Below, piece after piece: positions 1-64,000 of a stretch of DNA of 64,000 bases. Position 1 is the first letter of the stretch. Every line of letters starts with the position of its first letter. The notes under the pieces were generated by a model. It ran no database searches and was not told the DNA's origin. It saw nothing but the letters and a program-made list of their open reading frames with translations. Made by a program: the position numbers and the translations under genes. Source of the stretch: Eledone cirrhosa (Eukaryota); contig OZ024740.1 in the NCBI GenBank assembly GCA_964016885.1, positions 427,056,001 to 427,120,000 on the forward strand, read 5' to 3'.

Positions 1-19
1 ACAGGTTTCCATATAAGTG

Positions 20-50
<31 letters not shown>

Positions 51-268
51 GGCGGCCTCAGCCGAACTGAACTCAAGAATTGATCTCCACGTGGGTCTGT
101 CGTTCATTGCCGTTGCCAAGTCCTGGATTTCAATACCAGAATCTCTGGAGGTGATATCGGGATAGGAGAGTTTGTGCCCCATGTTATTAGTGACTGCTTG
201 TGGTTTCCAAAGCAATAATGGGGACACAGCCTCGTAGGTGGCACGATGGCAGTGGCCCACAATCTTAC
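20..268 (-). mobile_element. RTE-clade LINE 3' fragment with (GAT)n tail
   Basis: Minus ORF 45-260 reads GHCHRA..LLLWKP..LSYPD..RD.G...DL..AMNDRPTWR, the typical RTE C-terminus. It is followed directly by a (GAT)n tail (TCA repeats at 20-48 on plus). Confidence 0.7.
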
Positions 269-306
269 TCTCTTTTTACGAGTGATATATGAGTGACATA
301 TATATA

Positions 307-395
<89 letters not shown>

Positions 396-1041
396 CACTT
401 ACACACACAGTATATATAGAGATATATATATAATATGTAATAATGAATTTAAATACCTTAATGCTAATGACAATTATTTTTTAAATTTTATTCAATTCTG
501 TGACAGCAGAAGGCTATCGGATACCGTAGCTACGTTTTCGGCTTGTTTTTATGCTACAAAAGAAGGAACCCGGAGCCTTAAAGAGCCCAGAAGAACGCGA
601 ATTTCAAAATCAGACATTGTTTTGTCTTTATGCGACTGTTCGTATCTGCGAAAGTTCGTTCATAAGTCGTATATTCGTAAGGTGGGGACTTACTATATAC
701 AAGTTTTAGGTTTATACAACAAAAGATAAACTTCTGCGACAGTTTACTGGTTTCTCTTAGTTTTACGTCATATTGCCGCTATCTACACATTCCTCTTCTT
801 GTTGTTGGTGTCATTGTCGTCAAACTGCAGATTCTTGTTATTGTTGTTGTCGTCACCATCAGCAATGTTGTTGTATTTATTTTATTTTATTTTTCTTGCT
901 ATCATCGACATTTCTACCATTAAATTCTAGTGTATTTAGTTTCCGCTCTGAGTGACAATTTACTAGTTTTAAACCTGAATAATAAAAGCACCAACATCAT
1001 CACCATCAGCACTACCATCGCCACTATTATCACCACTGCTG

Positions 1042-1126
<85 letters not shown>

Positions 1127-1624
1127 GTCTGTATTCTACTTTTCAATCAGTTTCACTCATTTGTGTTGCTTTATTTTGCATGTTTGTTCCTGTGTTACCC
1201 ACATAAGAAGTAAGTTTGGTAAATTTGGGGAATGAATCTTAGTGACTGGCACTCATCAGCAGATAAAAGTCTGAGAAACGCTACAGTTTAATCATTTCAT
1301 TATTAACAGCTTTTACATGAAACTCGATCCTCGACTCGTTATAGTAATGTATATACATACACAATAAACAATTGATGAAGCTGTCGGCAAAAAACAAACA
1401 AGGATTACTTAATTGTAAAGATCTACAGAATTTCGAGAGGAAATTATGTTTGGAAGTAAAGACGAAAGAAAAATAACTAACAACGAGAATACAATGAAGA
1501 TAAAGACAAAACAACATAATGAGTTGAGAGAAAATATAAAGATCAGAATTTCAATGAAAAAGCACTGAGAGTTTTTATAGAATTATTACTAAATTAACAT
1601 CCGTTGTATAGGGAGTGTATATAG

Positions 1625-2105
1625 ATTGTTTTGATAATGATGGTAATGATACCAATGGGGATAATGGTGATAATGATGATGATGATGATAATGAAAATGA
1701 TGATGATGGTGATAATGATGATGATGATATTGCTGATAATTGTGATAATGGTGATAATGGTGATGGTAATGATAATGATGATAATGCTGGTGATGATGAT
1801 GATAATGATGATGATGTTGATGGTGATAATGATGATGATGATATTGATGATAATTGTGATAATGGTGATAATGGTGTTCGAGGATAATAATAACGATGGT
1901 AAATGGTGATAATGATGGTAATGATGATGATAATAATAATGATGGTTTCTTTATTATAATAATAATAATGATGATAATGATGATGATAATGATGATGATA
2001 ATGATGATGATGATAATGATGATGAGGATAATGATGAGGATAATGATGATGATAATGATGAAGACGATGATTTTAAGGATCTTAAAGAAAACGATGGCGA
2101 TGATG
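1625..2105. repeat. (GAT/AAT)-type degenerate trinucleotide repeat
   Basis: Direct reading. It produces spurious poly-D/M/H/I ORFs. Confidence 0.95.
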
Positions 2106-2257
2106 CATAAGAATGACAATAATTTATATTATGTACCACAACAAAGTACCACAACAATACATAACACTGACAAACATTTCAATATAATAGAGTACAATAA
2201 CTATTATACAAAACCAAACAAACGCTAAACACCAGTTACCTGTAGAAATACACACAC

Positions 2258-2300
<43 letters not shown>

Positions 2301-2451
2301 AGTTTATTATTATATATAATAAACAGAGCATGTACATTTAAAACCGTCTCTCTTCTTTATGTATCATCGAAACTCCGGTTAATACTTTCTCGAAGGAATA
2401 CAAAACTTATCTTGCTTTACGTCTGGTTACAACAACAGTTGGTGGATTATC

Positions 2452-2529
2452 TGATCAACCAACTTTCCTAAATTGAATAATATATATATATATATATATA
2501 TTATTCAATTTAGGAAAGTCGGTTGATCA
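2452..2529. repeat. Palindrome centred on (TA)n
   Basis: tgatcaaccaactttcctaaattgaataa-(TA)n-ttattcaatttaggaaagtcggttgatca, with one mismatch. Confidence 0.9.
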
Positions 2530-2543
2530 TATATATATATATC

Positions 2544-2583
<40 letters not shown>

Positions 2584-2611
2584 TATATAGCACATATATA
2601 TATATATAGAC

Positions 2612-2642
<31 letters not shown>

Positions 2643-2682
2643 CGATATTAACAAATGGAAACTATATTTATAAAACCCTATT

Positions 2683-2747
2683 TATTTCATTATACATATT
2701 TCAAGGACACCAAGTTAAATTATGGTGTGCTTTCATCAGATAAAATA
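2683..2747 (-). ncRNA. Hammerhead ribozyme motif A1 (minimal type I)
   Basis: Minus strand: tattttat-CTGATGA-aagcacacca..tggtgtcctt-GAAA-tatgta-TA-atgaaata. Stems I and II pair. Confidence 0.75.
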
Positions 2748-2902
2748 TAATATAGAGCAGTTTTATAAATAAATATTGACATACCCTTAAAGAATGCAAC
2801 CATTACTGTTGGAAGCTCCGGGATAGTCCGGGAGCTTCCAACAGTAATGGTTGCATTCTTTAAGGGTATGTCAATATTTATTTATAAAACTGCTCTATAT
2901 TA

Positions 2903-2967
2903 TATTTTATCTGATGAAAGCACACTATAATTTAACTTGGTGTCCTTGAAATATGTATAATGAAATA
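2903..2967 (+). ncRNA. Hammerhead ribozyme motif A2
   Basis: tattttat-CTGATGA-aagcacacta..tggtgtcctt-GAAA-tatgta-TA-atgaaata. Confidence 0.75.
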
Positions 2968-3094
2968 AATATGGTTTTATAAATATAGTTTCCATTTGTT
3001 AATATCGTATTTTTACTCCAATTATTTGTTGAGTGCTTTATATCAGTTATAAAAATATTTGCTTGTTATATCCCAACAATCTAAATAGAACTTT

Positions 3095-3137
<43 letters not shown>

Positions 3138-3615
3138 ATAATAATGAATGTGAAGACTAAAATCTGAAGAGGGCTTGATAAGAATAATGTAAATATCAAA
3201 TATATAAAACCATAGAGCAAATGCTTAAACTTTAATCTGTTATTTTAAAAAGTATAAATAAATACGTAGCGATCTCTAGGGTAAAAAAATAGAATTAATT
3301 AGAGTTACTTCCCGTAGGCATTATAAATAGACGAGACTTGTGTTTCTTACTCTCTTATTCGCTGCCGGCATCGTTCTGACGAGCAGCTCTCTATACTCTG
3401 GCGACTACTTCGGAACTGAATACTATATGTACAGAGCATATCACCTCTATCTTGCATGCCCGGATTACTTCATCTTTATTTCTCAAGTGGTTGGATACCA
3501 GCGGTATCTTCCGGAGAAGATTAAACCAATAAACCAATTCACAAAACTGGTGACACCGACGTGATATTTCCTCATGGACACATGTTTTTGTCAGAGATGA
3601 CACATATATATATAT

Positions 3616-3840
3616 AAGGAAAGATATATTTAATTTGCTGGTAATTCAACAAATTTATTTATAACAGATTCGAAGCACTCGACAAGTTTCCTGGAGTATA
3701 AAATCAATGATATTAATAAATGGAAACTATATTTATAAAACCATATTTATTTTATTATATATATTTCAAGGGTACCAAAAATCTTTGGTACGCCCTCATC
3801 AGATAAAATACAAAATTTGTTTTATAAATAGTGACATACC
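3616..3840 (-). mobile_element. Family A pLTR fragment with long 3' tail
   Basis: Homologous to 56384-56612. Abuts (TA)n at about 3615. Confidence 0.8.
3748..3810 (-). ncRNA. Hammerhead ribozyme motif A3
   Basis: Minus strand: tattttat-CTGATGA-gggcgtaccaaa..tttggtaccctt-GAAA-tatata-TA-ataaaata. Perfect 8-bp stem I. Confidence 0.8.
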
Positions 3841-4495
3841 CGAGAAACCAGACCTTATCAGTTCAGGTTCCAAACGGAACATGGCTGTAGACATGACACT
3901 TTTCAGAGCTCAGTGGTTAATGGGGGGGGGGGGATTTTCTTCAAATTGAATATCTGGTTTGGATGCTTGCAATAATGTGTATTCCACTCTAAAAACCCAA
4001 TGGTTATGTGGTGGTATTAAACCGACTGAGGTATTATGCCTGCCACCCAAGTAGGTGAAAGAACGGTTGAACTTAGAATGCAATGAGCTGAAACAACTAC
4101 CGTGATGTATCTCATTCAAGGCTCTATCAATTCTTCCAATCTATCTCTCTGTACTGACCCATTATTTTCTCAATTCCATTAGGATGAAAAATAAAGTTTG
4201 TCCTCCGCGAGATTTTCACTCGGAGAACAGAGAGTTGGAATAAATACGGCAAAGAATTTTATCCCAAACGATCCAACCTTATGGAAACATGAGGCAGGAA
4301 ATATATCCAAATACGGGTGGGAGGCGTCAGTAATATTCATAGAAATACCTGGAATTTGGTTAGATATTTTCTCATTAGTAATCGGAAAGATATATGTGAT
4401 GTGAAAAAACATTTAAATATAATACAATGAAGCCTTCTAAGACGAAAAACTAATGATCATGCATTTGGATATGTAAAACAAATATGGTTTCTTAT

Positions 4496-4645
4496 ATAGG
4501 CACAAGGTCATCGATTTTGGAGGAGGCGAAAGTAGATTTAATCGCCCCCAGTGCGTGACTGGTACTTTATTTTATCAACCCCGTAAGGATGAAAGGCAAA
4601 GTTAACCTTGGCGAGATTTGAACTCAGATAATAAAGGGCCATAAA
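4496..4645 (-). mobile_element. tRNA-derived SINE family 1 fragment
   Basis: ggcacaagg..ggtactttattttatcaaccccgtaaggatgaaaggcaaagttaacc..gatttgaactcag, shared with more than 10 copies in the window. Confidence 0.8.
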
Positions 4646-6037
4646 TATGTAAAACAAATATGTTCAAATATTCGGACACTGAGTAAAACGCTGAAAACAT
4701 CAAACCTTAATGTATTTTCTGAAATTGGAGTAATTATTTAGCCTTGTCCATCAGCACCTAGGTAGAAATTGAACTCATAAATCCCTTGAACGGAATAGAT
4801 ACCACAAGCATCTAATCTCTCTCTAAATTTCCACTAATCATTTCTCTGAATTGGTATTTATTTATGGAACTCAAATATGACATTTAATGTTTTGAATATG
4901 GTAGGATCTGATTTTAGGGGAAGTTAGTATTAAAAGAATTACAATGCACAAAGGAAATTCTTGCAGAACATTGGGTATAATGTATGCAATGAAACCAGTA
5001 TATTATGTAAACTTTATTTTACCTACACACCAAGCAGTCTCTTACTAGATGAATCTAAAAGGCGACTCAGATGGACTTTAAACTGAAATCTTAGATGAAG
5101 CCAAAGATAATAATCATTTTGTCCAGGGTTCTATCATTTCCGTCAACACCAACAAACACCCTACGAGTCAAAGAAGGGGTACTGATTTCCCAGAAACCAT
5201 ATCTCCCTGAAATCGCAGCCTACTGTCTTTCAATAGTACACATTATGATAGTCATAAATACACTACTATAAAAAACATGGAATGGTTACAGTTGGAATAC
5301 ATTTGATTATAGGTCTGGTCGATAAGGTTTATTCGGTTAAACAATATAACAACAATATCAACTCCACAATAATGATTGTAATATATTCTTATCGGGCCCA
5401 GTTTGATTAGCTGATGATAGAAACAGCTAAAATAGATTATTTTTATATCTTTGAGGAGACTTGAAAACAGCACTTGACGATAATGAAATGGTTGTCACTA
5501 CTCCAGTGATGACAGATATCGACGTAGTCATGTAGTATGCTAGAAATAGTAGCCAAATGTCCTTATGTTGGATAATGTGGTACCCGCGTAGAGGAAAACA
5601 GGAAGGATAAGTTTGACTGGAATTGTATTTAGCTGGTGTGTACTTTACACCTTCTGGCCAAAGAATGAAAAAAATTCTGCGTTAAGTACGAAGGCTTTTT
5701 CTTAGCTTCAGATCTGCACTGACTGATCAGAATTATAATCGAAGGTACTGCAACGATGATTATTTAATGTTTAGAGGGTCTTATTAGACTACATTGTCTA
5801 GTGCACACTTACATATTTTATGATGGTAATAATTTGAAGAATATTTAGCTGCTATTTGTAGCATTCACACAACCATGTAGAGTCCCTCCATGGGCTCGTT
5901 GTTCAATTAGGTCTCGTCTTTTCTGTATTTTAAAGGCACATTAGAGCTACAAATACATTATCAAAATTGTTAATTGTTTTTTTTTTTTTCAGCTTTCCGG
6001 TTGTCATTTGAAAGTGATATGATTGTTATCTGTAACA

Positions 6038-7089
6038 GGTCGACTGACTGGGTAGAAGCTTCCTCGTGGTCGACTGAGTAGGTAGAAGCTTCCTCGTGGT
6101 CGACTGAGTAGGTAGAAGCTTCCTCGTGGTCGACTGAGTAGGTACAACCTTCCTCGTGGTCGACTGAGTAGGTAGAACCTTCCTCGTGGTCGACTGAGTA
6201 GGTACAACCTTCCTCGTGGTCGACTGAGTAGGTAGAAGCTTCCTCGTGGTCGACTGAGTAGGTAGAACCTTCCTCGTGGTCGACTGAGTAGGTAGACGCT
6301 TCCTCGTGGTCGACTGAGTAGGTAGAAGCTTCCTCGTGGTCGACTGAGTAGGTACAACCTTCCTCGTGGTCGACTGAGTAGGTACAACCTTCCTCGTGGT
6401 CGACTGAGTAGGTAGACGCTTCCTCGTGGTCGACTGAGTAGGTAGAAGCTTCCTCGTGGTCGACTGAGTAGGTAGACGCTTCCTCGTGGTCGACTGAGTA
6501 GGTAGAACCTTCCTCGTGGTCGACTGAGTAGGTAGAACCTTCCTCGTGGTCGACTGAGTAGGTACAACCTTCCTCGTGGTCGACTGAGTAGGTACAACCT
6601 TCCTCGTGGTCGACTGAGTAGGTAGAAGCTTCCTCGTGGTCGACTGAGTAGGTAGAAGCTTCCTCGTGGTCGACTGAGTAGGTACAACCTTCCTCGTGGT
6701 CGACTGAGTAGGTAGAACCTTCCTCGTGGTCGACTGAGTAGGTACAACCTTCCTCGTGGTCGACTGAGTAGGTAGACGCTTCCTCGTGGTCGACTGAGTA
6801 GGTAGAAGCTTCCTCGTGGTCGACTGAGTAGGTACAACCTTCCTCGTGGTCGACTGAGTAGGTAGAACCTTCCTCGTGGTCGACTGAGTAGGTACAACCT
6901 TCCTCGTGGTCGACTGAGTAGGTAGAACCTTCCTCGTGGTCGACTGAGTAGGTACAACCTTCCTCGTGGTCGACTGAGTAGGTAGACGCTTCCTCGTGGT
7001 CGACTGAGTAGGTACAACCTTCCTCGTGGTCGACTGAGTAGGTAGAACCTTCCTCGTGGTCGACTGAGTAGGTAGACGCTTCCTCGTGG
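6038..7089. repeat. 30-bp minisatellite, about 35 units (tcctcgtggtcgactgagtaggtagaagct)
   Basis: Exact 30-bp phasing. Variation is confined to three positions. Confidence 0.98.
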
Positions 7090-7245
7090 ATAATATGTTC
7101 TCACTATCGAGCTGCGTACCACAGATTCTATGATTAACTGGTTTTCAGGTAACTCTATTAAATCTTCAATGAATAATTAAGAAGGCTGTTTAATAGTAAT
7201 CGAATTATCCTTTTAGCCATTTTTGACAGATAATGGCACAAACAG

Positions 7246-7510
7246 TGGAGGTGCGTGGCTTTGTATTATAGGTGTTGAACTTACGATAATAATGTCGTGG
7301 ATTCGATTCCTCGGCTGGGTTGTGTGTTGTGTTTTTGAACAAAACACTTCGTTTCACGTTGCTCCAGTCTACTCAGCTGAAAATGAGAACCAGCAATAGC
7401 TGAGAGGGTTAACCCTGTGATGGATTGGCGTCCTATCTATGGGGCAAGTCTTGTACTCTCAATCGCTTCACGCCATGAAAACGGGATAAGCACCGGTCTG
7501 GTGGCTTGCC
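7246..7510 (+). mobile_element. tRNA-derived CORE-like SINE family 2
   Basis: gtggaggtgcgtggc head, B-box-like ttcgattcc, CORE-like ttgaacaaaacacttcgtttcacgttgctccagt..aaaatgag. Tail shared with 23187-23385. Confidence 0.7.
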
Positions 7511-7789
7511 ACAAACTTTAGAGTTTAGAATGACTCACCTGGTCTAGTTGTGGCACGAAGGAGAAACAAGAGCAATACAAGTGTAGAGACGCAACTGAAG
7601 GGAGAGTGGCACGACTGGAGCAACAAGAGCAATACAATTGGTGTGATAGTGATGCAACTGTAGGGACAATGGCACTATTGAAATGATTGTTAAATTTAGC
7701 CTGGTTACAGAATTAGTGTGGAAGTGACAAGATTGGAAGAGCACACAGAATATTAGAGCGGATATAAAACAACAATTCAATTATAGGAC

Positions 7790-8185
7790 TGACTTTATGG
7801 CATAGGATTACACCTCTTTACGATCTGAGTTCAAATCCTGTCGTGGTTAGCTTTGCCTTTCATCCTTACAGAGTCGATAAAATAAAGTGCCATTAACCCT
7901 TTAGCATTTACATCACTCTATATATACTATTGTATTTTGTGGTAAACACTTTACCTCACAATTATCTCACATAATATCAAATCTACGAGATGCTGATGTT
8001 ATTTATTTGAGAACAACACCTTAACAGCTGTATGAGTGGCTGGTTAAGGCCAGTTTGAACAGAAAGAGGTGAGAGAATTCTGGCCGGATATGGCCGGTTT
8101 AAATGCTAAAGGGTTAATACACTGGGGTCAATTTAATCGACTTTCTCCTCCCCAAAATTGTTGGCCTTGTACCTAAATCAAAAAC
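7790..8185 (+). mobile_element. SINE family 1 copy interrupted by a MITE
   Basis: tctgagttcaaatcc..aataaagtgcca, then the insert, then tacactgggg..ggccttgtacc. Collinear with intact copies. Confidence 0.8.
7897..8113. mobile_element. Non-autonomous piggyBac-type MITE
   Basis: 14-bp TIRs CCCTTTAGCATTTA and TAAATGCTAAAGGG. TTAA is duplicated at 7893-7896 and 8114-8117. Confidence 0.85.
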
Positions 8186-8824
8186 GAATATTAGGACTGA
8201 CTGTGACACAAATGTAGTTGACATGATACAGTAGGACACAATACGAGTGGCAGTGCCAACATTGGTATGGAAGTGATATAACAGGTGTGGCAATAATACA
8301 GTTAGAATGACTGACACAAATGAAGTACATTGAAATACATTGAATAACAGTGACACAATAGAATGAGTTTGATACAATTGGAAGGAGTGTGACACAAAGC
8401 CGTAGAGGTGACAATTACCACAGGGAATTCTTATTACGAGGTTTTAAAATACACTTGTAAGTTTTACAGTGATAAACACAGCTGATTAAAGTGTTCTTAA
8501 TCATGATGATGATGGTGGTGATGATGATGATGACGACGACAGTGGCAGTGACAATGGCGGCGACGGTAGTGGAGTGGTGCTGATGATGATGATGATGATG
8601 ATGATCAATAAATGCTGTACACCAATTTCGTCAGCGTGTGCAGCATTTAAAAGAATAACAATAATGTTTAAGGTTGCACTTGGTAACCCTGTCTTGAAAC
8701 AATGTGCGGCCCCAAACATGTAATGTTGATAGATATTAAAAGACATATTTCAAGTTACTTGTCAAAACAATCGCATGAACTATTCTGAACAGATTCACAG
8801 AATTACAGGCATTAGTTAGGCTGC

Positions 8825-9780
8825 TACTGATGATGGTGATGGTGATGATGATGGTGTTGGTGGGGGTGATGATGGTGATGATGGTGTTGGTGGTGGTGAT
8901 GGTGGTGGTGATGATGGTGTTGGCGGTGGTGATGATGGTGATGATGGTGATTATGGTGATGATGATGATGGTGGTGAGGGTGATGATGGTGGTGATGGTG
9001 GTGATGATGGTGTTGATGGTGGTGATGATGATGGTGGTGAGGGTGATGATGGTGGTGATGGTGGTGATGATGGTGTTGATGGTGGTGATGATGGTGATGA
9101 TGGTGGTGGTGGTGGTGGTGATGGTGATGGTGATGATGGTGTTGGGGGTGGTGATGATGGTGATGATGGTGATTATGGTGATGATGATGATGGTGGTGAG
9201 GGTGATGATGGTGGTGATGGTGGTGATGATGGTGATGATGGTGGTGGTGGTGGTGGTGATGGTGATGGTGATGATGGTGTTTGGGGTGGTGATGATGGTG
9301 ATGATGGTGATTATGGTGATGATGATGATGGTGGTGAGGGTGATGATGGTGATGGTGATGATGGTGATGGTGACGGTAATGGTGATGATGGTGATGGTGA
9401 TAATGATGGTGGTGATGATGGTGATGGTGATGATGGTGATGATGATGATGACGGTGATGATGATGGTGATGGTAATGGTGATGATGGTGATGGTGATAAT
9501 GATGGTGGTGATGATGGTGATGGTGATGATGGTGATGATGATGATGACGGTGATGATGATGGTGGTGATGATGGTGATGGTGATGATGACGGTGATGGTG
9601 ATGGTGATGATGATAGTGAAGGTAATGATGTTGATGATGGTGATGGTGATGGTGATAATAACGACGACGACGATGATGACGATGATGATGATAATGATGA
9701 CGATGATGATGATGACGGCGATGATGATCATATTGATGATGACGATGATGATGGTGATGATGATGATAGAGGCGATGATC
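8825..9780. repeat. (GAT/GGT)n degenerate trinucleotide array
   Basis: Direct reading, with internal block duplications. Confidence 0.95.
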
Positions 9781-10104
9781 TGTCACGTTAAACGAGTTGT
9801 AATGAGACATATGGAAGCTGTTGGTATAACAACAATACTACAAATAACAAGAATAACAAACACAAACCAGAAAACCATAACAACAAAGTGAGAAAGAAAG
9901 AAAGATGTTAATTTAAAATAAATAATAATGGCTGCTTCTTCCTGTTTTGACAAAAGCTAAACTTTAAATCATTATCAGTGTCTATTTTGACCTTAAACAT
10001 TTCTCAGTAAATGTTTTACAGCAAACTGAAAACTTACTCTTCTTTTATTTATCTGTCTTCTTGACAGATAGAAACTGAGGAAACAACAAAAGACTTATGT
10101 AAGG

Positions 10105-10164
<60 letters not shown>

Positions 10165-10217
10165 GCCCAGCATTACCGAAATCCAATGATTTCAACATAT
10201 ATATATATGTATGTATG

Positions 10218-10251
<34 letters not shown>

Positions 10252-10304
10252 TGTATGTATGTATGTATGTATGTATGTATGTATATGTGAGGGTGTGTAT
10301 TTAC

Positions 10305-10401
<97 letters not shown>

Positions 10402-10494
10402 TGTGTGTGTGTGTAGTGGGAGGGATGGCTACCACCTCGCTATCGTAAATGACCAGCTTCTTCCTCTTGGGTTTTCAAGACGACGGAAACATGC

Positions 10495-13400
10495 AACATC
10501 ATAGAACCCTCCAATATACCATACACCGTCATAGAACCCTCCAATATACCATACACCGTCATAGAACCCTCCAATATACCATACACCGTCATAGAACCCT
10601 CTAATGTACCATACACCATCATAGTACCCTCTAATATACCATAAACCATCATAGAACCTTCTAATGTACCATACACCGTCATAGAACCCTCTAGTGTACC
10701 ATACACCATCATATAACCCTCTAACGTACCATACACCATCATAGAACCCTCTAATGTACCATACACCATCATAGAACCCTCTAATATACCTTACACCGTC
10801 ATAGAACCCTCTAATGTACCATACACCATCATAGAACCTTCTAATGTACCATACACCATCATAGAACCATCTAATGTACCATACACCATCATAGAACCCT
10901 CTAATATACCATACACCGTCATAGAACCCTCTAATGTACCATACACCATCATAAAACCCTCTAATATACCATACACCATCATAGAACCCTCTAATATACC
11001 ATAAACCATCATATAACCCTCTAATATACCATACACCGTCAGAGAACCCTCTAATATACCATACACCATCATAGACCCCTCCAATATACCATAAACCATC
11101 ATAGAACCTTCTAATGTACCATACACCGTCATAGAACCCTCTAATGTACCATACACCATCATAGAACCCTCTAATATACCATAAACCATCATAGAACCTT
11201 CTAATGTACCATACACCGTCATAGAACCCTCTAATGTACCATACACCGTCATAGAACCCTCCAATATACCATACACCGTCATAGAACCCTCCAATACACC
11301 ATACACCGTCATAGAACCCTCTAATGTACCATACACCATCATAGAACACTCTAATATACCATAAACCATCATAAAACCTTCTAATGTATCATACACCATC
11401 ATAGAACCCTCTAATATACCATATACCGTCATAGAACCCTCCAATATACAATACACCGTCATAGAACCCTCCAATATACCATACACCGTCATAGAACCCT
11501 CTAATGTACCATACACTATCATAGAACCCTCTAATGTACCATACACCATCATAGAACCCTCTAATGTACCATACACCGTCATAGAACCCTCTAATATACC
11601 ATACACCGTCATAGAACCCTCTAATGTACTATACAGCGTGATAGAACCCTCTAATGTACCATACACCGTCATAGAACCCTCTAATGTACCATACACCGTC
11701 ATATAACCCTCCAATATACCATACACCATCATAGAACCCTCTAATGTACCATACACCGTCATAGAACCCTCTAATGTACCATACACCATCATAGAACCCT
11801 CTAATGTACCATAAACCATCATAGAACACTCTAATGTACCATACACCGTCATAGAACCCTCTAATATACCATACACCGTCATAGAACCCTCTAATGTACT
11901 ATACACCGTGATAGAACCCTCTAATGTACCATACACCGTCATAGAACCCTCTAATGTACGGTACACCGTCATATAACCCTCCAATATATCATATGCCATC
12001 ATAGAACCCTCTAATATAGCAATCACAATCATAGAACCCACTAATATACCATACACCGTCATAGAACCCTCTAATATACCATACACCATCATAGAACACT
12101 CTAATATACCATACACCGTCATAGAACCCTCTAATGTACTATACACCGTGATAGAACCCTCTAATGTACCATACACCGTCATAGAACCCTCTAATGTACC
12201 ATACACCGTCATATAACCCTCCAATATACCATACACCGTCATAGAACCCTCTAATGTACCATACACCGTCATATAACCCTCCAATATACCATACACCATC
12301 ATAGAACCCTCTAATGTACCATACACCGTCATAGAACCCTCTAATATACCATACACCGTCATAGAACCCTCTAATATACCAATCACCATCGTAGAACCCT
12401 CTAATGTACCAAACACCATCATAAAACCCTCTAATGTATCATACACCATCATAGAACCCTCTAATATATCATACACCGTCATAGAACCCTCTAATATAGC
12501 AATCACAATCATAGAACCCACTAATATACCATACACCGTCATAGAACCCTCTAATATACCATACACCATCATAGAACACTCTCATATACCATACACCGTC
12601 ATACAACCTTCTAATGTACCATACACCATCATAGAACCCTCTAATATACCATACACCGCCATAGAAATCTCTAATGTACTATACACCATCATAGAACCTC
12701 TAATGTACCATACACCGTCATAGAACCCTCTAGTGTACCATACACCATCATAGAACCCTCTAACGTACCATACACCATCATAGAACCCTCTAATGTACCA
12801 TGCACCATCATAGAACCCTCTAATATACCATACACCGTCATAGAACCCTCTAATGTACCATACACCATCATAGAACCCTCTAATGTACCATACACCATCA
12901 CAGAACCCTCTAATGTACCATACACCATCATAGCACCCTCTAATATACCATACACCGTCATAGAACCCTCTAATGTACCATACACCATCATAAAACCCTC
13001 TAATATACCATACACCATCATAGAACCCTCTAATATACCATAAACCATCATATAACCCTCTAATATACCATACACCGTCAGAGAACCCTCTAATATACCA
13101 TACACCATCATAAACCCCTCCAATATACCATAAACCATCATAAAACCCTCTAATATACCATACACCGTCATAGAACCCTCTAATGTACCATACACCATCA
13201 TAGAACCCTCTAATATACCATAAACCATCATAGAACCTTCTAATGTACCATACACCGTCATAGAACCCTCTAGTTTACCATACACCATCATAGAACCCTC
13301 TAACGTACCATACACCGTCATATAACCCTCTAATGTACCATACACCATCATAGAACCCTCTAATATACCATAAACCATCATAGGACCTTATAATGTACCA

Positions 13401-16400
13401 TACACCGTCATAGAACCCTCTAATGTACCATACACCGTCATAGAACCCTCCAATATACCATACACCGTCATAGAACACTCCAATATACCATACACCGTCA
13501 TAGAACCCTCTAATGTACCATACACCATCATATAACCCTCTAATATACCATAAACCATCATAGAACCTTCTAATGTATCATACACCATCATAGAACCCTC
13601 TAATATACCATATACCGTCATAGAACCCTCCAATATACAATACACCGTCATAGAACCCTCCAATATACCATACACCGTCATAGTACCCTCTACTGTACCA
13701 TACACCATCATAGAACCCTCTAATGTACCATACACCATCATAGAACCCTCTAATGTACCATACACCGTCATATAACCCTCCAATATACCATACACCATCA
13801 TAGAACCCTCTACTGTACCATACACCGTCATAGAACCCTCTAATGTACCATACACCATCACAGAACCCTCTAATGTACCATAAACCATCATAGAACACTC
13901 TAATGTACCATACACCGTCATAGAACCCTCTAATATACCATACACCGTCATAGAACCCTCTAATGTACTATACACCGTGATAGAACCCTCTAATGTACCA
14001 TACACCGTCATAGAACCCTCTAATATACCATACACCGTCATAGAACCCTCTAATGTACCATACACCGTCATATAACCCTCCAATATACCATACACTATCA
14101 TAGAACCCTCTAATGTACCATACACCGTCATAGAACCCTCTAATATACCATACACCGTCATAGAACCCTCTAATATACCAATCACCATCGTAGAACCCTC
14201 TAATGTACCATACACCATCATAAAACCCTCTAATGTATCATACACCATCATAGAACCCTCTAATATATCATACAACGTCATAGAACCCTCTAATATACCA
14301 ATCACCATCATAGAACCCTCTAATGTACCATACACCATCATAGAACCCTCTAATCTACCATACACCATCATAGAAGCCTCTAATGTACCATACACAATCA
14401 TAGAACCCTCTAATATATCATACATCACCATAGAACCCTCCAATATATCATACACCATCATAGAACCCTCTAATATAGATATCACAATCATAGAACCCAC
14501 TAATATACCATACACCGTCATAGAACCCTCTAATATACCATACACCATCATAGAACACTCTAATATACCATACACCGTCATACAACCTTCTAATGTACCA
14601 TACACCATCATAGAACCCTCTAATATACCATACACCGCCATAGAAATCTCTAATGTACTATACACCATCATAGAACCCTCTAATGTACCATACACCGTCA
14701 TAGAACCCTCTAATATACCATACACCGTCATAGAACCCTCTAATATACCATACACCATTATAGAACCCTCTAATATACCAATCACCATCCTAGATCCCAC
14801 CAATATACCATAAACCGTCATAGAACCCTCTAATATACCATGCACCGTCATAGAACCCTCTAATATACCATACAACATCATAGAAGCCTCTAATGTACCA
14901 TACACCATCATAAAACCCTCCAATATCATACGCCATCATAGAACGCTCTAATATACTTTACACCGTCATAGAACCCTCTAATGTACGATACACCGTCATA
15001 GAACCCCCTAATGTACCATACACCGTCATAGAAGCCTCTAATGTACCATACACACTCATAGAACCCTCTAATGTACCATATACCGTCATAGAACCCTCTA
15101 ATGTACCATACACCATCATAGAACCCTCTAATGTTCCATACACCATCATAGAACCCTCTAATGCACCATACACCATCATAGAATCCAGCAATATACCATA
15201 CACCGCCATAGAACCCTCTAATACACGATACACAGCCATAGAACCCTCTACTGTGACATACATCATCCTAGAACCCTCTAATATACCAAACACCAATCAT
15301 AGAACCCCTCTAAGGTACCAATCACCGTCATAGAACCCTCTAATGTACCAATCACCAATCATAGAACCCTCTAATATACCATACACCGTCATAGAAACCT
15401 CTAATGTACTATACACCGTCATAGAACCCTGTAATGTGCCATACACCGTCATAGAACACTCTAATATACCATACACCGTCATAGAACCTTCTAATGTACC
15501 ATATACCATCATAGAACCCTCTAATGTACCATACACCGTCATAGAACCCTCTAAAGTAGCATACACCATCATATACCCCTCTAATGTACCATACACCGTC
15601 ATAGAACCTTCTAATGTACCATACACCGTCTTAGAACACTCCAATATACCATATACCATCATAGACCCCTCTAATGTACCATACACCATCATATACCACT
15701 CTAATGTACCATACACCGTCATAGAACCTTCTAATGTACCATACACCGTCTTAGAACACTCCAATATACCATATACCATCATAGACCCCTCTAAGGTACC
15801 AATCACCGTCATAGAACCCTCTAATGTACCAATCACCAATCATAGAACCCTCTAATATACCATACACCGTCATAGAAACCTCTAATGTACTATACACCGT
15901 CATAGTACCCTCTAATGTACCATACACCGTCATAGAACCCTCTAATGTACCATACACCATCATAGACCCCTCTAATATACCATACACCATCATGGACCCT
16001 TCTAATATACCATACACCATCATAGAATCCTCTAATATACCATACACCATCATATACCACTCTAATGTACCATACACCGTCATAGAACCTTCTAATGTAC
16101 CATACACCGTCTTAGAACACTCCAATATACCATATACCATCATAGACCCCTCTAATGTACCATACACCGTCATAGTACCCTCTAATCTACCATACACCGT
16201 CATAGAACCCTCTAATGTACCATACACCATCATAGACCCCTCTAATATACCATACACCATCATGGACCCTTCTAATATACCATACACCATCATAGAATCC
16301 TCTAATATACCATACACCATCATAGAACCCTCTAATATACCATACACCGTCATAGAACCTTCTAATGTACCATACACCAGCATAGAACCCTCTAATATAC

Positions 16401-17409
16401 CATACACCATCATAGAACCCTCTAATGTACCATAAACCATCATAGAACCCTCTAATGTACCATACACCATCATAGAACCCTCTAATGTACCATATACCGT
16501 CATAGAACCTTCTAATATACAAATCACCATCATAGAACCCTCTAATGTACCATACACCATCACAGAACCCTCTAATGTACCATATACCCTCATAGAACCC
16601 TCCAATATACCATACACCATCATAGAACCCTCTAATATACCAATTACTATCATAGAACCCTCTAATGTACCATACACCATCATAGAACCCTCTAATATAC
16701 CATACACCGTCATAGAACCTTCTAATGTACCATACACCATCATAGAACCCTCTAATATACCATACACCGTCATAGAACCCTCTAATGTACCATACACCGT
16801 CATAGAACCCTCTAATGTACCACACACCGTCATAGAACCCTCTAATATACCATACACCATCATAGAACCCTCTAATGTACCATAAACCATCATAGAACCC
16901 TCTAATGTACCATACACCATCATAGAACCCTCTAATGTACCATATACCGTCATAGAACCCTCTAATATACCAATCACCATCATAGAACCCTCTAATATAC
17001 CATACACCATCATAGAACCCTCTAATGTACCATATACCCTCATAGAACCCTCCAATATACCATACACCATCATAGAACCCTCTAATATACCAATTACCAT
17101 CATAGAACCCTCTAATGTACCATACACCATCATAGAACCCTCTAATATATCATACACCACCATAGAACCCTCCAATATATCATACACCATCATAGAACTC
17201 ACTAATGTACCATACACCGTCATATAACCCTCCAATATACCATACACCATCATAGAACCCTCTAATGTACCATACACCGTCATAGAACCCTCTAATGTAC
17301 CATACACCATCATAGAACCCTCTAATGTACCATAAACCATCATAGAACCCTCTAATGTACCATACGCCGTCATAGAACCCTCTAATGTACCATATACCGT
17401 CATATAACA
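10495..17409. repeat. 30-bp satellite, about 230 units (atagaaccctctaatgtaccatacaccgtc), with higher-order duplication
   Basis: Strict 30-bp phasing with a few indels. Rare variant units recur about 2 kb apart. Confidence 0.98.
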
Positions 17410-17590
17410 TTTCGCAGGAGATAGATTAGCATAGATTATGATCAAACATATATAGTGAGGAGTATTTTTTAATCCTGTAACATCTCCAACATCAACCCTC
17501 TTTAAGATGCAAGCTTGCTGAGACTACCAGATAGTTATTGATGACACGAACGTGCTCTGGATTGCATGAGTATGCATAAAGACCCGCCAC

Positions 17591-17673
<83 letters not shown>

Positions 17674-17699
17674 TCTAAAGTTTATCTTAAGTCAGAATG

Positions 17700-17814
17700 C
17701 TCATTTCGCGAGTGCTTATCCCGGTTTCATGGCGTGAAGCGACTGATTGAGAAACTCAGACTACCCTCTGGACAGGACGCCAGTTCATAGCAGGGTTAAA
17801 CCTCCAGCTATTAC

Positions 17815-17815
<1 letters not shown>
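17700..17815 (-). mobile_element. SINE family 2 tail fragment
   Basis: gcttatcccggtttcatggcgtgaagcgactgattgag is the reverse complement of the tail at 7455-7495. Confidence 0.6.
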
Positions 17816-17870
<55 letters not shown>

Positions 17871-17972
17871 ATATATTAAATATTTATACTTTACTATGTA
17901 TTTAGTACCTTACTTACTGTGGTTACCCCCGAAAGAACCCGGGATAAACATATCTATCTATCTCTCTATCTA

Positions 17973-18021
<49 letters not shown>

Positions 18022-18166
18022 ATGCTTTGGGAGGGTCATGTTGCCAATAAGAAACACACTCACCAATTTCTTTCACTACAATTTATTATAATAAATTTAT
18101 AAATTTAGGAATTTATAAATTTCCGGTTGGTTGGTTGGTTGCACAACCAGATGATTGTTTATATAT

Positions 18167-18211
18167 TGTCAAAGTTCTTTCGTCACACATTCTCTGACCT
18201 CTTCAGTGACT
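18167..18211 (-). ncRNA. Hammerhead-like motif B1
   Basis: Minus strand: gtca-CTGAAGA-g-gtca..tgac-GAAA-gaac-TT-tgac. Confidence 0.55.
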
Positions 18212-18674
18212 GGGGATTCTTTTCTTTGTTTTTGTGCCTCCCTTTGTTCTGTCCTACGCCATATTGTTTTTGTGTTTGTGTTGTGTGCTTAGTTTGCGCA
18301 TGTGTTACATCCGGGTGTGTGTGTGTGTGTGTGTTTATATTCGTTTATTTATTTGTTTATTTACATGTTACTTGTTGGTTGTTTGTTCTATGTGCGTGTG
18401 TGTTTTCATTTTGTCCTTAATTGAAAGTTGTGATGTTGCATGAATGGAATAGCAACATCACAACTTACAATTAAGGAAAACATGAAAACACACACGCCCA
18501 TAGAACAAACAAACAACCAGTAACATGTAAATAAACTAATAAATAAACAAATATAAACACACACAGACACCCGGATGTAACACATGCGCAAACTAAGCAC
18601 ACAACACACACACAAAAACAAGATGGCGTAGGACAGAACAAAGGAGAGGCACAAAAACAAAGAAAAGAATCCCC

Positions 18675-18719
18675 AGTCACTGAAGAGGTCACAGAATGTG
18701 TAACGAAAGAACTTTGACA
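18675..18719 (+). ncRNA. Hammerhead-like motif B2
   Basis: agtca-CTGAAGA-g-gtcaca-gaatg-tgtaac-GAAA-gaac-TT-tgac. Confidence 0.55.
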
Positions 18720-18931
18720 ATATATAAACAATCATCTGGTTGTGGAACCAACCAACCAACCGGAAATTTATAAATTCCTAAATTTATAAATATATTATAA
18801 TAAATTGAAGTGAAAGCAACTGGTGAGTGTGTTTCTTATTGGCAACATGACCCTCCCAAAGCATAACAATATCGGTTTCAACACACGTTTTCAGATAAAG
18901 AATCTTGCTAAACAAATTCAGAAATGAAATA

Positions 18932-19029
<98 letters not shown>

Positions 19030-19685
19030 CTTAATTCCAGCCTCCAACGGAGTAAAGTTTGGTATTCAATACATGGCGGTGTACAGAACAAAAGTTCAGT
19101 AAACTGTTATAAACATGAAGACAGATATAGAAGAATGATCCCGGTACTAAGACACACTCACCGAATGGTCTGAATCAGAATATTATCCGTAATATGCTAT
19201 CTTCTCTCAAATTGTCTCCAATGTGGTAGGTAGTGTACTTTCACACCACCCTATGCACCTTTATTTTTATCTACCTTTCTGTCTAATCAATTTATGACCA
19301 GTAACAAATTTCATTTTTTTTATTATCTATCAACATTTATCACTTGCCATGGTATATAACAGCTTCATTTCAATTGTTTGCAATACGTTTCACTGAAGAT
19401 ACCATCAAATGTGGAAAAATCCTCCTGCAAAACACAAAGGGATTTAATACGGAATTTGAAATGAAATTAAATATTGAGAATTAATTACAGAAAATGAAAT
19501 AAGATGTTTTTTAAATTAATTTACAAACATGACAGAAAGTGTTTCTCCCAAGGCAAACTTAAAACAAACAAAAAACTGCATTAAATGTACCAATATTGAG
19601 ATGTGCGTATGTGTCCTTGTTTCTGTGTGAAGGGCGTTTGAGTCTGTGTGTGAGTGTATATGTGTCTGCGCGTGGGTCATCGCGC

Positions 19686-19752
<67 letters not shown>

Positions 19753-19805
19753 TATTGGGGTTCATGTTTATTTGTGTCTCCCCATGTATACATATTTTGC
19801 GTGCG

Positions 19806-19891
19806 TGTGGCTGTTTGAAACATTTACATGTACGAAGCCATATCAAGCAAAATACAAAACACCATAAATATATCTACTAAATATTATATAT

Positions 19892-19943
<52 letters not shown>

Positions 19944-19992
19944 GTATGCATACATATATGTTTATATATATACATATAATTATCTATATATA

Positions 19993-20044
<52 letters not shown>

Positions 20045-20095
20045 TATATATAGATAATTATATGTATATATATATATATAAACATATATGTATGC

Positions 20096-20138
<43 letters not shown>

Positions 20139-20211
20139 CTTTAGTAGATATATTTATGGTGTTTTGTATTTTGCTTGATATGGCTTCGTACATGTAAATG
20201 TTTCAAACAGC

Positions 20212-20215
<4 letters not shown>
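19806..20215. repeat. Fold-back duplication of about 410 bp centred on (TA)n
   Basis: tgtggctgtttgaaacatttacatgtacgaagcc.. is mirrored as ..ggcttcgtacatgtaaatgtttcaaacagccaca. The internal microsatellite blocks are mirrored too. Confidence 0.9.
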
Positions 20216-20260
<45 letters not shown>

Positions 20261-20673
20261 TCCCCTACGTTCGTCTCTTCTTAGTAACAAAGATCTATCG
20301 TGGGTCACTGTGTCAAACTATAAACATGTCAAATAATACACAGAAACCGTGATTGATGTTCCTCATTATTCTATCAGCAATGTAGTTTTACATCTTGCTG
20401 CTCATTTATTGCTGAGAAGAGGTGAGCTCTTTTTATATATTCATTTATTTAATTTTTACCATCACCATTGTCACTAACATTATTATTATTATGGCTAACA
20501 TTACTATTATTATGGTTATTATTATTATAACATAGATGGCGGAGTTAGATGAGGTTTATCTTTTAAACATAAAATTGTTGCTGAACAGCTACACAATGAA
20601 GGACTGAATGACTGAGATGAATTAAGATTATTTCCGTGTTCCTGAAACACACACAGACAGAAGGATAGACAGT

Positions 20674-20713
<40 letters not shown>

Positions 20714-20749
20714 TATATATATATAGAGAGAGAGATAGATAGATAGGTA

Positions 20750-21010
20750 TCCAGGGAGTGTTACTTGCAGTTACTGGAGGTTCACCCCGGTGAGCACTCG
20801 ATGTTTAGGTTCACTTCAGTGTCGAGGTGTAGAGCTCGACAGAGTGTATTATAGTGAAATAAAATAACAAGGACGATTGGTTACTCCTTCATTCTGTTTA
20901 TTGGATGGTGACGCGCGTTTCGCCACTGATCAGCTCAAGGTTCGATCTGTATTGATCTGACCCGACTCTGTAATCCGCGGCTCGTCAGACCCCTTGTGAC
21001 ACTTGCACTA
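20750..21010 (-). mobile_element. pLTR-like family D fragment
   Basis: Homologous to 29771-29940. Contains a hammerhead followed by AATAAA on the minus strand. Confidence 0.7.
20903..20993 (-). ncRNA. Hammerhead ribozyme motif D1 (canonical core, 50-nt loop II)
   Basis: Minus strand: ggggt-CTGACGA-gccgc-[50 nt]-gtggc-GAAA-cgcgcg-TC-acc. GUC cleavage triplet and palindromic GCGC loop III. Confidence 0.8.
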
Positions 21011-21072
21011 CGGAGGAGAGCTTTCTAGGTGTAAATCCCATGGTCATTCGAAAGAGGTCTTAACTCATACTT

Positions 21073-21129
<57 letters not shown>

Positions 21130-21133
<4 letters not shown>

Positions 21134-21285
21134 TGCGAGCCGTTGCTCGCACCAACCAGAGGTATATGGTCTTTAAAGCGATGAAATACGAATGAAGGCT
21201 GGAAGATCACTGATGAAGGACTAAATTTATTCATATGTAACCCATTTGCAACCACGCAGCACGCCATGTTTTCATATTTTTCATA
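21130..21285. repeat. (TA)n-flanked dispersed repeat, family E
   Basis: Reverse-complement homology to 25298-25430. Starts with an 11-bp hairpin ttggtgcgagc-cgtt-gctcgcaccaa. Confidence 0.65.
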
Positions 21286-21299
21286 TATATATATATAGG

Positions 21300-21372
<73 letters not shown>

Positions 21373-21718
21373 ATCGCAGGGTTAAACTCCCACCTATTAC
21401 TGGTTCCCATTTTCAGCTAAATATATTTGAGCAAAGTGAAGTGCAGTGCTTTACTCCAGAATACAGCACACACCATGAATCGAACCTACGAGATTATGAT
21501 CACAAATCCAACACCCTTACCACTTCTTCAGAGGTAATATCAGTGATAGATTGATCTCTGCAGTACTCTCTGGTGGATTCCCATCAATTCTGTTAATCTT
21601 GTATAAATCACTACAGACAGATTTCCAATGATTTCTTGAATGCGGTAATTCCTTGGAATGTTAAAATACATACCCTATTCCTAAAGGAGGAGGCAGAGGA
21701 TATGTTAACACGTACGAT

Positions 21719-21784
<66 letters not shown>

Positions 21785-21790
21785 TCTCTC

Positions 21791-21840
<50 letters not shown>

Positions 21841-21888
21841 ATATCACCTGTAGAAGAACATTATATTCTTAAACATTATATTCTTAAA

Positions 21889-22075
21889 GGCGGTTGATTG
21901 GCAGTATCGGTAGAGGGTCGGACGCCATTCTTTCCAGCATAGTTACGTCCTTTTACGATCTGAGTTCAAATCCCGCCGACGTTGACTTTGCCTTTCATCC
22001 TTACGGGGTCGATAAAATAAAGTACCAGTAATGCACTGGGTAATTGCTGGCCTTGTGCCTAAAGTAGAAACAATT
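21889..22075 (+). mobile_element. SINE family 1, near full length
   Basis: ggcggttgattggcagtatcggtagag (A-box-like), gagttcaaatcc (B-box), central domain, ggccttgtgcc tail. Confidence 0.85.
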
Positions 22076-23186
22076 ATATTCTTAAACCCAGTATGGCTTT
22101 CGTCTTCTACTTCCTGACTGTATATAGAACTTCTAAATCAACATATTCTGCAAGGAAGATCGACCTGACTACCCTATCTACTAAAATAACAGTCAAATCA
22201 CTTTCTATTCACACACGAGTGTTTTGAGAAATGAAGTATATATCAGATAATGGGGTTCCATATACATTATATATATGATTTAAATCGATAATTTCCCAGA
22301 CCTCAATCGTTGAGGTGGAACTAGTCAGATCAAACGTAGGAAACAATTTTTCCATTGGTCTTTCCACTTGCTAATATTATCTGTTGGTCGCAACTCCTGT
22401 CAGAATATACACTATAGGCTGGACAATGTAGGCCTGATATAGGGAAAGATGGAGTGTCAATAATTGGAATACATTTTATCATAGATATTCTTTTTCAGGG
22501 CTGAGCTGAGATTCAACAATAGCACTACGACACAACGAGAAGAACTCTACGGGGCCAGTCAACATTTAGGATAAAGTGACCAATTTTCCTTCAATAAACG
22601 CTCTACCATTAATTGAATAAAAGTTGCATAATTATTGTTTAGAAATAGATTAATTTCGAGTCACTATCTGTATGGAATAAACCCCAAGTATTTCTCATTA
22701 GTTTAAAATATATTAGATATAGAATCGATAAACAAAACCTTAAACCTCATTCGTTTACCGAGTGGGATGGAGCTCGTTAGATTGGTCTTTCCATTGCTGA
22801 TATTATCTACCGGTCGGAAGTCCGTTTTAGATATAATGTTAATATATAGCACTAATGTATATAGATTAATACTTTAGCACTAATTTACTTAGATTAATAC
22901 GTCAACATTAATTTACATACGTTATCACTAATCTTCATAGATATATGTTACGACTAATTTCTATAGATGTAACATTTTAGGATTAGTTTCCCCAAGATAT
23001 TACATGTTAGCTCTAAGTTGTACAATGTAGTAACACTATTTCTAACTGATATAATATGCTAAAACTAATTTACATTAAGATGTTAAGAATGATTTACATA
23101 AATATAATCACAAGAGCTTAATTTACGAACAGATATGTTAACACGAAATTACATATTACATATATGTAAACAGTAATTTATATAGA

Positions 23187-23385
23187 AGTGGAGGCTCGTG
23201 GACTAGTGGTAAGTATCTTGGACTGACTATTATAAAATCGTGGGTTCGATTCCTCGACTGAGTTGTGTGGAGTACCAGCAATAGCTGGGGGACTTAACCC
23301 TGCGATGAACTGGAATCTTAACCAGGGGCAGTTTTGTACTCTCAATCGCTTCACGCTTCGGAAACCGGGATAAACACCGGCCCGA
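23187..23385 (+). mobile_element. SINE family 2 copy
   Basis: gtggaggctcgtggactagtggtaag A-box, ggttcgattcc B-box, tail shared with 7246-7510. Confidence 0.75.
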
Positions 23386-25060
23386 CAATATGAAAGAAAA
23401 TTGGAACCATGATAGATCGATACTATTGATGAGACTACCAGTATGACCAATACGTTCAATCATGTCTAAATTTAGACAAGGTGTAAATCAAACAACATTC
23501 GTATTGCTTTAGTTGTTGTTTTTGTTGAGGATTAACACTTAAATGATATTCAAATATAGAGACAAATACAGGGGAAGAGAATAGAAGATAGATAGGTAGA
23601 GAGCGAGACAGAGACATGGAGATAGAGAGAGAGAGAGGGGGAGATGGGTAGAGAGAGATCGGGGGAGGGAGAGTGAGAGAGATAACACAGGACTTGAAAA
23701 TATCCTGCGTAATGTGCAATCGTTGTGAATACTTGGACTCTTTGGTAATGATTGAATAAGAATTCTGGTGGCTTTTTAAGGAGCCGTTTTTTTTCTGTAA
23801 TTGAAGGAGGTATTTGAACAGAAACAGACAAAGCAGGTGACATAGGGCAACTTGGCCGACATTCTAAGAATTTTGCAAATATTCTGACCGCAAGGTTGAA
23901 AACATTGTTGACAAATTTTAAAATCAGATCAGATAGGACAGGATATTTACCGCCAAGTGTATCGAGCAAATTATGTCTCAGAGTGCTAACAAAGTGGATA
24001 TTCGTAATGTTTTGGCTCTTGTGGAATGTCCACGTTTCACATCCAAACATCATGTCAGTCAATCATATTGGTAACCCCCCCCCCCCCCACCACCACCACC
24101 ACCACCACCACCACCACCACACACACAGCCCCGGCGGACAGAATAGAGAAGGACAGCAAGGGAGACTCGCTGGAAAAGCCATTCCAACTCGCGGGGATCA
24201 CACCTGCGGTTGGCCAGTTCAGCTCCTATGATGGTGAGTAGGGAGGTAGCCCTAGGGCCGAGGACACCAGAAGTCTCCACTGCCAAGGATACAACCGCAA
24301 ACCTGTCGGAGAGCGACCGGTATTTGAAAAGTTTGGCCTCCTTGTATGTGACGCTCTACTGGCTCTGATAATTTGCGACCTGAACACGTCCCTCATCACC
24401 AAGAGATTTTTTTATGAAGGCCTACAATGCCCCAAATGTCCTTCCTTGATTATGATAGTAGAAGTTTGAGGTAAGAGTTATTTGAAGACTATTTCTAGCA
24501 GAACTGGGAACTACATCGAAGCATCTTCTTAATTTTGTTCTTAGATAACCGCTTCACTATAATCAAATAACGTGTTATGATGTGGATTATCTGACCCTCC
24601 CTAGTCCACAGGGACATAGGGGTATCCAAGCACACATCATATAATATACATACTCATATGTTGTTTAAGATGGTAGTTTATAATATGATAGAAGAGTTTA
24701 ATTTTGCTGCTATTTCTAGCAGGTCTATATGAGCAAAGCTCACTGCAATATTAGTGGCTTCAATGCTGCTATTACTAGTGCTACTAGTATTGTTCTTGCA
24801 TGAAAATATTATCTACTATAGTGTGTCTAGAAGTGTCCTTTTATTGAAATCAATACATGAAATCTATAGGGTGTCAACAGCAACTGTCTCTTCTTACACC
24901 ACCTTCCTGCTAAACTTTAATGACATTTCACAGTTTTAGATAACATCAGTGGCAAACATATACAAATAAATACATGTATGAGTCTATATATATGTACCTA
25001 AGCATGTATGTATAAACATCTCCGTCTGTCTACCTCTATCTCTCTCTCTCTCTCTCTCTC

Positions 25061-25108
<48 letters not shown>

Positions 25109-25191
25109 GGAGGTGAGTTTTATTGTAGTACAATAAAGCAATGCAGATATCGGATAAGAAGCACTCTACAGTTTGTAGGACTGGAGTATAC

Positions 25192-25257
25192 ATAATATAT
25201 AAGAGCAAAAGATGGTTAAAAGAGTTCCATGGAACTCTTTTAACCATCTTTTGTTCT

Positions 25258-25267
<10 letters not shown>
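25192..25267. repeat. Near-perfect palindrome made of the 3' tip of a hammerhead-bearing element
   Basis: caaaagatggttaaaagagttccatggaactcttttaaccatcttttg. The arm matches 38431-38456. Confidence 0.85.
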
Positions 25268-25297
<30 letters not shown>

Positions 25298-25303
<6 letters not shown>

Positions 25304-25499
25304 AACATGAGAAGAAAGAAGAATACTGCGTGGTTGCACATGGGTTACACTTCGTCAGTGATTTTCCAGCCATCATTGGTATTTCAGCGCATTAAAAATC
25401 ATATACCTCAGGTTGGTGCGAGCAATAACTAAAAATAACTAAAAATAACCCAAGCGAGGGGGACAAGTGAACAACATAGAAGGATAAAAGCAAACCAAA

Positions 25500-25503
<4 letters not shown>
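25298..25503. repeat. (TA)n-flanked dispersed repeat, family E, second copy
   Basis: Reverse complement of 21140-21265. Confidence 0.65.
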
Positions 25504-25567
<64 letters not shown>

Positions 25568-25892
25568 ATATATATAATCGCAGGCATACAAAGATAGATT
25601 TTTTTTTTTTTTTAATTGAGTTTGAATTATTTTCCCACAACTTACGTTAACTATTTTTCCATTTTGACGTTATAGTCACTTATATATTGGTCACAATAAT
25701 TTCTATACTTTCATTTATATATGCAAACATATATAGATACAAACGTACATACATTCATATACACACACTTTCATACACACACTCGCATCCATCCATCCAT
25801 CCATCCATACATACATACATACATACATACATACATACATACATACATACATACATACATACATACATACATGCATACATATATACATAAAT

Positions 25893-26300
25893 GGTGGCTG
25901 CCGACTCGTTTTGAGTACGGCCACTACTTTATATCCATCTAGGAGAGCCCCTACCGATGTGCTGAACGAGTGTGGCTTTTTAGTCCAGCCAGCGACTTGA
26001 AAACTCTGGTACAAACACTACACTTGTGACAATTACTGACACATAGTGCTGGGCCCATGGTACCATGTGATGACAAGTGCAGAGAGATCTCCAGATATAA
26101 AGCAATGCCTGTGCCGTGAAGCTTTTATAGTGAGCAAAGGCACTGCACAAAGCCAGTCCCACTCTCTTAACCAAGATGATATTTACCAAAAAGAAGAACA
26201 AGTCAACATCATTGGATACCATCAGGGTTGCAGGTGTTATATCAGAGTTTTCCTTCTCCTAGAATTCTGCCTTGACAAAGGCTAAGGGGTCATCTCTCCC
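25893..26300. mobile_element. Dispersed repeat family F (probable non-autonomous retroelement)
   Basis: Highly similar to 57947-58327. Both copies start at ggtggct immediately after a microsatellite. Confidence 0.7.
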
Positions 26301-26476
26301 TATATACATACATCTCTCTCTATATACATACATGCATACATACATACATACATACATACATACATACATACATACATACATAGATACATACATACATACA
26401 TACACACACACATACATACATACATACGTACATACATACATACATACATACATACATACATACATACATACATACA

Positions 26477-26506
<30 letters not shown>

Positions 26507-26507
<1 letters not shown>

Positions 26508-29410
26508 GTTTTGTTATATGTTTCAGCTGTCACACTGCTATCATATAACACACATCTAAAAACACGCAATCAAGATACAAGCAGAAAGCTCAACCAGCGT
26601 GGATGCGAAATTTAAAATCCAAAATGTTGTCCCTGAGACGAAGTATCTCACACATCGCAGTCGTTATGAAATGCAACATAGAGAGGAACTTCACACGACA
26701 CCAGGAAGACCTAAAGAAAAAGTTAGAGAGACGATTTGGAGATACAAAATTTAAAACTTTGAACTCCAAATTACACCAGTTGAAACAACAACTCACAGCT
26801 ACAACAGAAAGACTGAAATATAAGTCAACAGCACATAAACGACAAGTGCTAAATAGATTGTTTGCCAGAGATCCTAAATCAGTTTATCGCAGCTTCGGTG
26901 GCAAAAGCTCAATCTCTGTAAATGACACCCCTTCAAAAGAACAGGTTGAGAGCTACTGGAGATCTGTATGGGAAACGGATGACGGATTCAACAGACAAGC
27001 TAATTGGCTAAAAGAACTGGAACAGGACTACTGCCAACATGTCCAGACAAAACAATATGACATAGATGGGTCAATACTGGAAACAGCTCTACAGAAAATG
27101 TCGAATAGGAAATCGCCAGGCCCAGACCTCATTACAGGATACTGGTTGAAGAATTTCACTTTCTATCGGCAAGATCTCATACGGCTGTTTACAGAAACCA
27201 TTAAGGGCACACAAGAACTGCCCAGATGGTTATCAACTGCCTCTACTCTCCTCATTCCCCCAAATAGCCAAACCACCCTTGCTAAAAATTACCGCCCAAT
27301 TGCCTGCCAAAACATCATGTATAAATTATATACTGGGTGCCTTAACCTGTTCTTACAGGATCACTGTGCTACCAACAACATCATAAGACCTGAGCAGGCT
27401 GGTGGAAAGAGGGAGGTGTGGGGTTGCATAGATCACATACTAACTAACAAAATGATTCATGAAAAAACAACAAAGAATCGCAGAAACATGACTGTCGTGT
27501 GGCTGGACTATCAAAAAGCATTTGATAGTGTACCTCATGGGTGGATTGTTAAGGCTTTACAGTTAGCTAAAGTCCCACAACCATTGGTAGCTGCTGTTGA
27601 ACGCCTGACCAAGAACTGGTACACCAGTTTGATCCTTAGAGGTGAGAAGAAGCAGGTTAAGACTGATAAGATACATTACCAGAAGGGCATCTTTCAGGGT
27701 GATAGCTTGTCAGTGCTTCTCTTCGTTCTCTCACTGAATCCACTATCTTACCTACTCAGGAAGCAAGGTGGACAAAGAAGTGGGCCCAGAAGTATCTCCC
27801 ATCTTTTCTTTGTTGATGACCTGAAGTTGTATGGGCCAAATATCAATGACATCAAGAAACAATTGGACCTCATTACACATTTTTCAACCGACATCAACAT
27901 GAAATTTGGTGAGTCTAAGTGTGCATATTTAGCAGTAAAACGTGGAAGAGCTGTGCCCTCCTCTAGGAATCTAGAGATGAACGGCCTGACAATACAACCT
28001 CTGCAGTCAGGTGACAACTACATATATCTTGGACAGGATGAGAATGTCAGATATGATGGACCCATAAATAAGGAGAGAACCAGAACTGAATACCTCAGAA
28101 GAGTAAAGAAAATATGGTCATCAGAACTGTCAGCATACAACAAATACATTGCCCACAATACTTATGCTGTGCCAATTCTAACGCCAACATTTGGCCTGCT
28201 GAACTGGTCATTGCAAGAACTAAGTGAGATGGATGTTAGAACTCGAAAACTTCTCAGTGTTACTGGGAACTTTAACATCAATGGTGAAGTGGATAGGCTA
28301 TACTTCTCACGCAAGGAAGGTGGCCGGTGTCTAAAATCAATATTAACAACATATGAGACCCGGATAGTAACACTGAAGCAACACCTTCAACAGAGGAAAA
28401 AGGTTGGCAACCATCTTGCCCAGGTTTATGAGCATGAAAAAAGAAATATCATTAGAATAGCGACTGATCTGGAGGAGAGATATGGAATAAAGCCTGATAT
28501 AAATCTCTCACCCAGAGAAATCGGAAGATCCTATTCAATGTTCAAACAAGATAAAAAATTGACCAATTTACAGAAAAAGTTGTGCATGGATACTTGAGGC
28601 GTAAAACACAGACCATAGAGGGGATAAACCACTCAAAAAGCCTGGCATGGAGTTCCGACAAGTTTATGACATCACACCTTGAGGGATATCTCTATGCAAC
28701 ACAGGAACAAGAACTCCCTACCAAATATCTGTTGCACAAAAGAGGAGGGCCAGCAGCTGACAATAAGTGTAGGCTATGTAAAACAAAGATCGAGGATGTA
28801 AGCCACATTGTTGCCAGCTGCGAAAGAATGTCATCTCGCTACTACCTCCCCATGAGACACGATGGGATAGCTAGAACCATCTGGAACGCACTTCGGAAAA
28901 CAAAATTAACAACAAACGAAGAAGAATATATTGAGACAGATGGCACTAAGGAATACTGGTGGAACCTGAAAATAAAAACTGCCACCAAATTAAAGCACAA
29001 CCGGCCTGATATTGTAGTTTGGGACCACACATTGAAAACGTGTTCTGTTGTGGAGATCAGCTGCCCACTTGATGTAAACGTTGTCAGAAAAATACAGGAG
29101 AAGGAGGACATCTACGGACCATTGATGAGGAGTTTACAAATCCAGTATCCAAGATACACCTTTAGCTTCATACCCATCATTATTGGTGCTACGGGTTATA
29201 TACCAACCCGCTTGGACCAAAGTATGACTGAACTTGGATTTGCGGACAAAAAGCGCAGCTCCCTATCATAGTCAACAAATGGCAGGCACCTTCAACATTT
29301 GCAAAACATTCTTGCGATTCAAGGGATGACAATTTCTTTTCTTTTACAACCTTGCCACCAGGAAGGTGGCCGGTCAAAAAAATATACTCGAAATTAAGAG
29401 AAAGAGAAAA
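26507..29410 (+). mobile_element. 5'-truncated R4/Dong-like non-LTR retrotransposon (RT plus RLE) in (TACA)n
   Basis: RT followed by CCHC, RHD and PD-(D/E)xK-type RLE motifs. (TACA)n lies on both flanks. Confidence 0.88.
26603..29271 (+). pseudogene. Reverse transcriptase / restriction-like endonuclease ORF, frameshifted at about 28582
   Basis: KSPGPD, NYRPIAC, LDYQKAFDSV, GIFQGDSLS and FVDD in 26603-28597. CRLCK..SHIVASC, RHD, NRPDIVVWD and VVEISCP in a second frame, 28582-29271. Confidence 0.9.
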
Positions 29411-29735
29411 CATACATACATACATACATACACACACACGTACATACATACATACGTACATACATACATACATACACACACACATACATACATTCATACA
29501 TACATACATACATACATACGTACATACATACATACCTGTGTGTAGTAGTTTCTGTCGCCTGCTGCGGCCCAACGTTCCCAGCTTTCCTGCCATTCTAATC
29601 AACACACACTCCAGACTGATACATTGCTTTCATCTCTTATAATCAGAATTTCATTAGACGCACAAATACACTCATGCGCACTCAAATCATTACCTTCCAC
29701 ACACACACACGTACACCCCCTCCTCCCACACACAC

Positions 29736-29770
<35 letters not shown>

Positions 29771-29775
<5 letters not shown>

Positions 29776-29936
29776 AAATGAAATAACAAGGACGATTGGT
29801 TCCTCCTTCATTACGTTTACTGTTTGGTGACACGCGTTTCGACACTGATCAGTTCAAGGTTCGATTTGTATCGATCTGACCCGACTCTTTAATTCGCGGC
29901 TCTTCTGACCCCTTGTAACTCTAAGTTACACTCCCT

Positions 29937-29940
<4 letters not shown>
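29771..29940 (-). mobile_element. Family D fragment with degenerate hammerhead D2 (29826-29912) and inverted 3' tip
   Basis: Minus strand: ggggt-CAGAAGA-gccgc..gtgtc-GAAA-cgcgtg-TC-acc. 29916-29940 is the reverse complement of 20750-20776. (TA)n on both sides. Confidence 0.7.
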
Positions 29941-30029
<89 letters not shown>

Positions 30030-30249
30030 TATATACACACAATGCAAATGAAACTTTGATATGCTTGTTCGATATGCTGGAGACCCGGATAAACAGAGGC
30101 GTGGTAAGTTTCTGGTCGATACAGACTCTAGACATTCGATAATGTAGCTATAGGGAAGCCTGAAAAACATGTAGAGTAATGTATAAGCATGTAAAGTAAA
30201 ACATGTGATGTCATGATCATAGATCCGCAGAACAAAAATGAGATGAGGC

Positions 30250-30298
30250 TACACAACCACAATAAGACCACCACCACCAACACCACCACCACCAGCAC

Positions 30299-30330
<32 letters not shown>

Positions 30331-32900
30331 ACACCAACAACACCAACAACACCACCACCACCAACAACATCACCAACAACAAGACCACAAACACCACCAC
30401 CAGCAACAACATCACCAACACCAACACCATCAATACCACCACCAACAACAGAAACAACAACAACGACAACATCACCAACACCTACAACAACAACACAACC
30501 AACACCAACACTAACACCAACAACACCACCAATATCACCACCAACAACACCACCACCACCACCACCACCAACAACAACATCACCAACACCAACACCATCA
30601 ATACCACCACCAACAACAGAAACAACAACAACTCCAACATCACCAACACCTACAACAACAACACAACCAACACCAACACTAACACCAACAACACCACCAA
30701 CATCACCACCAACAACACCACCACCACCAATAACACCACCAACACCACCCCCACCAACAACAACTCCACCACCAACAACACCAACAACAACAGCAACAAC
30801 ACCACCACTAACACCACCACTAACAACACCACCAACGCCACCACCAACAACAACAACACCAACCCACCAACACAACCAACACCACCACCACCACTACCAA
30901 CAACAACACCAACATCACCAACAACAACACAAACAACACCACCACCAACAACAACACCAACAACACCACCACCATCACCAACACCAGCAACAGCAACACA
31001 ACCAACACCAGCGCCACCACCAACAACACAACTAACACCACCAACAACAGCACAAGCAACATCACCACCAACAACACCACCACCAACAATAACATCACCA
31101 ACACCACCACCAACAACAACAACTCCACCACCAACAACACAAACAACAACAGCACCACCAACAAACACACCACCAACACCACCACCAACACCACCAACAC
31201 CACCACCAACAACAACACAACCACCAACAACACCAACACCAACAACACCACCAACACCACCATCAACAACACCACCACCAACACCCCCAACATCAAGAAC
31301 ACCAACAACAACACCACCAACACCGCCAACACCACCAACACCACTAAACAACAACACCAACAACACCACCAACACCACCACCACCAACGACAACACCACC
31401 AACACCACCAACACCACCAATACCACCACCAAAAACAGCAATAACAACAACACCAACAACACCACCAACAACACCACCAACAACACCACCACCAACGACA
31501 ACACCACCAACACCACCAATACCACCACCAAAAACAGCAATAACAATAACACCAACAACACCACCAACACCACCACCACCAACGACAACACCACCAACAC
31601 CACCAACACCACCACCACCAACGACAACACCACCAACACCACCAACACCACCAATACCACCTCCAAAAACAGCAATAGCAACAACACCAACAACACCACC
31701 AACACCACCACCACCAACGACAACACCACCAACACCACCAACACCACCAATACCACCACCAAAAACAGCAATAACAACAACACCAACAACACCACCAACA
31801 CCACCACCACCAACGACAACACCACCAACACCACCAACACCACCAATACCACCACCAAAAACAGCAATAACAACAACACCAACAACACCACCAACACCAC
31901 CACCACCAACGACAACACCACCAACACCACCAACACCACCAATACCACCACCAAAAACAGCAATAACAACAACACCAACAACACCACCAACACCACCAAC
32001 ACCACCAATACCACCACCAAAAACAGCAATAACAACACCAACAAAACCAACAACACCACTAACACCACCACCACCAACGACAGCACCACCAGCGCCACCA
32101 ATACCACCACCAAAAACAGCAATAACAACAACACCAACAACACCACCAACACCACCACCACCAACGACAACACCACCAACACCACCAACACCACCAACAC
32201 CACCAATACCACCACCAAAAACAGCAATAACAACAACACCAACATCACCAACTACAACAACACTAACAACACCACCACTAACAACACCACCAACGCCACC
32301 ACCACCACCAACGACAACAACAACAACACCAACCACACCACCACTAACAACACCACCAACGCCACCACCACCACCACTAACAATAACAACATCAACACCA
32401 ACCCCACCAACAACAACACCACCAACACCACCACTACCACCAACAATACCAACATCACCAACAACAACACCACCAACACCACCACCATCACCAACACCAC
32501 CAACAACAACACAACCAACACTAACACCAGCGCCACCACCAACAACACCAGCGCCACCATCAACAACACCACCACCACCAATAACACCACCAACACCAAC
32601 ACCACCAACAACAACTCCACCACCAACAACACCACCAACACCATCAACACCACCAACAACAACACCACCAACACCACCAACAACAACACCACCAACACCA
32701 CCAACACCACCAACACCACCAACAACACCAAGACCACCAAGACCACCAACACTACCAACGCCGCCATCAACAACACCACCAACACGAACAACACCACCAC
32801 CAACAACACCACCAACACCACCAACACCACCACCAGCACCACCAACACTAACAACACCACCAACAACAACAACGACAATAGCAGCAGCAACGCTGCAACA
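30250..32900. repeat. (CAA/CAC) trinucleotide-derived array with 96-bp higher-order units
   Basis: aaaaacagcaata recurs at 31665, 31761, 31857 and 31953. Confidence 0.93.
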
Positions 32901-32901
32901 A

Positions 32902-33592
32902 AGTGTTGAACAAAAGGACAACGATGGTTGCCGAACACTGTACGGCTTATAATTCGGGCTGTTTGTTTACAAACAAACCGAGCATTATAATAAATGTTCG
33001 GTAAACCCATACGTACATATATAAATATATATATATGTGTGCATGTATGTATATATATATACATACTAGTGTACGTCTGTATACATATATGTATGTACGT
33101 ATACATACTTATATTTAAGTATCAGCCGTTCCAAGAGTGAGAAATGAAATTTCATTTTTTCCATTTATTGCTTTCGGTACACCCGGCCGACTAACTCACT
33201 CTATATGCAAATTAGGCTGCTCAGCCGTTAATATGCATAAGGAAAGTATATACTTTCAAACGTTCAATCGTTTGACAGGAAGGTATACGGTGCTGGTGAC
33301 AGCTAATAAGCTACAAACTATTTCATCGTTCATTTGTCGGTGTTGAAAAAAAGGCTAGCAATGGTTGCTAAACACTGTACGGCTAATAATTCGGGTTGTT
33401 TGTTTACAAACAAACCGAGCATTATAATAAATGTTCGGTAAACCCATACGTACATATATATATGTGTGTGCATGTATGTATGTATATACATACTAATGTA
33501 CGTCTGTATACATATATGTATGTACGTATACATACTTATATTTAAGTATCAGCCGTAATAAGAGTGAGAAATGAAATTTCATTTTTTCTATT
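32902..33592. repeat. Diverged direct duplication of about 260 bp (32902-33165 and 33339-33592)
   Basis: Both copies contain aacactgtacggct..gtttgtttacaaacaaaccgagcattataataaatgttcgg..gagtgagaaatgaaatttc. Confidence 0.85.
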
Positions 33593-33678
33593 TATATATA
33601 TACAGATATATATATATATATGTGTATATATACAGATATGTGTATATATGTGTATGCACACCTTCTATATATATTAAA

Positions 33679-33987
33679 CAGTGGCGGACTGGCCAGGTTG
33701 CCCAATGGCAAGTAGGCCCCAGGGCGCCACAGTAGCATTGCAAGAGCGCACTGTAGCATTGCATAGCCCACTGTAGTATTTTCGAGAAATACCTGAAATC
33801 TAAGAGAAAGAATAAATAAAATAATTAAGCAAAGCATTTGGTCAACCAATTCCCCGGGGAATTACTAGACACCAAAATATACGATAGTGCAAATAGCTGG
33901 AATCAGTGGTTGCATATTCTACAAAATCTAAAGTTTAGAGTATTGATTCATGCATGCAAACATACATATATAGACACAGACACAGAA

Positions 33988-33990
<3 letters not shown>
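33679..33990 (+). mobile_element. DNA-transposon end with hAT-like CAGTGGCGGA terminus
   Basis: Starts cagtggcggactggccaggttgcc. An inverted homologue lies at 43300-43646. Confidence 0.55.
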
Positions 33991-34041
<51 letters not shown>

Positions 34042-34047
<6 letters not shown>

Positions 34048-34503
34048 ATACTTGGGAAGGGTCATATTTGTGTAATATTGCCAGAATTAATAACAGAACA
34101 CACTCACTGTTTGGTTGGTTTTCGCTTCTGTATCTTTTATATCGGTTAATTTAATTTATTCGGTCCTCAATGTTGCCATTGACTGACCAACGGTCAAAAA
34201 TACAGATACAATATAGTCACAGACACATATATATAGTTTATCAAAGTTCTTTCGTTGCACATCTGCAACATCGTCAGTGTAGCTATTATGTTTCCTCCAG
34301 TTGCTTACGCAATCTTTATTTAGTATGTTTATTTATTTATTTGTTTATTTTTTGTCTTCTCTGCGCATACGTTTGCTTGTGTGTATAGTGTTTTGTTTGA
34401 TGTGTGTTCTTGTTTGGGTGACTGTGTATTGGTTAATGTATTCTATCTTAGTTTACTAGTGTGTGTTTATATGTGTTTGTTGTTATTGTGCTTGTGTATG
34501 TAT

Positions 34504-34534
<31 letters not shown>

Positions 34535-34674
34535 TACTTCTCTTAGGTCAGTGTTGTTTGTTTGGGTGTTGTTGTTATTCCATTCATTTTTTTCTGTTTT
34601 GTTTTGTTTGTTTAGCCTTGGCCTTCTAAGTTCTATATTTGTTTTGACACACGATTTCATATCAAAAACCTTAC

Positions 34675-34680
<6 letters not shown>
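34042..34680 (-). mobile_element. Diverged family B insertion with inverted 3' tip
   Basis: Starts attgttatacttgggaagggtcat, like 18016 and 35931. About 34636-34680 matches the family B long tail on plus. (TA)n flanks. Confidence 0.7.
34240..34281 (-). ncRNA. Hammerhead-like motif B3
   Basis: Minus strand: ca-CTGACGA-t-gttgca-gatg-tgcaac-GAAA-gaac-TT-tg. Stem II is compensated relative to B4, but stem I is weak. Confidence 0.55.
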
Positions 34681-34750
<70 letters not shown>

Positions 34751-34878
34751 AAAGTTATATTTAAATTGTTGGGTTAACAACGAGTAAATATTTATAACTG
34801 ATATAAAAGCACTCAACAAGTATTTGGAGTATATTTATGATATTAAATAAATGGAAACTATATTTATAAAACCATATT

Positions 34879-34944
34879 TATTTCGTTATATATATTTCAG
34901 GGATATCATATTAACAATATGTTATGCCTTCTTCAGACAAAATA
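34879..34944 (-). ncRNA. Hammerhead ribozyme motif A4
   Basis: Minus strand: tattttgt-CTGAAGA-aggcataacatatt-gtt-aatatgatatccct-GAAA-tatata-TA-acgaaata. Confidence 0.8.
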
Positions 34945-35867
34945 CAATATAAACAGTCTTATAAATAAATAGATACGACATACCTTTCAATCACCTTGCA
35001 TTTGGGAGGTTGATTTGGCAGTAAAAAATATTGTGGACAGTTGTAAAAAGAAAGAGAGAAAGAAAGAAAGAAAGAGAAACGAAGAAAAAGAAGAAATGCA
35101 TGTGACTAAATAGAGAGATATAGAAAGATAGATAAAGAGAAGAACTTCATGTAAAGAAACAGAGAGAAATATATATAGAGAGAGGAAAAAAGAAAGAGAT
35201 AGATAGAGATAGATAGAGAAACTAGGAAGTTGAGTATCGGTTGATACATTTATTTATTTATTTATTTATTTATTTAGCTCTAGTATTAATGTAAAGAGAG
35301 ATGTATGTAGTTAAGAGAGAAAATAGCCGTTATATAGAGAGAAAAAAGAGAAAATGAAAAAGAGAAAATGAAAAATAACCAGACATAAACGAGGTAGAGT
35401 TTAAAAACGCTATGTTTTATCCTGTAGAAAATATTAGTTCGTATAAAACAGGCATTATAATGTAAATATCAGTATTCATGAATGAGGCATGTATCTATAA
35501 TGTGTGAAAAGTAATGATCTTATGTCTAGTTTTTAAAAATTCATATGTTTATATCATAATTATAAACAAACTCCCAATTCACACGAAAACATTCTCATTG
35601 TGCTATAAAAATTCAAGTATACATATATGTGTGTATATATACACATATATATAGAGTCTATATTAATTTTAACAATACTATTCTTGTCTTTACTCTACAT
35701 GATTGTTGATCAAGCAGAAATAGAGAACAGATTTCAATATATTAATAAAAATAAAAATAAAAATAAAAATAAAAATAAAAATAAAAATAAAAATAAAAAT
35801 AAAAATAAAAATAAAAATAAAAATATCAGAGACAAGAAGATAAATAAATAAACAGAAAACTAAAACA

Positions 35868-36383
35868 TTTAATTTCGTTTCTGAATTTGTTTAGCAAGAT
35901 TCTTTATCTGAAATCGTGTGTTGAAACCGATATTGTTATACTTTGGGAGGGTCATGTTGCCAATAAGAAACACACGCACCAGTTGCTTTCACTTCAATTT
36001 AATTCATTATATATTTATAAATTTACAAATTTATAAATTTCTGGTTGGTTGGTTGGTTCCACAACCAGATAGTTGTTTATATATATATAGTCATAGTTCT
36101 TTCGTCACACACTCTGTGACCTCTTCAGTGACTGGGGATTTCTTTCTTCGTTTCTGTGCCTTTCCTTTCTTCTATCCTACGCCATTTTGTTTGTGTGTGG
36201 GTTGCGTGCTCAGTTTTATATGACTATATATATATAAACAACTATCTGGTTGTGGAACCAACCAACCAACCAGAAATTTATAAATTTGTAAATTTATAAA
36301 TATATAATAAATTAAATTGAAGTGAAAGCAACTGGTGCGTGTGTTTCTTATTGGCAACATGACCCTCCCAAAGTATAACAATA
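35868..36383. mobile_element. Family B inverted pair nested inside the family A insertion
   Basis: 35931-36095 is mirrored at 36219-36383. The long tail is at 35868-35930. Confidence 0.85.
36089..36133 (-). ncRNA. Hammerhead-like motif B4
   Basis: Minus strand: agtca-CTGAAGA-g-gtcaca-gagtg-tgtgac-GAAA-gaac-TA-tgact. Perfect 5-bp stem I and 6-bp stem II. Confidence 0.65.
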
Positions 36384-37467
36384 AAACATTTAATATTAAA
36401 AATAAAAAATATTACAAAATATTAAAAAATAATAAAAATAAAACATAGTATGCCACGCAAATCGGCCACAGAGATCAGCCTTTCAAAGTTAATTGACAAT
36501 ATATTGCCAAGTTCATCATACGCATCAGAGTCGAAACAGATAAAACAAAAATTGTTTACCAAATCCTGTCTAGCAGAAATCATTCCAAAAGTTTAGGATA
36601 CCCATTTGGTCTACATATGTTCTTATATTTAATATAGAAGTTTATCTAGTGTAAAATTTAATTCGATATATTTGGAGCATCAGCTTTTAGGGTAGTTTAA
36701 TTATTCATGAAGAATGTTTTAATAAAAAGAATGTTTTAATAAAAAGAAGAAATCGAAAGATTTATCGGCTAGTTTCATAGATAATTACAAATCAAATCAA
36801 ACATAACTACATTTTAAATTTAAATTTATATTTAAACGTTGAGTTCAATCTATGTCTGCAGCAACTGAATAAATTTGTCCGTAGATTAAGGGAATTTTTA
36901 GATTTCACACATTATAGATACATGTCTCATTCATGAATACTGATATTTACATTATAATGCCTGTTTTATACGAACTAATATTTTCTACAGGATAAAACAT
37001 AGCGTTTTTAAACTCTGCCTCGTTTATGTCTGGTTATTTTTCATTTTCTCTTTTTCATTTTCTCTTTTTTCTCTCTATATAACGGCTATTTTCTCTCTTA
37101 ACTACATACATCTCTCTTTACATTAATACTAGAGCTAAATAAATAAATAAATAAATAAATAAATGTATCAACCGATACTCAACTTCCTAGTTTCTCTATC
37201 TATCTCTATCTATCTCTTTCTTTTTTCCTCTCTCTATATATATTTCTCTCTGTTTCTTTACATGAAGTTCTTCTCTTTATCTATCTTTCTATATCTCTCT
37301 ATTTAGTCACATGCATTTCTTCTTTTTCTTCGTTTCTCTTTCTTTCTTTCTTTCTCTCTTTCTTTTTACAACTGTCCACAATATGTTTTACTGCCAAATC
37401 AACCTCCCAAATGCAAGGTGATTGAAAGGTATGTCGTATCTATTTATTTATAAGATTGTTTATATTG

Positions 37468-37533
37468 TATTTTGTCTGAAGAAGGCATAACATATTGTTA
37501 ATATGATATCCCTGAAATATATATAACGAAATA
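37468..37533 (+). ncRNA. Hammerhead ribozyme motif A5
   Basis: Plus-strand mirror of A4. Confidence 0.8.
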
Positions 37534-37570
37534 AATATGGTTTTATAAATATAGTTTCCATTTATTTAAT

Positions 37571-37630
<60 letters not shown>

Positions 37631-37797
37631 GACACGAACTACTGACCAAATGCTATTTGGTATGAATGGGTTAAAGACATCTGTCAAATCAATTGGTGGT
37701 GAAGGTGGTGTATATATATAGATATAGATATAGAAACACACACACACACTCACACAAACACATACATATAAATATAACATATATATATATATATATA

Positions 37798-37968
37798 TAA
37801 GCAAAGGGATATTTAATTTGTTGGTAATTCAATAAATATATATGTCAATATTTATAAAACAATCTTCGTATTTTATCTGATGAGCGTACCAAATTGTTGG
37901 TACCCTTGAAATATATATAATAGAATAAATATGGTTTTATAAATATAGTTTCCATTTATTAATATCAT

Positions 37969-37970
<2 letters not shown>
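37798..37970 (+). mobile_element. Family A fragment with hammerhead A6 (37869-37927) and inverted 3' tip
   Basis: tattttat-CTGATGA-gcgtacc..ggtaccctt-GAAA-tatata-TA-atagaata, with a 2-nt deletion in stem II. 37798-37842 is the long-tail tip in the opposite orientation. Confidence 0.75.
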
Positions 37971-38038
<68 letters not shown>

Positions 38039-38376
38039 CGAAGGAGTTGTGGTAAGGAACCAGATGGAACATAACGCACCAGAGTACTCAATACTTAGGG
38101 TAGTAGAGTGAGTAATAGGAGAAAGTATGACCCCGACGCCAGAGCTCAAGCCGTTTCGCCAGGTATTACTGGACTGAGATAAAGTGTAATAAAGGATCAA
38201 CAGAAATTATGATGAATTGAAAATTACCAGAAATGACGGAGGCGAAGTGGATCATTGTAGACAAGGGGATACGAGGGTCGGCTGAAAGGTTCATAGGCTG
38301 ACCGAGATACTCTCATTCTGCGTCCAGAAATAGCCGTCGAAACGGCTTGAGCTCTGCTGTCAGGGTCATACTTTCT

Positions 38377-38428
<52 letters not shown>

Positions 38429-38456
38429 ATCAAAAGATGGTTAAAAGAGTTCCATG

Positions 38457-38527
38457 TATTTTATTATGCGCATTTCAAAAATAAATATCATCATGCAATA
38501 ACATTTGTGTTTTCATCAGATAAAATA
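38457..38527 (-). ncRNA. Hammerhead ribozyme motif A7 (divergent subfamily)
   Basis: Minus strand: tattttat-CTGATGA-aaacacaaatgttatt..gatgatatttattttt-GAAA-tgcgca-TA-ataaaata. Lies in a 115-bp insert within (TA)n. Confidence 0.78.
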
Positions 38528-38535
38528 GGAAGACA

Positions 38536-38575
<40 letters not shown>

Positions 38576-38745
38576 GGTGTGATAGACCAAAGGTCATGAT
38601 TGAAAGAGGCTGGATTTCTCAAAATACATACTTTTTTATTGAAGAAGGTAAGATATTTTCCCGCAAAAATGTTATTGCCCTGTTTTGTTGCCACTTATGT
38701 ATTTTTTAAAAATGTTATTTATTCATTATAAAAATTAAATGATAG

Positions 38746-39298
38746 CATTCTATATGTAGGTGGAGCCATTCATTCTATATGTAGGTGGAGCCATTCATTC
38801 TATATGTAGGTGGAGCCATTCATTCTATATGTAGGTGGAGCCATTCATTCTATATGTAGGTGGAGCCATTCATTCTATATGTAGGTGGAGCCATTCATTC
38901 TATATGTAGGTGGAGCCATTCATTCTATATGTAGGTGGAGCCATTCATTCTATATGTAGGTGGAGTCATTCATTCTATATGTAGGTGGAGCCATTCATTC
39001 TATATGTAGGTGGAGCCATTCATTCTATATGTAGGTGGAGCCATTCATTCTATATGTAGGTGGAGCCATTCATTCTATATGTAGGTGGAGCCATTCATTC
39101 TATATGTAGGTGGAGCCATTCATTCTATATGTAGGTGGAGCCATTCATTCTATATGTAGGTGGAGTCATTCATTCTATATGTAGGTGGAGCCATTCATTC
39201 TATATGTAAGTGGAGCCATTCATTCTATATGTAGGTGGAGCCATTCATTCTATATGTAGGTGGAGCCATTCATTCTATATGTAGGTGGAGCCATTCAT
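38746..39298. repeat. 25-bp minisatellite, about 22 units (cattctatatgtaggtggagccatt)
   Basis: Near-identical units with a period of 25. Confidence 0.97.
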
Positions 39299-39344
39299 CT
39301 TGCAACCAATATTTTTAGATCTAGTCCGTCACTGAATTTATATA

Positions 39345-40016
<672 letters not shown>

Positions 40017-40069
40017 AATCTTCTATACACAATCATACACACCCGTGTATATTTACCTATCTATATCTA

Positions 40070-40106
<37 letters not shown>

Positions 40107-40369
40107 CCAATCATTGTAAGTTTGAATATAACCGACATGCAAAAACATATATATAGGAATAAAGTAAGCCCAAATCATAGTAGATTCAAATATCACAGAG
40201 AAAAAGAGATAGATAGAGAGGGAGAAAGAGAGAGAGAGAGAGATGGAGACAGAGCGAGAAAGAGGAGGGGATAAATGAGGAGGAACATAAATGAAACATG
40301 GATTACAGGTTAAAGCATCGCCTAAATAGATGTGAAACAAAACGAGGATGTTGTTTATGGGACACCCAA

Positions 40370-40840
40370 ATGATTTAGAAGTCGACCATAAGTAGGAGCA
40401 AAAACATTAAGAAAGACATAAACGACACCACAACACTTTGTTTTGAAAATTTTGAAAATAGGTTTATAAGTATGAATTTTCATAAGATTTTCGCAGTTGT
40501 CTCTGTGGCCTAGCGGTAGGTACTAGAGACGGTGGAGGTCCTGACTTCGGGTTCAATCCTTCTCAAGAGGTGCATATAAACTTTTTCAGTTTTTATTTTA
40601 CAACCAATAGAAAAAACTGAAAAAGGTTTATGGGAATCCTACTCTCGACGAGAATCAAACTTCAGACCAGGATCACCACCGTCTATGATTTCTCTAACTA
40701 CGCCACCGAGACAGCTACAAAAGTATAATGAAAATTGATAATTATAAACCTACTTTCAAAACCAAAGTTTAAAAAATGTGGTGGGGTTCATGACATTCCT
40801 AGAGCTATTAATAATATTTAGGGTCGACTTCTCGTCATTA
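40370..40840. mobile_element. Fold-back element with two convergent tRNA-like arms
   Basis: A-box tggcctagcgg (40506) and B-box ggttcaatcc (40550). A diverged mirror arm lies at 40630-40840. A second copy is inverted at 42905-43157. Confidence 0.6.
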
Positions 40841-41729
40841 TTGAAAGTCTCTGGATTTCGCAAAATACATATTTTTTATTGGAGAAGGTAAGATATTTTC
40901 CCGCAAAAATCTTCTCTAGCCACATCTCTCCCAAATCACACCCTACTGTGTAATAAACAGAAAGGAGACATTAGAAAATATAGAAAAATATAGTCCGATA
41001 TATTCGATATGGTCATCACTGGTATGTCATTAAGAATAGGACTACTTGACCAAGGCTGGATCGTGGCGTCTGAACAACAGCAATAAATTCTATACTTATG
41101 AAATGCTGGTTCTCATTGTATTAATACATTATTCTTTGAGGTGTTAGAGAATTGGATTCACAATCTTGAGGTTGTGAGTTCGATTCCTGGATCGGACGAT
41201 GCGTTATGTCCTTGAGAAAGACACTTTATTTCACGTTGCTCCTTCTACCTGGAGTTGCGACCTATAGATAGTATTAGCAACTGGAAAGACCAACGGAAAC
41301 ATTGTTTCCTCGGTCCGATTTGACGAAAGTCGATCGATCCCTTATTATTCTCTTTGGTTTCAAATCCCGCCAAGGTTAACTTTGTCTTTCATCCTTACGG
41401 GGTCGATAAAATAAATTACCAGTAATACACTGGGTAATTGCTGACCTTGTGCCAATAATTCTCTTTGGGTTAGATATAATCGTGTAAAGTCTTTGAAGTC
41501 GGTACTCCGGTACAAATTCCAATGAGTAAACCGAGAAAAAGAAAAAGAAAACAAACAATTGCGAGTGTGTTGAAATTAAACAGATGGTAAGGCAGGAGAA
41601 ACAAGTTTAAGAGCAACTGATCTAAGGTGTGAGTAGTCGGCAAGTGTAATAAAGGATCAACAGAAATTATGATGAATTGAAAATTACCAGAAATGACGGA
41701 GGCGAAGTGGATCATTGTAGACAAGGGCA

Positions 41730-42073
41730 TACGAGAGTCGGCTGAAAGGTTCATAGGCTGACCAAGATACTCTCATGGAATGACAAAATGATGTTTATTT
41801 TTCAACATAGTCCCGGCAAAGAAACAATGCAGTTATTAATATGAAGAGTGAACATTAATGCATGTAAGACTTCACAGTCCTAGCATCACTTCTTCATAGG
41901 TTGACCAAGATACTCTCATGGAATGACCAAATGAGGTTTATTTTTCAACATAGTCCCCACAAAGAAACAATGCAGTTATTAATATGAAGAGTGGACATTA
42001 ATGCATGAAAGATTTCACAGCTCTAGCATCACTTTTTCATAGTAAGTTTATGAATTATTCCGCCAACTCTCGA
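41730..42073 (+). mobile_element. Mariner-like non-autonomous element with internal tandem duplication
   Basis: (t)acgagagtcggctgaaaggttc terminus (also tacgagggtcggctgaaagg at 38270), tttatttttcaacatagtccc motif, degenerate right end near 42050-42073. Confidence 0.55.
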
Positions 42074-42904
42074 ACCTCGGCTGAAAAGAAACACCACAGA
42101 TTTGTAGACCAATGTTATTGGTACTTCTCTGATACATTCACTCACGCACACATACGCATAATACGTAGATACACATATGTATACATGCATACATACATAC
42201 ATACATACATACATACATACATACATACATACATACATACATACATACATACATACATACATACATACATGTATGAAAGTGTGCCTGCCTGTGTTTATAC
42301 ATATACACATCATAGATAGCATTTAAATAAATTTTAAATGTCTAAGATTAATATTTAAAACATCAAAAAACGAAAACATCCTCTGTATCCTGACACCTGC
42401 TTAATCTCATTCAATATTTATAGGAAAAGACAACTTCTTCCTTAAACGAAAACTACCATATCCTGCAAAGCACTGAATATAATCCGGTGTACATCTCCAA
42501 GAAATATTATCTGCTGACTTCGATCGTCTATTTATTAGAAGATAAATGAAATGAGAGCATCTGTTTATTCGTTAAATCATTTTTTAAATATGAAATAGTT
42601 TTAAACTCTGAGTTATCTAATATGTGGCATTCATCTTTTAAGTTTAGATATTATAAGCGGCCATCATTGAACAAAATGCTTTTTACACATAGTTCGAAAT
42701 CCCCTGCAGTTTCCCCTGTATGGAGATGTTAGCCGTGGAGGATTCGTAGGGAGTTCCGCAGTTATATGCGGAGAAACTTTTTTACATTTTAGCTGAGCCG
42801 ATTCCTTCTCCATGTCTAAATACATCAGATTCCTTCCAGATATCGTGACAGGGATAAGAAGTGAGAGACAGAATGAGTCGAAGTGAGAAGAGAAAGAGTA
42901 AGTG

Positions 42905-43157
42905 AGAGGTGGTGATCCTTGTCTGAAGTTCGATCCTGGTCGGGAGTAGGGTTGCTGGTAAACCTTTTCAGTTTTTTCTATTGGTTGTAAAATAAAAACT
43001 GAAAAAAGTTTATATGCACCTCTTGAGAAGGATTGAACCCGCAGTCAGGACCTCCACCGTCTCTAGTACCTACCGCTAGGCCACAGAGACAACTACGAAA
43101 ATCTTATGAAAATTCATACTTATAAACTTACTTTCGAAATCCAGAGCCTTTCAATAA
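42905..43157 (-). mobile_element. Second copy of the convergent twin tRNA-like element
   Basis: Reverse complement of about 40460-40680. B-box gttcgatcc at 42928. Confidence 0.65.
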
Positions 43158-43169
43158 TTTCACACTCAC

Positions 43170-43239
<70 letters not shown>

Positions 43240-43265
43240 AGTGTGTGTGTGTGTGAGTGTATATG

Positions 43266-43299
<34 letters not shown>

Positions 43300-43306
<7 letters not shown>

Positions 43307-43646
43307 TTGTATGTCTCTATATATGTATGTTTGCATGCATGAATGAAAATACAAACTTAGTAGAATCTACAACCACTGATTCCAGCTATTTGCATTATCA
43401 AATATGTTGGTTTCTATTAATTTCCCGAGGAATTGGTTGAACAAATGCTTTGCTTAATTGTTATTGTTTTTTTGTTTTTTTTTTAATGTTATTCTTTCTC
43501 TTAGACTTCAGGTATTTTCTGAAAGCAAAGCATTGGCCCCTAAAATACTACAGTGGGCCCTGCAATCCTACTGCAGGCCCCTGCAATGCTACCGTAGGGC
43601 CCTTGGGGCCCACTTGCTATTTGGCAACCTGGCCAGTCCGCCACTG
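43300..43646 (-). mobile_element. hAT-like end, inverted homologue of 33679-33990
   Basis: Ends ggcaacctggccagtccgccactg. Confidence 0.55.
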
Positions 43647-43827
43647 TGTATATATATGAAAAAATTCAGGACTACGCGGCTGAACACCGGCCATTCCAGC
43701 AACAAAATCCGAACTACTACCCCTAGTATTGAGTACTCTGGTGAGTAATGGCCAAACCGACTTTTACCGCCTCCAATCTGATATGCATACATACCGTAGA
43801 GAAAACATACATACATACATACATACA

Positions 43828-43861
<34 letters not shown>

Positions 43862-43887
43862 CATACATACATACATACATACATACA

Positions 43888-43920
<33 letters not shown>

Positions 43921-43921
<1 letters not shown>

Positions 43922-44315
43922 GTTCTGATCATTTCATAACATTCCACCTTGAAGGATATCTTCCTGCAATACAGACCTGGTATCGTTGTTTGGGATCACA
44001 GGTTAAAAACCTGCTCTGTTGTAAAAATCAACTGCCCACTCCATGTTAATGAAGTATGAAAGATATAAGAGAAATGGGTTATCCACGGACCATTTATGAG
44101 GATTTTGCTGATCCGGTACCCAAAGTACAGTTTCCTACCGAATATTATAAAAGATACAGGATATATACCAACCACACCTTCAACAATCTCTGGCTACAAA
44201 TAACTACAACCTCTGTAAAGAGTTCAAAAGATGAAGGATTGCACTAGAAATGTTGGAAATTTACCTTTTTTACAAGGAAGATAGCGGGACAAAAATTTAT
44301 TCTAAACTATAAAAA
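43921..44315 (+). mobile_element. Degenerate 3' fragment of the R4/Dong-like family in (TACA)n
   Basis: SSDHFITFHLEGYL matches SSDKFMTSHLEGYL. gttgtttgggatcacaggttaaaaacctgctctgttg matches VVWDHTLKTCSVV. The 3' end is similar and followed by catac repeats. Confidence 0.7.
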
Positions 44316-46313
44316 CATGCATACACATATACATACATGTTTCATATACACTTCATTGTTTTTATTCTTTTCAAAGATACTGAGGATTAGCTTTAACAAT
44401 GTACCCTTCTTCTCATCTTTGAGTAGCACTTAGCAATCGTAGTTTGAAACACATCGCTAACGCCAACATTAATTGTATTCTATAATTTTATTGAGATTTG
44501 TTAGTAGAATATTACTTATCTTATATTTTACAGAATTATATCGACATGTTATATAAATATGATTACTCTTAACGCTCAGGAAATATCCGTGATCAAACAG
44601 CAGGGCTTTCATCAGTCTGGAGTGTGGATCAAACCATCTTGGTTTGATCATTCATTAATAACTCATGACGGATGACTCAAATGTGTATTCAAAGATGCCG
44701 AAGGTAAGTCTCGTTAACTAATCACAATGTCTACATCTAGAGAGAGACTAAGTAGATGTTTATAGGTATATGCTTCTCTACATTGTGATTTCTAATTGAG
44801 GCACAATGCTAGCAAATTTAGAGGAAAGGCAAAATTGATTAAATCATCACCAATATTTAACTGGTACTTTATATTATCGGCGCCGGACGAATGAAAGACA
44901 ATATTGGTATTGGTGGGACTGGAACTTAGAATGTAAAGATCTAGAGCGTATAAACACGTGAAGAGTGAATAACTATCTAACCAGACATGTAGATAGATTG
45001 TGAGTGAGTGAGTGATTTGATTGAGAGAGTGAGTGAGAGAGTGAGTTAGTAACAGAGTGAGTTAGTGAGTGAGCGAGAGATTTTAACATACTACTAGAAG
45101 GAGTTGAAGCAACAAAATGCAATATTCATCGGGTATTTATTTTACCAAAATAGCAATCTGTAACAAAACATAGTCTACCCTTAATTTTGTCCCTCTGAAC
45201 ATCATCTGTAAATAAAACTGATAAAAAAAATACGATTTAGAGTTTTGCCATTTCATTTCCACTTTCTAACAAAAACACTCTTTAAAACGAGACAACGATA
45301 GGAATTAGGATATGGACATATCTCAAAGCTAGAATGAGCATCAACTAAATCTCAAACCACGTCTCATCATGTTTAGAAACGTGATACATTGGGTAATGAA
45401 TTCCTAAATACATTGTTTGATAATGGTTTTTAATGTTGGCATAAAATTAGCGATTTAATGAAAGTGAAAGTCGATTATATCAAACCCAATACATAGCTGG
45501 TATTTTATTTTATCAAACTGAAAGGATGGAAGGCAGAATTGACCTCAGCGGGATTTGAAATCAGAAGGTAAACATTTGTAACCAAATACCGCAAAATATT
45601 TTCTACATCACTCTACCAATACTGTCAATCCACGGTCCTACATTGTTTGATAATAAGATCTTATAAGTAACGTTTTGATCATAAATTTGCGAAGACTGGA
45701 CCTGTCTTGGCCTGAACAACAACAAAAAGCTTTGGTTAAAAGGCATATCCAACAAACAGTAATACTCTTTACTTGAAATATTGATGTAAAGTGACTGAAA
45801 ACTGTTCGCAGTTAATCTAGATCGAGCCTGACCGTCCAGCCTGTAGGAAGAAGAATATTTAATACGGCAGGTCAGGTAGATCTACTAAAGACATGAATGT
45901 CCGAGTCATTTTACTTTTCAGTTTAGCATCTCTTTTAGTTATTCTTGTTTTTGTCGGTTTTAGTGTCGATGTCACCCCCCCCCCCCCCCCCTCTCTCTTT
46001 CTCTCTTTCACTCTCTCTCTCTCTCTTTCAAAATCTATTTCCCATATCCATCTAGGAGATGCTGTGCTGTGTGTGCAAGTCCACAGAGAGTTTTGCAATA
46101 ATACGAGAACATAACCTGGAGCATTATAATTGCATTATTGCTTTCGCTATATTCATTAATCTAATCACAAACGACTTTCGGTTAAAGAAACCTGATACAA
46201 GACCTTAATATATCAATTATCCAATCAAACCTGAAGAGCACGTATCACTTTTTCGGTTGAAACCTAGATCTTCTCAGGCTTCTTCGCTCGCTGAGTCATA
46301 AAAACTAACGAGA

Positions 46314-46398
<85 letters not shown>

Positions 46399-46589
46399 TC
46401 TTTCATGTTCTTATTTTTTCTATTTATTATTTCTCTTCGTTTGACGATCCTCTCTTTTTATTACGATACTGGGAGAATAAAGCTTCTTAAAAGTCCGCCA
46501 TGTCCAACGATGATATAAAATGTAAAATTCATTTAACTATCGCAAAAAAGCAAAAGCAAACAAGAAAAACCCCAATGAACACTCCTGTC

Positions 46590-47900
46590 ATTCACACATA
46601 CACACATGCATTTACATATACAAACACATACATATATACCCATACACACATACATATATACCCATACATACATACATATATATATATACCCATACACACA
46701 TACATATACACACATACACACATTCATATACACACATACACACATGCATCTACACACATACACACATGCATATATACCCATACACACATGCATATACACA
46801 CATACACACATGCATATATACCCATACACACATGCATCTACACACATACGCACATACATATATACACATACACACATGTATATATATATACATACATGCA
46901 TATACACACATACAGACATACACGCATGCATATATACACATACACATATATATATACACCCATACACACATACATATATACACATACACATACATATATA
47001 CACCCATACACACATACATATACACCCATACATACATGCATATACACACATACATACATATACACACATACATACATGCATATACACCCATACATACATG
47101 CATATACACCCTTTCATACATACATATACACACATACATACATGCATATACACCGATACATACATGCATATACACCCATACATACATATATACACATACA
47201 TACATGTATATACACACATACATACATGCATATACACACATACATACATGCATATAAACCCATACATACATGCATATACACACATACATACATATACACA
47301 CATACATACCTACATATACACACATACATACATGCATATATACACACATACATACATGCATATACACCCATACATACATGCATATACACACATACATACA
47401 TATACACACATACATGCATATACACCCATACATACATGCATATATACACATACATACATGCATATACACCCATACATACATGCATATACACCCATACATA
47501 CATGCATATACACACATACATACATGCATATACACACATACATACATGCATATACACACATACATACATGCATATACACCCATACATACATGCATATATA
47601 CACATACATCATACATACATATACACACATATATACATGCATATACACACATACATACATGCATATATACACATACATACATGCATATACACCCATACAT
47701 ACATGCATATACACCCATACATACATGCATATACACACATACATACATGCATATACACACATACATACATGCATATACACACATACATACATGCATATAT
47801 ACACACATACATACATACACACATGCATCTACACACATACACACATGTATATATACCCATACACACATGCATATACACACATACATACAGCCATATACAC
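46590..47900. repeat. (TACA/CA/TA)-derived low-complexity array
   Basis: Recurrent catacatacatgcatatacac units. Confidence 0.95.
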
Positions 47901-49069
47901 CCACTGAAAAAAAGCGTAGAAAAGATTAAAGAAGATTAACACACTGCAAAAAATATATAAGAAATAAAAATATTAATTAAAAAAAAGTCCTTTTTTCAAG
48001 GACACCATTACCAAATATAAGATAGTTATTTTTATGGCTCGGCTAAGCACCAAATAAAATAAATATAACCTGAAGCTATATTATTCTATAACCAAATAAC
48101 AGAGACAAACGAAAACAAAAGCAACAAAATAATGTCAGGAGAAGAAGAAAATCGCAAAAAAGCTGTTAAAAAAGATGATTTTTTTTTTATTTACTCAATT
48201 TTTGTTGTCATCGACGATTCCTTTGACGTTATTGTTGTTGTGAGTGTTGAAGTTGTTGGTTTTGGAAGAGCGAGGACGGTATTGTTGTCAACGCTGTCGT
48301 TAAAATAGAATTATTTAGTGAAAGCAAGACAATCAAATAACTCGAGGAATCACAGGTTACCAAGAAAGAAGACAGTGTCTTCTATATCGGCATCATCATT
48401 GAAGAAAACAAAGCTCACTTACACATGAGCTTAAGATAAAACACCTCTACGTGGCTGCTCAATCTGCTAGAAATAACAAACAAATCATTCCAAACCAATA
48501 TACTACGGTGTTTTTTGTTTTTTTTGTTTTTGTATTGGAAGAACGTTCTTCAGAGAGTCACGGATGGAAAACCCTGGACGTCATCAGTGTTGTATACGAG
48601 AGACGCTATCATTGAAGACAATATCAGGTACTCGAAGCCATCACTGAAGCAGCCAACAAGGGGGTCATAGTTAGTAGTCACACATATATTACAGCTGGGT
48701 AGATCTTGTTTATCAGAGCGAGTGAACGGAAAGAAAACCTGAAAAGTACTCGGCCAGCTTGTTTACCAGAGTATGGGAGTGTGGGAAGATAGCTGACCTG
48801 GTAAGGCGATGGCAAACTACATCACTTATCATTGAGACTAGACTTCGTTGTGGTTTCTGGGGTATCAAGACAGCTCTAGTGGTGCTATGTGATGTGAGGG
48901 AGGGGATGGCGGAGGAGAAATAGAGCAAAGTAACAGGAGTTAATGTAGGCATTCTGCAGGAAGAGTGGTGGACCAAGTGCCTACCAGAGGAGATTGGCAG
49001 TCGAGGGTTCGCAGCTCGTCTCCTTACTAAAGCTTATGGAACTCTAGGCACTATTAGTGCAAGCAGAAT

Positions 49070-49280
49070 GGCGGTGGATTGGCAGTATCGGTAGAGGGTC
49101 GGACGTCATGATTTGCAACATAGAGTTGCGGCCCTTTATGATCTGAGTTCAAATCCCGCCGAGGTTAACTTTGCCTTTGATCCTTACGGGGTCCATAAAA
49201 TAAAGTACCAGTAACGTACAGGGTTGATTTAATCGAGTTTCTCCTCCCCCAAATTACAGGCCTTGTGCCTATACTAGAAA
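49070..49280 (+). mobile_element. SINE family 1, full length
   Basis: ggcggtggattggcagtatcggtagag ... gagttcaaatccc ... ggccttgtgcc. Confidence 0.85.
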
Positions 49281-49904
49281 TTATTCTTAGTGCAATCAGA
49301 ATGTGAGCCAGATACATCAAAGTTGAAGTAGTGGAGATGTCCTCTAGATGGCTTGGATTGAAGACAAGTGACTGGTGGGACCAATGTTAAGTATGGCACT
49401 TTGATGTAGACTGAGGTTTGATCAACCTCAGTTGAAATTAGGAGGGAGGTGAGATTGGATTGGATGAAAAATATAGAGGGGATTATCATGCGGGATTAAA
49501 TGGATAGATGTAGAGGAGTATATATTGTCGTGCGGGTGTGTATGCAGTAGTGTGTATGTATGTGTAGGGGGGGGGGGGGGGCGACCAAGCCTGTCTTTGG
49601 AGCTGGTATGTGAGCAAGGTTCAAGTTCATCATGTGTGTCCCACTGATCCAGGTGTTTGTGCCTGTGCGACTCATATAACTACGTGGATGAATCAGTATA
49701 CATTATGTGTGGTTATCGAGTGTCTCTGTTTCATGTGTTTTGAGTAATAGTGAGTGTATGTTTGTGTATCTCTGTGTGTCTCCGTTTATGTGTGTGTGTA
49801 TGTGTGCAGTATGTTTAAGTGAATGGAGGTGTTACACATTATATAGGTATTTGTGGCTGAAAGTAACGCATCTATCTGCTTAATTTCAATGTTGCAATTA
49901 TAAT

Positions 49905-50320
49905 AATTGTTTCTACAATAGGCACAAGGCCAGCAATTATATCAGTGTATTACTGGTACATTATTTTATTGACCCCCGTTAGGATGAAAGGCAAAGTTAA
50001 CCTCGACGGGATTTGAACTCAGAATGGCAAGGGCCGTAACTCTATGCGTCAAAGCATGGCGTCCGACCATCTACCAATACTGCCAATAATATATATACAT
50101 GATGAGAGTAGTTTCATACAGCAGGAATTATGCCAGCATTGACAGTATCAGTAGAGGGTCTGACGCCATGCTTTGCGGCATAGAGTTACGCCCCTTTATA
50201 GTCTGAGTTCCAATCCCGCCGAGGTTAATTTTGCCTTTCATCCTTACGGGGTCGATAAAATAAAACACCAGTAATACACTGGGGTAATTGCTGGCCTTGT
50301 GCCAAAAGTAGAAACAATTA
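49905..50320. mobile_element. Two SINE family 1 copies head-to-head (49905-50087 minus, 50137-50320 plus)
   Basis: Mutually inverted SINE bodies about 50 bp apart. Confidence 0.8.
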
Positions 50321-50583
50321 TTATGAAATACCGTCAGAAAAAGAAATAGTTTAATTATAGAGCATAAATACCCCAGAGAATTATAAAAGTGTCCAAACTA
50401 GAATACACTGATAGAAATATAAGGGGAACTCTTCCAGATATTGTTGTGAAAGACCATCTCGTATACAACTGCCTCCTGATCGAAATATTTCCCGTAATAG
50501 GCTACAGTGTCTTCTTCTTCTTCTTCTTCTTCTTCTTCTTCTTCTTCTTCTTCTTCTTCTTCTTTAGTTACTATTGTGGGCAC

Positions 50584-51397
50584 GAAGTTACTATTGTGGG
50601 CACGAACTCATGGGAGTCACAGTAGAGGAAGTTATACACAAGGTAATATTGTGAGAACCAACTCAAGGGAGTCACAGTAGAGGAAGTTATACACAAGTTA
50701 CTATTGTGGGAACCAACTCAAGAGAGACACAGTAGAGGAAGTTATACACAAGTAATATTGTGGGAACTAACTCAAGGGAGACACAGTAGAGGAAGTTATA
50801 CACAAGTTACTATTGTGGGAAACAACTCAGGGGAGACACAGTAGAGAAAGTTATACACAAGGTAATATTGTGGGAACTAACTCAAGGGAGACACAGTAGA
50901 GGAAGTTATACACAAGTTACTATTGTGGGAAACAACTCAGGGGAGACACAGTAGAGAAAGTCATACACAAGGTACTATTGTGGGAACCAACTCATGCGAG
51001 ACACAGTAGAGGAAGTTATACACAAGGTACTATTGTGAGAACCAACTCAAGGGAGACACAGTGGAGGAAGTTATACACAAGGTAATATTGTGGGAACCAA
51101 CTCAAGGGAGACACAGTAGAGAAAGTTATACACAAGTTACTATTGTGAGAACCAACTCAAGGGAGACACAGTAGAGGAAGTTATACACAAGGTACTATTG
51201 TGGGAACCAACTCATGGGAGACACAGTGGAGGAAGTTATACACAAGGTACTATTGTGGGAACCAACTCAAGGGAGACACAGTAGGGGAAGTTATACACAA
51301 GTTACTATTGTGGTAACCAACTCAAGGGAGACACAGTAGAGGAAGTTATACACAAGGTAATATTGTGGGAACCAACTCAAGGGAGACACAGTAGGGG
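50584..51397. repeat. 55-bp minisatellite, about 14-15 units
   Basis: ggaagttatacacaaggtactattgtgggaaccaactcaagggagacacagtaga, with a period of 55. Confidence 0.95.
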
Positions 51398-51504
51398 ATG
51401 ACCTGCTCGAACCTTCATTAATCAACTCTTACATGTTACCTGGAGAAATGGTAAATCGAGGATTGTGGAGAGACTTTGTCAGGAATATTCAACTGTGGTT
51501 GCAA

Positions 51505-51510
51505 AGATGA

Positions 51511-51569
<59 letters not shown>

Positions 51570-51631
51570 TTGATGATGGTTAGGATGTTGATGATGACGG
51601 TGATGATGATTATGATGATGATGATGATGGC

Positions 51632-51665
<34 letters not shown>

Positions 51666-51840
51666 TTGATGATGATGATGGTGAGGTTGTTGATGATGAT
51701 GATGTTGATGATGATGTTGATGATGGTTAGGATGTTGATGATGACGGTGATGATGATTATGATGATGATGATTATGATGATGATGATGGTGGTGGTGATG
51801 ATGAAGATGGTGATGATGAGAAGTATGATGATGATGATAA
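51505..51840. repeat. (GAT)n degenerate array
   Basis: Direct reading. Confidence 0.95.
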
Positions 51841-52044
51841 ATAAAAACCTCGTATCTAAACACCAGCGAGAGAACCTTGGCGTGGTTGCCGAACTTATCA
51901 GAAATAACAGCCTAATCTCCCTCAAAACGTACTCTATCATTTTGAGAAATAATAGGTTGTTGAATAACGTAGGTTTTTGGAATATTTATAAAGACGTGAT
52001 AGTCATAACTTGAATGCCTTTGATCACAGGAGCCACCTGGTGTT

Positions 52045-52575
52045 AAACAACAACAACAGCAACAAGAGTATACAGCATTTGGACATATCCCATTACTAGT
52101 AACATAAACGTTTTACATTCAATACTTTCAATACAATAGAAAATACACAACCAACACATCCTACACAGACACGAGGGGAACTCAGCTGTGTTGTGTAATG
52201 CACTGAAAGGACAGAAATAAATAAATAAAGATATATATGTATATAGTGAAAGAGTGAAGAATAACACGGTCGGGTGTACAAAATGGGTTTTATTTACAGT
52301 ATAAAAAATTGTTTCATTGATCAGATGAGTCTAAGGCCGCTAATCACTTGGTGTAGCGTCACACAGTGTGTGTCTCTGATCAAATCATTGGAATACTGGG
52401 TATTCCGATGATTTTATCAGAGACGCCTCCTGTATTTAAGGTCGAATGACGCAATTTCGAGTGATCAGCGGTGTTAGACTCACCTGATCAATGAAACAAT
52501 TGTTAATACTGTAAATAAAACCCTTTTTGTACAGCCGACCATGTTATTCTTCACTCATTCACTATATATATATAT
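52045..52575. mobile_element. Head-to-head inverted pair, pLTR-like family C
   Basis: Diverged arms at 52238-52396 and 52400-52570. The left arm probably continues as a tail to about 52045. Confidence 0.7.
52400..52509 (+). ncRNA. Degenerate hammerhead motif C (long stem II), with mirror copy at 52297-52398 on minus
   Basis: gtatt-CCGATGA-ttttatcag-[about 60 nt]-ctgatcaat-GAAA-caattg-TT-aatac, then aaataaa. The mirror has CCAATGA-tttgatcag..ctgatcaat-GAAA. Confidence 0.55.
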
Positions 52576-52576
52576 T

Positions 52577-54308
52577 GAATACAGACGCTTCTTACATAAT
52601 GCAGGAATTAGGCATTGAAAATAGAACACAACCCTTCATGCCAAGGAAACCAAAAATTAATATGAAGGACCACAAAAGGAACTTTGAAATTGACTTACCA
52701 GTTAGATTAATTTCACCATCTAAATCTGACCTCTGCATACTTAGCAAGAACATTTTAGACAGAATAATACCACAACTTAAGGAATTATCTTATTTAAAAT
52801 TATGGAAAGGAACTAACGAAGTTATCGAATGGTTTAAAGACATTAAATATAATTATAATAATAAGTTTATTCAATTTGATAATGCTAATTATAACTCATC
52901 CATCACTCCTAATCTACTTAATAAAGCACTGACATATGCTTTTAAACATACAGACTTAACTAGTAATGAAATGCACATTATCCTAACGACACGGAAAACA
53001 TTAATTAAATTTAACAACCAACTCTGGACTAGAGCAGATAGAGATAATAATTTCGTTGTCACTATGGGGTCATCGGATTCCGCCCGGGTAACGGATGTTG
53101 TGGGGCTTTTTATAAATAATACTCTACACAGAAAAATGCCGGAGATGACCGGAGGTTTATATCGCGACGATATGCTATTACTTATCGAAAATAATAACTG
53201 TGAATTAAATAGGAAAAGAAAAGAAATTATACATTTTTTAAATTACATTAATCTTAAAGTAGAAATAGAGAATAATTATAAAATAGTTAACTTTCTAGAT
53301 GTAACCTTAAACCTTAACACACGTCTTCATTATCCATTTCACAAATTAAACGAGAACTTAAACTACGTTAATTTTAACTCCAATCACCCCAGATCCGTTA
53401 AAAATCCTATAGTAAATTCTGTGCAGCAACGCATTTCTAGAATTTCAGCTAATAAGAATATTTTTGATGATAAAGCACAATATTACAACGAAGCGTTAGG
53501 TAGAGCTGGATATAGTAATAAAATTAAATATATTGATAATAATAATATAACAAATAACCATAATTTTAACAACTATAATAGAAAACCTTACAATAATTCG
53601 AAAAACAAAAAAAGAAATAGAACTAGGAATATATTATGGTTTGCTCCTCCTTTCTCATTAAATATTAAAACTCCTATTGCTAAACTATTTTTTAAAGCTC
53701 TTGACAAATGCTTCCCTAGAACACATAGATATTACTCAATATTTAATAGACATACTATAAAATTGACTTATTCAACCACCAGCAATTTAGCGCAGAATAT
53801 TAATAGAATTAATAATAGAAACTTAAAACCTAACCAGAATACAACTAACAACCCAAGCAATATCCAATTTAATAATACGGCTCCTAGTAACTTGAATTTT
53901 GATAAATGTAACTGTAGAAATAAATCTAACTGTCCGTTAAATAACAATTGTTTAGCTAAAAATATAGTATATAATTGTAATGTAAAAACTAATTTAAATT
54001 CATTTAATTGTGTAGGTTCTATTTCCACAGACTTTAAATCCCGCTTTAATAACCATAAATGCTCTTTTACGAATATAAATAAAAAATCTTCAGCTTCTCT
54101 ATCTAGCTTACTATGGGACCTAAAATTAAAGAACATTAACTATTCTTTACTTTGGAATATTATTTCCAAAGCTCCTCCATTTAACACCTCTTCGGAAAAT
54201 TGTGCTCTTTGTATAGAGGAAATATTCTTTATAATAAAGAACAAAAATTCTGTGAATTTAAGGAACAATCTTTTCAGTTGCTGCAAACAGATTAAATTCA
54301 ACGTTTAA
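52577..54308 (+). CDS. 5'-truncated Penelope-like element ORF: RT plus C-terminal GIY-YIG endonuclease (probably decayed)
   Basis: KDHKRNF..RLISPSKS, FIQFD, VTMGSSD, GLYRDD, NFLDVTL, SNHP, WFAPP, CxC-x5-C-x5-C, IVY..CVG..FKSRFNNH, CALC..E. Several consensus residues are altered (YVG to CVG). Confidence 0.9.
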
Positions 54309-54913
54309 ATATAAATTAAAAATGTAATATATAACTCATCTTATTAAACCTATCGATAAATCATTAGATTCCTTAATACGACTGCCAAAAACTCTCTTAA
54401 ATGAAGAAAAACTTTTTTCCTTAAAACTTTTTTCCTTATAAAAAATTGTTTTCCTTAAAAATTTTTTTCTTAAAAATTTTGTCATTAAAAGTTTTCCTTG
54501 AAAATTCTTTTAGATAAACATACTGAAAGTTAAAAAGAAAATGGGTATAAAAAATTAAGATAAACATACTGAAAGTTAAAAAAAAAAAAGGTTTATTGTT
54601 AATTCCTCTGATGGATATAAAAAATTATAAAAAATTATAATTCATATTTTATACTGTGTTTTTTCTATATATTTTTCTATATATTTTTAAAATTATATTG
54701 CTTAAAAATTACATATTTTTATAATTATATTGGTTAAAAATTACATTGCTTAAAAATATAATTCCTTCTAAAATTATATAATTATATCTTTTTTAAAAAT
54801 TGTAATTCCTTTTAAAATTATAATCCTTTTTAAATTATAACTCATATTTTATTTTATATTATGTATTTTCTATTTATATATATATATATGTATATGTGTA
54901 TATGTATGTGTGC

Positions 54914-54995
<82 letters not shown>

Positions 54996-55525
54996 ATGTG
55001 CGTATGTATGCATATATGTATGTCTGTGTATATATATATATATCGAAATGTATAATTTGAATACATTCTACGAATGAACTCATATAAAAGGTATATTACG
55101 GTTTATGCTTTAGATATATTCTTATGAAAAACTTTCAACATTAAGACGTTATAGTAAACAAACTTATATTTTAACAGTCACAACTGTATAACAGGTGGAT
55201 TTATAAAATATATAAAATTCATAAAATTATAACTTACTATAAAATAATATAAGGTTCTCTTATAATCTTAACTTTTTTTATCATCTTAACTTTTATAGCA
55301 TATAATCCTTAGAGGTATCTAAATTACAAATATATCAATAAATTTTCCATCACGCTGTATTGCTATTACTAAGAAGAGATTTTTCTTCGCTAAAATCTCT
55401 GAAAATTCCTATATTTTAAACATATATTTTGCTATTTCTTATAAGTTTTATTGTTAATTGAAAAATTTTACATTTAATTGTTGGTTGACAATTAATAATA
55501 AATTTATGTAAGGTTAAGTAATAAT

Positions 55526-55605
<80 letters not shown>

Positions 55606-56102
55606 CATATATATATTTTTTTTTAATTATATATTCTTTTAAGAATATATAGATCTCAATTTTAAATTTTTAATTTTTAATTTATAGATCTCAATAATTT
55701 AATCAAATTTAAACATTAGATAAAACTCTCCGGTTATTACTATTTATTTATTTATTTATTTATTTACTTCGCCTAATTCATCCAACATATATTTATTTTT
55801 TCGCTTCATCATCTCATAAAATTACGTTAATACAACACTCTCTCACTTAGGGTGTTCTCTCTTTCTCTTTCTATTCATTGTTTTTCTTTCGACTCTCTTT
55901 TTCCTTTTCCTATTATTTCTTCCCTATTCCAACGGCTTAATTTCAATGTAGGGGATTTAAACCTTTCCGACACTAATTTACATAATAGACCACTAATAAA
56001 ATTAGTAACCCCACTATCCGGGACTATCCGGGAGCTTCCAGCCGACATGGTTGCATTCTTTAAGGGTATGTCAATATTGGTTTATAAAACTGATCTATAT
56101 TA

Positions 56103-56167
56103 TATTTTATCTGATGAAAGTGCGCCATAATTTGCTTTGGTGCCCTTCAAATATGTATAATGAAATA
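56103..56167 (+). ncRNA. Hammerhead motif A8 (catalytic G12 mutated: CAAA)
   Basis: tattttat-CTGATGA-aagtgcgcca..tggtgccctt-CAAA-tatgta-TA-atgaaata. Confidence 0.65.
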
Positions 56168-56198
56168 AATATGGTTTTATAAATATAGTTTCCATTAG

Positions 56199-56269
<71 letters not shown>

Positions 56270-56341
56270 AAGACGTAAAATAAGAAAATTTTAAAAATTA
56301 AAAATTAACTTACTAAAATTTTCACTCGTAAATATACTAAT

Positions 56342-56385
<44 letters not shown>

Positions 56386-56523
56386 AGCAAAAGGGATATT
56401 CAATTTGTTAGTAATTCAAGAAATATAAATGTTTATAACTGATTCAGAGCACACGACAGGTTTTCTGGACTATAATATTCAATGATATTAAATAAATGGA
56501 AACTATATTTATAAAACCATATT

Positions 56524-56585
56524 TATTCTATTATATATATTTCAAGGGCACCAAAAACTTTGGTACGCTTTCATCAGATAAAATA
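56524..56585 (-). ncRNA. Hammerhead ribozyme motif A9
   Basis: Minus strand: tattttat-CTGATGA-aagcgtaccaaa..tttggtgccctt-GAAA-tatata-TA-atagaata. Confidence 0.8.
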
Positions 56586-57750
56586 CAAAGTTTGTTTTAT
56601 AAATGTTCACATAACCAAGAAAAGATACCTTAATGGTTCAAGTTTTTCTTGGATAGTGAAGGGAAAAGAGAAGAAAAGTCAGATATTTCAAATTATTAAG
56701 ATGAGTATGCAAATGAAGTTGAGGTATAGGGCTGAAAAAACGTTATTTTAGACGCTATGCATAATTTAAATAATTAGGATACATGTATGTATGAGTAGGA
56801 AGAAGAAGAAAAGAAAGAAGAGCTTGTATTTACGTTAATTTAAAAGGAATTAACTTTTTGCGGGAATGGTGGAATATGATTCCAGAATTTTGATCTTCAA
56901 ACTTTCACACATCTTTCGACTAAAATAATATATAATTGAAATTAATCTCACACAAAATAATATATAATTTCTCTATATATTTTCTGAGTAAATCATTTAT
57001 CAAATTTAACGGTTAAACACAAGATTGGAGTTATCTTTCCCTTTTCAATCGTGCAAACATAAACATTATATTATAATATAATATGTATGATAAACTATAT
57101 AACTTCGATAAATTAACAATATTCTGAAAACATTTTCAATGTTGGAACAAAATATTCGAATCTACAAATTGTTCTCCTCTTACAACTTTAACTACCTATT
57201 TTTTTATGTAAAATGCAAAATCAACTTCCTTCGTAACTCATATTAGAAATGTAAACAACTAATAATTGTAAATTATTTCTATTTCTATAATACTTATACA
57301 TGCACAATTATTAATCTATATAGATATTTATATACTCACAACCTGTTGTAATATAATAAGATAAAATCAACTTACAACCATAATTCGTCATATAATCTAA
57401 TTGATTATATATAAAATATTATAACTCATAATATAGCTAAATAAATATAAATTCTGGAATCATATTCCACCATTCCCGCAAAAAGTTAATTCCTTTTAAA
57501 TTAACGTAAATACAAGCTCTTTCTTTTTTTTCTTCTTCCTACTCATACATAGATGTGTCCTAATTATTTAAATTCTGGATAGCGTCTAAAATAACGTTTT
57601 TTCAACCCTATACCTCAACCTCATTTGCATACTCATCTTAATAATTTGAAATATCTGACTTTTCTTCTCTTTTCCTTCACTATCCAAGAAAAACTTGAAT
57701 CATTAAGGTATCTTTTCTTGGTTATGTCAAAATTTATAAAACAAACTTTG

Positions 57751-57811
57751 TATTTTATCTGATGAAAGCGTACCAAAGTTTTGGTACCCTTGAAATATAT
57801 ATAATAGAATA
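57751..57811 (+). ncRNA. Hammerhead ribozyme motif A10
   Basis: tattttat-CTGATGA-aagcgtaccaa..ttggtaccctt-GAAA-tatata-TA-atagaata. Confidence 0.8.
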
Positions 57812-57862
57812 AATATGGTTTTATAAATTTATATATATAGTTTCCATTTATTTAATATCATA

Positions 57863-57946
<84 letters not shown>

Positions 57947-57948
<2 letters not shown>

Positions 57949-58327
57949 TGGCTACCAACTCGTTTTCGAGTACGGCCACTACTTTATATCCATGTAGGAG
58001 AACTCCTACCGATGCGCTGAACGAGTGTGACTTTTTAGTCCAGCCAGCGACTTGAAAACTCTGGTACAAACACTACACTTGTGACAAATATTGACACATA
58101 GTGCTGGGCCCATGGTACCATGTGACGACAAGTGCAGAGAGATCTACAGATATAAAGCAATGCCTGTGCCGTGAAGCTTTTATAGTGAGCAAAGGCACTG
58201 CACAAAGCCAGTCCCACTCTCTTAACCAAGATGATATTTACCAAAAAGAAGAACATGTCAACATCATTGGATACCATCAGGGTTGCAGGTGTTATATCAG
58301 AGTTTTCCTTCTCCGAGAATTCTGCCT
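57947..58327. mobile_element. Dispersed repeat family F, second copy
   Basis: Direct homologue of 25893-26271. Confidence 0.75.
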
Positions 58328-58447
58328 ATAGAGATATAGATATTTAAATAAGTAAATAAATGACTGTGTAACAGTTAGAAGGTTTAGTGAATACGAAGAA
58401 TAAAATGTGTTACCAGTAAAAAAAGGAGTTAAATTAAATATTCTCTG

Positions 58448-58448
58448 C

Positions 58449-58497
<49 letters not shown>

Positions 58498-60110
58498 TGT
58501 AGTAGTAGTGATTGTGTTGGTGTTGTTGTTGTTAGTGGTGGGGTCTCGGTGGTTGTGGTGGTAGTGGTGCTGTTGGTGGTGATCGTGGTGGTAGTGGTGG
58601 TGGTAGTGTTGTTGGTGGTGGTAGTATTGGGGTTGTAGAGGCAGTGGTAGTGTTGGTAGTGGAGGTGGTAGTAGAGGTGGTAGTTCTGGTAGTGGTGGTA
58701 GTTGTAGTGGCAGTGGTAGTGTTGGTAGTAGAGGTGGTAGTTCTGGTAGTGGTGGTCGTTGTAGTTGCAATGGTAGTGTTGGTAGTGGAGGTGGTAGTTC
58801 TGGTAGTGGTGGTGGTTGTAGTGGCAGTGGTAGTGTTGGTAGTAGAGGTGGTAGTTCTGGTAGTGGTGGTAGTTGTAGTGGCAGTGGTAGTGTTGGTAGT
58901 AGAGGTGGTAGTTCTGGTAGTGGTGGTCGTTGTAGTTGCAGTGGTAGTGTTGGTAGTAGAGGTGGTAGTTCTGGTAGTGGTGGTGGTTGTAGTGGCAGTG
59001 GTAGTGTTGGTAATAGAGGTGGTAGTTCTGGTAGTGGTGGTGGTTGTAGTGGCAGTGGTAGTGTTGGTAGTAGAGGTGCTAGTTCTGGTAGTGGTGGTGG
59101 TTGTAGTGGCAATGGTAGTGTTGGTAGTAGAGGTGGTAGTTCTGGTAGTGGTGGTGGTTGTAGTGGCAGTGGTAGTGTTGGTAGTAGAGGTGGTAGTTCT
59201 GGTAGTGGTGGTAGTTGTAGTGGCAGTGGTAGTGTTGGTAGTAGAGGTGGTAGTTCTGCTAGTGGTGGTAGTTGTAGTGGCAGTGGTAGTGTTGGTAGTA
59301 GAGGTGGTAGTTCTGGTAGTGGTGGTCGTTGTAGTTGCAGTGGTAGTGTTGGTAGTAGAGGTGGTAGTTCTGGTAGTGGTGGTAGTTGTAGTGGCAGTGG
59401 TAGTGTTGGTAGTAGAGGTGGTAGTTCTGGTAGTGGTGGTAGTTGTAGTGGAAGTGGTAGTGTTGGTAGTAGAGGTGGTAGTTCTGGTAGTGGTGGTCGT
59501 TGTAGTTGCAGTGGTAGTGTTGGTAGTAGAGGTGGTAGTTCTGGTAGTGGTGGTGGTTGTAGTGGCAGTGGTAGTGTTGGTAATAGAGGTGGTAGTTCTG
59601 GTAGTGGTGGTGGTTGTAGTGGCAGTGGTAGTGTTGGTAGTAGAGGTGGTAGTTCTGGTAGTCGTGGTGGCTGTAGTGGCAATGGTAGTGTTGGTAGTAG
59701 AGGTGGTAGTTCTGGTACTGGTGGTGGTTGTAGTTGCAGTGGTAGTGTTGGTAGTATAGGTGGTAGTTCTGGTAGTGGTGGTGGTTGTAGTGGCAATGGT
59801 AGTGTTGGTAGTAGAGGTGGTAGTTCTGGTAGTGGTGGTGGTTGTGGTGGCAGTGGTAGTGTTGGTAGTGGAGGTGGTAATAGTGGCACTTCTGGTAGTG
59901 GTGGTGGGGGTGTTAGTATTGGCAGTGTTGGTGGTGGAGGCAGTAGTAGTAGTGGTAGTTGTGGTAGTGGTCATGGTTGTGGTGATGGTTGTAGTGGCAG
60001 TGGTAGTGTTGCTAGTGAAGGCGGTAGTAACAGCAGTAGTGGTGGTGGTGGTAGTGGTGGTGGAGGTGGTAGTATTAATGGTGATGGTGGTGGTGGAGGT
60101 GTCAAGACTA
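58448..60110. repeat. (GTA/GTG) array containing a 57-bp minisatellite (about 58640-59880)
   Basis: A 19-codon unit recurs about 21 times. Confidence 0.95.
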
Positions 60111-60494
60111 ATGTAAAATTGCTTTGGAAACAGTCAATCATGTCCTTTCTACAGACATTCCAGTCGTCAAGATCAACACGAGATCCCATATATCAATATA
60201 GCCCTCCCCCACAAACACACACTTCCAACCTCCGTCCCATTCCCACACACTCCCACACACTATCCTCCAACACATATTTCTGCACGTCTACCCCATTCAA
60301 TGAGACCACGATCTCCTCTTACTCTCTCTCTTTTACCCCTCACTCTCTCACACTATTTCTTCCCTTTCTGTCCTTCCTTTCCACCGACTCATTTAATTCT
60401 TTTTTTTTTGGGGGGGGGGGGGGCATTCCTTACTGTTTTTTGTCTTGAACTTGTATATTTCTGTGTATAAAATAATAATAATTATTATTATTAT

Positions 60495-60662
60495 TATTTC
60501 TACATTTGGCACAAGGCCAGCAATTATCTCTGGTACTTTATTTTATCGACCCCGTAAGGATGAAAGGCAAAGTTAACCCTGGAGTGATTTGAACTCAGAC
60601 CATAAAGGGTCGTAACTCTTTGATGCAAAGCATGGCGTCCGACCCTCTACCGATACTGCCAT
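60495..60662 (-). mobile_element. SINE family 1 copy
   Basis: ggcacaaggcc..gatttgaactcag..gaccctctaccgatactgcc. Confidence 0.85.
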
Positions 60663-60670
60663 AATATTGC

Positions 60671-62610
60671 TTTTTTTTTTATTAACCACAAGGTTTACAC
60701 AAAATAAGACGTTTAGGACAATACAGGACAATACAGGACGGTACAAATGGGCATTTCTCCGTGTGAAAAAAACAAAAACAGAGGATGTAGCAAAAAAAAG
60801 AAACAATGAAAAATTCCCCAATACGGGAGAGACTTCCGAGGGACATTCGTGGAGAAAGCCCATTAAAAAAGCCACGATGACCCGACCACCAGGGCAAGTG
60901 CACTCTCCCATTTTTCCAGCTTCAATTTACAGGCATATACTCACGGGCCATTCTTGCCTCTCTCACCCATCTTTCAACAAAATGCTGGGAAGAGAGCACA
61001 TCCCTTTCTACCCTGATTTTCATTTTCAAATGAAATTTGAAAAAGTTAATCAAGGCATCACCGAAGAGGTAAGTGCTCGTCTTAAGCCCTTTCAAACGTG
61101 TCCACCATTCTATCTCTTTCGCCATGGCCACCAGACAGATAAAAACTGCCTGCCCTTCCCGGCTATAAGAAGAGGGTGGAGCAATCATCACGATGGACTC
61201 AGCTGATAGCCGGATCCGTCCTAAACGCGACAGCAGGTGTTCGACATAAACCCACAAGTCAGCAATTTTCGGACACTGGACGAGTGCGTGCAGGACGGTT
61301 TCGTCGCCCTGCGCGCATCTTGGACATGCCCGCTTGACGGCACCTCCATGCCTGTAGAGTTTATCCCGAACTGGCAAATTCCTCGGTAGCATTGCCAGGC
61401 CAGTCAGGGATTTCTGGAAGTTGTCCATAGGCCCTGGCCCGAAAGATCTTCCGAAGAGATTGGCTAGTTGATTTTCGTCGACGCCTAGAGTTTCCCCAAG
61501 TACGTCGTCTCTCTTCCTCTCCACTAATCCTCTATAGGATGCCAAGGTGGAGTTTCCACCGATCACATTGCCCGACTGGTCGAGGGCTGTGAGCGCCTGA
61601 AGACATTCCAATCTCCAAGCGCTCCCGCTCGGTCTTCGCTTGATCCAGGACTGCAGCTCAGTCAAGGAGACGAGCTGGGGAAAGACGCGTCTAGCAAACG
61701 GTGGCCACACCTGATCACCGTCGAGGAAGAGGTGGAAATGTAGCCTCAGCGCGTGCCTGCGCATCATCAGCCACGGCATGCCCAGCCCTCCACGTAGCGG
61801 GTGTTGACAGTAGATTGACCGCCTGACCATCGGAGCGCATCCCTTCCACAAAAAGCGAAAGAGCAAACGCTCCAGCGCAGTCAGGCGAGGCTTAGGAAAA
61901 GGCACGACGGTCAGGCGGTAGTAGATGACGGACGCGATGTACGCATTCGCCACCTCGACTCAACCTTTCAGGGATAGCTTCCTCTCTACCCATTTCTGGG
62001 TGAGAGAAGCCACCCTGCTCGTCACCTCGTCCAAGTTTTTGTCCGTCTGGAGGTCCGGACCGAACCAGACCCCTAGCAATTTAACTGGTCCATCCGTCCA
62101 GCGCCCGACGAGAGGGGACATCTTTGGCGGACCGAGCGCATGATGTTGAACGGCTGCGAAGGTGACCGTTCACTCTTATCACAGAGCAGATGTCGCTGTG
62201 CATGGTAGCGATCCAGCCGCTGAAGGCAGGCCCAAAGCCAGCCGCCCTCAGGTCTGCCGCCAGATAACGATATTCGACCCTATCCAAAGCTTTCGACTGA
62301 TCTAAATTAATCAAGGACCCACCCGTGCCAGGTTCCCTAGCTACCCTCACCACGATGTATCGCATGAGGTGGAGTTTGTCGTGGATGGATCTGTCTGGAA
62401 TGGCGCATGTCTGCGCCTCTCCCACCAGACCACCAACGACAAGCGCCAACCTCTTTGCTAGCACCTTGGCCAAAATCTTGAACTCTGTGTTAAGCAGAGT
62501 TATGGGCCTGAAATTATCTATGTTATCCCCCTTGTTCGGATCCTTTCTCAACAGTGCCACCGCTCCTCGGCTCACAGAGCTAGGAATTCTCCCGTTTTGT
62601 TGCCAGTTGC
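60671..62610 (-). mobile_element. L1/Tx1-clade LINE fragment (RT plus zf-RVT/CCHC), frameshifted and internally deleted
   Basis: NFRPITLLNTEFKILAK, LDQSKALDRV, LLGVWF, FLWKG, GGLG, CPRC..ETVLHALVQC. AATAAA and poly(A) at 60671-60684 on minus. Confidence 0.88.
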
Positions 62611-63157
62611 AGGATGAAAGACACAACTAACGTCAACGAAAGGATTCAAACACAAAGGGCTGTAACTACATGACGCAAATCATGTTGTCCGATAATCTAC
62701 CGATGCTGACATCAATAATGGGTTATGATTTAGGTACAAAGGCAACAATTTTTGGGGAGAGGAAAGTTAATTAAATCAACCTCAGTGCTTTACTGGTACT
62801 TTATTTTACCCACTCCGTAAGGATGAAAGGTAAAGTTAACCTTGGTGGGATCTGAACTCAGGAGGTAAAGGGTCGTAACTATATAACGCAAACTATGTTG
62901 TCAGACGTTCAACGATATAGACAATCAAATAATAATTTCTTTTGACCCCGTAATGAAGAAAGGCAAACGTAACCTACCTCGGTGGGATTTAAACTCAGAG
63001 GTTTAACTATATAACTATATGGAGCAAAGTCTGTTGCCCTACCGTTACTGACAATCCAATAATAATTGTTTGTACTGTTGGCACAAGGCCAGCAATTATC
63101 CCAGTGCAGTACTGGTACTTTATTTTATGGACCCCGTAAGGATGAAAGGCAAAGTCA
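62611..63157 (-). mobile_element. Cluster of 3-4 tandem SINE family 1 fragments
   Basis: Repeated aggatgaaaggcaaagtt..gaactcag motifs near 62611, 62820, 62950 and 63140. Confidence 0.75.
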
Positions 63158-63159
63158 CA

Positions 63160-63900
63160 AGTACACAATATGTTGAGAACAATTCACGTATTCCGGAGGT
63201 CAAATAGAAATAGCGTAGGCTGTCCACAACTTCAAGTAGTCGGAGACACAGTCCCCAATTCCGATTGATGTGATCTGTACAGTTGGTCTAGATAGACTTC
63301 AAAGGTAGTGACCCGGTAAAATGGAAGCTGTTCGCCTCTTTCACGAAGCGCAAATCTTCCAGAGATCAGGATTAACGTAATTGAACGAAGGCCATGCTAG
63401 CGAACCTCCACTCTGCTACTTTCTGTAGCGATCTTTTCACAGGTAGCGAATGAAGAATGTTAGAGTTTGACACCGTTATCTTCATTCCTATTTTTTTCAC
63501 AATGTAAACTCACTTGGGTTTTTACGGAGCAGAATGTTGAGATGCATATTGAAACAATCTAACTCCTCCCTATGTAGATATTTCTGGTTTTGAGGTGGTG
63601 TCATAAAGAGTTAGAGGCTCTTGAACCAAAATATATTGCAGTGTCTGACCGTTACTCTAACGGTGAAGGGTGGGATATTTGGCACTAGACAGTGACGTCC
63701 TTTTCGAGGTTAGTCCAGCTTATAATGCCACTGTTTGGTCGTAGTCTTCCAGGACCATTCATCTGAATACCACAGCAAAACACTTCCATCTTCGCTCTAG
63801 GAATTAGTCATGTGTATCATTGAAGCAATATCTTCTTAGTGCATGCGCGCCGAAACATCCAGGATCAGTAGTAAACAGCTGACGAAGGGAAAATTTTCTT
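63160..63900 (+). pseudogene. Highly decayed CR1/L2-like RT C-terminal fragment
   Basis: Interrupted motifs LDRLQR* (near 63288), KWKLF...K and V.P.YNATVWS (near 63708), resembling DLDRL..W..W.L.FN..KC and VRPxLEYxxxVWSP. Confidence 0.45.
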
Positions 63901-63944
63901 TTGTTGCCAACGTCCCGATTACCTTCTAACACTTCGTTTCCAAC

Positions 63945-63987
<43 letters not shown>

Positions 63988-64000
63988 GTAGGTCCCGGGT

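Follow-up and report, generated by a model that had tools for sequence, protein, structure and literature searches.

A head-to-head Penelope-type insertion with one arm starting within two bases of a predicted hammerhead cut: a plausible, unproven trace of in vivo cleavage

The question raised by this locus is whether the 5′ end of an insertion arm can record an RNA that had cut itself before being copied into the genome. Within the window (the whole stretch of DNA that was analysed, 64,000 nt of AT-rich, microsatellite-laden, animal-like DNA), an insertion near 36 kb carries a hammerhead in one of its two arms, and the other arm starts within two bases of the position at which this ribozyme is predicted to cut. 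Possibly this start records a self-cut RNA copied into the genome, chance being about an even match for that account.

The stretch 35874-36381 is a short insertion in which two 3′ fragments from a single Penelope-type (PLE) family stand head to head. Its two inverted arms are flanked by 13-bp direct repeats starting at 35861 and 36382, a longer span than that given by the original prediction. Its parts are as follows.

35861-35873, plus strand: target-site duplication, left copy, 13 bp, AT-rich (direct repeat)
35874-36216, minus strand: left arm, 3′ part of the PLE pseudo-LTR, from -123 through an intact hammerhead to the tail end
35874-35930, minus strand: 57-nt tail, in the left arm only (arm comparison)
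36089-36133, minus strand: minimal type I hammerhead, predicted to cut after C-U-A, between 36094 and 36093
36217-36220, unstranded: junction TATA between both 5′ ends, its last two bases equal to element -2/-1
36219-36383, plus strand: right arm, starting at -2 by homology or at +1 (36221)
36382-36394, plus strand: target-site duplication, right copy (direct repeat)

The right arm, an inverted 5′-truncated partner joined at its 5′ end, repeats 36095-35931 in inverted orientation, a single mismatch occurring over 165 nt, and contains neither a ribozyme core nor a tail. The insertion contains no ORF. The left arm is 86-90% identical to two arms near 18 kb, and both the one-sided tail and the two 3′ end points recur in the insertion at that position. 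An inverted truncated partner, a one-sided tail and an AT-rich target are the PLE signature in the accessible text of PMC8557442 and PMC11167929. The element has the known insertion anatomy of PLEs. Since inverted repeats are prone to fold-back chimeras and deletions, the arrangement might be an assembly chimera of this type, or might have lost the 5′ part of its right arm by deletion after insertion. The clean 13-bp duplication, the one-sided tail sharing the 18-kb end points and the single mismatch between the arms make such an artefact highly improbable.

The hammerhead lies where it was originally placed, with its core and stems on the minus strand. On this strand, the stem I strand AGUCA (36133-36129) is followed by the core CUGAAGA (36128-36122), an extra G (36121), a 6-bp stem II, GAAA (36103-36100), GAAC-UA (36099-36094) and UGACU (36093-36089). 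The predicted cut falls directly before 36093, and +1 of the 3′ product corresponds to 36221 in the right arm. Of the features of a minimal type I hammerhead, the motif has the core CUGANGA...GAAA...UH, stems I and II, the G10.1-C11.1 pair and an extra base between positions 9 and 10.1. The motif had been described as atypical, a description that is not supported: the extra base, here the G at 36121, is listed for PLE minimal hammerheads in the available part of PMC4209133. A more distant relative was also found.

34227-34279, minus strand: distant hammerhead relative, stem II changed on both sides, GAAAGAACU retained

The core and GAAAGAACU are invariant in four of four family copies, and the distant copy (34279-34227) keeps the core with two stem II pairs altered on both sides. 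To judge from the invariant core and these two-sided changes, the hammerhead is kept under selection for structure. Position H17 is A only in the left partner arm at 36 kb and U in the other three family copies. The fold energy is no better than that of shuffled sequences (z -1.1). As the fold alone is not distinguishing, the ribozyme call is based on the core, the stems and conservation within the family. The best 150 of 243 Rfam matches included low-complexity matches only and no hammerhead. In the 36-kb copy, stems I and II are stable (-11.4 kcal/mol). The palindrome of helix III is imperfect: 4 of 6 positions pair, and two central A-A oppositions occur in the dimer; its dimer energy, +1.4 kcal/mol, is the weakest of six tested (-1.7 to -10.5 for the five others). 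Altogether, the 36-kb hammerhead is by its sequence an ordinary PLE minimal type I motif with predicted self-cleavage.

The right arm had been reported to start at the predicted cut. Its homology does begin at 36219 and +1 does fall at 36221, but the literal start is then -2, which is two bases too far for a cut RNA. Left-arm homology to the two 18-kb copies stops at 36216, which leaves the TATA at 36217-36220 in between, with no more than its final two bases matching the element. The junction can be read in two ways: four untemplated bases were added to a start at +1, or the start is at -2, with a TA microhomology and two added bases.

The first reading corresponds to the original proposal that the arm was made by run-off from a self-cleaved RNA. 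It holds to the extent that the junction is compatible with it, that R2 offers a precedent and that three events at +1 or +2 occur elsewhere (L015:10683, L064:9092 and L132, see below), all of which strengthen it. It does not hold as the sole account, since TA microhomology at -2/-1 on an uncut template explains the junction equally well. On this second account the truncation arose by chance: the left cDNA, its end being TTT to which a TA had been added, base-paired with the TA at -2/-1 and from there served as primer for the inverted arm, the ribozyme being uninvolved. This is a serious but tentative contender, somewhat under an even chance, and the same can be said of the route proposed for it, in which the cDNA either snapped back onto itself or paired with a second cDNA. 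That homology reaches -2, and so takes in an H17 base (A) peculiar to the partner arm, speaks for it and weakens run-off, as a templated TA needs no further assumption. Such a microhomology is moreover cheap, given that TA occurs 23 times in 286 nt of the left arm, and a difference at only 1 of 165 nt between the arms is what a single template would give. Nevertheless, this account also requires two untemplated bases.

How often arm ends fall at the cut could first be counted within the window, which holds several related insertions.

18014-18929, unstranded: second insertion of the same family as the 36-kb one (sequence match)
34830-37582, unstranded: older head-to-head, hammerhead-bearing insertion of another family, hosting the 36-kb insertion in its long arm
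52515-54308, plus strand: PLE-type ORF with a GLYRDD-containing RT plus, at the C-terminus, a GIY-YIG-like domain (motifs)

A scan for cores with stems I and II gave 11 hammerhead motifs, eight of which stand in four head-to-head pairs; two further hammerheads, one of them degraded, are visible at 37877 and 56108. Family copies within the window occur as inverted pairs or singly, and no head-to-tail tandem units were seen among them. In the insertion at 18014-18929, both arms begin about 260-275 nt upstream of the cut and retain the hammerhead, with U at H17. Its arms show 7 and 1 private differences relative to the 36-kb arm over 269 columns, and these unequal changes suggest that two different RNA templates were used in that insertion. 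Seventeen arm ends could be placed in a census compiled by hand, in which distant ends are approximate: 1 lies at the cut, 2 (25187-25272) at +9, 1 at +98 and 13 at -72 or further upstream. The 16 ends away from the cut weaken run-off. With a 4-nt tolerance, the chance of one such end among 17 is 0.16, 0.24 or 0.37 for a spread of 400, 250 or 150 nt, which favours a chance truncation. The single 36-kb case thus carries little weight alone (chance 16-37%).

The long arm of the host insertion carries the end of a PLE ORF at 36819-36899, matching 54243-54321 at 81% over 81 nt. By sequence, the ORF at 52515-54308 is tied only to this host family and not to the 36-kb family. It has 780 relatives. 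We take it to be a PLE from its GLYRDD RT motif and GIY-YIG-like domain, a label derived from motifs alone because a Pfam search of the ORF gave no match.

Several other features of the window were recorded. The two arms of the 18-kb insertion are 7% apart. The ORF at 52515-54308 is long and stop-free, and its first 20 codons match 52234-52293 on the opposite strand. The stretch 25187-25272 is a perfect palindrome without a spacer, in which both arms begin at +9 of the cut, at a CATG palindrome (positions counted against the hammerhead family at 38519, minus strand); it could be a fold-back, or else the product of two run-off cDNAs that were cut back to a microhomology of 4 nt. The two family junctions at 2640-3010 and 56008-56205 share one small natural hairpin, located roughly 135-143 nt upstream of the cut. 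This hairpin is a hot spot of truncation that has nothing to do with cleavage. Remnants of two LINE-type RTs, in which RVT_1 and zf-RVT domains were recognised, occupy 26549-29271 and 60922-62626, and long minisatellite arrays are found at 10378-17500 (period about 30 nt), 6038-7089 (about 60, or 30), 50585-51398 (about 55 nt) and 38746-39298 (about 50 nt).

The wider check of truncation points was carried out on other families in other organisms. Relatives of the ORF, together with the hammerhead pattern, led to G001 (12 Mb) and G006 (20 Mb), two bacterial-labelled public bins with many animal-like contigs rich in PLEs and hammerheads. Nineteen DNA searches were made with family stretches spanning the cut, some overlapping in family, and at most the best 40 candidates were scored in each, so that some copies can be missed. 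Junctions were inspected and 142 loci (1.53 Mb) were scanned by script. Starts were read off local alignments, which in diverged copies leaves an uncertainty of a few bases. Not counted were starts outside -30 to +30, rows ending before about +25, three rows at +29 and one at +28 (likely a flanking repeat or another part of an arm already counted), antisense artefacts arising from one chimeric reference, and L136 (+8, a deletion in a paralogue of L135). The second copy of C26, six of seven C87 copies and 21 satellite copies were set aside as repeats of one event.

Starts at +1 or +2 came from 3 of the 19 family searches, the other 16 giving none among the 40 or fewer candidates scored in each. 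They represent three independent events. One arm, L015:10683, begins exactly at +1 in a head-to-head pair that is 100% identical to its own family with a 1-nt overlap. It was not a blind draw, because this arm itself had prompted the wider search. Another arm, L064:9092, likewise begins exactly at +1. In L132, both arms begin at +2 and are joined at a self-complementary GC without a spacer, and the one-sided tail and 13-bp duplication give it the same anatomy as the 36-kb insertion; a 13-bp duplication occurs at L138 as well. A hammerhead dimer acts by cutting both RNAs, and the symmetric +2/+2 start of L132 is as expected if both had been cut.

In G001, G006 and G008, 4 of the 43 arm starts between -30 and +30 lie at +1 or +2, where 1.43 would be expected if starts were even. 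This excess has a P of 0.054 by arms and 0.16 by events (3/42). The rest of the 43 starts divide into 23 upstream (-30 to -1, inside the ribozyme) and 16 downstream. Counting the diverged G006 C26 pair, entered as +3, as a match lowers P to 0.044 by events, and this pair may be a fourth event at the cut. When families F8a-c, F9, F10 and Z are left out, a post hoc choice, 4 of 18 starts are at +1 or +2 (P 0.003 by arms, 0.018 by events). A further arm, L152, begins at +4. No new start at +1 or +2 appeared in 80 further G001 contigs taken in numerical order (834 kb), and a query from a second PLE clade recovered only its own locus. The excess of 5′ ends at the cut is therefore at most modest and not significant. 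The sharp peak that the original prediction had looked for is absent from these genomes, but neither is a flat profile established. Starts are near-even over -30 to +30, with 2-6 per 5-nt bin, as a chance truncation would have it, although the +1 to +5 bin is the fullest (6/41), and the two exact +1 starts and the symmetric pair are left unaccounted for by chance.

The same counts bear on a third explanation, namely that the RT stalls at the folded, uncut hammerhead, so that ends gather near the three-way junction without any cleavage. The 23 of 43 starts inside the ribozyme, many of them at -5 to -28, and the stability of stems I and II in the 36-kb copy are in its favour. However, the histogram lacks a clear pile-up at one helix edge, a stop before stem I would give about +6 instead of +1, and the downstream density (16 per 28 nt) is not much below the upstream one (23 per 30 nt), which together render stalling unlikely. 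As 85 arms in the scripted 1.53 Mb extend beyond -32, in addition to the 23 upstream starts, most templates were uncut. This is in line with the available text of PMC11167929, according to which uncut RNA predominates as template in vitro and no RNA-seq reads end at the cut, a result that also weakens run-off, as does the weakness of helix III in the 36-kb family.

Other loci in these bins were noted as well. At L015:9056 (G001 C61), the bases +1 to +4 are duplicated (4 nt) exactly at the predicted cut, a duplication absent from five family copies; it is possibly a template jump at a cut end. At L128 (G001 C335:4844-4998), a piece from -28 to -1 ends exactly at H17 and precedes a second copy starting at -28, the piece having its 3′ end at the cut. 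L114 (G006 C29) and 20 further places are one head-to-head hammerhead insertion inside a satellite, present in 21 near-identical copies. Regarding the window's own families, a 20-mer of the 36-kb family gave one match in a bacterial-type contig (L001), judged to be chance, but no match in viral or genome contigs, and a 30-mer from the window's other families matched nothing. Searching viral contigs with the hammerhead pattern and the PLE protein returned nothing. Part of the arm is contained in 20 of 24 sequencing runs listed, in all cases as assembled contigs, and no RNA run is among them.

Taking these results together, run-off of a cDNA at the 5′ end of the predicted hammerhead-cut RNA is given just under an even chance as the origin of the right arm's end. 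The verdict on the locus as a whole, an ordinary PLE insertion that bears a plausible though unproven mark of cleavage in vivo, is put at the same near-even level. Under run-off, an endonuclease would have nicked both strands of the AT-rich site 13 bp apart, as the 13-bp duplication indicates. Each nick would then have primed reverse transcription, one at the tail start and the other at the tail-less start, as in vitro work on the anole element suggests. The left copy read through the intact ribozyme to -123, whereas the right cDNA would have stopped at +1 and gained untemplated T/A bases, after which the two cDNA ends could have been joined via the self-complementary TATA. Two RNAs may have served as templates, one per nick; the private differences at 18 kb (7 versus 1) hint at two. 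Cut templates would be a minority route, accounting for a few per cent of arms, and not the main pathway. More generally, it is proposed, with rather less than even confidence, that animal PLE minimal hammerheads cut germ-line RNA inside a dimeric RT complex, where two RNAs are brought into proximity, and that the cut 3′ stubs are copied and linked in head-to-head orientation. Fossils of in vivo cleavage would then make up a few per cent of insertions, and symmetric +2/+2 pairs such as L132 would mark double cuts made by a ribozyme dimer.

Within the open-licence literature, including the accessible text of PMC6765202, PMC7229834, PMC6431247 and bioRxiv 10.64898/2026.07.22.740005, no report of genomic PLE 5′ ends at a hammerhead cut was found; none is given in the available parts of PMC8557442 or PMC11167929, either. 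A test of 5′-end enrichment at the cut was not found in print in the same literature. Fig. S2 of PMC11167929, a plot of genomic copies relative to the template, may be relevant to this point. The useful part of the present analysis is a cheap genomic test of an open question, applicable to any full assembly. If 5′ ends turn out to be enriched at +1 to +3, repeat-rich animal assemblies would hold a family-by-family record of cleavage that can be read without bench work. Such an enrichment would also show that insertions are shortened by the cut, which may thereby restrain the element instead of helping it.

The closest known systems are the EN+ PLEs (Craig et al. 2021, PMC8557442; Frangieh et al. 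2024, PMC11167929). Their accessible descriptions share with the 36-kb insertion the inverted 5′-truncated partner, the tail at one end only (two RT start sites), the AT-rich target and a hammerhead near the 3′ end or in the terminal repeat. The 36-kb insertion differs in having no ORF and a tail of 57 nt, versus 30-40. For the anole PLE, the available text of PMC11167929 reports that the hammerhead cuts in vitro with protein present and that a protein dimer is predicted. Known PLE minimal type I hammerheads resemble the 36-kb motif in their short stem I, long stem II, tiny helix III, extra base between positions 9 and 10.1 and G10.1-C11.1 pair, and opposite-strand pairs 100-700 bp apart have already been noted. 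The 36-kb motif, a predicted ribozyme, is set apart by the two central A-A oppositions in its imperfectly palindromic helix III. In R2, as described in the accessible part of Eickbush, Burke and Eickbush 2013 (PMC3774820), the cut of an HDV-like ribozyme coincides with the 5′ junctions, which show untemplated bases and microhomology. As in the proposed route, reverse transcription proceeds to a 5′ end made by a ribozyme, untemplated bases are added to the cDNA and microhomology serves to join it. R2 uses another ribozyme and belongs to another element class, and its cut defines full-length 5′ ends, whereas the cut at 36 kb would leave a 165-nt 3′ stub and be at most a minor route. Finally, the non-LTR retrozymes of animals (PMC7229834; bioRxiv 10.64898/2026.07.22.740005, in their available text) are non-coding and PLE-related and carry a type I hammerhead, like the 36-kb insertion, and cleavage and circular RNA have been shown for some of them. 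These elements are head-to-tail tandem units, while the 36-kb insertion is a head-to-head pair with one ribozyme.
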